Assembly: GCA_030446545.1 (NCBI GenBank)
Contig: JAUJNB010000013.1
Coordinates: 4,410-68,409, forward strand
DNA from: Acidimicrobiales bacterium
GTDB taxonomy: Bacteria > Actinomycetota > Acidimicrobiia > Acidimicrobiales > CADCSY01
Direction of reading: 5' to 3'
DNA: 64,000 nucleotides
The first letter of the stretch is position 1, and each line of letters starts with the position of its first letter. Shown piece after piece: positions 1 to 64,000 of this stretch. A program made the translations under genes and the position numbers. The notes below the pieces were generated by a model. The model made no database searches. It had not been told where the DNA came from and saw only the letters and a list, made by a program, of their open reading frames with translations.

Positions 1-190
1 CGTTCCAGCCGGTGGGCTCCTGGTCGGAGGCGAAGGTGACTCGTCCGCCTCGGACACCGCGACCCTCTCCGTCCACATCGCCGGTGCCGGCCACGCCCCG
101 AGCTGACGGGTCACAGGCGGAGGCCATGAGGACGCCAACCACCACCAGAGCTAGCGGACCGACACTGCGAGATTTGTGGCGTGTCGCCAC
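1..190 (-). CDS. ABC transporter family 5 substrate-binding lipoprotein, N-terminal part (runs off window)
   Basis: Hand translation: GTG at 190 after AAAGGGAGG RBS; VATRHKSRSVGPLALVVVGVLMASA-C lipobox, then GGRVTFASDQEPTGWN typical of SBP family 5. Confidence 0.75.
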   Translation of the reverse strand, partial: MATRHKSRSVGPLALVVVGVLMASACDPSARGVAGTGDVDGEGRGVRGGRVTFASDQEPTGWN

Positions 191-339
191 CGAGGCCTCC
201 CTTTCACAGCAGCTGTTCTGCCGGCGCCAGTCTCCCCCATCGCCGGCCCAATGCTCGAAGCGCCCCAACAGGGCCACCCGAGACTGGGAATGAGGCTCGG
301 CAGTAGAGGGTTACGCCCGTTCGTAGGGCGCGACTCGGA

Positions 340-480
340 GCGCGGGCTCGCGGTGGTGCTGGGGCGCCGGCGACGGCACATTCGAGTCGATGGTGGGTGG
401 AGCGGTGTTGGCCCACCACCCGAGATGCTCGACGCTCCGAAACCCCCAACCGATCGGCCGCACCACCACGGCCCCGGAGA
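340..480 (-). mobile_element. IS3-family transposase remnant (OrfB start region)
   Basis: Translation DRLGVSERRASRVVGQHRSTH resembles the GVSERRACRVVGQHRSTQR segment of actinobacterial IS3 transposases; no intact ORF; boundaries approximate. Confidence 0.65.
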
Positions 481-691
481 ACGGCCCGTAGCCACTCCCG
501 CCGCCGCTGCTCCTCCTCGGTGGCTGTAGTTGGCACTGGGATGGATCGCCGGTGCGCCGGCTGTCCGATCCCGTCAGTCGGCCATTGTGGCCCAGCGCAC
601 CTCTCGAACGGCTGACCGCTGAAGTGGACGCCCGTCGGCGCCAACCGGTGAGGAAACGGCCTAGCCGTCGAGACTCGTGTGGTCGGCCGGG

Positions 692-1120
692 CTACTCGGC
701 GTCGAGGGCGGCGAGGAGCGCCTTCATCCACGGGCCCAGGTCGGCCGGGGTCCGGGCCGAGATGAGGTTGCCGTCGACAACACACGGTTCGTCCACCCAG
801 TGCGCACCGGCGTTGACCATGTCGTCTCGGATGGCGTCGACGCTCGTGGCCCGGCGACCCTTGATGATGTTGGCGGAGATTGGAACCCAGCCGGCGTGGC
901 ATATGAAGGCGATCGGCTTGCCCGCTGCGTTGAAGGCTTCCACCAGGGAGAGCACCCGCTCCGATCGACGGAGCTTGTCCGGCGCGAAGCCGCCTGGTAT
1001 GACCAGAGCCTGGAATGAGCCAGCCTCGACGTCGTCGACGGTGGCGTCCACCTTCACCGGGCCGTGGCCTTTCTTGCCGGTGACGTCGTCGGTCGTGAGA
1101 CCGGCGATGGTCACTTCCAC
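692..1120 (-). pseudogene. PfpI/DJ-1 family protein, 5'-truncated
   Basis: ALVIPGG, FICHAG nucleophile elbow and VVDGNLIS are present; the N-terminal ~30 aa carrying the conserved Glu are missing; in-frame TAA about 20 nt upstream. Confidence 0.75.
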
Positions 1121-1129
1121 ACACCCGGA

Positions 1130-1160
1130 CGTTAGAAGACGTTAGAAGAAACGTTAGAAG
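1130..1160. repeat. Three direct copies of CGTTAGAAG
   Basis: gacgttagaagacgttagaagaaacgttagaag, AT-rich patch between truncated pfpI and the tRNA. Confidence 0.85.
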
Positions 1161-1177
1161 TCTGCCTACTCAGCAGT

Positions 1178-1203
1178 AGGGCCGGTGCTCTCGCACCGGC
1201 CCT
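1178..1203 (-). terminator. Hairpin just downstream of tRNA-fMet
   Basis: agggccggtgc-tctc-gcaccggccct, 11-bp perfect stem. Confidence 0.6.
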
Positions 1204-1218
1204 GACCTGCGGTTTCTT

Positions 1219-1295
<77 letters not shown>

Positions 1296-1427
1296 TCGTG
1301 GCACCAATGATACCTGGGCCCAGGTCGGGCGCCGCAATCCGTTCCGGCGTCAGGCCGAACCGGGTGCCGCTGGGGCGGTCGGGGCGGTCGTGATGGTGTC
1401 CGGGGGCGGCCTGCTCCCGGGCCCGGG

Positions 1428-4343
1428 TCACCAGGTCCCGGCCGACCTCCACCTCCCGTTGGTAGGTGCCCAGGTCTCCGGAGGAAAGGGCGGCCTCGGC
1501 CCGGTCGAAGGCCGCCTGGGCCTGGCCCAGCAAGCCGGCCACGTCGGTGCCCGCATCGCTGGAGGGGGCGTCGGGGGGCGGAGTCCCACCCGGGTCCGGG
1601 GGTGCACCGCCGACCGGGGGGCACCGCCGACCGGCGGCGTGGCCCCAGGGGTGGGCTGCTCCTCCAGGGTTCCCGGGGACTGGCCGAACAGCTCGACCAG
1701 CGCCTGGTCCAAGGTGTCCTCCACCACGACCCGGCCCCCGAATGACACGATGACCTTCCGCAGTTCAGGGATCTCCGTGCTCTGGGAGATCACGTAGAAG
1801 GGCCGGACGTAGAGCAGGGACTGCTCGACGGGGATGATCACCAGGTTGCCGAACTGGACGCTTCGACCCTCACCACCGAGGAGGGTCTGCAGCTCGGACA
1901 CCTCCTGGTCCTGTTGCATGTTGGCCCCGACGATGGCCGGGCCGTCGGGCAGGTTGGATCTGGGCATGACGAAGGTCTGGAGCTCGCCGTAGTTCCCGGG
2001 GTCGCTCTTGGCCACCATGAAGGCGGTGAGCTCCTTGCGGCCGTCGTCCCTCGAGACCGGAACGAAGGGCCGCAACATCACGAAGCTCAACTCCTGGTCC
2101 CCGGGGAGACGCATGAGGAGGTAGTAGGGATCGATCCTGGCCTCTTGGGCCGGGCCCAGCGGTGCTCCCGTGACCGGGTCGACCGCCGGGCTGACCTGGG
2201 CCGCCGAGCCCGCCCCCGGGTCCTGGGCCACGTTCCACCCGTCGTTGTTGTTGTAGAAGTCGTCCGGGTTGTCGATGTGGTAGCGACCCCACATCGTGGT
2301 CTGGGTGCGAAAGAGGTCCTCGGGATAGCGGAAGTGCTCGCGAAGCTCTTCGGGAACGTCGTTCTGGTCGGCGAACAGCTCAGGGAACGCCTCCTGGTAG
2401 GCCCGGATGAGCGGGTCGTCGGGAGTGACGACGTAGAAGGTGACGGAGCCGTCGTAGGCGTCGACCACGGCCTTGACCGAGTTGCGGATGTAGTTGAAGT
2501 TGCGAGTCAACCCGCTCGACGCCGGCAGTGCGCCGGTTTCCGCCTGTTGGGCGTAGGGGAAGCTGGCCGAGGTGGTGTAAGCGTCGAGCACGTACTGCGT
2601 GCGGCCGCCGATGATGACCACGTAGGGGTCGGCGTCGAAGGAGAGGAAGGGCGCCAGGGCCTGGGCCCGCTCCCGGATGTCGCGCTGGTAAAGGACCTTC
2701 GAGTCGGGCCGCACACTGCTGGAGATGAGCGGGTTGATGTCGCCGAAGCGAAGGGCGAAGGCGGCCCGGCGAAGGTAGGAACCGACGTCCACCCCGTCGG
2801 CCCCCTCGTACCGGGTGAACTGCGTCCCCTGCTCGTTCTGGAAGTCGATCTCCTCCCGGGCGGTGTTGACCATGACGTAGTCATCGAGGCCCTCCCCGAC
2901 GTAGATGCCAGGTTGCTCCTCCAGGTTCATCGAGGCGGTCCCGTCGACGGGGATGTCGGAGACGATGAGCTCGGGTCGCCCATCTGCCGTCTTGGAGTTC
3001 GCCGGCGCCGCCACCGCCCCGTAGCCGTGGGTGTAGGTGAGGTGGCGGGCCTCCCAGGAGTTCTGAGGCACTCCCGGGGTGTCCAGCTCGCGTGCCGACA
3101 GCTCGACCTGGGTGAGCTCACCGTTGATCTCGTAGCGATCGACGTCGACGTCGATGATCTGGTACTGGGGCCGAACCTCTTGGAGCCGCTGGTAGCTCGG
3201 CAGCAGGAACTCGGGGTCCCACAGGCGGATGTTGCGCACCGTCTCGGCGTTGTCCTGGAGGGAGGATCCGTCGAGGGAGTCGTCGGCGGCAAAGTCGGTG
3301 GTGGCCACCTCGTCCAGGCCCATGGCAAACCGGGTGGCGGCGATGTTCTTGGTGATGTACTCCGCCTCTCGCGACGACTCGGCCGGCACCACCTGGAAGC
3401 GCTGGACGAAGGCCGGGACAATGCCCCCGGCAACGACGGCAGCCAGGGCCCAGGTTCCCACCGCGAAGGCCGGCAAAATCCAGCCCCGCCGGCGGATGTT
3501 GATGATGAACAGTAAGAAGGCGGTCAGCGAGATGAGGGTCAGCAACTCGAGGACCGGAAGCTGGGCGTTCACGTCGGTGTAGGTGGCGCCGTGCACCGTC
3601 CCCCGGGTGGACAGCGTGAGCTCGTAGCGCTGCAACCAGTAGCCGGCCGCCCGCAACAAGGCCAACACGCCGAAGATCACCGAGAGGTGGGCCTTGACCT
3701 GGACGCTGACCCGCTGCGACGAGCCCTGAAAGCGGATCCCCCCGTTGAGGTAGTGGGCGATGGCCACCACGATGGCCACGATCACCAGGGCGGCAAAGGC
3801 CCAGTCGACCAGGAAGGTGAGGAAGGGAAGCTGGAAGACGTAGAAGCCGGCGTCGATCGAGAACAACGGATCGACCTGACCGAAGTCGCGGGCGTTGGTG
3901 AACAGGATCCAGTCGTTCCACCGACTCGACACTCCGGCACCGGCGATGAGGGCGAAGACCCCGGCCAGGCCGGCTCGCACCAACCCGGTCCGGGACCCGA
4001 CCAGCTCGTGGTAGCGCTCGATGACTTCCTCTTCGGGACCGGACGGCCGGAACCGGGGGGCCAGCCGATCGGCGATGAACAGGTTCACCCACAACACGAC
4101 GAAGAACACGAGGCTGAACACCGCCCCGAGGCCCACCTTGGTGCCCAGCACCCCGGTGAAGACTCCGGTGAAGTTCAGCGAATCGAACCAGAGGTAGTCG
4201 GTGTAGAAGCCGGCGATGCCTTTCAGGGAGGTGAGCAGGACGAACAGGGTGACGCCGAGGGCGACCAGCCAGACCCGGCTGCGGGAGGCGGTGGGATCCA
4301 GGCGCACTCGTCGAGGAGGAGGCATATCGCCGGGAGCGCGCAT
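1428..4343 (-). CDS. UPF0182 family membrane protein (C-terminus shifts frame near 1570-1620; true end probably ~1350)
   Basis: YTDYLWF, DPLFSIDAGFYVFQLP, NIRLWDP, VDVDRY, HLTYTHGYG, NYIRNSVKAVVDAYDG, HFRYPEDLF; the typical tail AEAALSSGDLGTYQ is in another frame. Confidence 0.93.
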   Translation of the reverse strand: MRAPGDMPPPRRVRLDPTASRSRVWLVALGVTLFVLLTSLKGIAGFYTDYLWFDSLNFTGVFTGVLGTKVGLGAVFSLVFFVVLWVNLFIADRLAPRFRPSGPEEEVIERYHELVGSRTGLVRAGLAGVFALIAGAGVSSRWNDWILFTNARDFGQVDPLFSIDAGFYVFQLPFLTFLVDWAFAALVIVAIVVAIAHYLNGGIRFQGSSQRVSVQVKAHLSVIFGVLALLRAAGYWLQRYELTLSTRGTVHGATYTDVNAQLPVLELLTLISLTAFLLFIINIRRRGWILPAFAVGTWALAAVVAGGIVPAFVQRFQVVPAESSREAEYITKNIAATRFAMGLDEVATTDFAADDSLDGSSLQDNAETVRNIRLWDPEFLLPSYQRLQEVRPQYQIIDVDVDRYEINGELTQVELSARELDTPGVPQNSWEARHLTYTHGYGAVAAPANSKTADGRPELIVSDIPVDGTASMNLEEQPGIYVGEGLDDYVMVNTAREEIDFQNEQGTQFTRYEGADGVDVGSYLRRAAFALRFGDINPLISSSVRPDSKVLYQRDIRERAQALAPFLSFDADPYVVIIGGRTQYVLDAYTTSASFPYAQQAETGALPASSGLTRNFNYIRNSVKAVVDAYDGSVTFYVVTPDDPLIRAYQEAFPELFADQNDVPEELREHFRYPEDLFRTQTTMWGRYHIDNPDDFYNNNDGWNVAQDPGAGSAAQVSPAVDPVTGAPLGPAQEARIDPYYLLMRLPGDQELSFVMLRPFVPVSRDDGRKELTAFMVAKSDPGNYGELQTFVMPRSNLPDGPAIVGANMQQDQEVSELQTLLGGEGRSVQFGNLVIIPVEQSLLYVRPFYVISQSTEIPELRKVIVSFGGRVVVEDTLDQALVELFGQSPGTLEEQPTPGATPPVGGAPRSAVHPRTRVGLRPPTPPPAMRAPTWPACWARPRRPSTGPRPPFPPETWAPTNGRWRSAGTW

Positions 4344-4408
4344 GGCGGGAGCCTAGGGGTTGGAGATCGCCGACCGGCGGTCGGGAAGGGGCGGGAGACC
4401 CCGCCGGG

Positions 4409-6868
4409 CTAGACGGGCTCGACGGCGATGATGCAGCGGCAGCCCGGGTGCGCGGGCGGGTAGGGCTGGCCGGTCGGGAAGCTCTCACCCTTGTCGATGG
4501 CTCCGGCCAGGGCGTTGTCGTCGCAGTCGGGACACGGCCCTTCCCCGGTGTCGACCACCCAGCGCAACTTGCCCACCGGGGCCGATGCGAAGCGGCCCCG
4601 GGAGTGGGCGGCGCTGGCGTGGTGACGGGCCAGGGGCTCGGCTCTGGTGGTCTTCCACTCCCGGTAGGCCGACGAGATGCCGTCGACCATCGGTGCGACG
4701 TCGCCTTCGGCTGCTCCCAGCACTCGCTGGAGCCGGGCCCGCAGGTCTGCGGTGACCCCGGCCGCCAGGCCGACGGCCAGGTCGTCGACCGACGGTGGAT
4801 CGTTTCCGACACCGGCGCCTCGGGCCGCGGCGGCCCGCAACTCGGAGCCCACCGCGGCCAGGTAGCGGGCGGTGTGGTCGCTCGGACCGGGCAGCAGCTC
4901 CACGAGGGGGACACCGCCGCCCTTGCGGCGCAGCACGTCGAGCACCTCGTTCTGCTCGTCGACCAGCGCCCGCTTGAGCGCCTTGACCAGCGAGCGTTCC
5001 ACCGCCTCGAGCTCGGTGTCGCGGGCCTCGAGCAGGTCCTCGTCGTCGGTGGTCGGCTCCGGCTCCGGTGCCACCACGGCAGAAGCCCGACTCGCCGCAC
5101 TGCCGTTGGTGGACGCCACCACTTCGCTGACCGCCGGGGAAGGTGACGGGGTGGCCAGCACGGCCTCGGCTCGGGCGACGGCGGCCGCCCGTTCGGCGCG
5201 CAGGCGGGCGAAGAGATCCTCGACGTGGCGGTGAGGTCCCTGGCCACCGTCGGTCGCCGGCTCGTCGGTCGCCGGCTGGTCGGCTGCTGCCGGTTCGGCG
5301 GTCGCCGGCTGTTCGGCGGTCGCCGGCTGGTGGGCTGCTGCCGGTTCGGCGGTCGCCGGCTGGTCGGCTGCTGCCGATGCGGCGGTCGCCGGCTCGGCTG
5401 CTGCCGGCTCGTCGGTCGCCGGCTGGTCGGCTGCTGCCGGCTCGGCGGTCGCCGGCTCGGCGGCAACTGCCCTATCGGCGGCTGCTGCCGGTTCGGCGGT
5501 CGCCGGCTGGTTGGCTGCTGCCTCGCTGCGGACCGGCTCGTCGGTCACGGCCTGGTCGGCGGCCGCTTTAGCGGGCACCGCCTCGGTGCCGCCTGCGAGG
5601 TCGTCGACCTCGCTGCCGGGCAACCCCGTGGATCCTGATCGCAGGGAGGCCGACGGCGAGGAGGAGGAGGAGGAAGGCGAGGCGACCGACCCCGACGGCT
5701 CCTCCACGAGCGGCGACGATGCCGGTTGGGGCCCGGACGATACCGGGAGCGTGTCGGCCCGGTCGAGGTCCGGCTCCGACTCGTCCGGCTCCGACTCGTC
5801 CGGCGGCGGATAATCCACCCGGGCGAGCTCCGGCTCCAACGCCTCCGGCTCCGACGCCGCTGGGGGGGGCCCGTGCGGTGCCGTCACCGGCCCCGGTTGG
5901 TCAGCCCCGGACACCGCCGCCCCCGCCGGCCCCACCCGTCGTCCCGCCGGCCCCGCTTCGGGAACGGTCGGCTCCACCGGGCCCCTGGCCTCGGACAACC
6001 GAGCCTTCGGTGAGCTGTGGCGTGGACGGGACCACCCGGTGCCTGCGGAGGGCTCGACCACCGGCGCCTCCCCTTCGAGAGGCGGCGCCCCCGACGTCCA
6101 CGCCGGGGCCAGACCGATGTCGCGTGCCCCCACCAGCTCGGCCTCGAGCTCCTCGACGGTGGGTTCGCGCTGCGAGCCCACTCGGAGCGCCGCCGTCTCC
6201 GCCGCCGCCCTGGCCTCGACCTCGGCCACGCTCAGCTCGCGGGTGGCCTCGTCGAGGGTGCTACGCACCACCCGGTAGGCCTCCAGCAGGCGCTCCCGCC
6301 CGGCCCGGAGCTGCTCGAGCTGCTGGTGGGCCGCCCGCCGGCGCCGGGCCAGGTCCTTCAGCACCCGCTCGCGTACCGCCTGGGCCTCGGCCACCATCTC
6401 CCGACCACGGGCCTTGGCCCCCTCGAGAACCTCTTCGGCCGCCGTCTGGGCCTGGGCCTGGATCTCCACCGAGATGCGCTCCGCCTCCTCGGTGCGCAAA
6501 GCCAGGAGCGACTCGGCCTCGAGGTGGGCCCGGCTTCCTTCACCGCTGGCGTCACGCACGAGCCGGGCGACCTGGTCCTCGGCCCGGCTCCGGATCTCCG
6601 CCGCCGCCTCCCGGGCGGCCTGGAGCACCCGGCCGGCCTCTTGGCCCAGCGCCGCCTCGATCTCCTCGTCGCTCAGGGCCCGGTCCGACGCCCGGGATTC
6701 GGCCGCCTCCAGGCGCTCGCGCTGGAGCCGCTCACGCTCGCGAGTGGCAGCCAGCTCGGCCGCCACCTGGGCCAGGAACGCTCGCACCTCGTGCTGGGCG
6801 AACCCCCGGAAGGCCACCGGGAACTCCTTGGCGGCGACCTCCTCGGCCCCCAGCGCCACGTCGTTCAC
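4409..6868 (-). CDS. DivIVA-domain coiled-coil protein with C-terminal phage MuF (minor head protein)-like domain
   Basis: N-terminal EEVAAKEFPVAFRGFAQHEVRAFLAQVA; long coiled coil; low-complexity linker; C-terminal LRWVVD..CPDC..GESFPTG..PPAHPGCRC. Confidence 0.85.
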   Translation of the reverse strand: MNDVALGAEEVAAKEFPVAFRGFAQHEVRAFLAQVAAELAATRERERLQRERLEAAESRASDRALSDEEIEAALGQEAGRVLQAAREAAAEIRSRAEDQVARLVRDASGEGSRAHLEAESLLALRTEEAERISVEIQAQAQTAAEEVLEGAKARGREMVAEAQAVRERVLKDLARRRRAAHQQLEQLRAGRERLLEAYRVVRSTLDEATRELSVAEVEARAAAETAALRVGSQREPTVEELEAELVGARDIGLAPAWTSGAPPLEGEAPVVEPSAGTGWSRPRHSSPKARLSEARGPVEPTVPEAGPAGRRVGPAGAAVSGADQPGPVTAPHGPPPAASEPEALEPELARVDYPPPDESEPDESEPDLDRADTLPVSSGPQPASSPLVEEPSGSVASPSSSSSSPSASLRSGSTGLPGSEVDDLAGGTEAVPAKAAADQAVTDEPVRSEAAANQPATAEPAAAADRAVAAEPATAEPAAADQPATDEPAAAEPATAASAAADQPATAEPAAAHQPATAEQPATAEPAAADQPATDEPATDGGQGPHRHVEDLFARLRAERAAAVARAEAVLATPSPSPAVSEVVASTNGSAASRASAVVAPEPEPTTDDEDLLEARDTELEAVERSLVKALKRALVDEQNEVLDVLRRKGGGVPLVELLPGPSDHTARYLAAVGSELRAAAARGAGVGNDPPSVDDLAVGLAAGVTADLRARLQRVLGAAEGDVAPMVDGISSAYREWKTTRAEPLARHHASAAHSRGRFASAPVGKLRWVVDTGEGPCPDCDDNALAGAIDKGESFPTGQPYPPAHPGCRCIIAVEPV
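5248..5525 (-). repeat. Intragenic tandem repeat of 15/18-bp subunits (~33-bp period) encoding (ADQPATAEPAA)n
   Basis: Repeated cggcggtcgccggct / ggtcggctgctgccgg blocks. Confidence 0.9.
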
Positions 6869-6919
6869 GGACTCATGGTAGGAGGAGGCGACCCGAGATG
6901 GGCGGATACCCCTGGGCCG

Positions 6920-8167
6920 CTACAACAGCCCGCCGGTGACGTCTCCGAGCTCGTCGAGCACGCCGTCGAGCAGGTCGACCAGCGGGTCGACGACCGGCTC
7001 CAGCACACCCCCGTTGTCGTCGGGCCCCGGCCCCGTCACCACCGGGGGCGGCGCAACGGGACGAGGGCGGGGCACCGGCTCGGACGGGGCCGGAAGCACG
7101 ACCGGCGGGGCCGGCCGCAGGGGCGGCGGCTCGGGACGCCGGCGGACCGGCACCGGTGCGGGCTCGAACACCGGCTCCGACGACGGGGCCCCGAAGAGCA
7201 GGGGGGAGCGGGCCACGGCGCCGTCGAGGACGGACAGCAGCGCCGCCGGCGGCGCGTCCTGATCGAAGGCGACGATTCCCCACCCAGCCCCGTCGCTGCG
7301 CAGGGCGAAGACCTCGTCCCAGCGGGCGGCGAAGTCGTCGTCGCGTCCCACCAGGGCCACCGCCGCACCCACCAGCATCTCACCGACCGGGCGGTCCTGG
7401 CCGTCGAGGAGGGTCTGGTCGAACGAGGGCTGGTGGAGCAGGCCCGGGAGCACGGTCTGGTAGAAGAAGACGTCGGGCGTGAAGTCGTCCCGCAAGAGGG
7501 TCGTGAAGCCGGTCGAGCGCCGCTCGAGGTTGGCCTGGAGGTCGATGGCCTCGCCCAGGTACCGCCGGTCCCAGGGGTCGGGCGGTTCGGCGAACCGAAG
7601 CGGGCTGGCGGCGAGCGGCACCATGCCCGTGCCGGTGACCACGACCTGGCGCAGAGGTGCCAGCCCCCCCTCCAGGGTCCGCCCGCCCGACGTCAGGCCG
7701 GCTCGACCCTCGTAGACCACGAAGGTGGCCCCGGTGGTGAGGGAGATGCGCGCCGCCCCGTCGACCAGGGAGAGCCGGCCCCCGCCCGAGTCCACCACCA
7801 GTTCCTCGGCGCCGGCGGTGGCTAGGACGTCGCCCCCCTCGACCACGGGAATGGCCCCCACCTCGACCTGCGAAGCGGCACCGGGTGTCCCGGCCCGCAG
7901 CTCCAGGGCCCGGGCGCCGGACAGGCGCAGGACCCCGTCTCCGGACAGGAGCTCGATGTGTTCGCCGTCGGCCACGGCGTGGTCCCCACGCTGCACCCGG
8001 CGGGCTCCGCCGCCGCCCTTGATCTCGGCCGTCCCGTCGAGGTCCAGCGTGGCCGCCCGGTCCGGCGAACCGTCACCCGGCACACCGGTGGCGGTGATGA
8101 CCACGGCGAAGGTCAACACGACGGCGATGAGCAGGCCCAGCAGGCGGACCGCCCGCTGACCGGTCAT
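6920..8167 (-). CDS. Membrane-anchored/secreted protein with FecR-like beta domain and Pro-rich tail
   Basis: N-terminal hydrophobic helix; DGEHIELLSGDGVLRL..LELRAGT..EGGDVL..VVYEGRA pattern; ATGA overlap with the kinase stop. Confidence 0.7.
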   Translation of the reverse strand: MTGQRAVRLLGLLIAVVLTFAVVITATGVPGDGSPDRAATLDLDGTAEIKGGGGARRVQRGDHAVADGEHIELLSGDGVLRLSGARALELRAGTPGAASQVEVGAIPVVEGGDVLATAGAEELVVDSGGGRLSLVDGAARISLTTGATFVVYEGRAGLTSGGRTLEGGLAPLRQVVVTGTGMVPLAASPLRFAEPPDPWDRRYLGEAIDLQANLERRSTGFTTLLRDDFTPDVFFYQTVLPGLLHQPSFDQTLLDGQDRPVGEMLVGAAVALVGRDDDFAARWDEVFALRSDGAGWGIVAFDQDAPPAALLSVLDGAVARSPLLFGAPSSEPVFEPAPVPVRRRPEPPPLRPAPPVVLPAPSEPVPRPRPVAPPPVVTGPGPDDNGGVLEPVVDPLVDLLDGVLDELGDVTGGLL

Positions 8168-10830
8168 CGCTGCGCCCGCAGGCTGCGACGGTGGCCCGCC
8201 GCCAGGGCCGGCCTGGTGGCCGGCAGGGCGATGGTGAAGGTGGAGCCCTCGCCCGGCTGGGAGCGGCAGGTGAGCGTGCCGCCGTGGGCCTCGCAGATGT
8301 GGCGGACGAGGGCCAGGCCCAGGCCCAGGCCACCGAACTCCCGGGTCGACGATCCGTCACCCTGGGCGAACTCCCCGAAGATGGTGCCGAGGCGCTCGGG
8401 CAGGATGCCCACGCCCTCGTCGCTCACCGACAGCTCCACGTAAGGCCGGGAGCCGTTGCCGGCCCGCCCTCCGGCCCTCGCCACCACCGTGACCACGCCA
8501 CCGTCGGGCGAGTACTTGACGGCGTTGTCGATGAGCTCGTCGACCACCTGTTCGAGGTAGCGCCGGTCGCCCTCGAGGTCGGGGATGCTGTCGGGCACCT
8601 GGCTGCGCAGCGTGTGGCGCTCGCCCAGTCGGTCCGCCCAACGGGCCGCGGCGTCGTCGACCAGGGCCCGGACGGGGACGGGCTCGGTGTGCAGGTCGAG
8701 GCGGCCGGCGGAGACGGTGGCGAAGTTCACCAGGCGACTGATGACCCGCTCGAGCTTCCCCGCGCTCACCAGGATCTCGGCCGCGAAGTCCTTGGTCTTG
8801 TCCTCCGACAGCGACCGGGTCGAGAGCATGGACGCGTAGCCCTTGATGGGGGTCAGCGGCGTCTTCCACTCATGGCTGATGTTGGCCAGGAACTCCGTCT
8901 TCATCCGTTCGACCTCACGCTCGGGGCGCAGGTCGCGCAGGACCACCACGCCACCCACCATCTCGCCTCCGGTGCCCCGCACCGCGCCGCAGGAGACGGC
9001 CACCGGCACCCGGGTGCCGTCGCGACGCACGACCGTCCCGGTGGTGCTCCAGGGCTCCAGGCGGGGGAAGGCGATGCGGGTGGTGAGGTCCTCGCCCTGA
9101 GGCCCGAGCAGGGCGAGCTCGGCCACCACCTGACCACAGACCTCGTTCGAGGGCCGGTCGAACAACTCCTCGGCGGCGGCGTTGAAGTCGGTGACCGTCC
9201 CGGCCCCGTCGACGGCCATCAGGGCCTCGCCCATGCCCGCCACCACCGCCTCGAGGCGGCCGCGCAGGCGGGCCTCGTCGACGGCCGACTCCCGCAGCTC
9301 ACCCGTCATGGACCCGAGGGCGGCGGCCATCGAGTCGAAGGCGTCTCCGAGCGTGCCCAGTTCGTCGCCGGGAGGCAGGCCGGCCCGGGCCTCCAGGTTG
9401 CCGCCCCGGATCTCCTCGGCCGAGCGGGTCAGCCGGCGCAGGCCGGCGCCGATGCGCTCACCGACCAGCGCCGCCAGCACCAGGGCCACCAGGGCCGCGC
9501 CCAGCGCCACCAGGAACAGGGTGCCGAAAAGCTGCTGGCGAGTGGTGGCCACCAGGGTCGTGGGCGCCGACACGACCACCGCGAAGACGGGTTCGGTCCC
9601 GCCGTACACCGGGTGGGCGGCCACGAACAGGCCGCCGACCAGTTGGCGGATGGGCTCACCGCTGTCGAGCGCTCCCCGGGCCGCGCTGGTCAACGTGGAG
9701 GAGGTGGGCTGGGTCCCGGCACTGGCCAGGACACCGTCGCGGCCGACCAGGGCCAGGCTCAGGCTGCGGTCGTTCTCCTTGCGCACCGCCAGGTACTCCC
9801 GGTCGAAGGGCTCGGCCGCGAAGACGGCGCCGACGAACCGGGACTGGCCCCGGACCGACACCCGGACCGGCGATGCCGCCGCGGCCAGGGCGTCGCCACC
9901 CACCAGGGCGGGGGCGCCGCGGTCGCCTTGTTGATCCTGGATCGTGTCCCGCACGACCTTGGCCCCGGAGATGTCGACCTGCACGTTGGGGCTGTCGACC
10001 CCCCTCCCGCCGACGACCACCCCCTCGCTGGTGACGTAGGCCAGGATGGCGCCCTGGAACACCAGGTTCTCGGCGATGGCGCCGAGGTCGGCCACCACCT
10101 CGTCAGCAGCCGTGGCCCCCGCTTCGGAACCCGGGTCCTCGGCCAGGGTGACCAGCCGGGCCACGTCCTCGGCTCCGCCGGACGAACCGAGGACGAGCGC
10201 CGCCAGCTTGGCGCTGAGCACGGCGTCGTTGGTGGCCCGCTCGATCTCGGCCGCCTCGGCTCCCGCCCGTGACTCGATGCGCAGCAGCGCCTCGTCCTCG
10301 ACGTTGTCGATCACCACCGCCGACAGCGCCACCGAGACGGCCAGCACCACCAGGAGGATGGTGCCCGTGGCGCTGGCCGCCACCCGGGCCGAGATCGACC
10401 GCTGGCTGGCGGTGAACAGCGCGGCCCCGAGGCCGAGGGCGCCCATCGCCCGGGCCGTGTCAGCGGCCCAGCCCAGGTCGGCCAGCGGTGACAACACCGT
10501 GATCACTTCGGCCGCCAGCAACAGGCCGAGGGCGAGGGCAAGCTGGCGACGGGGGGCGGCGTCGCCGGCACGCAGGGCCCCGGCCCCGAGCAGGACCAGA
10601 CCCACCAGGCGGGTGACGAGGACACCAGGGGCGGCCGGATCGTCCTGCAGGAGGGAGCCGTGCAGGAAGGCGGCCACGCCGACCGCCGTGAACCCCAGGG
10701 CGAGGAGGAGCTGTCCCCGCCGCTCCCCGGCCAGCAGCTTGGCCCGGACGACGACGCCGAGCCCGGCCACGGCGGCCAGGAACAGCACGAACTCGGCCGC
10801 GAAGCCGAGTTGCGCCGACGCTGCGCTCAA
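8164..10830 (-). CDS. Sensor histidine kinase (multi-TM, extracellular domain, HAMP, PAS, HisKA, HATPase)
   Basis: HAMP GDELGTLGDAFDSM; PAS FNAAAEELF; H-box ANISHEWKTPLT; N-box ELIDNAVKYS; DEGVGI; GGLGLGL. Confidence 0.93.
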   Translation of the reverse strand: MSAASAQLGFAAEFVLFLAAVAGLGVVVRAKLLAGERRGQLLLALGFTAVGVAAFLHGSLLQDDPAAPGVLVTRLVGLVLLGAGALRAGDAAPRRQLALALGLLLAAEVITVLSPLADLGWAADTARAMGALGLGAALFTASQRSISARVAASATGTILLVVLAVSVALSAVVIDNVEDEALLRIESRAGAEAAEIERATNDAVLSAKLAALVLGSSGGAEDVARLVTLAEDPGSEAGATAADEVVADLGAIAENLVFQGAILAYVTSEGVVVGGRGVDSPNVQVDISGAKVVRDTIQDQQGDRGAPALVGGDALAAAASPVRVSVRGQSRFVGAVFAAEPFDREYLAVRKENDRSLSLALVGRDGVLASAGTQPTSSTLTSAARGALDSGEPIRQLVGGLFVAAHPVYGGTEPVFAVVVSAPTTLVATTRQQLFGTLFLVALGAALVALVLAALVGERIGAGLRRLTRSAEEIRGGNLEARAGLPPGDELGTLGDAFDSMAAALGSMTGELRESAVDEARLRGRLEAVVAGMGEALMAVDGAGTVTDFNAAAEELFDRPSNEVCGQVVAELALLGPQGEDLTTRIAFPRLEPWSTTGTVVRRDGTRVPVAVSCGAVRGTGGEMVGGVVVLRDLRPEREVERMKTEFLANISHEWKTPLTPIKGYASMLSTRSLSEDKTKDFAAEILVSAGKLERVISRLVNFATVSAGRLDLHTEPVPVRALVDDAAARWADRLGERHTLRSQVPDSIPDLEGDRRYLEQVVDELIDNAVKYSPDGGVVTVVARAGGRAGNGSRPYVELSVSDEGVGILPERLGTIFGEFAQGDGSSTREFGGLGLGLALVRHICEAHGGTLTCRSQPGEGSTFTIALPATRPALAAGHRRSLRAQR

Positions 10831-10870
10831 GATCGGTCCCTCACCCCTCGTCGATCGGACATCTCTCTTC

Positions 10871-10897
10871 CTATCGGCTCACTCCCCCGGGCCCTGA
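10871..10897 (-). promoter_or_regulatory. sigma28 (FliA/WhiG)-like promoter of the kinase
   Basis: TCAGG-N14-GCCGATAG on the minus strand, preceded by an AAAAAG tract. Confidence 0.55.
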
Positions 10898-10911
10898 AGG
10901 CCCTTTTTGGC

Positions 10912-12039
10912 CTACGGCAGCGGGGAAAGCGGATCCCCGCCCTGGTCGACCAGCACCCGGAGTGCCTCGGAGAGGCTATCCACCGGCTCGACCGTCAACC
11001 GGTCGTCGGCCAGGCCACGGACAGCCTCGGCCTCGGCCGTGGGAACGAGCAGGAGGTCGATCCCCTCGTCCACCGCCACGGCGGTCTTCTGGGCCAACCC
11101 CCCGACCGGGCCCACCGACCCGTCCAGCTCGATGGTGCCGGTGGCGGCCACCCGCCGACCCCCGGTGAGCTCACCGGGCGTGAGGACGTCGAGGATCTCC
11201 AGGGTGAAGGCCAGGCCGGCCGAAGGGCCACCGATGCGATCAGAGGCGATGTCGACCTGGAAGGGGAGGTCGAGGCGGGGGGCGCGCGTCCGGAGGGTGG
11301 TTCCGAGGAACGCCGTGGCCGGGTCGTCAGGGCTGCCGGCGAGGGTCAGGGTGACCGGGCGCTGCTCCCCGGTGCCACCGCCGGCGCCGGCCCTCCCGGC
11401 CGACTCGACCAGAAGCTCGACCTCGGCGCCCGGCCGACGCCGGCGCAGCGCCCCGAGGACGTCGTGGTGGGCGGTGACGGGAGACCCGCCGACGCCGAGG
11501 ATCGTGTCACCGGCCACCAGCACCCCGTCGGACGGGGAGCCGGGAACCACCTGGACCACCTCGGCCCCGGTCCCGGCCACGGCGTCGTAGCCCAGCTCCT
11601 CGAAGGCGACGGCCACCGCCTGGGCCTTGGAGGAGTCCATCTGGGCCAGGTTGAAGTCCCGCAGCTCTTCGGTATTCACGTCGGGAGGCACGATCTGGTC
11701 CCGGGCCACGACCTCCACGGTCGGATCGAGCCACCCACGCAGCGCCCCGGCCACGTTCACCTGACCCAGGCGGACGGTGATCAGGTGGATCTGGCCCCGG
11801 GTGGGGACACGGCGCTCGGCGGCCACGTCCACGAGTGGGCCCACCTCGACGGCCGATCCCGGTGAGATGGCGAGATAGGGCACCTCCACCTGCATCACCC
11901 CCAGCGTCAGCACCGCCACCACGGCCACAGCCAGGGCCAGGCGCCAACGCGGGGAGACCTCCCACCCGGGCAGCGAACTCTCCGACGGGGCGAGCGGGGG
12001 GCTCGGCGCTACCCTCGTGCTCCCGGTGTCCATGTTCAT
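10912..12039 (-). CDS. PDZ-domain Lon-like (S16, YlbL-type) protease
   Basis: TM helix; PYLAISPGS; QMDSSKAQA; GGPSAGLAFTL (Ser) and GGLAQK (Lys) dyad; start chosen at MNMDTG, the longer ORF is shadow of the HEAT gene. Confidence 0.9.
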   Translation of the reverse strand: MNMDTGSTRVAPSPPLAPSESSLPGWEVSPRWRLALAVAVVAVLTLGVMQVEVPYLAISPGSAVEVGPLVDVAAERRVPTRGQIHLITVRLGQVNVAGALRGWLDPTVEVVARDQIVPPDVNTEELRDFNLAQMDSSKAQAVAVAFEELGYDAVAGTGAEVVQVVPGSPSDGVLVAGDTILGVGGSPVTAHHDVLGALRRRRPGAEVELLVESAGRAGAGGGTGEQRPVTLTLAGSPDDPATAFLGTTLRTRAPRLDLPFQVDIASDRIGGPSAGLAFTLEILDVLTPGELTGGRRVAATGTIELDGSVGPVGGLAQKTAVAVDEGIDLLLVPTAEAEAVRGLADDRLTVEPVDSLSEALRVLVDQGGDPLSPLP

Positions 12040-12183
12040 CTGCCTCGCCGTGGTCGCCTCGTCGATGCCGTCGGTGGCCGCCGTACTGCACGCCAGGCCG
12101 GGCGACCAGGCCAGCGTGCCACGCCCCGGCGCCGACGACGACGCGGGGCGCCGGAATCGGTCGCCGGCCGCGCCGGCCCCCAG

Positions 12184-12822
12184 ATGAGCGACGTCGGGCC
12201 CGGTCGTGGGGACGGGCCCGGGCCAGGACGGAGGGACGCGGCCGTCGCCGGCCACGAAGGGGAGTTCGACCTGGCGCAGCGCCTGCTCGAGCACCCCGAT
12301 GCGGGGACACGGGCCACTGCGCTGGCCGCGCTGTCCAGGATGGGGAAGATGGCAACGGCGACGCTGCGGGTGGCCCTGGCCGATCCCTCGCCGGTGGTGC
12401 GCCGGCGAGCCGTCGTGCTGGCCGTGGCCCGCCCCACCATCTCGCTCATCCCCCTGCTGGGAGATGCCGACGACACCGTGGTGGAGGCCGCCGCCTACGC
12501 CTGCGGGGAGCGCCGGCCGGCCGAGCCCGGCGTGGTGGCGAACCTGGCCGCAGTGGCGACCGACCACGCCGACGGCCTGTGTCGGGAGGCGGCGGTGGCC
12601 GCCCTCGGGGCACTGGGCGATGCGTCCGGACTTTCGGCCATCCTGGCCGCCACTCGGGACCGGGCCACGGTGCGCCGGCGCGCCGTTCTCGCCCTCGCCC
12701 CCTTCACCGGCCCCGAGGTCGACGCCGCTCTGGCCCGGGCGATGGGCGATCGTGACTGGCAGGTCCGCCAGGCCGCCGAGGACATCGGGGCCGCCACCGG
12801 GACACCCGACAAGGATCCCTGA
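12184..12822 (+). CDS. HEAT/PBS-lyase repeat protein
   Basis: Repeats LADPSPVVRRRA, CREAAVAALGALGD, DRDWQVRQAA. Confidence 0.85.
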   Translation: MSDVGPGRGDGPGPGRRDAAVAGHEGEFDLAQRLLEHPDAGTRATALAALSRMGKMATATLRVALADPSPVVRRRAVVLAVARPTISLIPLLGDADDTVVEAAAYACGERRPAEPGVVANLAAVATDHADGLCREAAVAALGALGDASGLSAILAATRDRATVRRRAVLALAPFTGPEVDAALARAMGDRDWQVRQAAEDIGAATGTPDKDP

Positions 12823-12865
12823 CCGCGCCTCCACCGCCCCCCGGGCCGTCCGGAGCCGGGAACGG

Positions 12866-13858
12866 TCACATGAACATCGTCTTGAGGTCGTCGTAGGCCT
12901 CGATGCAGCGGCCGGCGCCGAGCACCACGCACTCGAGGGGGGCGTCGACCAGGTGCACGGGCACGTTGGTCTCCTCGGCCAGACGCTGGTTGAGCCCGCG
13001 CAGCATGCCTCCGCCGCCCACCAGGTGGATGCCGTGGTTGATCAGGTCCTGGGCCAGTTCGGGCTGGGCCTGGCCGAGGCAGGACACGACCGAGTCGCAC
13101 ACCGCGCTGATCTGGTCGTCGATGGAGGCACGGACCTCCCCCGGCGACAGGATCACCGTCTTCGGGAGGCCGCTCATGAGATCACGGCCCCGCACCTCGG
13201 CCTTGACCTCCTCCCTGGTGGGCCAGGCCGAGCCGATGGCCACCTTGATGTCCTCGGCCGTGCGCTCCCCCACGGCGATCCCGTACTCGCGCTTGACGTA
13301 CGACTGGATGGCGTAGTCGAGGTCGAACGAGCCGAGGCGGATGGCCCGGAGGGCGACGATGCCCCCGAGGGAGATCACGGCCGTCTCCGAAGTCCCGCCA
13401 CCGATGTCGACCACCATGTTGCCGAAGGGCTCGTTGACCGGGAGCCCGGCCCCGATGGCGGCGGCCATGGGCTGGCCGATGAGTTGGGCGTCGGCCGCAC
13501 CGGCCCGCCGGGCCGCCTCGGTGACCGCCCGACGCTCCACCTCGGTGATGGCGGAGGGCACGCAGATCACCACCCGGGGACGGTTGAAGCGACTGACCCC
13601 GGCCCGGTTGAGCAGCAGGCGGATCATGCGCTGGGTGACGTCGAAGTCGGTGATAGCACCCTTGCGCAGGGGGCGTACGGCCTGGATGTAGCTGGGGGTA
13701 CGGCCGATCATCTGCCACGCCTCGTGGCCCATGGCCAACACGTCGCCCGTCTTGACGTTGAGGGCGATGACCGAGGGCTCGTTCAACACGATCCCCTGGC
13801 CCTTGGCGTAGACGAGGGTGTTGGCCGTTCCCAGGTCGATGGCGAGGTCGCGAGCCAC
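12866..13858 (-). CDS. mreB: Rod shape-determining protein MreB/Mbl
   Basis: AIDLGTANT, EPSVIA, PSAITEVERRAV, VVDIGGGTSE, VGERTAEDIK, GGGGML. Confidence 0.95.
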   Translation of the reverse strand: MARDLAIDLGTANTLVYAKGQGIVLNEPSVIALNVKTGDVLAMGHEAWQMIGRTPSYIQAVRPLRKGAITDFDVTQRMIRLLLNRAGVSRFNRPRVVICVPSAITEVERRAVTEAARRAGAADAQLIGQPMAAAIGAGLPVNEPFGNMVVDIGGGTSETAVISLGGIVALRAIRLGSFDLDYAIQSYVKREYGIAVGERTAEDIKVAIGSAWPTREEVKAEVRGRDLMSGLPKTVILSPGEVRASIDDQISAVCDSVVSCLGQAQPELAQDLINHGIHLVGGGGMLRGLNQRLAEETNVPVHLVDAPLECVVLGAGRCIEAYDDLKTMFM

Positions 13859-13876
13859 TAGCGGCCCAGGACCCGG

Positions 13877-13950
13877 AGCGAAACCACCTGGGCCACTGGA
13901 GTGACGAACGAGGAGGTCAACCGCCCTGGAAACGCCCAGGTGGTTTCGCT
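13877..13950 (-). promoter_or_regulatory. 17-bp perfect inverted repeat in the mreB leader
   Basis: agcgaaaccacctgggc (13877-13893) / gcccaggtggtttcgct (13934-13950). Confidence 0.7.
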
Positions 13951-13967
13951 GCGGGCCCTCACCTGCG

Positions 13968-14162
13968 TCAGCGTCGCCGCTCGCGACGTCGGGGGTCGGA
14001 GCCGAGGCGGGTCTGGTGTTCGGGCGAGAGGGCGTCCATCTCCCGGCTGAAGTCGTCGATCCCCTGGTTCAACGACGTGGGCTGGCGGTGATGGAGCCAC
14101 AGGATGACCGAGCCGATCACACTCACGACCAGGGCGGCGACGAGGAAGACGAGGCCACTCAC
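13968..14162 (-). CDS. Small single-TM hypothetical protein
   Basis: GTGA overlap with the moaE stop; VSGLVFLVAALVVSVIGSVILWL..GIDDFSREMDALSP. Confidence 0.7.
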   Translation of the reverse strand: MSGLVFLVAALVVSVIGSVILWLHHRQPTSLNQGIDDFSREMDALSPEHQTRLGSDPRRRERRR

Positions 14163-14620
14163 GACGGTGCGCTCTCCGACCCGGCCGTCGCCGGCGCCCA
14201 GTCCTGACCGTGCGCCCAGGTCTCCTTCTTCCAGATGGGGACCGACTCCTTCAAGGTGTCGATGCAAAAGCGGGCGCCCTCGAAGGCCACGTCACGATGG
14301 GGGGCCCCGGCGGCCACCACCACGGCCACATCCTCGACGCCGAGCAGGCCGATCCGGTGCAGCATGGCCAGGCGACCGAGGTCGGGCCAGCGATCGCGGG
14401 CGGCGGCGGCCACCGCCGCCAGGCGGGGCTCCACCTGTTCGGCGTAGGCCTCGTAGTCGAGGCTGGAGACGCCCGGGCGCCCGTCGGCGTGATCACGGAC
14501 AGTTCCGGCGAAGACCACCACGGCACCGCAGTCGGGCCGCACCGTCCAGCGGGAGACGGCATCCACCGGCAGTGAGTCGACGCAAAGGGCGATCCACGTG
14601 TCGTCGGAGGGCGGACGCAT
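14159..14620 (-). CDS. moaE: Molybdopterin synthase catalytic subunit
   Basis: CGAVVVFAGTVRD, LDYEAY, HRIG, APHR, IDTLKESVPIWKKE. Confidence 0.93.
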   Translation of the reverse strand: MRPPSDDTWIALCVDSLPVDAVSRWTVRPDCGAVVVFAGTVRDHADGRPGVSSLDYEAYAEQVEPRLAAVAAAARDRWPDLGRLAMLHRIGLLGVEDVAVVVAAGAPHRDVAFEGARFCIDTLKESVPIWKKETWAHGQDWAPATAGSESAPS

Positions 14621-14633
14621 CCCCTCATGCTAA

Positions 14634-15401
14634 TTGCCGCGCACGAGCCCGAAGGGCTCGAACCCGGTTTCCGGGTCGAGGCGAACCGGTACCCCGGCCA
14701 CGGCCACGGGTTACCCTGGCCCGGTGGTCGATTCGACCGACGCTGACCTGGCCGCACCCCCGCCCCTCACCGGTGGCGAGCGCCAGCTCAGCCTGACCGA
14801 CGACGTCGTGCCGGTCGGGGCCCCGCTGGCCGATCTGGCCTCGGCCGCAGCCGGGTGCCAGGCGTGCGAGCTGTGGGAGCGGGCGTCCCGGACGGTGTTC
14901 GGCGCAGGACCCCCGACCGCCCGGGTCATGCTGGTGGGCGAGCAACCCGGGGACGTGGAGGACCGGGAGGGTGCCCCCTTCGTCGGTCCCGCCGGTCGGA
15001 TCCTCGACCAGGCCCTCGAGGCGGCCGGCATCGTCCGGGAGCAGACCTACGTGACCAACGTGGTGAAGCACTTCAAGTGGACGCCGCGAGGCAAGCGACG
15101 TTTGCACCAGAGCCCCAACGCGGCCGAGCAGGCGGCGTGCCGCCCCTGGCTGGAAGGCGAGCTGGCGGTGGTCCGCCCCGAGGTGCTGGTGGCCCTCGGG
15201 GCCACTGCCGCCAAGGCGCTGCTCGGTCGGGACTTCCGGGTGAGCCGGAACCGGGGACGCTTCGTGGCCTCACCCCTCGCCCCCCGGGTGCTGGCCACGG
15301 TGCACCCGTCGTCGATCCTGCGCACCGACCCGGCCGAGCGGGCACCGGCTCTCCAGGGCCTGGTCGACGACCTGGCGGTGGTGGCCGCCGTGCTGGCATG
15401 A
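14634..15401 (+). CDS. udgX: UdgX-type family 4 uracil-DNA glycosylase (true start probably later)
   Basis: CQACELW, MLVGEQPGDVED, YVTNVVKHFKW, R-loop GKRRLHQ, TVHPSSIL. Confidence 0.88.
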   Translation: MPRTSPKGSNPVSGSRRTGTPATATGYPGPVVDSTDADLAAPPPLTGGERQLSLTDDVVPVGAPLADLASAAAGCQACELWERASRTVFGAGPPTARVMLVGEQPGDVEDREGAPFVGPAGRILDQALEAAGIVREQTYVTNVVKHFKWTPRGKRRLHQSPNAAEQAACRPWLEGELAVVRPEVLVALGATAAKALLGRDFRVSRNRGRFVASPLAPRVLATVHPSSILRTDPAERAPALQGLVDDLAVVAAVLA

Positions 15402-15820
15402 AGGTGAGCACGGTCATCGCCGCCCGACCGGCGCGGGTGTGGCCCCATCTGGCCGATCTCTCCTCGCACGTCGAGTGGATGGCCGACGCCGAGACCATCC
15501 GCTTCACCACCCCCCAGCAACAGGGGGTGGGCACCAGCTTCGAGTGCGACACCAAGGTGGGCCCGCTGCGCCTCACCGACCGGATGGAGGTCACCGAGTG
15601 GGAAGAGGGACACCTCATCGGCGTGCGCCATCACGGGTTGGTCACCGGCAAGGGCCGCTTCACCATCGAGCGCCTCGACCGCGGGGAACGGACCCGCTTC
15701 ACCTGGGAGGAGGAGCTGGCCTTCCCGTGGCGCCTGGCCACCCCGGTCCTGGGCGCCATCTGGCGTCGCAACCTGTCCCGCCTGAAGGTCCGGGTCGAGT
15801 CCGGCACCGATCCCGGCTGA
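15398..15820 (+). CDS. SRPBCC/polyketide cyclase family protein
   Basis: ATGA overlap with udgX; IAARPARVW..DLSSHVEWM..GVGTSF..DRMEVTEW. Confidence 0.85.
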   Translation: MKVSTVIAARPARVWPHLADLSSHVEWMADAETIRFTTPQQQGVGTSFECDTKVGPLRLTDRMEVTEWEEGHLIGVRHHGLVTGKGRFTIERLDRGERTRFTWEEELAFPWRLATPVLGAIWRRNLSRLKVRVESGTDPG

Positions 15821-15942
15821 GCCCGGAGGCGCCCACGGCCCAGCCAGCTGGCCCGGGCCAGTGATGGTGCCCCGTCCCTGATCCGACGGCCACGGACGCC
15901 GACCGGCTCCAGGTCCCTGCACCGGCGAGCCACCCGCCCCTT

Positions 15943-16862
15943 TCACACCGAGCACCGACGACGGAGGGCGAGCGCCTGGCGGGTGCGATCGACGAGGTGG
16001 ACGGCAGACGTCTTGGACGTGATGTGCAGGACCAGCCACCCCGCCACCTCGAGGTCATTGCGCCGGATGGCCCCGTCATCGAAGATCGACCGGATGGTGC
16101 CATGGGGGTTGAACCCGTCGAACTCGAGGGCCACCCTGTCCTCGGGATAGGCGTAGTCGAGGATCCGTCTACGACCTTCGACCACCACTTCGAACTGCTG
16201 CACCGGCAGGGGCATGCCCGTCGCCCGAAGGACCTCGAGCACGTCGACCTCTCGCCGGCTCCCCCAGCCTCGCGACCCTCCAGGCGATCCGCCAGCACCT
16301 CACGCATCGGAGCCAGGTCTCGACGGCCAGGGTGATCGAGGCGATCGAGGCAAGCCGAGAGGTCACCGATCTCGAGGAGGCCGCGCCGATCGGCATCGTC
16401 GACCGCGACGACCAGGGCCTCTCCGGGGAGATCGGAGACGCTGTCGACGAGGGTCCGGGCCACGGTCGTGATGGGGACGAGTTGGTGGCGGGCCAGGTCG
16501 GCCGGGGAGATCTGGGCGGAACGGTGCTGGCGGACCCCGTTGAGGTTGACCCGGACCGCCCTCGGGGTGACCACGTCGATTCGGCTGGGCCGGGGTACCA
16601 GGAGGCCCCACTGAGCGGCGGCGCTGCGGTGCGAGACCCAGCAGTTCTCGCCCACGGCCAGGCACACGGCGAGCAGGGCCTGCTCACGGGAGGGGCGTGC
16701 TCCGGCCACCGCGTAGACGCCGCGGCGCATGGCCACCCAGCTGCCCCTGGTGACCCGGACCCTGATGGCCATCGGCGTCATCCCCACGGCCAGCGCCTGA
16801 GCTCGCGTGACGAGGCCGTGTTGACGCCGAGCGACGACGCCGATAGCTCGTTCCGGGCTCAT
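15943..16862 (-). CDS. AbiEi-antitoxin-domain / DUF559 endonuclease-like protein (frameshift at C5 run ~16261)
   Basis: ARRQHGLVTRAQAL, RRGVY, SHRSAAAQWG, TTVARTLVD, then LPVQQFEV..LDYAYPEDRVALEFDG..H..RRNDL..GWLVLHIT. Confidence 0.88.
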
Positions 16863-16948
16863 GCGGAAATGATGCCGCCGAGGTGGGACACTCCTCCGGA
16901 GAACCGCTGGTGACGGCGGCCCCTTCGCCAGCATTACGAGATCGACCG

Positions 16949-16995
16949 AGCTGGGGAGCATTGTGGTTGTAGAGCAACCCGGAGGCTCCCCAGCT
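16949..16995. repeat. Nested palindrome upstream of the DUF559 gene
   Basis: agctggggagc ... gctccccagct enclosing ggttg-tagag-caacc. Confidence 0.7.
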
Positions 16996-17092
16996 GTCTG
17001 TGGGCTGGGGCTCCTGGGGCGGGTGGGGCTCGTGGGGTTGTGCCACGCTGTGGGGCTCGTGGGGCTGCCCGGAAACGCACGCAGCCCCGGGA

Positions 17093-17151
17093 GGCGTGGG
17101 CCGAGCGCGGCGTGGGCCGAGCGCGGCGTGGGCCGAGCGCGGCGTGGGCCG
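17093..17151. repeat. 16-bp tandem repeat, about 3.7 copies
   Basis: (ggcgtgggccgagcgc)n without spacers. Confidence 0.9.
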
Positions 17152-17224
17152 GGAAGCGTGGCCCGCGCCGGAACGCGGGAAGCGTGGGACGGGTGAGGGG
17201 ACCGGGGGCGAACTCGGCGACGGG

Positions 17225-19435
17225 TCAGGTGACCGGGGCGAGCCAGACCACGCCGAGGGGGGGCAGGGTGAGGACCACGGAGTGGTCCTCCCCGTGCCAG
17301 GAACGGGCTTCGGCCTCGAGCACCGGCCCCACGTCGGTCCCGCTGCCGGCGAAGCAGGTGGCGTCGGTGTTGAGCAGGACCTCCCAGGGCCCGTCTTGGG
17401 GCAGGCCCACCCGGTAGCCGTAGCGGGGCACCGGAGTCAGGTTGGCCAAGCAGAGGACCGGGCGGCCACCGACCCCCTCGCCCACGGGCCGGCGCAGGAA
17501 CGAGTAACAGCTCTGGTCGGCGTCGTTGGCGTCGATCCAGCGGAAACCCGCCGGGTCGAAGTCGCCGCTCCACAGGGCCGGCTCGCTGCGGTGCAACCGG
17601 TTGAGCTCCCGCACCAGGGCCTGCACGCCGGCGTGACCCGGATCGTCGAGGAGGTGCCAGTCGAGGCTGTGCTCGTGGGCCCACTCCCGTCCCTGGGCCA
17701 GCTCGCAGCCCATGAACAGGAGCTGCTTGCCGGGATGGCCCCACATCCAGCCGTAGAGGGCCCGAAGGTTGGCCAGCTGCTGCCAGGCGTCGCCGGGCAT
17801 CTTGGCCAGCAGGGAGCCCTTGCCGTGCACCACCTCGTCGTGCGACAGCGGCAACACGAAGTTCTCGCTAAAGGCGTAGAGCAGGCCGAAGGTGAGCTGG
17901 TGGTGGTGGAAGCGGCGGTGGATGGGGTCGTTGGAGAAGTAGGCGAGCGTGTCGTGCATCCAGCCCATGTTCCACTTGTGGCCGAAACCCAGACCGCCCA
18001 CGTAGACCGGGCGGCTGACACCGGGCCAGGCGGTCGACTCCTCGGCGATGGTGAGCACGCCCGGATGCTGGCCGTGCATGAGGGTGTTGAACTCCTGGAG
18101 GAACGACACCGCCTCGAGGTTCTCCCGCCCGCCGTGGCGGTTGGGGACCCACTCGTCGGCCTTGCGGGAGTAGTCGAGATAGAGCATGGAGGCCACCGCG
18201 TCGACCCGCAGCCCGTCGACGTGGAGCTCCTCCACCCAGTACTGGCCACTGGCGGAGAGGAAGTTGCGCACCTCCCTTCGCCCGAAGTTGGGGACGAGGG
18301 TCCCCCAGTCGGGGTGCTCACCCTGGCGGGGGTCGGCGTGCTCGTAGAGGGCCGTGCCGTCGAAACGGGCCAGGGCGAAGTCGTCCTTCGGGAAGTGCGC
18401 CGGCACCCAGTCGACGATCACGCCGACGCCCCGGGCGTGGAAGGCGTCGACCAGGGCCCGGAAGTCGTCGGGGGTCCCGAAGCGGGAGGTGGGGGCGAAG
18501 TAACCGGTCACCTGGTAGCCCCAGGAAGGGTCGTAAGGGTGTTCGGCCACGGGCAGCAGCTCGACGTGGGTGAAGCCCTGGTCGGCCACGTAGGCGACCA
18601 GCTCGCTGGCCATCTCCCGGTAGGTGAGCGGGCGGTCGCCGTCCTCGGGCACCCTGCGCCAGGAACCCAGGTGGACCTCGTAGACCGACAGTGGCCCACG
18701 CAGCGGATCGGACGAGCGCCGGGCCGACAGCCACTCGGCGTCGCCCCACTCGTAGGTCGACTCGTTCACCACGCTGGCCGTGGCCGGAGGGAGCTCACAG
18801 GCGAACGCCATCGGGTCGGCCTTGAGCCGCAGGTGGTTGTCCTGGGTCACCAGCTCGTACTTGTAGCGGGCGCCGGGCCCGACGTCGGGCAGGAACAGCT
18901 CCCACACGCCCGAGGATCCCATCGAGCGCATGGGGTGCAGCCGGCCGTCCCACCGGTTGAAGTCACCCACCACCCGCACGGCCCGGGCCGACGGCGCCCA
19001 CACGGCGAACGAGGTGCCCCGCACCCCCTGGTGGGTGCGCACGTGCGAGCCCAGCACCTGCCACAGGCGCTCGTGACGACCCTCCCCGATGAGGTGGATG
19101 TCGACGTCGCCCAGGGTGGGCCAGAACCGGTAGGGGTCGTCGACGGCAAAGGTCTGGCCGTCGGGATAGGCCACCTCCAGGCGGTACGAGGGGGCCTCGC
19201 CCACCGCCAACGTGGCCGCGAACACGCCTCCGGGGTGGACCTCGTCCATGGCCTGGCGGGATCCGTCTTCGAGGATCAGGGTCATGGAGGAGGCACTGGG
19301 GCGAAAGCCCCGCACGACGGTGGAGGGCCGCTTCCCCTCGGTCGTGTGCGGGCCCAGGATTCGGTGGGGGTCGCCGTGCTCCCCCGCCACCAAGCGGTCG
19401 AGCTCGGCGTCGGGCTGCTTGGGGACGGATTTCAT
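17225..19435 (-). CDS. glgB: 1,4-alpha-glucan branching enzyme
   Basis: FAVWAPSA, YEVHLGSW, SWGYQ, DWVPAHFP, DGLRVDAVASM, AEESTAW, LSHDEVVHGK; ATGA overlap with mak. Confidence 0.96.
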   Translation of the reverse strand: MKSVPKQPDAELDRLVAGEHGDPHRILGPHTTEGKRPSTVVRGFRPSASSMTLILEDGSRQAMDEVHPGGVFAATLAVGEAPSYRLEVAYPDGQTFAVDDPYRFWPTLGDVDIHLIGEGRHERLWQVLGSHVRTHQGVRGTSFAVWAPSARAVRVVGDFNRWDGRLHPMRSMGSSGVWELFLPDVGPGARYKYELVTQDNHLRLKADPMAFACELPPATASVVNESTYEWGDAEWLSARRSSDPLRGPLSVYEVHLGSWRRVPEDGDRPLTYREMASELVAYVADQGFTHVELLPVAEHPYDPSWGYQVTGYFAPTSRFGTPDDFRALVDAFHARGVGVIVDWVPAHFPKDDFALARFDGTALYEHADPRQGEHPDWGTLVPNFGRREVRNFLSASGQYWVEELHVDGLRVDAVASMLYLDYSRKADEWVPNRHGGRENLEAVSFLQEFNTLMHGQHPGVLTIAEESTAWPGVSRPVYVGGLGFGHKWNMGWMHDTLAYFSNDPIHRRFHHHQLTFGLLYAFSENFVLPLSHDEVVHGKGSLLAKMPGDAWQQLANLRALYGWMWGHPGKQLLFMGCELAQGREWAHEHSLDWHLLDDPGHAGVQALVRELNRLHRSEPALWSGDFDPAGFRWIDANDADQSCYSFLRRPVGEGVGGRPVLCLANLTPVPRYGYRVGLPQDGPWEVLLNTDATCFAGSGTDVGPVLEAEARSWHGEDHSVVLTLPPLGVVWLAPVT

Positions 19436-20765
19436 GGCGTGGCCTCCAAGAGGCGATGGATGGCGGCGAGGGGGATGTCGACCCAGTCGGGCCGGTGGGC
19501 CTGCTCGTAGCCGACCTCGTAGACGGCTTTGTCGAGCTCGAAGGCCACCTGCACCAGCCGGCGGTCGGCGTCGACGGCGGGCAGCACCGCTCCTGCTCCT
19601 GGCGCGCCGAGGTAGCCGGCGACGAACGAGACCCGGTTCCGGTGCTCCCAAGCATCGGCCAGGGCCATCAGCTCCTCGTCGACCTCGGTGCCCCATTCCC
19701 GCAGCGAGACCTGGGCCGCGTAGTGGAAGGAGCGGACCTGGCCGGCCACGTCGCGCAGGGGTGAGCTGGGCCGGCGCCGCTCCTCGAGGGGACGATCAGG
19801 CTCGCCCTCGAAATCCAGGATGTACCAGCCCGAGTCGGTCCGCATGACCTGGCCCAGGTGATAGTCACCGTGGACCCGCAAGGCGGGGCCGGGATCGTTG
19901 ATGGTACGCAGGCGCTGGTAGACGTGGTGCACCCGGCCGGAGTCAACCCCTTCGAGGCGCACGCGGGCGAGCTGGGCCTCCATGTCGTCGGCCCACTCCT
20001 CGGGTGTGCCGGGCACGGTCCCGAACGCCTCGGCCAGAGCCAGGTGCATCTCGGCGGTGGTGGAGCCCAGACGGCTGGCGTCGAAGGCGAAATCGCCGCC
20101 CGCCTCCGCCGGCGGACAGCGACGGTCATAGAGGTCGCGCAAGGACAGCAGGGCCAAGGAGAAGCCGTCGGCGCCTCCGACGAGGAAGCGGTTGACCAGG
20201 GCGAAGTCGAAGTCGCCTTTGCGCCACTCGGCCACGGGCTCGGCCACGTTGGCGAAGCCCACCTCCCCCAGGGCCCGGGTCACCTCGGCGTCGGGGTTGG
20301 GGCCGTGGGCCAGCCGGCGGAACAACTTCATGATGAGACGCTCGTCGAACACGACCGAGGTGTTGGACTGGTCAGCGCCCAGATAGCGGGCCCGCTCCAC
20401 CTGTTCCTCGGGCGCCATGTGGTGCAGGAGGGCGACGGTGAGCTCGGGGTCGATGGCGGCGTCGTAGACGAGCACCGTGCCCCGGTCGGTGGCCAGCTCG
20501 GAGACGATGGCCTCCGGCTTGCCCTCGAGGAACGCCTCCCGGCTGCCCACCGGGCGCAGCCCGAGCACCAACTGGTAGGTAGCCACGTCGGTGTGTCCGT
20601 GAGCCCGGGCGTCGACCAGGACCTGGACCAGCACCGGCCAGTCGCCGTCGCGCAGGATCCGCATCGACGACAGCGTCACGTCGGCGGCCTCGGCCTCGCC
20701 GCCGGCGAACCACCGCTGCCGAGGCAGGTACTCGGCCAGAGCTGCAGCCAGGGCTGCTTGGTCGA

Positions 20766-20769
<4 letters not shown>
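19432..20769 (-). CDS. mak: Maltokinase (Pep2)
   Basis: [48 protein letters not shown]. Confidence 0.92.
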
Positions 20770-22467
<1,698 letters not shown>

Positions 22468-22471
<4 letters not shown>

Positions 22472-24407
22472 GCCGGGCGGATGGTGCGCAGGTGCAGGAC
22501 ATGGCCAGGCGTCTCCGCCGGGTCCAGGCGGACGTAGGGATGGGGTCCCTGCCAGGTGAACGTGGCTCCGGTGAGCTCGTCATGAGCCTCGAAGGGTTGG
22601 TCGAAGGGCAGGCCCAGCACGCCCAGATCGAGGGACAGGGTGTCCTCCTGCCATTGATCCGGGTCGAGGTTGACCACGCACAACACCACGTCGTCACCGT
22701 CGTCGCTGCTGCGGGAGTAGACGATCAGGGCGTCCTTGGAGCTGACGTGGAAGTGGGTGTTGCGCAGCGTGGCCAGGGCGGGGTGGTCGTGGCGGAGCTG
22801 GTTGACCTGACGGACGAAGGGGGTGAGGGGTCCGGCCTCGTCGTCCCACCCCCGCTCCTTGCGCTCGTACTTCTCGGAGTTGCGGTACTCCTCGTTGGCC
22901 TCGCTCTGGGGCTCGTTCTCGCACCACTCGTAGCCCCGGTAGACCCCGTAGCTGGGCATCAGCGTGGCGGCCAGCAACAGGCGCAGTCGGAACGCCGCCG
23001 GGCTGCCGTTGCGCAGCGGTCCCGAGAGGATGTCGGGGGTGTTGGGCCAGAAGTTGGGCCGCATGTAATCGGCCAGGGCGCCAGTGGTCAGCTCGGTGAC
23101 GTAGTCGGCCAGCTCGTCCTTGCTGGTCCGCCACGTGAAGTAGGTGTAGCTCTGGGTGAAGCCCACCTCGGCCAGCTTGGCCATGACCTTGGGCCTGGTG
23201 AAGGCCTCGGCCAGGAACAACACGTCGGGGTGCTGTCGCTGGATCTCGGGGATGGCCCAGGCCCAGAAGGCCATGGGCTTGGTGTGGGGGTTGTCCACCC
23301 GGAAGATCCGCACGCCGTGGCCGATCCAGAAGGTGAGGATGTCGCGACACGCCTCCCACAGCGCCACCCGCTCGGCCTCCTCGTCGGGCCAGAAGTTGAT
23401 GGGGTAGATGTCCTGGTACTTCTTGGGGGTTCTCGGCGTAGCGGATGGTGCCGTCGGGACGGTGGTGGAACCACCGGGTGCTCGCCCACCCAGGGGTGGT
23501 CGGGCGCGCACTGCAACGCGTAGTCGAGGGCGATCTCCAGCCCGTGGGCCCCCGCCTCGGCCACCAGCTGGTCGAATTCCTCCAACGTGCCCAGGTCGGG
23601 GTGCACGGCGGTGTGGCCGCCCTCGGCCCCGCCGATGGCCCAGGGGCTCCCCACGTCGTCGGGCCCGGGGTCGAGGGTGTTGTCCGGTCCCTTGCGGTGC
23701 TGGCGGCCGATGGGGTGCACGGGAGGCAGGTAGACGATGTCGAAGCCCATGTCGGCGATGGTGGCCATGCGCTTGGCCAACCCGGTGAAGCCACCCTCGG
23801 AACGGGGGAAGACCTCGTACCAGGCCCCGCAGCGGCCCCTCGGTCGATCGACCCACAGGGGCAAGGGGTCGGCCGCGGTGACGCTGCCGGGCAGGGGCGT
23901 GTCCTGCACCGCGGCGGCCACGGCGTCGTCCAGGCCGGCGTTGAGGCGGACCTCCACGCTGCACGCCGACCGCCTGAGGGCGGCGGCGGCGTCGACCACC
24001 AGGGCCCGTCGCACCTCCGGCACCAGTTGGGTGAGGGCGTCGAGCAGGCGGGCCCCCTCCTCCAGTTCGAGGTCGACGTCCTGGCCGGCCGCGGCCTTGA
24101 GGGTGACGTCGTGACGCCAGGTGGCAAAGGCGTCGCGCCAGGCCTCGACCACCACCTCATGGGTCCCGGCGCCCTCGAAGCGGACGGTCGTCTCCCACCG
24201 GTCGTTGCCCACATGGACCATGGGCGACTCGTTGTCCCAGGCCTTCGAGCCCTTGCGCCGGGTGCGCACCCGGGCGGCCAGGACGTCGTGGCCGTCGGCG
24301 AAGATGTCGCCCGAGACCCTGACCACCTCGCCCTCGGCCGCCTTGGCGGGAAAGGCCCGGGAAGGGGTCCGGGGCCGGAGGTCGTCGATCACGATGCGTC
24401 CCAGCAC
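22468..24407 (-). CDS. glgE: Alpha-1,4-glucan:maltose-1-phosphate maltosyltransferase (frameshifts ~23428 and ~23474)
   Basis: [73 protein letters not shown]. Confidence 0.93.
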
Positions 24408-24518
24408 CCCTACAGCCCTACCAGGCCCCGCCGCCCGGAGGAAACTCCGGACACGTCCGAGAGGGCCGGCCGCTCGACGGGGCATGGGCGACGACCTCCC
24501 GACTACGGTCCAGCGGCG

Positions 24519-27048
24519 ATGAAGGCGCTGCGAAGTTTCACGGTCCGTCCCCGCCTGCCCGAGGCCCTGGCCGGCCTCGAGGACCTGGCCATGAACCTCC
24601 GGTGGGCGTGGGACGAGCGCACCCGGGAGCTGTTCCGCTGGGTCGATCCCGATGCCTGGGAGTCGGGCCACCACGATCCGGTGCGCCTGCTGGGTGCGGT
24701 GGGACGGGATCGCCTGGCCCAACTGGAGGCCGAACCCGCCTTCCGCAGCTTCCTCAGCGAGGTCCACGACGCCCTCAATCGCTACTGCGAGCGGCCCCGA
24801 TGGTTCCAGGGCCGCCCGGCCACCCCGTTGCGCTCGGTGGCCTACTTCTCCCCCGAGTTCGGACTGGCCGAGGCCCTGCCCCAGTACTCCGGCGGTCTCG
24901 GCGTCCTGGCCGGCGACCACCTCAAGGCGGCCAGCGACCTCGGGGTGCCTTCTCGTGGGCGTGGGCCTGTTCTACCGCCACGGCTACTTCCGCCAGTCGC
25001 TCAACAGCGACGGCTGGCAGCTCGAGCGCTATCCCAGCCTCGACCCCTTCGCCATGGCCCTGCGCCTGGTCGAGGACGTGCGCATCGAGGTCGACCTGGC
25101 CGGCCACCCGCTGGCGGCCCGGGTGTGGCGGGCCGACGTGGGCCGGGTGCGGCTGTATCTCCTCGACGCCGACATCGAGGACAACGACGACAACGGTCGG
25201 GGCGTCACCGACCGCCTCTACGGGGGCGACACCGAACATCGCCTGCGCCAGGAGCTCCTGCTCGGCGTGGGTGGGGTGCGGGCGCTGGAAGCGGTGGGCG
25301 AGGTGACCCAGGTCTTCCACACCAATGAGGGCCACGCCGGGTTCCTCGGCCTGGAGCGCATCCGCCGCAGCATCCTCGACGGGGGCCTGGGCTTCGCCGA
25401 GGCCCTGGAGGCCACCAAGGCGGCCAGCATCTTCACCACCCACACCCCGGTACCCGCCGGCATCGACCGCTTCCCCCGCACGCTCATGGCCCGCTACTTC
25501 GAGCGCTGGACCAAGGAGTGCGGCGTCGACCTCGACACGCTCATGGCCCTCGGCCACGAGCCCGGCGAGGCGGCCGACGCCCCCTTCAACATGGCCGTCA
25601 TGGGCCTGCGCCTGGCCGGGCGTTCCAACGCCGTGTCCCGGTTGCACGGTGAGGTGAGTCGCTCGATGTTCGCGCCCCTGTGGCCGGGTGTACCGGTCGA
25701 CGAGGTGCCCATCACCTCGGTCACCAACGGGGTGCACGCCCACACCTGGGTGTCCTCGGAGATGGACGACCTGCTCGGCCGCCACGTCCTGCGGGCGTGG
25801 AGCGAGGCCGGCGCCGAGCGTTGGTCGCGCATCGAGCGGATGGGCGACGAGGAGCTGTGGCGGGTGCGCGACCAGGGTCGGGAGCGACTGGTGGCCTTCG
25901 TGCGCCAACACCTCCGGGCCTCCCTCACGGCCCGGGGACTGAGCTCGTCCGACACCGACTGGTGCACCGGCGTCCTCGACCCCAAGGCCCTCACCGTGTG
26001 CTTCGCCCGGCGCTTCGCCACCTACAAAAGGGCCACCCTGCTGCTCAGCCAACCCGAGCGTCTTCAGGCCCTGCTGGGGTCGCCCGAGCGCCCGGTGCAG
26101 TTCGTCTTCGCCGGCAAGGCCCACCCCGCCGACGACCTGGGCAAGGAGATGATCCGCCAGATCGTGTCGTTCTCCTCCCAGCCCGAGGTCCGCCATCACC
26201 TGGTGTTCGTGCCCGACTACGACATCGCGGTGGCCCGCACCCTCTTCCAAGGGGCCGACGTCTGGCTCAACAACCCCCGACGGCCCCTGGAGGCATGCGG
26301 CACGAGCGGGGAGAAGGCGGCGCTGAACGGCTCACTCAACTGCTCGGTGCTCGACGGGTGGTGGGACGAGATGTTCGACGGCGAGAACGGTTGGGCCATC
26401 TCCTCGGCCGAAGGCATCCAGGACCTGGCCAAGCGCGACCAGGTGGAGGCCGACAGCCTCTTCGCCCTCCTCGAGGACCAGATCGTCCCCCTGTTCTACG
26501 AGCGCACCCAGGGGCCGGTGCCCCGCCGGTGGGTGGCGCGCGTCAAATCCTCCCTGGCCTCGCTCGGCCCCCGCGTCACCGCCGACCGCATGGTGGCCGA
26601 CTACGTGAGCGAGCTCTACGAGCCCACCGCGGCCCGGGCCGACGCCCTGTCCGCCGACGGCTGGGCCCGGGCCCAGGCACTGGCGACGTGGAAGCAGCGG
26701 GTGCACGGGTCCTGGAAGGGCGTCCACATCGATGCCATCGACGGGGACGACGTGGCGCCCGACCTCGGAGCGGCCCGCGACGTGGAGGTGGTGGTGGCCC
26801 TGGGCGACCTGGCCGCCGGCGACGTGGCGGTCCAGGTGCTGCACGGACCGGTGGGCCAGAACGACGAGCTGGCTCCCGTAGCGGTCGTCACCATGCAGCT
26901 GGTGGGCCCGGCCGACGACGGTCATCTCTGTTATCGGGCCCGCATCGTCTGCGACCGGCCCGGGCGCTACGGGTTCACGGCGAGGATCGTGCCGGCCCAC
27001 CCCGACCTGGTGACCCCCGTCGAGCTCGGTCTGGTCACCTGGGGGTAG
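24519..27048 (+). CDS. glgP: Alpha-glucan phosphorylase (frameshift ~24950)
   Basis: [55 protein letters not shown]. Confidence 0.95.
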
Positions 27049-27061
27049 CGCTCAGTGCCGC

Positions 27062-27286
27062 TCAGACGGCGATGACCTCGGTGACGCCCTCGACCCGGTC
27101 GCGCAGGATGCGCTCGATACCGGCCTTCATGGTCACCGTGGACGCCGGGCAGGTGCCACAGGCGCCCACCAACTCGACGGTGACGACGCCGGTCTGCTCG
27201 TCGACGTCCTTGACCACGATGTCGCCACCGTCGGCCTGGAGCGCGGGCCGGATGACTTCGATGGTGGCCATCAGACGGTCTCGCAC
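27062..27286 (-). CDS. NifU/NfuA-like Fe-S carrier
   Basis: IRPALQADGGD..GACGTCPASTVTMKAGIE. Confidence 0.9.
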   Translation of the reverse strand: MRDRLMATIEVIRPALQADGGDIVVKDVDEQTGVVTVELVGACGTCPASTVTMKAGIERILRDRVEGVTEVIAV

Positions 27287-27392
27287 CAGTCGAGTGTGCC
27301 GCCTCCCCGCCCTTCCCACAACCGAACCGTGGTCATGTGGCGTACACGGTGGGAGGCCTGGGCCTGCTCTTCCGCTCGTAGGATCAGAGGCC

Positions 27393-27593
27393 ATGGCCGC
27401 GGCGATGCACCAAGGGGCGGTGGCCCTGGCCCACCAGGGGGGATGGGACGAGGTCGTGCTCGTCATCCTGCCCCTGATCGTCCTGGCCGGGTTGTTGCGG
27501 CTGGCGCGGCGCCGGGCCGTTCGGGAAGCCGAGAACGAGACGGCGACCCGGGCCACGAACCCGGTCGAGGCCCCCGGGGCCGGTCCCGAGTAG
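27393..27593 (+). CDS. Small membrane protein
   Basis: LAHQGGWDEVVLVILPLIVLAGLLRLARRRA; fills the gap before the MFS gene. Confidence 0.65.
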   Translation: MAAAMHQGAVALAHQGGWDEVVLVILPLIVLAGLLRLARRRAVREAENETATRATNPVEAPGAGPE

Positions 27594-27599
27594 CGGGCC

Positions 27600-29147
27600 G
27601 TGGCCCGGGTCGTCACTCGGGTCGAGGGCTCGCCCGAGGAAGTAGCGGCGTGGCTCGAGCCCCGGAACGACCTCGTGGGCGAGCAGGTCGTTCCCGGGGA
27701 GGCAGCGGCCTGCTTCGGCGCCGAGGCTGGGCCCTTCCGGCACTACCGGCGCGTGGCCGACGTCGAGCAGCTGGCTGACGGGAGGCTGGCCGTCACCTCG
27801 ACCACGTCGTTCCGCCTGGCCATCCCCTACTTCGCCTGGCTGTTCGTCCTGCCCGTGCGCCGGGTCCTGGCCCGTCCCGATCAGGGGCACCGCCAACCCT
27901 GGTGGGCACCGCCCGACCGCCTCGACACCCGGGCCGCGACCGTGCTGGGGGTGCTGGGGCTGGCGTCGATGATCGCCGGCTACCTCGGCACGCTGCTCAC
28001 CCAGACCATCACCTTCGCGGCTGAGGAGTTCGGCCTGGCCGGCGCCCGTCCTCAGGGCTACACGCTGGCCGCGGTGCGGGTGGGCGTCCTCCTCGCCATC
28101 GCTCTGGTGGCCGTCGCCGACCGTCGGGGGCGGCGGCCCGTGCTCCTGGCCTGCGCCCTGGGCGGATGCCTGGCGGCGGCGGCCGGCGCCCTGGCCCCTT
28201 CGCTGGCCTGGCTGGGCGCCACCCAGTTGGTGGCCCGGGCCTTCGCCACCGCCCTGGCCGTCCTCATCACCGTCGTGGCCGCCGAGGAGATGCCCCGGGG
28301 ATCGAGGGCCTACGCCGTCAGCGTGTTGGGCATGGCGGGCGGCCTCGGTGCCGGGGTGTGCGTTCTGGCCCTCCCCCTGGCCGACCTGAGCCCGGGGGGC
28401 TGGCGCCTGCTGTATCTCGTCCCGTTGGCCGGCCTGCCCCTCGTGCGCAGCCTGGCCGGCCTGCTGGGCGAGAGCCGGCGCTTCGCCGCCCCCCACGCCG
28501 TGGTGGCCCTGGCCGGCCACGGCCGCCGCCTCGCCCTGCTGGCGGCGTCGGCGTTCCTGCTGGCCCTGTTCACCGCTCCTGCGTCACAACTACAGAACCA
28601 GTTCCTACGGAACGAGCGTAACTTCTCGGCCGGCCGCATCGCCCTGTTCACCCTCCTCACCGTCACCCCGGCGGGCATCGGGGTGGTGGCCGGCGGGCGC
28701 CTGGCCGACGTGCGTGGTCGCCGGATGGTCGGCGCCATCGGCCTGGCCGGCGGCGTGGGGGCCAGCGTGGCCATGTTCGCCAGCACCGGCTGGCCACTGT
28801 GGGCCTGGTCGGTGGTGGGTTCGGTGGTGGGCGGGGCGGTGCTGCCGGCGCTCGGCGTCTACGGCCCCGAGCTGTTCCCCACCTCGTTGCGGGGCCGGGC
28901 CAACGGCGTGGTGGCCCTGCTCGGGGTGTTGGGCAGCGCCATCGGCCTGCTCACGGCGGCGGAGCTCTCGGAGCACCTGGGCGGCCTGGCCCCGGCCCTG
29001 GCCATCCTCGCCCTCGGGCCGGTGGCCCTGGTGGTCCTGGTGCTGGTGGCCTACCCCGAGACGGCCCGGCGCGAGCTCGAAGAGCTCAATCCGGAGGACC
29101 GACCGCAACCGGCGCCAGCCCTGCCACCCACGCCGACACGGCCGTAG
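27600..29147 (+). CDS. MFS transporter with extra N-terminal domain
   Basis: ADRRGRRPVL and ADVRGRR loops, ELFPTSLRG, PETARRELEE. Confidence 0.9.
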   Translation: MARVVTRVEGSPEEVAAWLEPRNDLVGEQVVPGEAAACFGAEAGPFRHYRRVADVEQLADGRLAVTSTTSFRLAIPYFAWLFVLPVRRVLARPDQGHRQPWWAPPDRLDTRAATVLGVLGLASMIAGYLGTLLTQTITFAAEEFGLAGARPQGYTLAAVRVGVLLAIALVAVADRRGRRPVLLACALGGCLAAAAGALAPSLAWLGATQLVARAFATALAVLITVVAAEEMPRGSRAYAVSVLGMAGGLGAGVCVLALPLADLSPGGWRLLYLVPLAGLPLVRSLAGLLGESRRFAAPHAVVALAGHGRRLALLAASAFLLALFTAPASQLQNQFLRNERNFSAGRIALFTLLTVTPAGIGVVAGGRLADVRGRRMVGAIGLAGGVGASVAMFASTGWPLWAWSVVGSVVGGAVLPALGVYGPELFPTSLRGRANGVVALLGVLGSAIGLLTAAELSEHLGGLAPALAILALGPVALVVLVLVAYPETARRELEELNPEDRPQPAPALPPTPTRP

Positions 29148-29691
29148 CCACCTCCTCGTCGGCCCGCTTCAACTCGTGGCCGGCGCCGTCGAACCACACG
29201 TGCGTCACGGGCCCCGGGATGGTGGCGGTGGCCTGCTCCAACTCAGCGGGAGTGGCGAAGGGATCCCTGGTCCCGCTCAGGAACAGACAGGGGAGGGCCA
29301 ACGCCGGCAGGTGGGCCACCCGCAGCCGCTCGGGACGACCCGGAGGGTGCAGGGGGTAGGCCACCAGCACCAGCCCGGCCGCAGGCAGCCCCTCGGCCAC
29401 CGCCATCGAGCAGATGCGCCCTCCCATCGAGCGCCCTCCGAGCACCAGTCGCTCGGGCGCCACCTCCGTGCGGCGAGCCAGGGCATCGGCCCCCTCGACC
29501 ACGGCGGCCACCAGCTTGGGGGCGCGATCGGGGGCCCGACGACCGGCCCGCCGGTAGGGGAAGTCCATCCGCTCCACCGGGAGCGGGGCCAGCGCCGCCT
29601 CGATGGCCACCAGGCCGGGGTGGGAACGGCCGCTGCCGGCGCCGGGGGTCAACAGGACCGCGCTTACCCCCGGTCCTGCCGGTCGGCCCAC
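29086..29691 (-). CDS. Alpha/beta hydrolase
   Basis: TPGAG, GGRSMGGR nucleophile, YPLHPPG, GTRDPF, GAGH. Confidence 0.88.
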   Translation of the reverse strand: MGRPAGPGVSAVLLTPGAGSGRSHPGLVAIEAALAPLPVERMDFPYRRAGRRAPDRAPKLVAAVVEGADALARRTEVAPERLVLGGRSMGGRICSMAVAEGLPAAGLVLVAYPLHPPGRPERLRVAHLPALALPCLFLSGTRDPFATPAELEQATATIPGPVTHVWFDGAGHELKRADEEVATAVSAWVAGLAPVAVGPPD

Positions 29692-29692
29692 G

Positions 29693-30409
29693 TCAGACCG
29701 CCGGCACCGTGGCCGCCAGCAGGATGCGGCGGGCCTCGCTGAGCTCGGAGATGCGCTGGGCCGCCCCTTCGTTGGCGCCACCGTGGTCAGGGTGGGCCGA
29801 GCGGACCAGGGCCCGGAACCGCTGCTGCACGTCGCTCCGCTCGGGGACGCCCTCGGCGCCGAAGCCGAGGACGGTCAGGGCCCAGCGGTGGGGATGGGTG
29901 AAGGCGCCACTGGCCCACGCTTGGGCGCTCCCCTCCCCTGAGAGGTGGGCCACGAGCGAAGGACCGACCGGCCCGTGCCACCGGGTGGCCCGACGTACGG
30001 TCTCCAGAACGGCACGACGGTGGGCATCGTCCACCGCCCCGGCGGCATAGACGGCGCCGAGGATCTGGGCGGCCGGGGTGGCGTTCTCCTCGAGATCGAA
30101 GTGCACGCTGTCGCCCAGGTCGACCAGGCGATGGTGGGTGCGGGCCAGGCCGATGCGGTCCACCTGGAAGCGGTGGCGCAGGCGCGGCTGGGGTATGCGC
30201 CGACCGGCCTGGAGGTCGTCGAGGAGCCGGGTCACCTCGCCCACCAACTCGGGCTCCAGCTCCTCGATGGAGGAGGCCACGATGCCCCCGAGCAGCAGCC
30301 CTCCGAAGCCGGGAGGGGGATCGGTGGGAAGCAACCGTCGGCCGAGGGCCACCCGGCGGGTGGGGGCGATGGGCCGGCTGTGCCAGATCTCGAGCTCGGC
30401 CAGCAGCAC
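29693..30409 (-). CDS. Protein with C-terminal J-domain
   Basis: ALTVLG..VQQRFRALVRSAHPDHGG..ELSEARRIL. Confidence 0.8.
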   Translation of the reverse strand: MLLAELEIWHSRPIAPTRRVALGRRLLPTDPPPGFGGLLLGGIVASSIEELEPELVGEVTRLLDDLQAGRRIPQPRLRHRFQVDRIGLARTHHRLVDLGDSVHFDLEENATPAAQILGAVYAAGAVDDAHRRAVLETVRRATRWHGPVGPSLVAHLSGEGSAQAWASGAFTHPHRWALTVLGFGAEGVPERSDVQQRFRALVRSAHPDHGGANEGAAQRISELSEARRILLAATVPAV

Positions 30410-30475
30410 CGGTGGAACCCTATCCCCGGCGATCAGCCGGGCCTCATCGCCGGGTTCGCTCCGGCTGCGGACCCC

Positions 30476-31162
30476 TCAGGCCAGCTTGTCCTCGTGGCCG
30501 GGGCAGTACAGGGCCACGCCGGAGCGCACGATGTAGTCGGCGCCTCCCTCACGGAGGCTGGCGAAGGGCACCTTCTTGACCAGCTCGGCCCCGGTGGCCT
30601 TCACCTGGTCCATGGTCTGGCCCTCGTCCAAGGCGGTACAGATCTTGGCGCCCAGCTCAGCGACCTGCGCGCGGGTGGGGCGCAACGGGATGAGAGACCG
30701 GATGTAGGGTCGGACCCCTTCGATGGCCTGATCCACCTCGGCCGTCGAAGGCTGACGCCGAGGCACCGAAGGTGCCGGCGGCGGGACGGGCGCTCCCCCG
30801 TCGACCGCCTCCTCCCCCTCGGACCCCTCGGGTGCCGTCACCGGCACCGACTCGGGCTCGGGTTCCGGAGCTGAACCGGTGGGCGCCCCGGTCTGCGGCG
30901 AGGCCGGAGTCGACACCTCGCTCTCCCCGGTCGGCCCTTCGGCCGGCGCCGAAGACACGAGTTCGATCGCCTGGGGGATCGTCGCGAGCAACTGCTCCTC
31001 CCGGTCGGCGGGGCGCGGGCCGGCATCGGCGGCCGCGGCGCGGACCGTGGTGACCTCCCCGGCACGAGGCACGATGCCCGTCGTCGCTCCCACGCCCAGG
31101 CCCAGGACCGAGAGCACCGCTCCTCCGAGCAAGACTCGTGCCCGTCCGGTGATCGCAAACAT
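30476..31162 (-). CDS. Secreted Pro-rich protein with C-terminal DUF732-like domain
   Basis: Signal/TM segment; ELGAKICTALDEG..YIVRSGVALYCP. Confidence 0.7.
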   Translation of the reverse strand: MFAITGRARVLLGGAVLSVLGLGVGATTGIVPRAGEVTTVRAAAADAGPRPADREEQLLATIPQAIELVSSAPAEGPTGESEVSTPASPQTGAPTGSAPEPEPESVPVTAPEGSEGEEAVDGGAPVPPPAPSVPRRQPSTAEVDQAIEGVRPYIRSLIPLRPTRAQVAELGAKICTALDEGQTMDQVKATGAELVKKVPFASLREGGADYIVRSGVALYCPGHEDKLA

Positions 31163-31215
31163 GTCGGGTCGCCCTTTACTCGAGGAGCTGGAAGGTGCAC
31201 ATGCACCCAGAGGAG

Positions 31216-31244
31216 TCATCGACCACCCCCACCTCCCGCTTGAG
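31216..31244 (-). promoter_or_regulatory. sigma28-like promoter
   Basis: CTCAAG-N15-GTCGATGA on the minus strand upstream of the DUF732-like gene. Confidence 0.55.
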
Positions 31245-31298
31245 AGGAGAAGAGCTCTGGTAGGCAGGGAGGGGCCCGGCGAGCAGGGGCGCCAGGGA

Positions 31299-32479
31299 GT
31301 GGCGCTGGTCCTGGCCGGAGGAGGGGCGCGGGGGGCCTACGAGGCCGGGGCGTTGTCCGTGCTGTTGCCTGCGCTCGAGGCCGAAGGTCGGCGGCCGACG
31401 ATCCTGGTGGGTACCAGCGCCGGTGCCATCAACGCGGCGGCCTTGGCTTCACTCGGCCACCTGGACGCCGCCACCGCGGCCGACACCGTCCTCGGTCTCT
31501 GGCGGGCGGTGAACGCCCGGTCGGTGTACCACTCACCCCTCCGAGCCGACCTGGCCGCCCTCCTCTCGCGGGGCCGGGCGGGAGGCCCGGCGAGAGCCAC
31601 GGCCCTCCTCGACACCGACCCCCTCCTCGCCACCTTGGGACGCCTCATCGACTGGAACCAGCTGCACGAGAACATCGGCGCCGGTCGGCTCTCGTCGGTC
31701 GCGGTGGTCGCCACGAGTTGGTCGACCCGACGCAGCGTCGTGTTCCTGGAACGGGCCCCGGGGGTGACCAGTCCGTCGAGCGATGAGGCGAGAGCCATCG
31801 ACTTCGTCCCGACCACGCTGGAACCACGACACGTCCTCGCCTCCTCCGCCCTCCCCGTGCTGTTCCCCGCCGTGCGCATCACCCACCCGACCTCGTCGGC
31901 CGACTGGTACATCGACGGCGGGGTGCGGCTGAACACACCGATCAAACCGGCGCTCTCCCTGCGAGCCCAACGCGTGGTGGTCATCGCCACCGCACCCGGC
32001 CTCTCCCCACCGCGCCGGCCGGAGGCCCCGCCGGGACCGGCCCCGGCACGGCCGGGGGGGCGGCCCGACTCCTCTCCACCGTGCTCGACGACCGCATGTT
32101 GGAGGACCTCCGGACGCTTTCGACCCGCAACGAGGACACCACGCCGGCCGGTGTGGCGGGTGACGACCAGATCCCCTGGCTGTTCGTCGGTCCCGTCCTC
32201 GACGACACCGACCTCTTCGCCCGCCTGGTGGGTGAGGTGTTGACCGGTTGCGCCAGGGGCCACCGGGCCCGTCGGCTGATCCGACGGACGCTCGGGCGGC
32301 TGATGGCACGGGACCCCAGCCGCCTGGAGCTCGCCAGTTACCTCTGTTTCGATCCCGACTTCATCGACGGAGCCATCCGGCTGGGCCAGCGTGACGGCCG
32401 CCGTGCTCTGGATGCCACCGGCGGGGCGCGCTGGCAGGACGATCCCGAGGTCCCGGCCTCCGCCCTCGGCCGGCCCTGA
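31299..32479 (+). CDS. Patatin-like phospholipase (frameshift at G7 ~32054-32060)
   Basis: LAGGGARGAY, GTSAG, DGG; C-terminal ELASYLCFDPDFI in the next frame. Confidence 0.85.
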
Positions 32480-32505
32480 CCGGGCGGCGAGGCCCGCCGC
32501 CAGGC

Positions 32506-33129
32506 CTACAGCAGCTCGAAGGAGCCCACCAGGCGGGAGAACTCGTCGGCGCTGGGTTCCCCACCGGCCCGTTGCAAGAGGTAGAGCCGGCGGTCGACGA
32601 GGAGGGCCCGGCTCTGGACCGTGCCTCCGGCAACCTCGATCACGTAGTCGGTGCCCGGGAAGCCGAACATCTCCACGGAGGACTGGGACGCCACCGTGCC
32701 CGACACGTTGCCCGCCGCGCCCTGGACGACCCCGTCGAGCACCAGCTGGGGGTCGACGTCGAGGATCTCCTCGGGGTAGTCCACGAAGCCCACGTTGTAG
32801 ACGAGGCCGGCGTCGACCTGGGCGGTGTACAACGACAGGTCCAGGGACTGGCCGCCGGCATCAACGGTCTGCTCGTCGAGCGTGGCCTCGGTGGGCAGCT
32901 CGATCCGGAAGCGGCCCTCGGCCGACTCCAGGGGAACCCCCAGGCCGGCGCCCCCGGCGGCACCGTCCGGGTTCGGGGTCGCTCCCTCGCCGGTGGTGTC
33001 GTCGGGCGAGTCCCCGGGCGCGGTCGTACTGGTGGCTTCCGCCGCGGGTGGCGTGTCGTTGGAGTCCCCACCACAGCCCACCAGGGCGACGACGAAAGCG
33101 GCCAGAGCAAGGAGCAGGCGCGGTGACAT
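32506..33129 (-). CDS. Lipoprotein, hypothetical
   Basis: MSPRLLLALAAFVVALVG-C lipobox; TACGGT -10 six nt before ATG. Confidence 0.8.
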   Translation of the reverse strand: MSPRLLLALAAFVVALVGCGGDSNDTPPAAEATSTTAPGDSPDDTTGEGATPNPDGAAGGAGLGVPLESAEGRFRIELPTEATLDEQTVDAGGQSLDLSLYTAQVDAGLVYNVGFVDYPEEILDVDPQLVLDGVVQGAAGNVSGTVASQSSVEMFGFPGTDYVIEVAGGTVQSRALLVDRRLYLLQRAGGEPSADEFSRLVGSFELL

Positions 33130-33172
33130 CGGCCAACCGTAGTGGCGCGGGGCGACCAGACCCGCCAAGCTT

Positions 33173-33754
33173 CTAGACGAGCGGGTGCACCGCCTGGCGC
33201 AGGGCCCGGGCCGCAGCCACGATGGCCTCATCGTCAGCCCCCTCGCGCAGGCGCCCCGCCAGGCGGTGGGCCAGGCCCTCCAGCTCTCCCCAGGTGACCG
33301 GGTCGAGACCGTAGGGGGCCTCCAACTCCTGCACTGCGCCGGCCGCCACCAGCAGCTCCTCGGCGGCCTGGGCGTGGGCCGGTGCGCCGCAGAGGACGTC
33401 GGCGGCCACGTAGAGGGCGGACAGCACCTCCGCTCCGACGTCGTCGCCGTCGTCCTCCTCGGCATCGAGCGCGTCCGGATGGTCGAGCTCGTCGATGAGC
33501 TCCTCGACCAGGTCGGCGTGGCGTTCGGCCACCACCAGCTCGGTCGACAGTGAAGGCGGGCACTGTGGTCCCGACGTCACGCCCGACGACGTCGCCGGCT
33601 CGGCCATCAGGTCCCAGCGGTACGTCACCCCCTCGTCGCTGAGTAGCCGGGCGAGCGTCCGCCGTCGACCCTCGTCCCAGTCGGCCAGGTCGTAGACCAC
33701 CTCGTCCTCGAGGCCGTCGTCGCCGGCGCCGTCGGCCTGATCGGCGCCGGTCAC
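33173..33754 (-). CDS. Acidic hypothetical protein
   Basis: GTGA overlap with the peptidase stop; EVVYDLADW..LRQAVHPLV. Confidence 0.7.
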   Translation of the reverse strand: MTGADQADGAGDDGLEDEVVYDLADWDEGRRRTLARLLSDEGVTYRWDLMAEPATSSGVTSGPQCPPSLSTELVVAERHADLVEELIDELDHPDALDAEEDDGDDVGAEVLSALYVAADVLCGAPAHAQAAEELLVAAGAVQELEAPYGLDPVTWGELEGLAHRLAGRLREGADDEAIVAAARALRQAVHPLV

Positions 33755-35619
33755 GGTGTCCGCCACCGCAGCACGTGGCGGTCCAGGAACGACTCGATGC
33801 GGCCCAGCTCGTCGATCACCGTCTCTGGTCGTCCCCACCCGTGACCCTCGCCCTCGTAGACGTGGAGCTCCACCTCGCCCCCGGCGGCCCGCACCCGCTC
33901 GGCCACGGCCTGGCTCTGCGACAAGGGCACCACCTTGTCGTCGCTGCCGTGCAACATGAGCAGCGGGGCGGTGATGGCCCCGGCCCGGCGCAGCGGGGAG
34001 CGCTGGCGATAGACGTCGGCCGCGGCCGGCAGGGACCCCACCAGCGAGTGCAGGTAGTGGGCCTCGAAGCGGTGGGTGGTCTGGTCGAACTCGAGCAGGT
34101 CGGCCACGCCGTAGAGGTCGACCCCGGCGGCGCAGAGGTCGGGAGAGGTGGCCAGCAGGTTGAGCACGGTGAAGCCCCCGGCCGAACCCCCCATGGCCAC
34201 CAGACGGCGGGGGTCGCCCCACCCCGACGCCACCGCGGCATGGAGGCCGGCGGCGACGTCGGCGGTGTCGACGTCGCCCCAGCGCCCGGCCATGGCCTGG
34301 GTGAAGGCCCGGCCGTGGCCGGTCGTGCCCCGATGGTCGGGCACGAGCACGGCCCAACCCCGGTCGACCCAGTAGGCCACCCGGGGGTTGAACACGACCT
34401 CCATCTGGGACGTCGGCCCGCCGTGGACCCACGCCAGAAGGGGAGGAGGGTCGCCCAGCACCGCCGGCGCAGGACGATAGAGCCGCCCGGGGATCACGGC
34501 CCCGTCCTCGGCCGTCCAGGTGACGAGCTCGGGTTCGCCCAGCCCGGCGGCGGCGACGCCGGCCAGCGGGCCCTGCGCCAGGGTCCGGCGGGAGCGGTGG
34601 CCGGGTCCCGAGTAGGCCACCACCTCGGTGGGCGTACGGGCCCCGCTGCGCACGGCCACCACCGTTGCTCCCGCCCAGCTGAGACCGCCGTGGACACCCC
34701 GGCCCCATTGCTCCACCTGGCCGCTGGCCACGTCGAGCACCTGGAGCGAGCCGAACCCGCCCTCGTTGCGACAGAACGCCAGGCGGGTGCCGTCGGGGGA
34801 CCAGGCGAAGGTGCGGGCGCCGGCTCCCCAGCTGGGCCCACCGTGTTCGTGGGCCTCGCGGCACAGGGGCTGCGGCCCGTCGGCGTTCCCGGGACCGGCG
34901 GCCCACACGTTGGTCCAGCCGGTGGCGTCGGAGAGGAAGCCGAGGGTCCCGTCGACGGCGAAGCGGGGCTGGCCGACGGCGACGCCGTCGCCCCCGGCCA
35001 CGGTGGTGAGCGCACCCGATCCGTCGGCGGCCCGGCCCACGATGCGGCTGGCGTCCCAGGGCATGGCCGGGGCGTCCCACTCGTGCCACACCACCCGCCG
35101 CCCGTCGGGGGACCAGGTGGGGTCCAGGCAGAAGTCGGCGCCGGCGGAGACCAGCACCGGCCATCCCCCGTCGGCCTCGAGTGAGGCGACGGCCACGTGG
35201 TGGGTGTCGACGACGTAGGCCACCCTGGTCCCGTCGGGCGCCACGGCGGGTGCCCCGGCCGGGCCGCTCCCGGCCAGAACGGGCCGGGGCGGAGCCCCGG
35301 TGGCGGGCTGGCACCACAGCCCTCCGTCGGTGGCGGCGTACACCAGGCTCGATCCGTCGGGAAGCCAGTCGAAGACGCCGCCCCCGTAGGCCCGGGCCGA
35401 ACACGGTGGCGGATCGGAGGTGACCACCAGTTCGGGGCCTGGGTGCAGGCTCCCGTCGGGCGCCGACCCGAGGGTGACGACCACGAGCTGGGCCCGACCG
35501 CCGGCGGTGGCGACAAAGGCCACGCGGCCACCGCCGGGTGCCACCCGGGGCTCACCGAGGGTCCGGCCCCGGGCGCACAGGGCGGCGCTGAGCCGGGGCG
35601 ACGCGGAGATGGGGGCCAC
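33751..35619 (-). CDS. S9 family (prolyl oligopeptidase-like) peptidase with beta-propeller
   Basis: WSPDG repeats, VHGGP, GGSAGG, HGSDDKVV, EGHG; start estimated. Confidence 0.92.
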   Translation of the reverse strand: MAPISASPRLSAALCARGRTLGEPRVAPGGGRVAFVATAGGRAQLVVVTLGSAPDGSLHPGPELVVTSDPPPCSARAYGGGVFDWLPDGSSLVYAATDGGLWCQPATGAPPRPVLAGSGPAGAPAVAPDGTRVAYVVDTHHVAVASLEADGGWPVLVSAGADFCLDPTWSPDGRRVVWHEWDAPAMPWDASRIVGRAADGSGALTTVAGGDGVAVGQPRFAVDGTLGFLSDATGWTNVWAAGPGNADGPQPLCREAHEHGGPSWGAGARTFAWSPDGTRLAFCRNEGGFGSLQVLDVASGQVEQWGRGVHGGLSWAGATVVAVRSGARTPTEVVAYSGPGHRSRRTLAQGPLAGVAAAGLGEPELVTWTAEDGAVIPGRLYRPAPAVLGDPPPLLAWVHGGPTSQMEVVFNPRVAYWVDRGWAVLVPDHRGTTGHGRAFTQAMAGRWGDVDTADVAAGLHAAVASGWGDPRRLVAMGGSAGGFTVLNLLATSPDLCAAGVDLYGVADLLEFDQTTHRFEAHYLHSLVGSLPAAADVYRQRSPLRRAGAITAPLLMLHGSDDKVVPLSQSQAVAERVRAAGGEVELHVYEGEGHGWGRPETVIDELGRIESFLDRHVLRWRTP

Positions 35620-35688
35620 AGGCGGAATCTTGCCACCCTGGGCACCGGCGAGCGCGTTGGTCACCGGGACCGACGGTCGGGAAAAAGT

Positions 35689-35717
35689 CTCAGGTCCGAG
35701 CCCGTTCCGGCCGAAGA
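35689..35717 (+). promoter_or_regulatory. sigma28-like promoter
   Basis: AAAAAG tract, then CTCAGG-N15-GCCGAAGA just before ATG 35725. Confidence 0.55.
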
Positions 35718-35724
35718 ATCCTGC

Positions 35725-36189
35725 ATGACACAACTGATGGAGCCCCGATCCGAGGAGCGCACCGCTCGCCAGCGGTCCGTCCCCCAGCCCCGTCCCCAGG
35801 CCCGCACGGCCACCCCGGTGCCCAGGTGGCGTCGTATCGTGCCCGCCCTGTCCATCTCGGCCATGGCCCTGGGCGCGGTGTACGCCACCGTGCCCTTCAC
35901 CTTTGCCGATGCCGTGGAGTGCCAGCAGCACGGCCTCTCCGGCGCCACCGCCGCCCCCGGGACCGCCGCCGGCACCATCATCGGCGACATGAACCTGCGC
36001 TGCGCCGAGGCCGGGAACAGCCGCATCGCAGTGGGTGCCTCGGTGGCCGGCCTGGCCGCCGTGCTGGGCCTCGGAGCCGCTTTCGCCCCCACCACGGCCG
36101 AGGTCAACGCCCGTCGTCCGCTCGAGGATGACGACGACAACCGGGTGCAGAACGGCGCTCGGCCCGTCCCCGCCGGCGCTTCCCGCTAG
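35725..36189 (+). CDS. Two-TM membrane protein with Cys pair in the external loop
   Basis: TM1 IVPALSISAMALGAVY, loop VEC..LRC, TM2 VGASVAGLAAVLGLG. Confidence 0.7.
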   Translation: MTQLMEPRSEERTARQRSVPQPRPQARTATPVPRWRRIVPALSISAMALGAVYATVPFTFADAVECQQHGLSGATAAPGTAAGTIIGDMNLRCAEAGNSRIAVGASVAGLAAVLGLGAAFAPTTAEVNARRPLEDDDDNRVQNGARPVPAGASR

Positions 36190-36216
36190 CCCTTCGGCGA
36201 CCGGCACACTGCGTCT

Positions 36217-36245
36217 CACCGCCCCGCCTCTCCGGCGGGGCGGTG
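36217..36245 (+). terminator. GC-rich hairpin
   Basis: caccgccccgcc-tctcc-ggcggggcggtg, no U-tract. Confidence 0.5.
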
Positions 36246-36267
36246 GCACGCGCTACTGTCCGAACGG

Positions 36268-37251
36268 ATGAGCCTCGCACAACCGCAACTGGTCCCCGAC
36301 CGCAACCTGGCCCTCGAGCTGGTGCGGGTCACCGAGGCGGCGGCCCTGGCCGCCTCCCGCTTCATGGGCAGAGGCGACAAGCTCGCCGCCGACGGCGCCG
36401 CCGTGGACGCCATGCGGGCCGTGCTCGGGTCCGTGGCCATGGACGGGATCGTCGTCATCGGCGAGGGTGAGAAGGACGAAGCGCCCATGCTCTACAACGG
36501 CGAGCGCATCGGCGACGGCACCCCCCCTCAGACCGACATCGCCGTGGACCCCATCGACGGGACCACGCTGTGCGCCCTCGGCCGGGGCAATGCCCTGGCC
36601 GTCATCGCCGTCTCCGAGCGGGGGACCATGTTCGACCCCGGGCCCTGCGTCTACATGGAGAAGATCGCGGTGGGCCCCGAGTGCGCCGGCGCCATCGACA
36701 TCAACCGCTCCCCCACCGAGAACCTGGCCGCGGTGGCCAAGGCCAAAGGTGACGCGGTGGAGAAGCTCACCGTGGTCATCCTCGACCGTCCCCGCCACGA
36801 GGAGCTCATCGCCGAGGTGCGCGCCGCCGGCGCCCGCATCCGCCTCATTCCCGACGGCGACGTCGCCGGAGCCCTGCAGACCGCCTGGCCCGAGGCCGGA
36901 GCCGACGTCCTCTTCGGGATCGGGGGCACTCCCGAGGGGGTCATCAGCGCCGCCGCCCTCAAGTGCATGGGCGGTGACCAACAGGGCCGTCTGTGGCCTC
37001 GCAACGACGACGAGCGCCAGGCTGCCCTCGACGCCGGCTACGACCTCGACGCCGTGCTCAGCATCGAGGACCTGGTCGCAGGGGAGAACTGCTTCTTCGC
37101 GGCCACCGGCATCACCGACGGTGAGTTGCTCAGGGGCGTGCACTACGACGAGGGCGGCGTGACCACCCAGTCGCTCGTGACCCGGTCCAGCTCGGGCACG
37201 GTGCGCTACGTCGAGGCCCGCCACCGCACCAAGAAGGTCGACGACATCTGA
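36268..37251 (+). CDS. glpX: Class II fructose-1,6-bisphosphatase
   Basis: [52 protein letters not shown]. Confidence 0.96.
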
Positions 37252-37287
37252 AACAGGCTCGCTTCGCTCGCGGGCCGGTCGGAGGGG

Positions 37288-37870
37288 TCAGGTAGTTGGC
37301 CCAGGGAGAAGGCGCTGCCCTGGTCGTCCACGCAGTCGGACGTGATCCCGTAGGGCATCCGCTCGAGGTGCCCTTGCTGGCTTCGGAGAAGGCGAAGGGC
37401 ATCCCCTGGTCGTCGACACAGTCGGCCACCATGCCGTAGGGCTCCCGGTGCGGGTCCCCGGCCTCCCCGCCGGCGGCTCGTACCCGATCGACAGCAGCGG
37501 CGACGTCGTCGGCTGCGAAGCACGGCAGCGTGGTGCGGTGCTCTTGGCCGCCCCAGAGACCGAGGACCGGCTCGAGGCCTTCGACCAGCCGGCCCTGAGG
37601 TGAGCTGCCCGCGGTGAGGCGCCAATCGAGCACAGCGCGGTAGAACGTCGCGGCAGCCTCGACGTCGGGAAGCCACAGCGACGCGAAGCTGACGTCGCCG
37701 TGCCTCGGTCCGGCTCCCGACGCGGCCGCCTCGTCGCTGGTCGACACACTCGAGATCATCCAACGGTGGCCGAACGGGTCGACCACCGTGGCGTTGCGGC
37801 CGTAGGGGTTGTCAGCCGGAGGCCGGTCGAGGCGGGCCCCCGCCTCGACCGCCCGCTCGGTGACGGCGTT
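37288..37870 (-). pseudogene. Multi-domain VOC/glyoxalase gene, 5'-truncated and internally deleted
   Basis: AVTERAVEAGA..PYGRNATVVDPFGHRWMI, FYRAVLDW, CVDDQG occurs twice in different frames. Confidence 0.7.
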
Positions 37871-37959
37871 CTCCGGTGCCGGGTAGTCCTCGAGAAGGGA
37901 GCTCGCGCGATTCTCCGGTCTGCTGGCGGCGCTGAGCGACGATCAGGAACCGGAGAACG
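37867..37959. mobile_element. 93-bp MITE/REP-like element with terminal inverted repeats
   Basis: cgttctccggt (37867-37877) / accggagaacg (37949-37959), with an internal ttctccggt at 37911. Confidence 0.55.
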
Positions 37960-38938
37960 GGGCGGATCCGAGGTCGCGGCGCAGCTGGACGGTGTCCCGT
38001 CCCATGACGTAGGCCTCGAAGCGGGCCTCCTCCACCCAACCCAACCGGCGCCAGAAACCTTCAGCCGGGCCCCCGGCCTCGGTGTGCAGCCGAAGGAGGC
38101 GGCTGCCTCGGTTGGCCGCCTCGGACACGAACGCGGCCAGAAGATGGGAGCCGATGCCCTCGCCCCGGTGGGCGGGGACCACCATGAGGCCCCGCAGGAA
38201 CCCTCCCGGCCCACAGGTCCACCCCGTGGCCGTACCTACCACCCGGCCCTCACGGCGCGCGGTCACGACCAGGTCACTGGGCCGGGCACCCCCGTGGCGC
38301 TCCTGGTCGTCCGCCGCCCACTCCCGCTCGCTGAAGACCAGCCCCTCGGGGTCGAGCCCTTCACTGACCGCCAGCTCCAGCTCCAGGCCGCCCCGGCCCA
38401 CCACGGCCTGGCCTCCGAAGGCGACGTCGGCGATGGGACGCCACACCCGGGCCCCGGCATCGTCCCGACGCTCCTGGAGCAGGTGGACCCGCTCGAAGGT
38501 GACCTCGGCCCGGTACCCGGCCAGCACCTGCGTCGCCGCCGCCAGCCGCTCGGGCTCACCCCCGTCGACCACCGTGACGTGGGGATGGAAGGGCCACGTC
38601 AGCGACCGGGCCAGGGGTTCGCTGAACACCCGGTCCCGCAGCGCCTCCAACCGGTCGACATCGCCCCCCACCGCCAGGTACAACACCGGGTTCACGGGCA
38701 GGAAGGTCTGCGGCGGCCCCAAGGTGACGGTGACGGGCCGGGTGGCCGACGCCGCCGCTCGCAGGACGGCCAGGGCGTCACCCAGGCGGTCCTCCCGCAC
38801 GTTGACCGGGGGCACCAACGTGACGTGGGGGGCCATGGGCGGCACGCCCTCGCCCCCACAGGCCCGGCGCAACACGTCGACCTCGCCCGCCACCGGAGGG
38901 GGCACGAGCAGGGCCACGCCCAGTCGCAGCCGGGCCAC
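37943..38938 (-). CDS. 2H-phosphoesterase (2'-5' RNA ligase-like) / GNAT acetyltransferase fusion
   Basis: PHVTL and PHVTV motifs; VVPAHRGEGIGSHLL, FWRRLGW. Confidence 0.85.
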   Translation of the reverse strand: MARLRLGVALLVPPPVAGEVDVLRRACGGEGVPPMAPHVTLVPPVNVREDRLGDALAVLRAAASATRPVTVTLGPPQTFLPVNPVLYLAVGGDVDRLEALRDRVFSEPLARSLTWPFHPHVTVVDGGEPERLAAATQVLAGYRAEVTFERVHLLQERRDDAGARVWRPIADVAFGGQAVVGRGGLELELAVSEGLDPEGLVFSEREWAADDQERHGGARPSDLVVTARREGRVVGTATGWTCGPGGFLRGLMVVPAHRGEGIGSHLLAAFVSEAANRGSRLLRLHTEAGGPAEGFWRRLGWVEEARFEAYVMGRDTVQLRRDLGSAPFSGS

Positions 38939-38956
38939 GGCGGCGTATTGAGGCGC

Positions 38957-39343
38957 TCAGCCCCCGGCGAGCTCGACGCGCAGGCGGGCCCGGCGCAGGG
39001 CCGCCTCCGCCTCGGCGTCGTCCTGGTCGCCCTTTCGTTGCTGGAGCTCGTCCACGGCTTTCTGGGCCCGGTTGGCGTCGATGTCGTCGACCAGCTCGGC
39101 CACGTCGGACAGGATGGTGACCCGGTCGTCGGTGACCTCCACGAAACCCTCGTGGACCGCCGCGGTCACGTCGTCGCCCTCGGACGTACGGATCCGCACC
39201 GCTCCGATCCCCAGGCTGCCGATGAAGGGGGCGTGGCCGGTCATGAAGGCGATCTCGCCGTCGGTGGTGCGGGCGATGACCATGTCGGCCTCCCCGCTGT
39301 AGAGGATCTTCTCGGGAGCCACCACCTCGACCTGGAGGGCCAC
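38957..39343 (-). CDS. atpC: ATP synthase epsilon
   Basis: LQVEVVAPE, GEIAFMTGHAP, GFVEV. Confidence 0.93.
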   Translation of the reverse strand: MALQVEVVAPEKILYSGEADMVIARTTDGEIAFMTGHAPFIGSLGIGAVRIRTSEGDDVTAAVHEGFVEVTDDRVTILSDVAELVDDIDANRAQKAVDELQQRKGDQDDAEAEAALRRARLRVELAGG

Positions 39344-39347
39344 GCCG

Positions 39348-41748
<2,401 letters not shown>

Positions 41749-41754
41749 CAGGTT

Positions 41755-41783
41755 TCGCTCCCGAACCAGAGGTTCGGGAGCGA
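41755..41783 (-). promoter_or_regulatory. 13-bp hairpin covering the atpG ribosome-binding site
   Basis: tcgctcccgaacc-aga-ggttcgggagcga, 6 nt from the atpG ATG. Confidence 0.6.
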
Positions 41784-41932
41784 GTCAGAACGTGCTGCGG
41801 GCACCGGCAGAGCCGGCACCCTCCGCCCTGACCACTTCCCAGCGCTGACAGCAGTTGAGGGCGCCTTTGGCGCCGAGTGCTGCCCCCAGCGCACTGGCCT
41901 CGACTTCGTCTCCACCAGCGCGTGCATGGCTT

Positions 41933-43561
<1,629 letters not shown>

Positions 43562-43598
43562 GCGGGTGCCTCCCCTGGCGCCGCCGTTCGAACGGTCG

Positions 43599-44132
43599 TC
43601 ACCGAATGGTCTCTCGGAGCTGGTCCAACTTGTTCCTGACGCTGCCGTCGATGACGGTATCGCCCACCTGGGCCACGAGGCCGCCCAGCACCGACGGGTC
43701 GATGATCACCTTGACCTCGACCTCCTTGCCGGTGGCCTGGCCCAGGGCGGTGGCCAGACGGGCCCGTTGGTCGTCGTCGAGGGGGACGGCCGATCGCACC
43801 TCGGCCACCTCACGGTCGTGGGCCGCCGCCGCCCGGCGCACCAGCCGGTCGATGATGGCAGGCAGATCCTTGGCCCGACCGGCTCCGACCACCAGCGCCA
43901 CCAGGTTGGTGGTCACGGGCGAGGCCCGGTTCCCCAGCAACTCGTCGACCACTCCCCGCCGACGCTCGGCCGGCACCGCGTCGTCGGTGAGGACGGTGCG
44001 CAGCTCGTCGTTGCCCTCGAGGGTGCGGGCGAAGCGGAACAGCTCGTCCTCGACCTCGTCGAGCGACCCTTCCACCCGGGCCACCTCGAACAGAGCGGTG
44101 GCGTAGCCGTCGATGCGGTCGGCGTCGATCAC
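43599..44132 (-). CDS. atpH: ATP synthase delta
   Basis: [32 protein letters not shown]. Confidence 0.93.
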
Positions 44133-44932
44133 GCCGGGCTTCCCGCCCCGTCGCCGGGACGCCCGGCGCCGGCTCCCGCAGCGGCTCCCGCACCGGCTCC
44201 CGCGCCAGCTCCGGCTCCGGCTCCCGCGCCCGCGCCGTTGCCCACGGCGTTGATGTAGTTCTCGATGAGGCGCATGTTGGCGTCGCGGTCGAGGTTGGAC
44301 TCGACCACCCGCTCGGCCATCTCGATGGCCAGCACCGCCACCTGGGACTGCAGCTCGGACATGACCCGGTCCTTCTCGGCCGCGATCTGCTCGGCGTTGC
44401 GCCGGCGCTGCTCCTCGGCCTCGGACTCGGCCCGGGCCAGGAGGTCGGCCTTCACCGAATCGGCCGACTGGCGGGCCTCGTCCATGATGCGCCCGGACTC
44501 CTCCTTGGCCTCGGCCAATTGGCGCTGGTAGCCGGCCAGGACGCCCTCGGCCTCGGTACGGACCCGCTCGGCCTCCTCGAGGCTGTCCCGGATCTTGTCA
44601 CTGCGGGCGTCCATCGACTTCTTGAGGGAAGGAAAGGCCATCTTGGCCAACAGCGCGAACAGCACCAGGAAGGAGATGGTCCCCCAGATGAGCTCGTTCG
44701 TCTCGGGCAGGATGGGGTTGGGGGCCTCCTGGCAGTCGTCGATGGAGCCGCCCCCTTCGAGCAGGTGGATGCACTCCTCGGCCGCGTGGTCGATCTCCTC
44801 CGCAGGTGGGGCCGGGGCACCGCCCTCGGCCGGCGGGGCGGGGGCACCCTCCACCGCGGAGGCGACGCCCGTGGCGGCCGACAGGGTGACGAACACCAGG
44901 GCCGCAGCAGCACCGGCTCGGCGGATGCGCAT
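44129..44932 (-). CDS. atpF: ATP synthase b subunit with N-terminal extension and (GA)n tail
   Basis: NPILPETNELIWGTISF TM, coiled coil, AERVV. Confidence 0.92.
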   Translation of the reverse strand: MRIRRAGAAAALVFVTLSAATGVASAVEGAPAPPAEGGAPAPPAEEIDHAAEECIHLLEGGGSIDDCQEAPNPILPETNELIWGTISFLVLFALLAKMAFPSLKKSMDARSDKIRDSLEEAERVRTEAEGVLAGYQRQLAEAKEESGRIMDEARQSADSVKADLLARAESEAEEQRRRNAEQIAAEKDRVMSELQSQVAVLAIEMAERVVESNLDRDANMRLIENYINAVGNGAGAGAGAGAGAGAGAGAAAGAGAGRPGDGAGSPA

Positions 44933-44941
44933 GTCGATCTC

Positions 44942-45214
<273 letters not shown>

Positions 45215-45994
45215 CTAGTGCTCGGGGTGCATGGCACCCGCGATGTAGACAGCGGTCAGGATGGTGAAGATGAAGGCCTGCAGCACGGCCACCAGCACTT
45301 CGAAGCCGGTGAGGCCGACCAACAGGGCGAACGAGAACGGCCAGATGACCAGTCCCGGGCCGGGGGTGAAAAGGGCGGCGGTGATGACGATGAAGCTCAC
45401 CAACAACAGGTGACCAGCCAGCATGTTGGCGAAAAGTCGCACGGAGAGCGAGAGCGGCCGCACGATGAAGGTGGAGACGAACTCGATGGGCGTCACCAGG
45501 ATGTAGAGCGCCTTGGGCACGCCCGGGGGGAAGCAGACCGACTTGAGGTAGCCGAACAGCCCCTGCTTGGCCACCCCCATGATGTTGAAGATGACCCAGA
45601 CCAACACGGCCATGAAGGCCGGAAGGGCGATGCGGGCGTTCACCGGCATCTGGGCTGCCGGGATGATCTCCCAGATGTTGGTGACGAAGATGAAGCAGAA
45701 CATCATCACCAGCAGCGGCATGAACTTGAGGCCCTCGGGCCCCATGGTCTGCATGACCACGCCGTCGCGCACGAAGTCCCAGATCGACTCGGCGAAGTTC
45801 TGGACGCCGGTCGGCACCAACTTCCGCCGACGGGAAGCCACGAAGAACAGCCCGAAGACCAGCGCGGCCGAGACCCACATCAGGATCACGACCTTGTTGA
45901 CGGCGAGCGGGCCGTCGCCACCGAAGATCGACGGCCACTCGGTGACGTGGCTGACCGGAGGGAACTCGAGAGCGAGCGTGGGCATCGCCGGCAT
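45215..45994 (-). CDS. atpB: ATP synthase a subunit
   Basis: PTGVQN, PIEFVS, LSVRLFANMLAGH, LQAFIF. Confidence 0.95.
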   Translation of the reverse strand: MPAMPTLALEFPPVSHVTEWPSIFGGDGPLAVNKVVILMWVSAALVFGLFFVASRRRKLVPTGVQNFAESIWDFVRDGVVMQTMGPEGLKFMPLLVMMFCFIFVTNIWEIIPAAQMPVNARIALPAFMAVLVWVIFNIMGVAKQGLFGYLKSVCFPPGVPKALYILVTPIEFVSTFIVRPLSLSVRLFANMLAGHLLLVSFIVITAALFTPGPGLVIWPFSFALLVGLTGFEVLVAVLQAFIFTILTAVYIAGAMHPEH

Positions 45995-46443
45995 CAACCT
46001 TTCTGGGCTCGGGGCTTGAGGCCGGGAAAGGCCAGGGAGAGCGAGACGTGTTGAGCTTCCCACACGAGCAGGCCCAGGTGGGTAACCACCAGGGTCAGGC
46101 CGAGGGGCAGCAGCTCGACCCAGGCGGCGTGGCGCACGGCCACCACGGCCAGGGTGAGGGCGCCCAGGCGCAGCAGGTAGCCGGCCAGGACCGTGCCCAT
46201 GAGCATGCCCACCGAGATCTTGGCGGCCCAGGCCATGAGGGCGGCGGCCACCAGGAAGTTCGCCACCACGAGGGCGACGGCGTAGGCCGACGACAGCGCG
46301 CCCTCGATCCCCCATCCCAGCCCGCAGGCGGCGATGAGCACGGGGGCGACGGGGACGGCCCGGCGGGCCAGGTCGCGGGCGATCTCGGTCTCGGGGGCGG
46401 GCCCGGCAGGAACCCCCGTGGCCGAGCTGGCCGGGGTGGTCAC
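45994..46443 (-). CDS. atpI: ATP synthase protein I
   Basis: Four TM helices directly upstream of atpB. Confidence 0.8.
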   Translation of the reverse strand: MTTPASSATGVPAGPAPETEIARDLARRAVPVAPVLIAACGLGWGIEGALSSAYAVALVVANFLVAAALMAWAAKISVGMLMGTVLAGYLLRLGALTLAVVAVRHAAWVELLPLGLTLVVTHLGLLVWEAQHVSLSLAFPGLKPRAQKG

Positions 46444-46745
46444 CGGTCCACCAGTTCCTGGCTGGCCGGGCGGGCGGAGCGATCCCCCGACGGGCGACGG
46501 CGCCGGGCGAGGAGCTCGGCTTCGTGGACCTGCATGGCCGCTTCGTAGCCCGACCACATCTTCCACACCTCATAGCCCAGGCAGAAGGCCGAGAACACGA
46601 TGGTGAACACCGGTTGGGTTCCGGCCCAGAGGTCGAGTCGGTAGCCGAGGAACCCGAAGATCAGGGGCGTGACCGTCAGCTCGACCGCTCGAGACCACGC
46701 GTCGCTCGCCCCGTTGTAGATCTTGCTCCGCTCCCGCGGGTCCAC
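46440..46745 (-). CDS. AtpZ/AtpI-family protein
   Basis: FGFLGYRLDLWAGTQPVF motif, first gene of the atp operon. Confidence 0.82.
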   Translation of the reverse strand: MDPRERSKIYNGASDAWSRAVELTVTPLIFGFLGYRLDLWAGTQPVFTIVFSAFCLGYEVWKMWSGYEAAMQVHEAELLARRRRPSGDRSARPASQELVDR

Positions 46746-46778
46746 GTTGGCTCGTCCCCTGACTTGTCCCAGCCGGGC

Positions 46779-46796
46779 TTGTGAAAGTTTGTTCAA
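46779..46796. promoter_or_regulatory. Possible Rex operator upstream of the atp operon
   Basis: TTGTGAA-agtt-TGTTCAA versus consensus TTGTGAA-n4-TTCACAA; only one perfect half-site. Confidence 0.4.
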
Positions 46797-46893
46797 ACTA
46801 AGCCGAGGTTGCGAGCCTCGCAAATCCCTGGCCTAGCGACTCGGACCCTAGTCGCTCAGCCCCGTAAGCGAATCTACGAGGTCCGCCACGGGG

Positions 46894-48135
46894 TCATCGT
46901 GGAGCGGATCGAGCACCGCTCCCCGTCGTACCGGCGCCGGTAGCGGGCTGGTCGACCTCGCCGCTTGGCTCGCCGTTGCCGTCGCAACCGCCGTCGCCGT
47001 CACCGTCACCGTCGAGCTCGAGCGCCAGCTGCTCGATCCCAGAGGCCCGCACCCGGCGGGCCTCGGGGTGAAAGAGGGTGTAGAGGGCCACACCGAGGGC
47101 GGCCACCCCGAAGGGGACCACGGCGTTGCCCTGGTCGGTGTAGGTGGGGTAGAGCACGAAGCCCGACAGCAGCCCGGTCCACACCCAGAGGATGAGCACC
47201 GAGCGGCGCTGTCCGTGACCGAGGCGCATCAGGCGGTGGTGGAGGTGGTCCTTGTCGGCGGTGGCCACGCCGGTGCGCCGGCTGGCCCGACGCACGATGG
47301 CAAAGGCGGTGTCGACGATGGGCACGCCCAAGATGAAGAAGGGGATGAACAGCGGGGCGAAGAAGAAGAAGGTCTGGCCACTGAACCCCTCGTTGGTCTG
47401 GCCCCCCACCAGCAAGGTGGGGGTGGCCATGAGCAACCCGAGCAGCATCGAACCACCGTCGCCCATGAAGATGCGGGCCGGGTGGAAGTTGTGGGGCAGG
47501 AAGCCCAGGCACAGCCCGAGCACGATCATGGCGATCAGCGGGCTGACGCTGTTGTCGGGGAGGAACCCCTCGTCGAACAGGCGGCTGGAGTAGAGAAAAA
47601 AGGCGCCGGCGGCGATGGCCACGATGCCAGCGGCCAGCCCGTCGAGCCCGTCGATGAGGTTGATGGCGTTGGCCATGCCCACCACCCACAACACCGTGAC
47701 CAGCGGGGCCAGGTCGGGCGAGAGCAGCACGATGTCGCCGAAAGGGATGCGGAAGAACAACATGGTGACCCCGAGCAGGGACAGCACGCCGCCGGCCAGG
47801 ACCTGGCCGGCCACCTTGGCCGGGGCCGAGACCTCCCGGAGGTCGTCGACCAGTCCCACCAAGAAGATGATGGTGGCGCCCAGCACCACCCCGAGGGGTT
47901 CAGAGGTGGAGTCGAAGACGCCGTCGAACTGGGGTATGCGCGTGGCCGTGGCCATGGCGGCCAGGAACCCCAGGTACATGGCCACCCCACCCATGGTGGG
48001 GGTGGGACGCAGGTGGATGCGACGCTCGTCGGGGCGCACCACCGCCCCGATGCGCACCGCCAGGCGCCGCACCAGCGGGGTGAGCGCCAGCGTGGTGGCG
48101 AGGGCGACGGCCAGGACGATGAGGTAGCCGCGCAT
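46894..48135 (-). CDS. wecA: MraY/WecA family polyprenyl-phosphate GlcNAc-1-P transferase
   Basis: TPTMGG, GLVDD, NAINLIDGLDGL, FMGDGGS, DKDHLHH. Confidence 0.92.
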   Translation of the reverse strand: MRGYLIVLAVALATTLALTPLVRRLAVRIGAVVRPDERRIHLRPTPTMGGVAMYLGFLAAMATATRIPQFDGVFDSTSEPLGVVLGATIIFLVGLVDDLREVSAPAKVAGQVLAGGVLSLLGVTMLFFRIPFGDIVLLSPDLAPLVTVLWVVGMANAINLIDGLDGLAAGIVAIAAGAFFLYSSRLFDEGFLPDNSVSPLIAMIVLGLCLGFLPHNFHPARIFMGDGGSMLLGLLMATPTLLVGGQTNEGFSGQTFFFFAPLFIPFFILGVPIVDTAFAIVRRASRRTGVATADKDHLHHRLMRLGHGQRRSVLILWVWTGLLSGFVLYPTYTDQGNAVVPFGVAALGVALYTLFHPEARRVRASGIEQLALELDGDGDGDGGCDGNGEPSGEVDQPATGAGTTGSGARSAPR

Positions 48136-48248
48136 GGGAGTCCCAGGTTGTCACGGGGGGCGTGCTGCCCGCTCCTCGGGCTGCCGGCGACGGTGCCCGC
48201 TCGAGCCGGGGACGCGCCCCGGCCGGTGCGGTATGGCGCTCCGAACCC

Positions 48249-49004
48249 TCAGCTGGCGGCGGCGTCCTCGTCAGAGCTCTCGGAGGAGCCGGACATTCCT
48301 GTTTGCGGCTGTTCGAAGCCCCCGGCGACGTGGGCAACGATGTCGGCGAAAGACAGAGAGCCTTGTTCCAGTCGTTGCAGGCTTTCGCACCCGAGGAGCA
48401 CCTGTCTCACCGCATCCTCGATCTGTTGCTTGGCCGAGACGACGAGCTGGGCCACCGTGCGCTCTGCTTCGGCTCGCAGTTCCTGCTCGTGGCGCCTCGC
48501 TGATTCCCTCAGCTCCGTTGCCTCGCGTTCGACGGTCGCCCGAGCCTCCATCGCCGCCTCCAACTCGTGGCGAGCCTCGGTTCTGGTCTGGGCCACCTCC
48601 CTGCGGGCAACAGCCCGCACCTCCGCGGCCTCCTGCTCGGCCTCGGCCCGCAACTCGCTCGCCGCCTCCAGCTCCAGCCGGGCTTCGGCCGCGGCGTGCT
48701 CGGCCTCCTCGCGAGCTGCGGTGCGAATCGACGCCGCTTCCCGCTCGCTGTCGCTCTGCCGTTGCTTGGCGGCCTCAGTTGCGGCGCGCATCACCGACGC
48801 CACGTGGTCCCCGAGATCGGCGAAGGGATCGGACACCGACGGCGATGCCGACGTGCCCCCCTGGCGGGCCAGCGCCAACTCCGCCATGAGCTCGGCGTAC
48901 TGGTCGGCGACGTCCTGCAGGAACGTCTCCACCTCGTGCTTGTCGTAACCGCGCAGGGCAACCAGGAAGTCTTTGCTCTTGATCTCCTCAGGTGAGAGCG
49001 GCAT
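48249..49004 (-). CDS. DivIVA-domain coiled-coil protein (second in window)
   Basis: MPLSPEEIKSKDFLVALRGYDKHEVETFLQDVA plus coiled coil. Confidence 0.88.
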   Translation of the reverse strand: MPLSPEEIKSKDFLVALRGYDKHEVETFLQDVADQYAELMAELALARQGGTSASPSVSDPFADLGDHVASVMRAATEAAKQRQSDSEREAASIRTAAREEAEHAAAEARLELEAASELRAEAEQEAAEVRAVARREVAQTRTEARHELEAAMEARATVEREATELRESARRHEQELRAEAERTVAQLVVSAKQQIEDAVRQVLLGCESLQRLEQGSLSFADIVAHVAGGFEQPQTGMSGSSESSDEDAAAS

Positions 49005-49211
49005 GTCTGGGACTCCTCGTAGAGTGGCAGGTGCGGCAGGCAAGTTACCATCGCCATTGGCTCGACCAGGTGGCCGTCACCTCTCTGGAACCACACAGCG
49101 CCTGGCCGCTTACGGTCACGCGGTGACAGGCTCGAATTTCGTCGCCGCACGGGCATCTCACCCTTACCCGACTGCTGCTAGACCTACAACCATGGCCCAT
49201 CGGTCCGACAG

Positions 49212-50900
49212 GTGGGGCCCCTCCAGGATTGGTCGAGACCGACTGACGGTCTCCATGGCGCTCTCAAAACCCCCGCTCTGACGGTGGGCTCCACCTCGCG
49301 GCAGGTCACTGCAAACTCAATCTCCGGTGCCACGTGGACCACGCTGAGCCGGGTGACGGGTTTCGGCCGAGTTGTCACCATCGCTGCCGTCCTCGGGCCT
49401 ACGTACTTCGGCAACATCTTTCAAGCCACCAACTTGCTCCCGAACCTGACCTATGAGTTTCTGACGGGAGCGCTGTTCTCTTCTCTGCTTGTGCCCAGCC
49501 TGGTGAAGCACATCGACGTCGAAGACCGTGAGGCCGGTGAGCGCGTCGCTGGCGGGTTCCTCGGCGTTACCTTGATCGTATTTTCGGTGGTCACCATCGT
49601 GGCAATCGCTGCAGGCCCGGCACTGCTCCAGCTCCTCTCACTGGGCGTGGAGGACCAAGGAGTCGCTCAGGCTCAACAGCGTGTGGGCTGGGTGCTCATC
49701 GCCATGCTCATGCCACAGGTGATCCTGTACGGGGTCGCGGCAACCGGAGCCGCGGTGATGAACGCCCATGGTCGGTTCGCTCTTGCCGCCGCAGCTCCGG
49801 CACTCGAGAGCATCGGTGTCATCCTCACCATGGCCGCACTCGTGGTGCTGTTCGGCACCGCCCCATCGCTCGAAACGGTACGCACCCCCTACCTGCTGGT
49901 CCTGGGACTGGGCACCACGGGCTCGGTCGGGTTGCACGCGCTCGTCCAGTGGCTCGGCGCACGACGCTGCGGTGTCCGGCTCGTGCCTCGATTCGGCTGG
50001 CGCAATCCCGAGGTCCTCGATGTGCTGCGTCGTGCCGTACCTTCTCTCGGCTTCGCTGGGCTCAACTCGATTCGGGTGTTCGCCGTCCTGGTCGTCGCCA
50101 ACCGAGTGGCGGGGGGCATCGTGGCCTTCCAGTTGGCCCTGAACTTCTTCTATCTGCCGGTAGCGGTGTGGGCCCGACCAGTGTCGCTGGCCATGCTGTC
50201 GCAGCTCTCTCGACTTCGAGATACTCCGAAGATGTTCCACGACGAGCTGGTCAGGGGGGCCACTCTGGCCTTCTTCCTCGTCGTACCGGCCGCGGTGGCA
50301 TTTGCGGTCCTCGCCCTACCTCTGGCGAGGGCGGCCTCGTATGGTGAGATGTCGACGCCGGCCGGTATCGCCCTGGTGGCAGCCTCGCTGGCCGCGCTCG
50401 CCCCCGGGGTCCTCGGAGAGGCAGGATTTGTGATCGCCACCCATGCCTCCTACGCCCGGGGCGACGCTGGGACTCCTCTTCGCTCCATGGTGATACGGAC
50501 AACCATCGCCCTGAGCGGTTCGATCGGAGCCTTCCTTCTCACTGACGGCGTGGTGCTGCTCGTCTTGCTTGGCTTGGCGATCTCGGCGAGCAACCTGACC
50601 AGCGCCGGGGTCCTCGGTCGAGGGTTTCTCCGTGGACAGGACCGAGGCACCGAGCGGTTGCTGGGACCATTCCTGCGCACCCTCGGCGCGTCGGCTCTCA
50701 TGGTGGTTCCCGCCTACGCCATCACCACTCTGCTCCCGCCGTTCCTCGACATCCGATGGGGAGACCTCGTCGCCATGTTCGTGGCCGGGATCGTCGGGGC
50801 AGCCACGTTCATCGCCATCCAGCGAGCATGGCGTTCGCCGGAGCTGGATTCCCTGCTCCGCAGCCGGCCCTCACGCAAGCGCGCAGGCGAGCCCGCGTGA
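49212..50900 (+). CDS. MurJ/MviN-like flippase
   Basis: LSRVTGFGR, NLLPNLTYE, FALAAAAP, many TM helices. Confidence 0.85.
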   Translation: MGPLQDWSRPTDGLHGALKTPALTVGSTSRQVTANSISGATWTTLSRVTGFGRVVTIAAVLGPTYFGNIFQATNLLPNLTYEFLTGALFSSLLVPSLVKHIDVEDREAGERVAGGFLGVTLIVFSVVTIVAIAAGPALLQLLSLGVEDQGVAQAQQRVGWVLIAMLMPQVILYGVAATGAAVMNAHGRFALAAAAPALESIGVILTMAALVVLFGTAPSLETVRTPYLLVLGLGTTGSVGLHALVQWLGARRCGVRLVPRFGWRNPEVLDVLRRAVPSLGFAGLNSIRVFAVLVVANRVAGGIVAFQLALNFFYLPVAVWARPVSLAMLSQLSRLRDTPKMFHDELVRGATLAFFLVVPAAVAFAVLALPLARAASYGEMSTPAGIALVAASLAALAPGVLGEAGFVIATHASYARGDAGTPLRSMVIRTTIALSGSIGAFLLTDGVVLLVLLGLAISASNLTSAGVLGRGFLRGQDRGTERLLGPFLRTLGASALMVVPAYAITTLLPPFLDIRWGDLVAMFVAGIVGAATFIAIQRAWRSPELDSLLRSRPSRKRAGEPA

Positions 50901-52261
50901 GCGATCGCCCCCTCCCGCCGAGGGGACCCCTCTACGTTCACCTTTTGGGACTGGCCACGATGGTCGTCATCGAACCGCTGGTGGGTGCCCGCTACCTGTC
51001 GACCGCACAATGGCTACGGGAGTTCGATGCCTGGTCTCCTGAGCGGCGTCGTTCCTGGCAACGCGAGCGGCTGCGATCGGTTCTGAGTCACGCCGCCGCC
51101 CGGGTTCCCTTCTACCGTCGGCTGGGGGAAGCGGGTTTCGACCCACGCACCAGCCCCCTTCACGAGCTTCCCACCGTCGATAAGGCTCAGATCCGTGACG
51201 ACATGGGACGATTTCTGTCGCAGGGTTGGGAGCGCATGCCTCATCTGGTCAAGGCAACCGGTGGGACGACAGGCGACCCTTGGCGTTACGTCCTCGACAA
51301 GCAGGCTTGGGGCCACATGTACGGGGCCGCCTTGCACTGTCGGGAGCAGGTCGGCTGCCGCTATGGCGAACGAATGGTCGTCCTGGGCTCGCCCCCGTCA
51401 CTGGTCCCAGGGGGGACGTCGTGGAAAGCGACATTACGATCCCAGCTCGAGCGCCGGCTGGTGGCAGCCGCAGGGGTGGAGATCGACCCGGTGGCCAGCC
51501 TCGAGCGTGCCCGCCAAGCCGGGAAGCTGCGGGCCGCTCTGTGGTACGGCTACGCCGGGACGCTGGCCGCGATGGCCGACGCGGTCATCGATGCCGGTGT
51601 GCACATTCCGCCGCCCAAGGCCATCATCAGCACCTCCGAGATGCTGCAGCCTGCCTGGCGGGACCGGATCGAAGAGGCTTTCGCTGCTCCCCTCTTCGAC
51701 GAGTACGGCTGCAACGACGGCGGCGTCCTGGCGCAGACGTGCCGGCGAGGACGCTTTCACGTGGCCGACAGTCTCTCTCTGATCGAGGTGCTGGACGAAG
51801 GCCAGGCCTGCCCCCCTGGGGTCGAAGGCGATGTGGTCGTCACGAACCTCCACGCCCGGGTACTTCCCTTCCTGCGCTACCGGGTGGGTGACCGGGCGGT
51901 AGCCGGGGAGGGGCCGTGCCCGTGCGGACAACCTGGGACCACACTCGAGCGAGTCGCCGGCCGCCAGGGCGACCGTGTTCGTCTTCCCGACGGCGTCGAG
52001 CTGTCGGCGGTCGCCTTCGGCCACGTCTTCAAGCAAACGCCAGGCGTTCGCCGCTGGCAGGTCGTGCAGGAGAACCCCACCCACCTGACCGTGCGAATAG
52101 AGGGAACCGGCGGGTTCGACCCGTCGCAGGAGGAGCTCATTCTCTCGTACTTCCAAGAGCGCTGCGGTGGGGTTCTGGTGAGGATCACGATGTCGGAGAC
52201 GATCGAGCGAAGCCCGGCAGGCAAGCACAAGGTCGTGGTGGTGCGACCGTTTCCCAAGTGA
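50897..52261 (+). CDS. CapK / phenylacetate-CoA ligase-like adenylate-forming enzyme
   Basis: RVPFYR, TGGTTGDP, EYGCND, FLRYRVGD, GRQGD, GKHK. Confidence 0.88.
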   Translation: MSDRPLPPRGPLYVHLLGLATMVVIEPLVGARYLSTAQWLREFDAWSPERRRSWQRERLRSVLSHAAARVPFYRRLGEAGFDPRTSPLHELPTVDKAQIRDDMGRFLSQGWERMPHLVKATGGTTGDPWRYVLDKQAWGHMYGAALHCREQVGCRYGERMVVLGSPPSLVPGGTSWKATLRSQLERRLVAAAGVEIDPVASLERARQAGKLRAALWYGYAGTLAAMADAVIDAGVHIPPPKAIISTSEMLQPAWRDRIEEAFAAPLFDEYGCNDGGVLAQTCRRGRFHVADSLSLIEVLDEGQACPPGVEGDVVVTNLHARVLPFLRYRVGDRAVAGEGPCPCGQPGTTLERVAGRQGDRVRLPDGVELSAVAFGHVFKQTPGVRRWQVVQENPTHLTVRIEGTGGFDPSQEELILSYFQERCGGVLVRITMSETIERSPAGKHKVVVVRPFPK

Positions 52262-52283
52262 CCGGTCGGCGTCGGGTGCCCCA

Positions 52284-53525
52284 ATGAGGCCTGTGGCCGA
52301 CGTCCTGCCAGGAGAGGTCATGGCAATCAACCGAGAACGTCGAGTGCTGATCATCGTGGAGAACCTGCCGCTCGAGCGCGACACCCGGGTCCGCCGAGAG
52401 TGCCTCGCTCTCCTCGAGGCCGGTTACGGAGTGTCCGTCATCTGCCCGAGGGGCACAAGCGACCCGCTGGAAGGAACGCTGGCCCAGGTAAAGCTCCACC
52501 AGTATCGCCCTGCCTCTTCCCGCACCAGCCGCTGGGGCTTTGCCTACGAGTTCTCCTACGCGTGGCTGACGACCTTCGCGCTCACGATGAAGGTATTAGT
52601 CAGCGAGGGATTCGACATCATCCAGGCGTGCAACCCACCCGACACCTACGTCGCCCTGGCGCTGCCCTTCAAGCTGCTGGGCAAGCGCTTCATCTTCGAC
52701 CACCACGATCTCGCCCCTGAGCTCTACGCCATCCGCTTCGGCCGTGAACGAGGCCTGACTATGACCGTACTGAAGCTGTGTGAACGCGCCACCATCAAGT
52801 GGGCTGACCATGTCATCTCCACCAATGAGTCCATCCGAAATGTCGCCATTGGCCGCGGGAAGAAAGAAGCGGGCTCGGTCACGGTGGTCCGCAACGGCCC
52901 CGAGCTCAGCGAGGTGCGCCTCGCACGTCCTCAGCCTCATCTCAAGAGGAAGCGGCGCTTCCTCTGCTGCTGGGTGGGGGTCATCGGTGCGGTCGACGAC
53001 GGCGTTGACCTCGCCCTGCGAGCCATCCATCTCCTCGTCCGGCGCCAGGGTCGCCGGGATTGCCAGTTCACCTTCATCGGCGACGGTGAAGCCTTCGCAC
53101 CGATGCAGGCGCTGGCCGACGAGCTCGACATCGGCGAGTTCGTCACCTTCACCGGTTGGCTGGCCCGAGCCGAAGTGTTCGATCACCTGGCCACTGCCGA
53201 TGTCGGCTTGCAGCCCGACCCGAAGAACCCGAGGACCGATGCCGCCACCGCCATCAAGACCATGGAGTACATGGCCTTCGGCGTGCCGATCGTGGCCTTC
53301 GACGTCCACGAGACACGGGTATCAGCCGAAGGCGCAGCGCTCTACGCTCACCCGAACGACGTTTCTGCCTATGCCGAACTCATCGCCACGCTGCTCGACA
53401 ACCCTGAGCGGCGGGCGGTCATGGGTGAGGTAGGACGTCGGCGCGTCGAACAGGAGCTGGCGTGGAACCACCAGAAGAAGGCCTACCTCGAGGTCTTTCG
53501 CCGCTACCTCGGGGCGCAAGGATAA
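52284..53525 (+). CDS. Glycosyltransferase family 4
   Basis: IIVENLP..DTRV, ACNPPD, FDHHDL, KTMEYMA. Confidence 0.92.
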   Translation: MRPVADVLPGEVMAINRERRVLIIVENLPLERDTRVRRECLALLEAGYGVSVICPRGTSDPLEGTLAQVKLHQYRPASSRTSRWGFAYEFSYAWLTTFALTMKVLVSEGFDIIQACNPPDTYVALALPFKLLGKRFIFDHHDLAPELYAIRFGRERGLTMTVLKLCERATIKWADHVISTNESIRNVAIGRGKKEAGSVTVVRNGPELSEVRLARPQPHLKRKRRFLCCWVGVIGAVDDGVDLALRAIHLLVRRQGRRDCQFTFIGDGEAFAPMQALADELDIGEFVTFTGWLARAEVFDHLATADVGLQPDPKNPRTDAATAIKTMEYMAFGVPIVAFDVHETRVSAEGAALYAHPNDVSAYAELIATLLDNPERRAVMGEVGRRRVEQELAWNHQKKAYLEVFRRYLGAQG

Positions 53526-53769
53526 GACAAGTCGGTTGGGTGCCGAGTCGACGAGAGGCCGCGCGACCGGCGCCTAGGTCAGGTGGTGACGATGTCCTCC
53601 GGATACGAAAGTTCGCCCGGGAGTCTCGGCTGGGGCAGACCGGCCGCGACCCCACCGGCGAGAGGCTCGAGGTGGTCAGATGAACGACAATCGCGGCCAT
53701 GCACCGAGTCTTGACACGAGCGAGGGTCGGCGACCACACGCCGCACAACCAGCGCGGGTGTCACCGGCC

Positions 53770-53797
53770 TAAAGTCGATGGGCCGCCTCTCCGATGC
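53770..53797 (+). promoter_or_regulatory. sigma28-like promoter
   Basis: TAAAG-N15-TCCGATGC upstream of the secreted beta-helix protein. Confidence 0.45.
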
Positions 53798-53825
53798 GTA
53801 ACTAGTCACCAGACGCAGGTGACGG

Positions 53826-56159
53826 ATGCTGACAAACCAGGAAGGCCTCATGCACTCGAGAACCGGCCCCAGGGCGGCCACGGCGCTGCTTCTCTCCCTC
53901 TTGCTGATCTTCGGACTCGCTCCGGCGGTCAGCGCTGCAAGTCCAACGGTCACCGTCTCTCCCGCTTCGGGGGAGATCGGCACTTCGGTGATCGCCTCCG
54001 GTTCCGGTTTCCCGCGGAGGACAGCCGGGTCTCTGGTCCTCGGCACCACCTCGGTCGCCCTTTTCAAGACGAATCGGATAGGCAACTTCTCGGTGTCGTT
54101 CACGGTTCCGCCGGTCGTTACGACCGGCGCCTCGGTGGTGACCGCAACCGTGGGGGCGAGCAGGGCAACGACGGAGTTCGTGGTGTCGCCACAGGCTTCG
54201 ACCAGCACCACCAGCACGACCAGCACGACGACGGCACCCACGAGTGAGGGTGCTTCCCTCAGGACTGCACCCGGGCACGTGGTGGCCACCTCGGGCCCCA
54301 CCGACCCCAACGCGCGTTACGTCCTCGTCACCTGGGATCGGAGCGATCCGGCCGCGACCGGGTACCAGGTGGTTCGGGACGGTGTGGTGGTCAAGACGAC
54401 CACCGTGTCGGGTGATCCCTGGGACGACCTTTCCTTCACCGACGCAACGGTCGTCCCCTCCGCCACCTACCTCTATCAAGTCAGGGCCCTGTTCGGTGAC
54501 GGCACCACCAGCGCCCTTTCCCCCGCATTCCGTATCCACGTCCGGTCCACCGCCGATGTCGGCAGTGGACGGACGTTCGAGGTCGACACCTACTCCGGGA
54601 CAGATCGGGAACGGGCGCAGGCGGCCGTCGCCGCCGCCACTTCTGCCGGTGGCGGTGTGGTCGTCTTCGGCGCCAGGACCTACACCTTCGACGCCCCCCT
54701 TCGCGTCGACTCGGCCGACAACGTCGTGCTACGGGGCGCAGGTTCGGACCGCACCTTCCTACAGCCGGGTTTCGCTGGGGAATCCGCCACGTGTGGCTCG
54801 GGCGGCCAATTGGTGGTCTTCACGGGACGCCAGACGAAACTGGCCATTCAGCTCACCTCCCCGGTGGCCGTCGGTGAACGCACGCTCAAGGTCGACTCGA
54901 CCTCGGGACTGGCGGCGGGGCAGCGCATCATCTTCTACGAGTCACCCCCGGTGAACGATGCCGATCCCTGGCAGATGGAGACGGCCGGGGTGATGCAGGA
55001 TCCGGGCACCGGTCGGGACGAACGCCATCGATGGGACGCTGGTCAAATCGTGGCCATCGATACCACCGCGAAGACCGTGACCTTCGAGCAACCATTCTCG
55101 CAGTCGTTCACCACCGCCGTCCCGTGGACCCGCCTCGACAAGGGGAACGGCAATGGCATCGAGCGCCTCACCGTCCAGGGTCGGAGCAGCACCGAGACGA
55201 CACACTACCGCCTGGTCGACTTGATCCCCCAGGCCGACTTCACCATGGCCGATGTGCAAGGCCGTTGGGCGAATCGAAATTACGTCAGAGCCTCGGGTTA
55301 TGACATACGAGTGGTGGGTTTCAAGGGACCGCTGGGGGATCCGGGCGGTACTGACGGCAGTTGCAAGTACAAGTTCAGCGTCTGGCGGGCCACCAACTTC
55401 ACCTTCGTCGGCGGTGAGATGGGGGAGCCCACGCACAACCAGAACACTTCGTTCATCACGACCCAGCGGGCGCAGCGGACGCTGGTACGGGCCTCGAAGT
55501 TCTGGGGCAACCGCACCTACGCCTTCAACGAGCACGGGCTCGGTTCTCGGCACTTTATATTCGAGAATAACTTCGTTGCCGTGGGTCCCAATGCCGAGAA
55601 GGCGGGTGTCTTTGTCGGCAACTCCTCCTTCGGCTTTGCCGGTCCCGGCATCATCAGAAACAACACCTTCAGTGGAAACCGACGCGACATCTCCATGCAG
55701 GAGAATTCCTATGAACTCCGGATCCTCGACAACATCATGCGCAATACGGGTGACCGAGTCATCTCCGGTTACGGCTGGGCCGGCCCCGATACGAGCACCG
55801 ACCTTTACGGGTCGATCAGATGGACGATCGCCCGGAACCGGATCGAAGGGGCCCAAGGCGACGGGATCGTGCTCGGTGAGGCATCGAGCCCCTGGTACCC
55901 ATACCCCGGCGTCAAGGACGTGATCATCTCAACCAACCAGATAGGGGTTCGTGGAACCGCCATCCGACTCCTCGGTACCAGCACGGCCACCAAGCGCTTT
56001 CAGGTGAGCAACAACGGCGGTACCAACACCTACGTCAGGCCGGAGTTGGTAGCCGGCGACTTCTGGCACGGCAACGCCGACGGAACCAGCTTCGGTACCG
56101 CGACGAGCACCTCCTGGAGTGCTCCGTACTTCTCATGGGAGGCCCGCGACCGCGGCTGA
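53826..56159 (+). CDS. Secreted protein: Ig/FN3-like modules plus right-handed beta-helix (pectin-lyase fold)
   Basis: Signal peptide; Thr-rich linker; TGYQVVRDG..YLYQVRA; AAVAAA..GGGVVVFGARTY..NVVLRGAG; repeated IxNN motifs. Confidence 0.8.
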   Translation: MLTNQEGLMHSRTGPRAATALLLSLLLIFGLAPAVSAASPTVTVSPASGEIGTSVIASGSGFPRRTAGSLVLGTTSVALFKTNRIGNFSVSFTVPPVVTTGASVVTATVGASRATTEFVVSPQASTSTTSTTSTTTAPTSEGASLRTAPGHVVATSGPTDPNARYVLVTWDRSDPAATGYQVVRDGVVVKTTTVSGDPWDDLSFTDATVVPSATYLYQVRALFGDGTTSALSPAFRIHVRSTADVGSGRTFEVDTYSGTDRERAQAAVAAATSAGGGVVVFGARTYTFDAPLRVDSADNVVLRGAGSDRTFLQPGFAGESATCGSGGQLVVFTGRQTKLAIQLTSPVAVGERTLKVDSTSGLAAGQRIIFYESPPVNDADPWQMETAGVMQDPGTGRDERHRWDAGQIVAIDTTAKTVTFEQPFSQSFTTAVPWTRLDKGNGNGIERLTVQGRSSTETTHYRLVDLIPQADFTMADVQGRWANRNYVRASGYDIRVVGFKGPLGDPGGTDGSCKYKFSVWRATNFTFVGGEMGEPTHNQNTSFITTQRAQRTLVRASKFWGNRTYAFNEHGLGSRHFIFENNFVAVGPNAEKAGVFVGNSSFGFAGPGIIRNNTFSGNRRDISMQENSYELRILDNIMRNTGDRVISGYGWAGPDTSTDLYGSIRWTIARNRIEGAQGDGIVLGEASSPWYPYPGVKDVIISTNQIGVRGTAIRLLGTSTATKRFQVSNNGGTNTYVRPELVAGDFWHGNADGTSFGTATSTSWSAPYFSWEARDRG

Positions 56160-56207
56160 CAGCCTGGCAACAGCTTCTCCCTCACCATCCGGCCGTATGA
56201 TCCCGGG

Positions 56208-57776
56208 GTGACTGAGGAAGGCCAGGGCCAGCAACTGGATGTGTCCAGGTTTTTGGCCGCTCTGGCTCGGCGCAAAAAGACCATCGGTGCAGTGGCGCTC
56301 ACCATGGCGGGAATGGCCCTCGTCCTGTCCCTCCTGCAGCCCACGCTCTACCAGGGCGAGGCACAAATTTCCCTGGACCCCCCGGGTGAGACCGCGGTCT
56401 TCGAACCGGTGACCGCGGCCGCCCGCATTGACCCGACGGTACTGGTCGAGACCGAGCTGGAGTTCCTGAGAAGCGCCAGGGTGCGGACGCTGGTCACCGA
56501 CCAACTGGGGCCGGTGCCGGAGGTCGAAGCCACTCGGGTGGGCGACACCTTGCTGATCGAGGTCACGAGCCGCAGCACCGAGCCGGAGCGAGCTGCAACG
56601 GTGACCAACGCCTACGTGCGAACGTACCTCGAGCTACGCCGTCAGCAGGCTGCCGACGACCTACTCGAAAGCGGTGAGGTCCTGCGCAGCAAGGTCGCCG
56701 AGTTGCAGTCCCAGATCGATGAGCTTGATGCCGCCGCCACTACCGGTCAGCGTGAAGCCTTGGTGGAGCAGCAGGCCCGCTTCGGTGAGCGGCTCGACCA
56801 ACTCGAGATCGAAGCCGCCTTGCAGTCCGGTGGCGGCCAAGTCGTCAGTGAGGCAACAGCGCCGAGTGCACCGGTTTCCCCCACGCCGGTTCGTAATGTC
56901 CTTCTCGCGCTCGTCCTCGGCACCATGGTGGGTGCGAGTTTGGCGTTGGTGCTTGAGTACCGGGACGACTCAATAAAGACGCGGGACGATCTGGTCGACG
57001 CCATCAGGCCCATTCCTGTCCTCGCCACCATCCCGGTGGTGATGCAGTGGCAGAAGGAACCAGGGCGTCCCCACCTCGTTGCAGGCCTCCAAGCTGACGC
57101 TGTCCGGGCCGGCGAGGCATATCGAGCCTTGCGGACGGCAGTGAGCCTCCTTGGGATCGAGCGACCGCTCACGCTGTTGCAACTCACCAGCGCTCTCCCT
57201 GGTGACGGGAAGACCACGACGGTGGTGAACCTGGCCGCCGTGCTGGCCAGCGCCGGCCAACGAGTGGTCGTCGTCGACTGCGACCTCCGGCGTCCCAGTC
57301 TCCACACCGCCTTCCAGTTGGGCAACGAGGTCGGATTCACGTCGGTTCTCGCCGGTGAGGTGGAGCTGAAGGAAGCGATCCAATCCATTCGGGGTGATGG
57401 TGAGCTGGCGCTCTTGGCGTCAGGAGGCCTCGCGCCCAACCCATCAGAGCTCTTGGGCTCCAAGCGGACATCAGAGGTGCTTTTCGCCCTGCAGTCGGAG
57501 TTCGACATGGTGCTGGTCGACTCGCCGCCGGTGCTTTCGGTCACCGACGCGGCGGTGCTGAGCGTGTGGGTCGACGCCAGTCTGATCGTCACCAGCGCGG
57601 GGATCACTACCCGGAACCATCTTCGCAGTGCCCTCGAGGTCTTCCGTCAAGCGGGAGCGCCGCTGAGCGGTGCCGTTCTCAACCGGGTAGAGCTCGAACT
57701 TGGCTACGGCTACTACGGACAAGCCTACGCCCGCAGCCTGGCTTCGGACCAAGCAGAAGGCTCAGGTTCCAGCTGA
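56208..57776 (+). CDS. Polysaccharide co-polymerase / tyrosine autokinase (Wzc-like)
   Basis: Two TMs, EAYRALRT, PGDGKTT, DCDLRRP, DSPP, C-terminal YGYY. Confidence 0.93.
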   Translation: MTEEGQGQQLDVSRFLAALARRKKTIGAVALTMAGMALVLSLLQPTLYQGEAQISLDPPGETAVFEPVTAAARIDPTVLVETELEFLRSARVRTLVTDQLGPVPEVEATRVGDTLLIEVTSRSTEPERAATVTNAYVRTYLELRRQQAADDLLESGEVLRSKVAELQSQIDELDAAATTGQREALVEQQARFGERLDQLEIEAALQSGGGQVVSEATAPSAPVSPTPVRNVLLALVLGTMVGASLALVLEYRDDSIKTRDDLVDAIRPIPVLATIPVVMQWQKEPGRPHLVAGLQADAVRAGEAYRALRTAVSLLGIERPLTLLQLTSALPGDGKTTTVVNLAAVLASAGQRVVVVDCDLRRPSLHTAFQLGNEVGFTSVLAGEVELKEAIQSIRGDGELALLASGGLAPNPSELLGSKRTSEVLFALQSEFDMVLVDSPPVLSVTDAAVLSVWVDASLIVTSAGITTRNHLRSALEVFRQAGAPLSGAVLNRVELELGYGYYGQAYARSLASDQAEGSGSS

Positions 57777-59312
57777 AGCCATGTGAGACCCGGCTGGGGA
57801 GAGTGGCTCGCGATCTTCGAGGAGATCGGCCCGGTCGAGCGACGCCAGCGAGCGCCGGCGTGAGCCAGACCGGCTCACGCCGGCCGTCGTGGCCAGAGCC
57901 AGCAGGCTGAACAACAAGTCGGCAGAGCCGCGCAGCGTGAGATGAGGGTCAAGGACCATCAGAACGGCAAGTACGACGAGCGAGGCGAAGCTGGCTATGG
58001 CCGCAACCCCGACGGCATCGCTTCGGATCCTGGCCGCCCTGGCAGTCACCCGCAGGCTCGTCCACAAGAAGACGAAGAAGGCGACGAACAGAGGGATGCC
58101 GCCATTCCACAGCAGCCAGGTGTGCCCGCTCTCGATCCAAACGTACTGCCGCCAGAGTTCGGGGGCGGGGATGCGGGCTGAGGGGCGGACTCCGAGGACG
58201 AAGTTGAAGTTGGAGAACAGCTCTGGCCAAAAGAACGTCCGCAGGTTCTCCAGCCGACCCAGCCAGCTCGCAGGTAGCCCTTGGGCCGAATCGAAGCCGC
58301 TCAGGCGTCGCTCCACCACTGGCTGCATGGCCAAGCCGGAAACGAGGGCGACGGGCAACGCCGTCCGCACGATCCGGCCGAGTTGCCCGGTCAACAACCC
58401 CAACGCGCCAAGGACGACCACCAGGGCGATGACACCGGAGAACTGCCCGGACGCAAACCCCCCGACGACGAACAGGGCGGCGGCGGCCACCAATAGCCCT
58501 CGCCTTGAGCCGCCACGCAACAGCCATCCCACCGCGATCGCCAGATTGAACGCCATGACGTCCCCCGTGGCTATGGAGGAAGCCAGCGTCGAAGTCCCCC
58601 GGTTGATCCCGAGAGCCTGCTCGTCGGCGAAGGGCGCGTAATAGCCGGCCAGGAGTCCGGGAACGCCGAATAACTGCAGGGCTTGGAGGACAGCGACCAG
58701 GGCGACCACGCTGCCTGCGCCCATCGAGAGCCACAGGCACCTTCGCACCTGGGCCTCTGTGCGGATGCTGCACCGGACGACGAGGTAGATGCCGAAGAAC
58801 TTCCAGAGCGCCAGTGCGTAGAGAACATCGTCGGCGCTGATCGCCCGGCTGCGAGCGACCATCCACAGGAGCGGTGTGACCGAACTGGTGAACGCCACCA
58901 CAGCCAGTGCCACATCGATCCTCGTGACCCGCGCCCGCGGCCGTTCGCCGGACACCGAGCGAACGATGCCGCGAGCGACCAAAGCGGCACCCACCAACAA
59001 CACCAGCGCCTCGCTGGGACGCAACAACGGGAGCACCAACCCGCGATCCATCCCCACGAGGAGAGGTGTGGTCGCCAACAGAACGTAGGCTCCGGTGGCA
59101 GGGCGCAACACCACCGCCACAAACAGCAGGTACGCCATCACCACGGCGATGGTGGCGGTAGGCACTCGGGTGAGCGCGGCGGTCAATGCCAGCAATCCCA
59201 GACCGGCCGCTGCCAGACGCACGACGCCAGCCCCCAGCCGGCTTCCCGTCGCATCCACGCCACGCAGCGGCGGCACGATCGAGGGCAGGGCCGACTCGGC
59301 CGTGATCGGCAC
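57762..59312 (-). CDS. Multi-TM protein, probable Wzy/O-antigen ligase-like polymerase
   Basis: About 12 TMs, RGTSTL and ESGH loops; start estimated. Confidence 0.65.
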   Translation of the reverse strand: MPITAESALPSIVPPLRGVDATGSRLGAGVVRLAAAGLGLLALTAALTRVPTATIAVVMAYLLFVAVVLRPATGAYVLLATTPLLVGMDRGLVLPLLRPSEALVLLVGAALVARGIVRSVSGERPRARVTRIDVALAVVAFTSSVTPLLWMVARSRAISADDVLYALALWKFFGIYLVVRCSIRTEAQVRRCLWLSMGAGSVVALVAVLQALQLFGVPGLLAGYYAPFADEQALGINRGTSTLASSIATGDVMAFNLAIAVGWLLRGGSRRGLLVAAAALFVVGGFASGQFSGVIALVVVLGALGLLTGQLGRIVRTALPVALVSGLAMQPVVERRLSGFDSAQGLPASWLGRLENLRTFFWPELFSNFNFVLGVRPSARIPAPELWRQYVWIESGHTWLLWNGGIPLFVAFFVFLWTSLRVTARAARIRSDAVGVAAIASFASLVVLAVLMVLDPHLTLRGSADLLFSLLALATTAGVSRSGSRRRSLASLDRADLLEDREPLSPAGSHMASAGT

Positions 59313-59415
59313 GGCGTGAGGAGGAAACGCTACGTTTGCGAGGGATACCCGTGGTACCCGCCGGAACGGCCGACCCGGAGCCGGGCGTTGGAGGCGAGGG
59401 TGTCGGTCAGCAGGT

Positions 59416-60141
59416 CTAGGGGGCGGCACTTGAGTCCCAGGCATACGGCCGATCGAAGTGCCCTGCGAAGCAGTCCATCTGGTCACGCCGGCCGATGATT
59501 CGGGCGGGGTTGCCCACCACCACGTCACCAGCAGCGACCGAGCGGGTCACCACCGAACCCGCACCCACCAGGGCACCCACCCCCACCACCACACCGGGCA
59601 GGAGGGTGACTCCCCCTCCCACACTCGCACGGTCCTCCACACACGGGCCTCGGACGCAGTCGAGGTAACGGGGGCAAGGTGGATGGGGATCGTCGGTGAA
59701 AACCACACGCGGCCCGATGAAGACGTCGTCACCCACTGCTGCCGAAGACAGGAACCCTCCGGAGTGGATTCGCGTGTTGCGCCCGATCCTGTTCCCGGGC
59801 TCCAGATGGGCGCCAGAGCCAACTGAGGATCCTGCGCCAACCACGTTTCCCTCGCGTACCAGCGAGCTGTGGCCGACGTGGACGCCGGCGCCCAGGGTCG
59901 ATCCCAGGTACACCACGGCGTACGCCCGCACGATCACGCCCGGACCCAGTACAAGGGGGGCCTCGTCCGGATTGGCCGTGGGGTGACCGAGGACGCACGG
60001 TCCCAGGATGCGGGCTCCCTCCAAACCCACCACCGGGCCGAGGATCTCGATGCCGTTCACACCGTGGATGTTGAAATCATGAGGCGAGTCGCCCCGTCGC
60101 GTAGCCGGACCTGCCTGCTTCAGGTACGGCCGTCTCGACAT
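59416..60141 (-). CDS. Hexapeptide-repeat N-acyltransferase
   Basis: VFIGPRVVFTDD, ALVGAGSVVTR, VVGNPAR. Confidence 0.88.
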   Translation of the reverse strand: MSRRPYLKQAGPATRRGDSPHDFNIHGVNGIEILGPVVGLEGARILGPCVLGHPTANPDEAPLVLGPGVIVRAYAVVYLGSTLGAGVHVGHSSLVREGNVVGAGSSVGSGAHLEPGNRIGRNTRIHSGGFLSSAAVGDDVFIGPRVVFTDDPHPPCPRYLDCVRGPCVEDRASVGGGVTLLPGVVVGVGALVGAGSVVTRSVAAGDVVVGNPARIIGRRDQMDCFAGHFDRPYAWDSSAAP

Positions 60142-61135
60142 CTACTGGCCATCCACCCTCTTGCCACGACCGCTCCGCTGCCTCCAGCGCTTCCACGACG
60201 TGAAGGCCGAACCGGCCATCGGAGCGGCAGGTCTCTGTTCCGTCGATGCAAGCCAGGAAATGAGCCAGTTCCTGAGCCAACGGCTCGCGGGCGGGAATGA
60301 AGGGTGCCTGGACGTCGCCATGGCGGTAGGTGAGCTGGTGCTCGCCGAAGCCCTCGGGATCGGGGATAACCACACCCTTGTCATAGATCTTGACCGGCTC
60401 TTCGTTGTTGAGGTCGTCGTAGACCATCATCTGGCGATCGCCGACCAAGACGGTGCTGCGGGTCTTGCGGGGCGCCAGCCAGGAGACGTCCACCGATGCG
60501 ACGATCCCCGAGGCGAAGGAGAGGTTCACGAAAGCGACGTCGAGGGAGCCAGACCTCACCACGCACCGGCCCGAGGTCTGGGCCGAGACAGGGAACTCGC
60601 CGAGCAGATGGAAAAGGATGGAGAAGTCGTGTGGGGCCAAGTCCCAGATCACCCCGACGTCCCGCTGATGCAGCCCGAGGTTCAACCGGGACGAGGTGGC
60701 GTACTGCACGGAGCCCAGCCTGCCCTCCTGCAGGTACTCCCGCATGCGCTCCACCCGAGGACTGAACAGGAAGGTGTGTCCCACCATCAACACCCGTCCC
60801 CGTTCTTCGGCACAGGACACCAGGTCGATGGCCTCGACCACCGAGGCGGCCAGGGGCTTTTCCACCAGGACGTGGCGCCCGGCATCGAGGGCGGCTCGGA
60901 CCAGCGCGGCGTGGGAGCTGACCGGGGTGGCCACGATGACCGCCCCGACCTCGTCGTCATCCAGGGCCTGGTCGAGTGAGAGGCAGTACGCCACACTCGG
61001 ATACTGAGGGATCACGGCGGCGATGCGGTCGAGCGACTTCTCGACCACCACCACTGACCCGGGACCGACCAGCGCCACCAGGTTCCGCAACAGGTTCGGG
61101 CCCCAGTACCCGAGACCGACGATCGCAATCTTCAT
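60077..61135 (-). CDS. Gfo/Idh/MocA NAD-dependent oxidoreductase
   Basis: IVGLGYWG, HVLVEKP, MVGH, DLAPHD. Confidence 0.92.
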   Translation of the reverse strand: MKIAIVGLGYWGPNLLRNLVALVGPGSVVVVEKSLDRIAAVIPQYPSVAYCLSLDQALDDDEVGAVIVATPVSSHAALVRAALDAGRHVLVEKPLAASVVEAIDLVSCAEERGRVLMVGHTFLFSPRVERMREYLQEGRLGSVQYATSSRLNLGLHQRDVGVIWDLAPHDFSILFHLLGEFPVSAQTSGRCVVRSGSLDVAFVNLSFASGIVASVDVSWLAPRKTRSTVLVGDRQMMVYDDLNNEEPVKIYDKGVVIPDPEGFGEHQLTYRHGDVQAPFIPAREPLAQELAHFLACIDGTETCRSDGRFGLHVVEALEAAERSWQEGGWPVDVETAVPEAGRSGYATGRLAS

Positions 61136-62265
61136 CGTGTCGTCTCGATGGCCGTTCCCAGCGCGTCGGCGCACCGGTCGACGAGGGCGTCGGTGATCCC
61201 GGGGAACAGTGGAAGGGAGAGGACGCTGTCGGCCAATGCCTCGGCATGGGGATGGGTTCCCTTGCCACCTAGATGGGGACAGGCGGGCTGGAGGTGGATG
61301 GGGGTGGGGTAATGGACGGACGCACCAACTCCAGCGGTGTGCAAGTGGGTGAGCACGGCGTTTCGCCTCGGCACACGAGCGACAAGCAGGTGGTAGGCGT
61401 GACGAGCCCCCTCTGCAGTCTTCACCAAGTCGACCTCCTCCACCCCCGCCAGCCGTTGGCGATAGCGCGACACCCCCCGGCGACGCTCCGCCTGGGCGAC
61501 TTGAAAGTGCGGAAGCTTGGCCGTGAGGAACGCCGCTTGAAGCTCGTCCAGCCGCTCACAGAAGCCGGAGACGAGATGGACCCCTCGGGGCTCTTCACCG
61601 TGACTGCGGAGCAGCCGAACCCGACGGGCCAGGCCCGCATCGGCGGTCGTGACCGCTCCACCGTCGCCCAGGGCCCCCAGGTTCTTGCCGGGATAGAAGC
61701 TGAAGCCGGCGGCGTCACCCAGCGAGCCGGCCGGGCGCTCGTGCCAGGCTCCTCCCAACGCCTGAGCGGCGTCCTCGAGCAGGAACAGCCCGTGGCGGTC
61801 GGCGATCGCCCGGAAGCGGTCGGCATCGAACGGCTGGCCGTACAGGTCCACGGCGGCGATGGCCGCCGTACGCGGGGTGACCGCCGCTTCCACCGCCTCA
61901 GGGTCCAACAGGGCGGTGTACGGATCCACGTCGGCCAGCACCGGCATAGCGCCTGCGGCCACCACCGCCTCGGCCGTTGCGAAAAAGGTGTTGGGCGGAA
62001 GGATGACCTCGTCCCCCGGTCCCACGCCAGCGGCGAACAGGGCAAGGTGCAGCGCCACGGTTCCCGACCCCACCGCCACGACGTGGGGAGCGCCGACCAG
62101 CTCGGCCAGCACCTCCTCCAGATGCTCGACCTCCCTCCCGCCCACGAAGGAAGACGAAGCCAGCACCCGCTCGAAGGCGGCGCGGAGGTCGTCGGCCAGA
62201 ACCTGATGTCCGAGCTCGAGATCGACCAGAGGTACAGGGCGTTCCAGCGTCACGGGGCGGCTCAC
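61132..62265 (-). CDS. DegT/DnrJ/EryC1/StrS aminotransferase
   Basis: SGTVAL, EDAAQA, FSFYPGKNLGALGDGG, SLPLFP. Confidence 0.93.
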   Translation of the reverse strand: MSRPVTLERPVPLVDLELGHQVLADDLRAAFERVLASSSFVGGREVEHLEEVLAELVGAPHVVAVGSGTVALHLALFAAGVGPGDEVILPPNTFFATAEAVVAAGAMPVLADVDPYTALLDPEAVEAAVTPRTAAIAAVDLYGQPFDADRFRAIADRHGLFLLEDAAQALGGAWHERPAGSLGDAAGFSFYPGKNLGALGDGGAVTTADAGLARRVRLLRSHGEEPRGVHLVSGFCERLDELQAAFLTAKLPHFQVAQAERRRGVSRYRQRLAGVEEVDLVKTAEGARHAYHLLVARVPRRNAVLTHLHTAGVGASVHYPTPIHLQPACPHLGGKGTHPHAEALADSVLSLPLFPGITDALVDRCADALGTAIETTR

Positions 62266-63050
62266 GCCGTGTCCCTGCTCCAAAGCACCGCCTTCGGGGT
62301 CCGCAACAGGATCTTGACGTCGAGCAGCGGGCTCCACTCACGCCAGTACCGCAAGTCGAGCTCGACCATCTCCTCAAAGGAGAGACGACTGCGACCGCTC
62401 ACCTGCCACAGCCCGGTAAGGCCCGGTTTCGCGGCCATTCGGCCCCACGCAACGTCGTCGTACAGCGCTGCTTCCTCCGACAGCGGGGGCCTCGGACCCA
62501 CCACGCTCATCTCTCCGCGGAGGACGTTCCACAGCTGTGGCAACTCGTCGATGCTGAAGCTGCGCAACAGCCGCCCGACCGTGGTTCTCCGGTCGTCATC
62601 GACGATCTTGTAGAGGCCGTCCTGAGGCTCGCCCTCACCACAGATGAGCGCGGCCACATAGGTGCGGTGCTCCTGGTCGTCGTTTCCCACCCGCATGGTC
62701 CGCAGCTTGAGGAGGCGGAACGGGCGACCGGACTGACCGACCCGCGTCTGCACGAAGAAGGCACCGCCCCGGCTCTCGGCCATGACGGCCGCCGCGGCCA
62801 GGATCAGGATGGGAAGGGTGGCCAGCAGCGCCAACGTGGCCACGGTCAGGTCGACGGCCCGTTTGACCAGCCGCCACATGATCGGCAGGTCGCCCGGTCG
62901 GGCTCCGACCGTCGCTCCGGCCCGGCAGGGGGCCGTCGGCACGCCGCTCTGACCGACCCCAGCTCCGGGCGACGCCGATGGGCCGGAGGCCCGGCCCATC
63001 CCTTCGGCGCGGTCGACCGGGCTGGTTTCGGCCTTCCCAATGGCGATCAT
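62262..63050 (-). CDS. Priming sugar (phosphoglycosyl) transferase
   Basis: KRAVD, KLRTM, DELPQLWNVLRGEMSVVGPRP, KPGLTGLWQVSGR. Confidence 0.93.
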   Translation of the reverse strand: MIAIGKAETSPVDRAEGMGRASGPSASPGAGVGQSGVPTAPCRAGATVGARPGDLPIMWRLVKRAVDLTVATLALLATLPILILAAAAVMAESRGGAFFVQTRVGQSGRPFRLLKLRTMRVGNDDQEHRTYVAALICGEGEPQDGLYKIVDDDRRTTVGRLLRSFSIDELPQLWNVLRGEMSVVGPRPPLSEEAALYDDVAWGRMAAKPGLTGLWQVSGRSRLSFEEMVELDLRYWREWSPLLDVKILLRTPKAVLWSRDTA

Positions 63051-63089
63051 TGGTTTCGAGGTCTGGGAGGGAGCTGGTTCGCCGGTGCC

Positions 63090-63488
63090 TCAGGCCCGAG
63101 TGACACGTCGACGAACGCGCAGCATGAGCCCACCGGCAGCGATGGCGCCGACGCCCATAACAGTGAGGCCGACGACATCGCCGCCGGTCACAGCCAGTCC
63201 CTGCCCGCCGGAGCGAGACGCCACCTGGCGGCTCGAGCCATCCCCAGCGGCTCCGGCAACCGAGCGGACACCGCTGCCGCCGCTGCTCGTGGCATCGACC
63301 ACCGGCGAGGTCTGAACGTCCGTCGGCGCCCCGGTGAGAGGCGGTTCGGGCGTCACGTACTGCGCCGATGCGGGCCCGGCGGAGCCGATCGACCACAGGA
63401 TCGTGGCGACGGCGGCGAGGAGTAACCGCCGGGCACGAGTCTCTCGTGAGGTCGCTACTGGAACACCACTGTCGAATGCCGTTCGCAT
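63090..63488 (-). CDS. Small sortase-anchored surface protein (LAxTG)
   Basis: Signal peptide, LAVTG, hydrophobic helix, RVRRR tail. Confidence 0.8.
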   Translation of the reverse strand: MRTAFDSGVPVATSRETRARRLLLAAVATILWSIGSAGPASAQYVTPEPPLTGAPTDVQTSPVVDATSSGGSGVRSVAGAAGDGSSRQVASRSGGQGLAVTGGDVVGLTVMGVGAIAAGGLMLRVRRRVTRA

Positions 63489-63623
63489 CTCGTCCGCCCT
63501 TGTTGTCGACTCGACATCGTGCCGGGCTGACGAGACTTGCCCGAGCTGCAGCGCTGCGCTGATGCTACTGACGGCTCGATCGTTGCCTCATGACGTTTCG
63601 GCGTCTTTTTCCAAGAACAGAGG

Positions 63624-64000
63624 TCACCAGTCCACCTCCTCAGCGTGGTCGTCTGCCCAGCTCCGTTCCTGCCACTGCCACTCGATCGGGGGCACCCGGG
63701 CGGAGGGCAGCACGTCGAACCTCCCCGAGCCGGGCGGCAGCTCGAAGCGCAAGGTGAGGCTCCGCTGCTCGCCTCGCGGCACCTCCACGGGCACGGCGAC
63801 CACCCTCGTCGGCCCGTCGGCTCCGGCCACCGCCAGCGAGTCGTAGCCGTCGAATCGTCCGGCCCCTGCGGCGCCGGGCAGGGTGGCGGCCACCAGGCCG
63901 ACGTAGGTCCCCGGCGCCACCTGGAGCGGCGGCGTCGGTCCGAGGATGTAGGGCGGTTCGTCGGCGCTGACGGTGTTCTCCAGGGTCACCTTCACCGACA
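63624..64000 (-). CDS. C-terminus of probable DUF4012-type protein (runs off window)
   Basis: VTLENT..PPYILGP..Y..LP..PSAR pattern and EPS-locus context. Confidence 0.55.
   Translation of the reverse strand, partial: SVKVTLENTVSADEPPYILGPTPPLQVAPGTYVGLVAATLPGAAGAGRFDGYDSLAVAGADGPTRVVAVPVEVPRGEQRSLTLRFELPPGSGRFDVLPSARVPPIEWQWQERSWADDHAEEVDW

Follow-up and report, generated by a model that had tools for sequence, protein, structure and literature searches.

GpsB pairs a DivIVA-like N-terminal domain with a different C-terminal domain and acts as an adaptor, and both GpsB and Wag31 recruit client proteins. The MuF/SPP1 gp7 proteins come from phages and, in the accessible parts of PMC5576092 and PMC5512222, are described as virion parts and carriers of phage toxins only, with the function of MuF itself stated to be unknown. 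SPP1 gp7 is packaged in the capsid and bound to the portal oligomer (PMC5576092, in part). In polymorphic toxins and other phage fusions the MuF module is readily joined to other domains (PMC5576092 and PMC5512222, both in part). The actinophage MuF protein gp6 of ValentiniPuff is encoded between portal and protease. No description of a DivIVA-MuF protein was found in the full text of open-access papers and bioRxiv preprints. The public names of the family are 'DivIVA domain-containing protein', 'cell division initiation protein' and 'hypothetical protein'.

A gene for such a protein is present in the window, the 64,000-nucleotide stretch of an Acidimicrobiales contig (JAUJNB010000013.1) analysed here, which belongs to a metagenome-assembled genome (MAG) that is 71% complete. 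The N-terminus carries the motif F..RG....EV..FL and exceeds the cut-offs of two DivIVA models (PF05103, residues 8-122, E 7.2e-12, 45.8 bits against 28; TIGR03544, residues 8-39, 34.3 bits against 22). The stalk that follows is a single helix (67-230) in the full-length AF2 model. The linker region is dominated by proline, alanine, serine, glutamate and threonine (66% of residues 251-608, net charge -36) and is variable. Its DNA contains imperfect tandem repeats at 5251-5522, its length differs between relatives, and soil-metagenome contigs carry in-frame indels of 3, 6 and 15 nt in this region. Beyond it lies a short helix in which L552, F553, R555, R557 and A558 are nearly invariant in the family alignment; 212 of 230 family proteins carry the LFARLR motif, which stands ahead of the KRxxxDEQN helix by 78 residues in the median. 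The C-terminal domain (~210 aa) is modelled with high confidence as four long helices and a small Cys/His knuckle (AF2 pLDDT 95.6, pTM 0.90), and ends in the string W..D...CPDC...GESFPTG...PPAHPGCRC. An earlier note on this DNA had read the same layout from the letters (DivIVA N-terminus, coiled coil, disordered linker, CPDC...HPGCRC end), and Pfam/TIGR, AF2 and the sequence agree with it. The LFARLR helix and the pairing with a UPF0182 gene described below were absent from that note.

Table. Positions in the window of the DivIVA-MuF gene, its modules and its neighbours
Feature	Positions	Strand	Evidence or remark
Whole gene, DivIVA-linker-MuF-like protein	4409..6868	(-)	819 aa + stop, GTG start
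DivIVA domain, residues 8-122, with motif FPVAFRGFAQHEVRAFL	6503..6847	(-)	PF05103, TIGR03544 above cut-off
Long helix, coiled-coil-like stalk, residues 67-230	6179..6670	(-)	AF2 block pLDDT mostly 90-95
Disordered acidic P/A/S/E/T-rich linker, residues 256-544, tandem repeats	5237..6103	(-)	pLDDT <50
Conserved helix with LFARLR motif, residues 545-572	5153..5236	(-)	AF2 block pLDDT 93 and 89
MuF-like C-terminal domain, residues 607-819	4412..5050	(-)	AF2, Foldseek BFVD, hhalign
Candidate metal site C779-P-D-C782 ... H807-P-G-C810-R-C812	4433..4534	(-)	Conservation, MuF alignment
-10-like box TACCAT, 6 nt before GTG	6875..6880	(-)	Candidate promoter of leaderless mRNA
UPF0182 membrane-protein gene, 65 nt downstream	1428..4343	(-)	PF03699 E 3.8e-264
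PDZ + Lon_C (S16) protease gene, usual upstream neighbour	10912..12834	(-)	Pfam Lon_C, PDZ

Profile homology over the last ~70 residues and predicted fold over the whole 210 aa show the C-terminal domain to be of the MuF/SPP1-gp7 type. Aligned by hhalign with a profile of 15 actinophage proteins, all carrying PF04233, the family alignment of 26 sequences matches with a probability of 96% (E 3.9e-9) over 68 columns, all within the last ~70 residues. A Foldseek search of the AF2 domain model against the viral models of BFVD returned 49 matches at E <= 1e-3, the best-fitting with TMq values of 0.77, 0.74 and 0.74, where the structures on both sides are predicted. Of the 50 BFVD matches listed, 30 have names, which in 24 cases denote a minor capsid, head morphogenesis or MuF-like protein. 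The other named ones are two portal proteins, a capsid maturation protease, a zeta toxin and an ADP-ribosyltransferase, these five being larger and taking their names from a different part or function, and one uncharacterised protein. The earlier note had called the C-terminus MuF-type and asked for a comparison of this kind, which bears it out.

Curated models place the domain below their thresholds. PF04233 gives 15.2 bits with the whole protein and 19.2 bits with the domain alone, against a cut-off of 29.6, and TIGR01641 gives 20 bits against 39.65. Of 26 family members, 13 give a PF04233 match at E <= 1, the lowest E being 3.3e-4, and two match VG15; a precomputed PF04233 match is attached to one among the 120 relatives listed (P0008). 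In PHROGs the head-morphogenesis matches are weak (E 0.025 and weaker) and one uncharacterised family matches at E 1.9e-4. The nearest ESM Atlas clusters are unannotated Actinomycetota, and the cluster at rank 13 (score 0.90), with PF04233 on 28% of its members, is a lead only. No phage record spans at least 80% of the domain, the similarity to phage MuF being low and confined to ~55 residues. Sequence profiles, Foldseek and VIA-align found no solved MuF structure in the PDB, where Foldseek of the domain model gave no match at E <= 1e-3. A PDB profile search gave only ZorA, a weak match (E 1.6e-3) that is limited to the helical part and was judged compositional, and a wide VIA-align search returned generic helical bundles only, the best with a Z of 9.3, which is under the level that the tool regards as meaningful for helical proteins.

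The hhalign alignment superimposes the candidate metal site on the C..C...H.P.CRC motif of phage MuF, in which C258, C261, H285, C288 and C290 are invariant among the phage proteins. C810 and C812 are invariant in the family alignments, and at least four of the five candidate ligands are kept in 237 of the 242 family proteins that fit the pattern. The polar residues K632, R633, D637, E638, Q639, N640, R736, D781 and D784 of the MuF-like domain are likewise invariant, and the motifs KRxLxDEQN, PLRERL and YREWK are specific to the DivIVA-MuF family.

The gene is a vertically inherited chromosomal core gene of the Acidimicrobiia. It was found in 128 of 201 genomes of the class and in 126 of the 161 high-quality ones, at one place per genome except in G099, with two full-length copies, and G118, with two weak extra matches. 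It also occurs in a few other deep actinobacterial lineages, while of 277 genomes from the rest of the phylum 265 gave no match. Relatives are numerous: 909 at E <= 1e-3 among 8000 candidates scored, and 4731 cluster representatives at E <= 1e-3. PF05103 is present on 105 of the 120 relatives listed, and among 68 complete orthologous frames 63 retain the DivIVA motif, as do all 20 loci of a second set. This architecture survey bears out a real fusion and speaks against a chimeric join, as do the complete genomes of the cultured Aquihabitans daechungensis DSM 27986 and Aquihabitans sp. McL0605, which encode the same architecture together with hundreds of MAGs; the gene is neither a recent capture nor a chimera. 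Short contigs from four soil-metagenome runs tile the gene, none over its whole length; they therefore add nothing on the join, which the comparative data settle. Pairwise distances track those of its neighbours (r 0.71 and 0.61; 0.74 for a control pair); these values reflect shared vertical descent only, without specific co-evolution.

The gene stands in a constant chromosomal setting. In the window its neighbours encode UPF0182, a 415-aa protein, a histidine kinase, the PDZ-LonC protease, MreB, MoaE, UDG and GlgB. The gene directly downstream encodes UPF0182 in all 20 loci of one set, of which five come from outside the Acidimicrobiia, and in 79 of 79 testable loci of a larger set, with a gap to the start of -45 to +179 nt; the 65-nt gap of the window contains no terminator-like site. 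The PDZ-LonC gene lies upstream in 18 of 20 loci; in two genomes without a DivIVA-MuF gene it is immediately adjacent to UPF0182. Of the 20 loci, 11 have mreB within the stretch examined, and in the window it is at 12866-13858. Phage genes are absent among the neighbours in the window and likewise in the 20 and 79 related loci, and the MAG (71% complete) has no PF04233 match over cut-off elsewhere, in keeping with what the earlier note had said of the surroundings. Six places in the genome encode DivIVA domains, five of them over cut-off, and one paralogue is at 48249-49043 in the window. A core gene with so constant a place before a membrane-protein gene looks like an old phage part in cellular use.

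The start region may carry a signal of its own. Of 21 orthologous loci, 15 have a TANNNT box that precedes an in-frame start by 6-9 nt, whereas shuffles yield 0.6 on average and at most 4. This conserved leaderless-type -10 box upstream of the DivIVA-MuF gene is a candidate promoter. A sigma-70 consensus scan of 4000-7400, which contains no model of actinobacterial -10-only promoters, returned none. Of the claim that the gene has its own TACCAT leaderless promoter, the box and its conservation thus stand, and the sigma-70 scan lends it no match.

The reading given most weight here, tentatively and at slightly less than even confidence, is that the protein is a membrane-tethered cytoplasmic adaptor or regulator acting with UPF0182 in membrane-protein homeostasis. 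The connection to UPF0182 is drawn from gene order alone. UPF0182 is a seven-transmembrane protein with a predicted tetrameric dome, and it has been tied to FtsH/YccA-dependent membrane-protein quality control (bioRxiv 10.1101/2025.11.14.688347, in part); the same preprint reports drug-sensitivity phenotypes for MSMEG1959. The DivIVA end would keep the protein on the cytoplasmic side of the membrane, membrane binding being assumed, and the long linker would allow the MuF-like domain, and perhaps the LFARLR helix as well, to reach and dock on a membrane complex, much as the phage domain docks on the portal oligomer (PMC5576092, in part). The most likely docking target would be UPF0182, the product of the ever-following gene, and the PDZ-LonC protease encoded upstream may join the same module. 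Docking on UPF0182 would make the protein an accessory cytoplasmic adaptor or regulator of an envelope and membrane-protein homeostasis unit, and not a virion part or a defence gene. A bolder version, offered as an unlikely conjecture, is that a phage portal-docking module, captured at an early stage of actinobacterial evolution, was re-used to dock a DivIVA scaffold on a cellular membrane complex of ring or dome shape, the UPF0182 oligomer, placing or gating FtsH- or LonC-type proteolysis regionally.

Several observations count against the adaptor reading. UPF0182 does not need DivIVA-MuF, as it is present in five of five genomes of the class that lack the gene, and it is found in all Actinobacteria (bioRxiv 10.1101/2025.11.14.688347, in part). 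Being mostly outside the cytoplasm, it offers a small cytoplasmic docking surface. Neutral in this respect is a complex prediction for its N-terminal 345 aa with the MuF-like domain, for which the predictor gave no answer (both scores 0.00, the mark being 0.32); it speaks neither for nor against docking.

The strongest rival, which is nevertheless improbable, is a cell-shape or division scaffold independent of UPF0182, in which the DivIVA end would mark curved membrane and the MuF-like domain would bring in a protein of wall synthesis or division, in the way that GpsB and Wag31 do with their clients. The DivIVA domain over cut-off, the Wag31 match (E 3e-5) and a weak GpsB match (NF010725, E 9.4e-4) all suit such a scaffold, and the presence of mreB near 11 of 20 loci, as in the window, may indicate a UPF0182-independent role in shape or growth. 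Any canonical job, however, could be done by the other DivIVA-domain genes of the genome, and the sole invariant neighbour is UPF0182 and not a division or wall gene, with no dcw genes among the neighbours scanned. A small-molecule-binding or enzymatic domain, with the polar cluster and the metal site as its active site and DivIVA placing it at the membrane, is more doubtful still. The invariant polar residues would fit a ligand-binding or catalytic site as well as a docking surface: with R710, R712, Y735, E737, K739 and N785, also invariant or nearly so, they sit on helices 1, 3 and 4 and the knuckle. Against this, no resemblance of the domain to an enzyme family was found, the PDB profile search having yielded only the weak ZorA match and the structural searches nothing beyond the generic bundles already mentioned, and no catalytic role of MuF appears in the accessible parts of PMC5576092 and PMC5512222.

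The two functions that the earlier note had proposed, DNA anchoring and an anti-phage decoy, are both disfavoured, so that its interpretation as a whole is partly supported. Binding of DNA by the MuF-like domain, with DivIVA tethering it to the pole, is very unlikely. SPP1 gp7 is titled a DNA-binding protein in reference 32 of PMC5576092 (in part), and the Cys/His knuckle is conserved; yet all but one of 26 members have an acidic domain (median net charge -7.5, pI 5.3), behind a linker that is itself strongly negative, and the neighbours of the gene include no par, origin or segregation genes, its synteny being with a membrane protein. Defence genes are typically patchy and found in variable islands. 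A decoy that captures the portal or head proteins of infecting phages is therefore hard to reconcile with a gene of class-wide occurrence and fixed position that is single-copy in all matched genomes but one, and the likeness to any phage MuF is low over its ~55 residues. PADLOC-DB 2.0, which covers systems described by 2023 only, gave no match at E <= 0.01 for the protein or four of its neighbours, except a weak Lon match on the protease. In favour of a decoy is the fold, which it shares with a phage protein that binds the portal (Foldseek; PMC5576092, in part), but the idea is highly improbable all the same. An artefact, be it an assembly chimera or the remnant of a decaying prophage or MuF toxin, has next to no probability. 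It could draw on the incompleteness of the MAG and on the lack of a single public contig that spans the whole gene. It is contradicted by the same architecture in two cultured genomes and hundreds of MAGs, by a GC3 of 0.87 similar to that of the adjoining genes, by the absence of a toxin domain and of phage genes nearby, and by a MuF part that is C-terminal instead of N-terminal.

Here a MuF-fold domain would have been retained over a very long period in the role of a core cellular gene, and it comes with defined partners that can be tested. Were the bolder version true, it would be the first known cellular job of a MuF domain and would provide a cytoplasmic regulator for the enigmatic UPF0182 family, found across the Actinobacteria. 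The pairing is a handle on a family newly tied to FtsH regulation (bioRxiv 10.1101/2025.11.14.688347, in part), and the two cultured Aquihabitans carriers make bench work feasible.

Compared with the MuF toxins and fusions, in which MuF is N-terminal, is joined to a toxin, enzyme, portal or protease and is encoded among phage late genes, the window protein is the reverse: its MuF part is C-terminal, its partner is a cytoskeletal-type scaffold and its gene is chromosomal, and neither Pfam nor NCBIfam detects a toxin domain in it. With the phage MuF/SPP1 gp7 proteins it shares a predicted fold that extends over the entire domain (TMq as high as 0.77), profile-profile similarity over the last ~70 residues and the common motif C..C ... 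PP.HP.CRC. It differs from them in that the gene adjoins no portal, terminase or capsid protease, the domain scores under the curated cut-offs and is fused behind DivIVA, and the gene is a core cellular gene across the class with family-specific motifs.

DivIVA/Wag31 is matched at the other end, where the N-terminal domain over cut-offs, with F..RG....EV..FL, is followed by a long helix. The window protein is three times longer, with a disordered linker of ~290 residues and an extra folded C-terminal domain, scores 24.1 bits with the Wag31 equivalog NF050102 against a cut-off of 260, and is encoded next to UPF0182 in a genome that has other DivIVA paralogues. GpsB differs in its unrelated C-terminal domain and very different size, and in a score of 19.6 bits against a cut-off of 91 for a protein of actinobacterial lineage. 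Besides the weak NF010725 match, what the two have in common is the plan of a DivIVA-type head that would act as an adaptor near the membrane and is joined to a C-terminal module of another kind.

The DivIVA-MuF protein carries an N-terminal DivIVA domain recognized by Pfam (residues 8-122; E 7.2e-12, 45.8 bits against a cut-off of 28) and, above its cut-off, by the NCBIfam model TIGR03544. A full-length AF2 model computed from 28 aligned relatives predicts a short N-terminal domain followed by a single long helix (residues 67-230, pLDDT mostly >90), two low-confidence stretches (residues 256-544, with pLDDT <50, and 574-602) and a C-terminal domain that is confident from residue 607 onward. 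The linker consists of 66% P/A/S/E/T with a net charge of -36, and its DNA contains imperfect tandem repeats. Given the family matches, the model and the linker composition and repeats, every element described in the earlier note is present, namely the DivIVA motif, the coiled coil, the disordered linker and the C-terminal Cys/His motif. The LFARLR helix, absent from that description, is a third conserved element. Its motif occurs in 212 of 230 family proteins, at a median of 78 residues ahead of the first helix of the MuF-like domain, and it may be a docking motif. In soil-metagenome contigs the repeat-rich linker differs at window 5053-5251 and 5937 by indels of 3, 6 and 15 nt that keep the frame, so that linker length differs between close strains.

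Coordinates of the features discussed, by position in the window
Feature	Position	Strand	Remarks
UPF0182	1428-4343	-	downstream of DivIVA-MuF gene
DivIVA-MuF ORF	4409-6868	-	GTG start, 819 residues
LFARLR helix	5153-5236	-	residues 545-572, pLDDT about 90, within otherwise disordered linker
TACCAT box	6875-6880	-	6 nt before GTG
415-aa protein, without family	6920-8167	-	window gene order
PAS/HAMP histidine kinase	8164-10830	-	window gene order
PDZ-LonC protease	10912-12834	-	window gene order
MreB	12866-13858	-	window gene order
Second DivIVA-domain gene	48249-49043	-	264 aa, TIGR03544 above cut-off

Single-sequence models place the C-terminus near the MuF family at scores below cut-off: Phage_Mu_F (Pfam) matches weakly at residues 739-814 (E 0.037, 15.2 bits against 29.6), SPP1 gp7 TIGR01641 reaches 20 bits against 39.65, and PHROGs gives weak head-morphogenesis matches. 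AF2 on an alignment of C-terminal domains from 25 related genomes and the window copy (A1) predicts four long helices and a small strand-and-knuckle end (pLDDT 95.6, pTM 0.90). Foldseek matched this model to 49 predicted viral structures at E ≤ 1e-3 (best E 7.9e-6, TMq 0.77). Names are attached to 30 of the 50 viral rows listed, 24 of them minor capsid, head morphogenesis or MuF-like; five are larger proteins whose names refer to a different part or activity (two portals, a capsid maturation protease, a zeta toxin and an ADP-ribosyltransferase) and one is uncharacterised. As a phage reference, 16 relatives of the protein annotated in Microbacterium phage ValentiniPuff as a MuF-like minor capsid protein were collected, all with PF04233, and 15 were aligned (A3). 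hhalign joins A1 to A3 with 96% probability (E 3.9e-9, 68 columns), pairing CPDC...FPTG...PPAHPGCRC with the phage C..C...F.NG...PP.HPSCRC. This profile match establishes sequence-level MuF homology over the final ~70 residues, and predicted folds suggest it for the helical bundle. The MuF-like character proposed for the C-terminus is supported by both the predicted-fold and the profile matches. No solved MuF structure was found by PDB sequence-profile search, Foldseek against PDB or VIA-align. By tblastn against 50,697 phage records, 17 records match the domain; the similarity never extends beyond about 55 residues, and 80% coverage of the domain is reached in no record. The domain is not a recent capture.

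The knuckle pattern fitted 242 of 258 family proteins. The five candidate ligands read C-C-H-C-C in 165 of these, C-A-H-C-C in 49, S-C-H-C-C in 18 and other combinations in 10. Because at least four ligands are retained in 237/242 and the terminal CxC in every one, the knuckle fits a candidate four-ligand metal site.

With the C-terminal domain alone as query, 909 of 8000 candidates scored match at E ≤ 1e-3. PF05103 is found on 105 of the best 120, and public names among the matches listed are 'DivIVA domain-containing protein', 'cell division initiation protein' and 'hypothetical protein'. Searching 1.84 billion cluster representatives with a profile gave 4731 at E ≤ 1e-3 (1195 at E ≤ 1e-30), and in all of the best 150 the domain ends ≤26 residues from the C-terminus. 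Within Acidimicrobiia, 128 of 201 genomes carry the domain (126 of the 161 high-quality ones), at one place each except in G118, with two weak extra matches, and G099, a genome of the same order whose two full-length copies (C11:31232-31852 and C1:442142-442786) are the sole case among the 128. Two families have no matching genome (f17, 0/47, those listed all about 1.1 Mb; f16, 0/7) and two match in part (f14, 12/20; f23, 3/9). Phylum-wide the count is 35/301. Outside the class it is 12/277, nine near full length (including the unpublished genome G336) and three covering only the last ~85 positions, like a phage MuF; large families of the phylum sampled gave 0/21, 0/24, 0/22 and 0/17. In G203, a genome outside the class, neighbouring ORFs of 500 and 454 aa (C4:269755-270021 and 271169-271423) align with no more than the last ~85 positions of the profile; both are probably MuF proteins of a prophage.

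The MuF-like domain is preceded in frame by a DivIVA-type motif at 20/20 loci, five of them outside the class, and in a set of 80 loci the motif F....RG.....EV..FL stands near the start of 63 of 68 complete open frames; the fusion is real and conserved among relatives. Across that set the proteins measure approximately 565-866 residues (median 674), and one genome of family f19 encodes a compact protein of about 390 aa that retains both ends. Comparative data exclude the reading of the gene as an artefact. Named carriers comprise many Acidimicrobiales MAGs and the cultured Aquihabitans daechungensis DSM 27986 and Aquihabitans sp. McL0605, which make experiments on the role of the family feasible.

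A TANNNT box precedes an in-frame start codon by 6-9 nt at 15 of 21 orthologous loci, against a mean of 0.6 (maximum 4) when the same upstream stretches are shuffled; in two of the other six a GGAGG-type ribosome-binding site was seen by eye. A -10-only, leaderless arrangement is common in Actinobacteria, and the TACCAT box, read in the earlier note as a leaderless promoter, fits a conserved candidate of this type.

UPF0182 lies directly downstream on the same strand at 20/20 related loci, and at 79/79 testable loci its start falls -45 to +179 nt from the DivIVA-MuF stop codon. In the window, 65 nt separate the two genes, and this gap contains no terminator-like site. PDZ-LonC is upstream in 18/20 related loci and MreB inside the fetched stretch in 11/20; the kinase is inserted in five and the 415-aa gene in three. 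This synteny upholds the non-phage context. UPF0182 is also present in 5/5 class genomes without the DivIVA-MuF gene, and in two small ones PDZ-LonC directly abuts it, so the DivIVA-MuF gene sits between two genes that adjoin where it is missing. The same pair is adjacent in Mycobacterium tuberculosis (Rv3194c and Rv3193c).

Several neighbours have features of their own. In the 415-aa protein the N-terminal part includes a hydrophobic segment and the tail is Pro-rich; it has no family match in Pfam, NCBIfam or PADLOC, and in 3/20 related loci its relatives are flanked by the histidine kinase and the DivIVA-MuF gene. The N-terminal 300 residues of the protease are without family match, whereas the C-terminal part is similar to the S16 pheromone-processing proteases of the SepM family (NF041438, E 3.7e-29, below cut-off). 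The UPF0182 3′ end (window 1428-1700, -) looks frameshifted: past about residue 895 the called frame continues into a Pro/Arg/Trp-rich tail, and the C-terminal motif usual for the family (..SGDLGTYQREVEVGRDLV..) can be read in a different frame on that strand. Either the assembly is wrong here or the MAG carries a genuine frameshift.

The invariant pairing with UPF0182 is the strongest clue to the role of the DivIVA-MuF protein. In a preprint, knock-down phenotypes of the M. smegmatis UPF0182-family member correlate with those of ftsH (r 0.80) and yccA (r 0.67), similar links are given for C. glutamicum and B. breve, and AlphaFold3 predicts a tetrameric dome (bioRxiv 10.1101/2025.11.14.688347). 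MuF is described as a domain associated with virions that occurs in fusions to many effector domains (PMC5512222). Taken together, these observations suggest that the DivIVA-MuF protein may be a membrane-tethered adaptor whose MuF-like domain, on its long flexible linker, would dock onto an oligomeric complex in the membrane, with UPF0182 as the most likely target. The LonC-type protease encoded nearby may belong to the same unit.

The earlier note had instead proposed that the head domain anchors DNA or acts as an anti-phage decoy. A DNA anchor is unlikely because the domain is acidic: 25 of 26 members have a negative net charge, and the median is -7.5. A decoy or defence protein is likewise disfavoured, since the gene follows a core-gene pattern, at a fixed locus and in single copy in all but one matching genome, and has no PADLOC match. 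A shape or division scaffold acting independently of UPF0182 is a possible alternative. This genome has five further DivIVA-domain places, four above cut-off, one of which, the second DivIVA-domain gene in the window, may be the canonical DivIVA of the organism. A 562-aa multi-pass membrane ORF (49212-50900, +) adjoins it. Ligand binding or catalysis is a further possible function, given how many polar residues are invariant in the MuF-like domain.

The original interpretation is therefore supported in part. Its picture of a domesticated MuF-type domain joined to DivIVA, away from phage genes and behind a conserved leaderless-type candidate promoter, stands; the anchoring and decoy roles are unlikely. 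The ValentiniPuff MuF-like gene is flanked by portal and capsid protease genes, whereas the DivIVA-MuF gene has UPF0182 next door.
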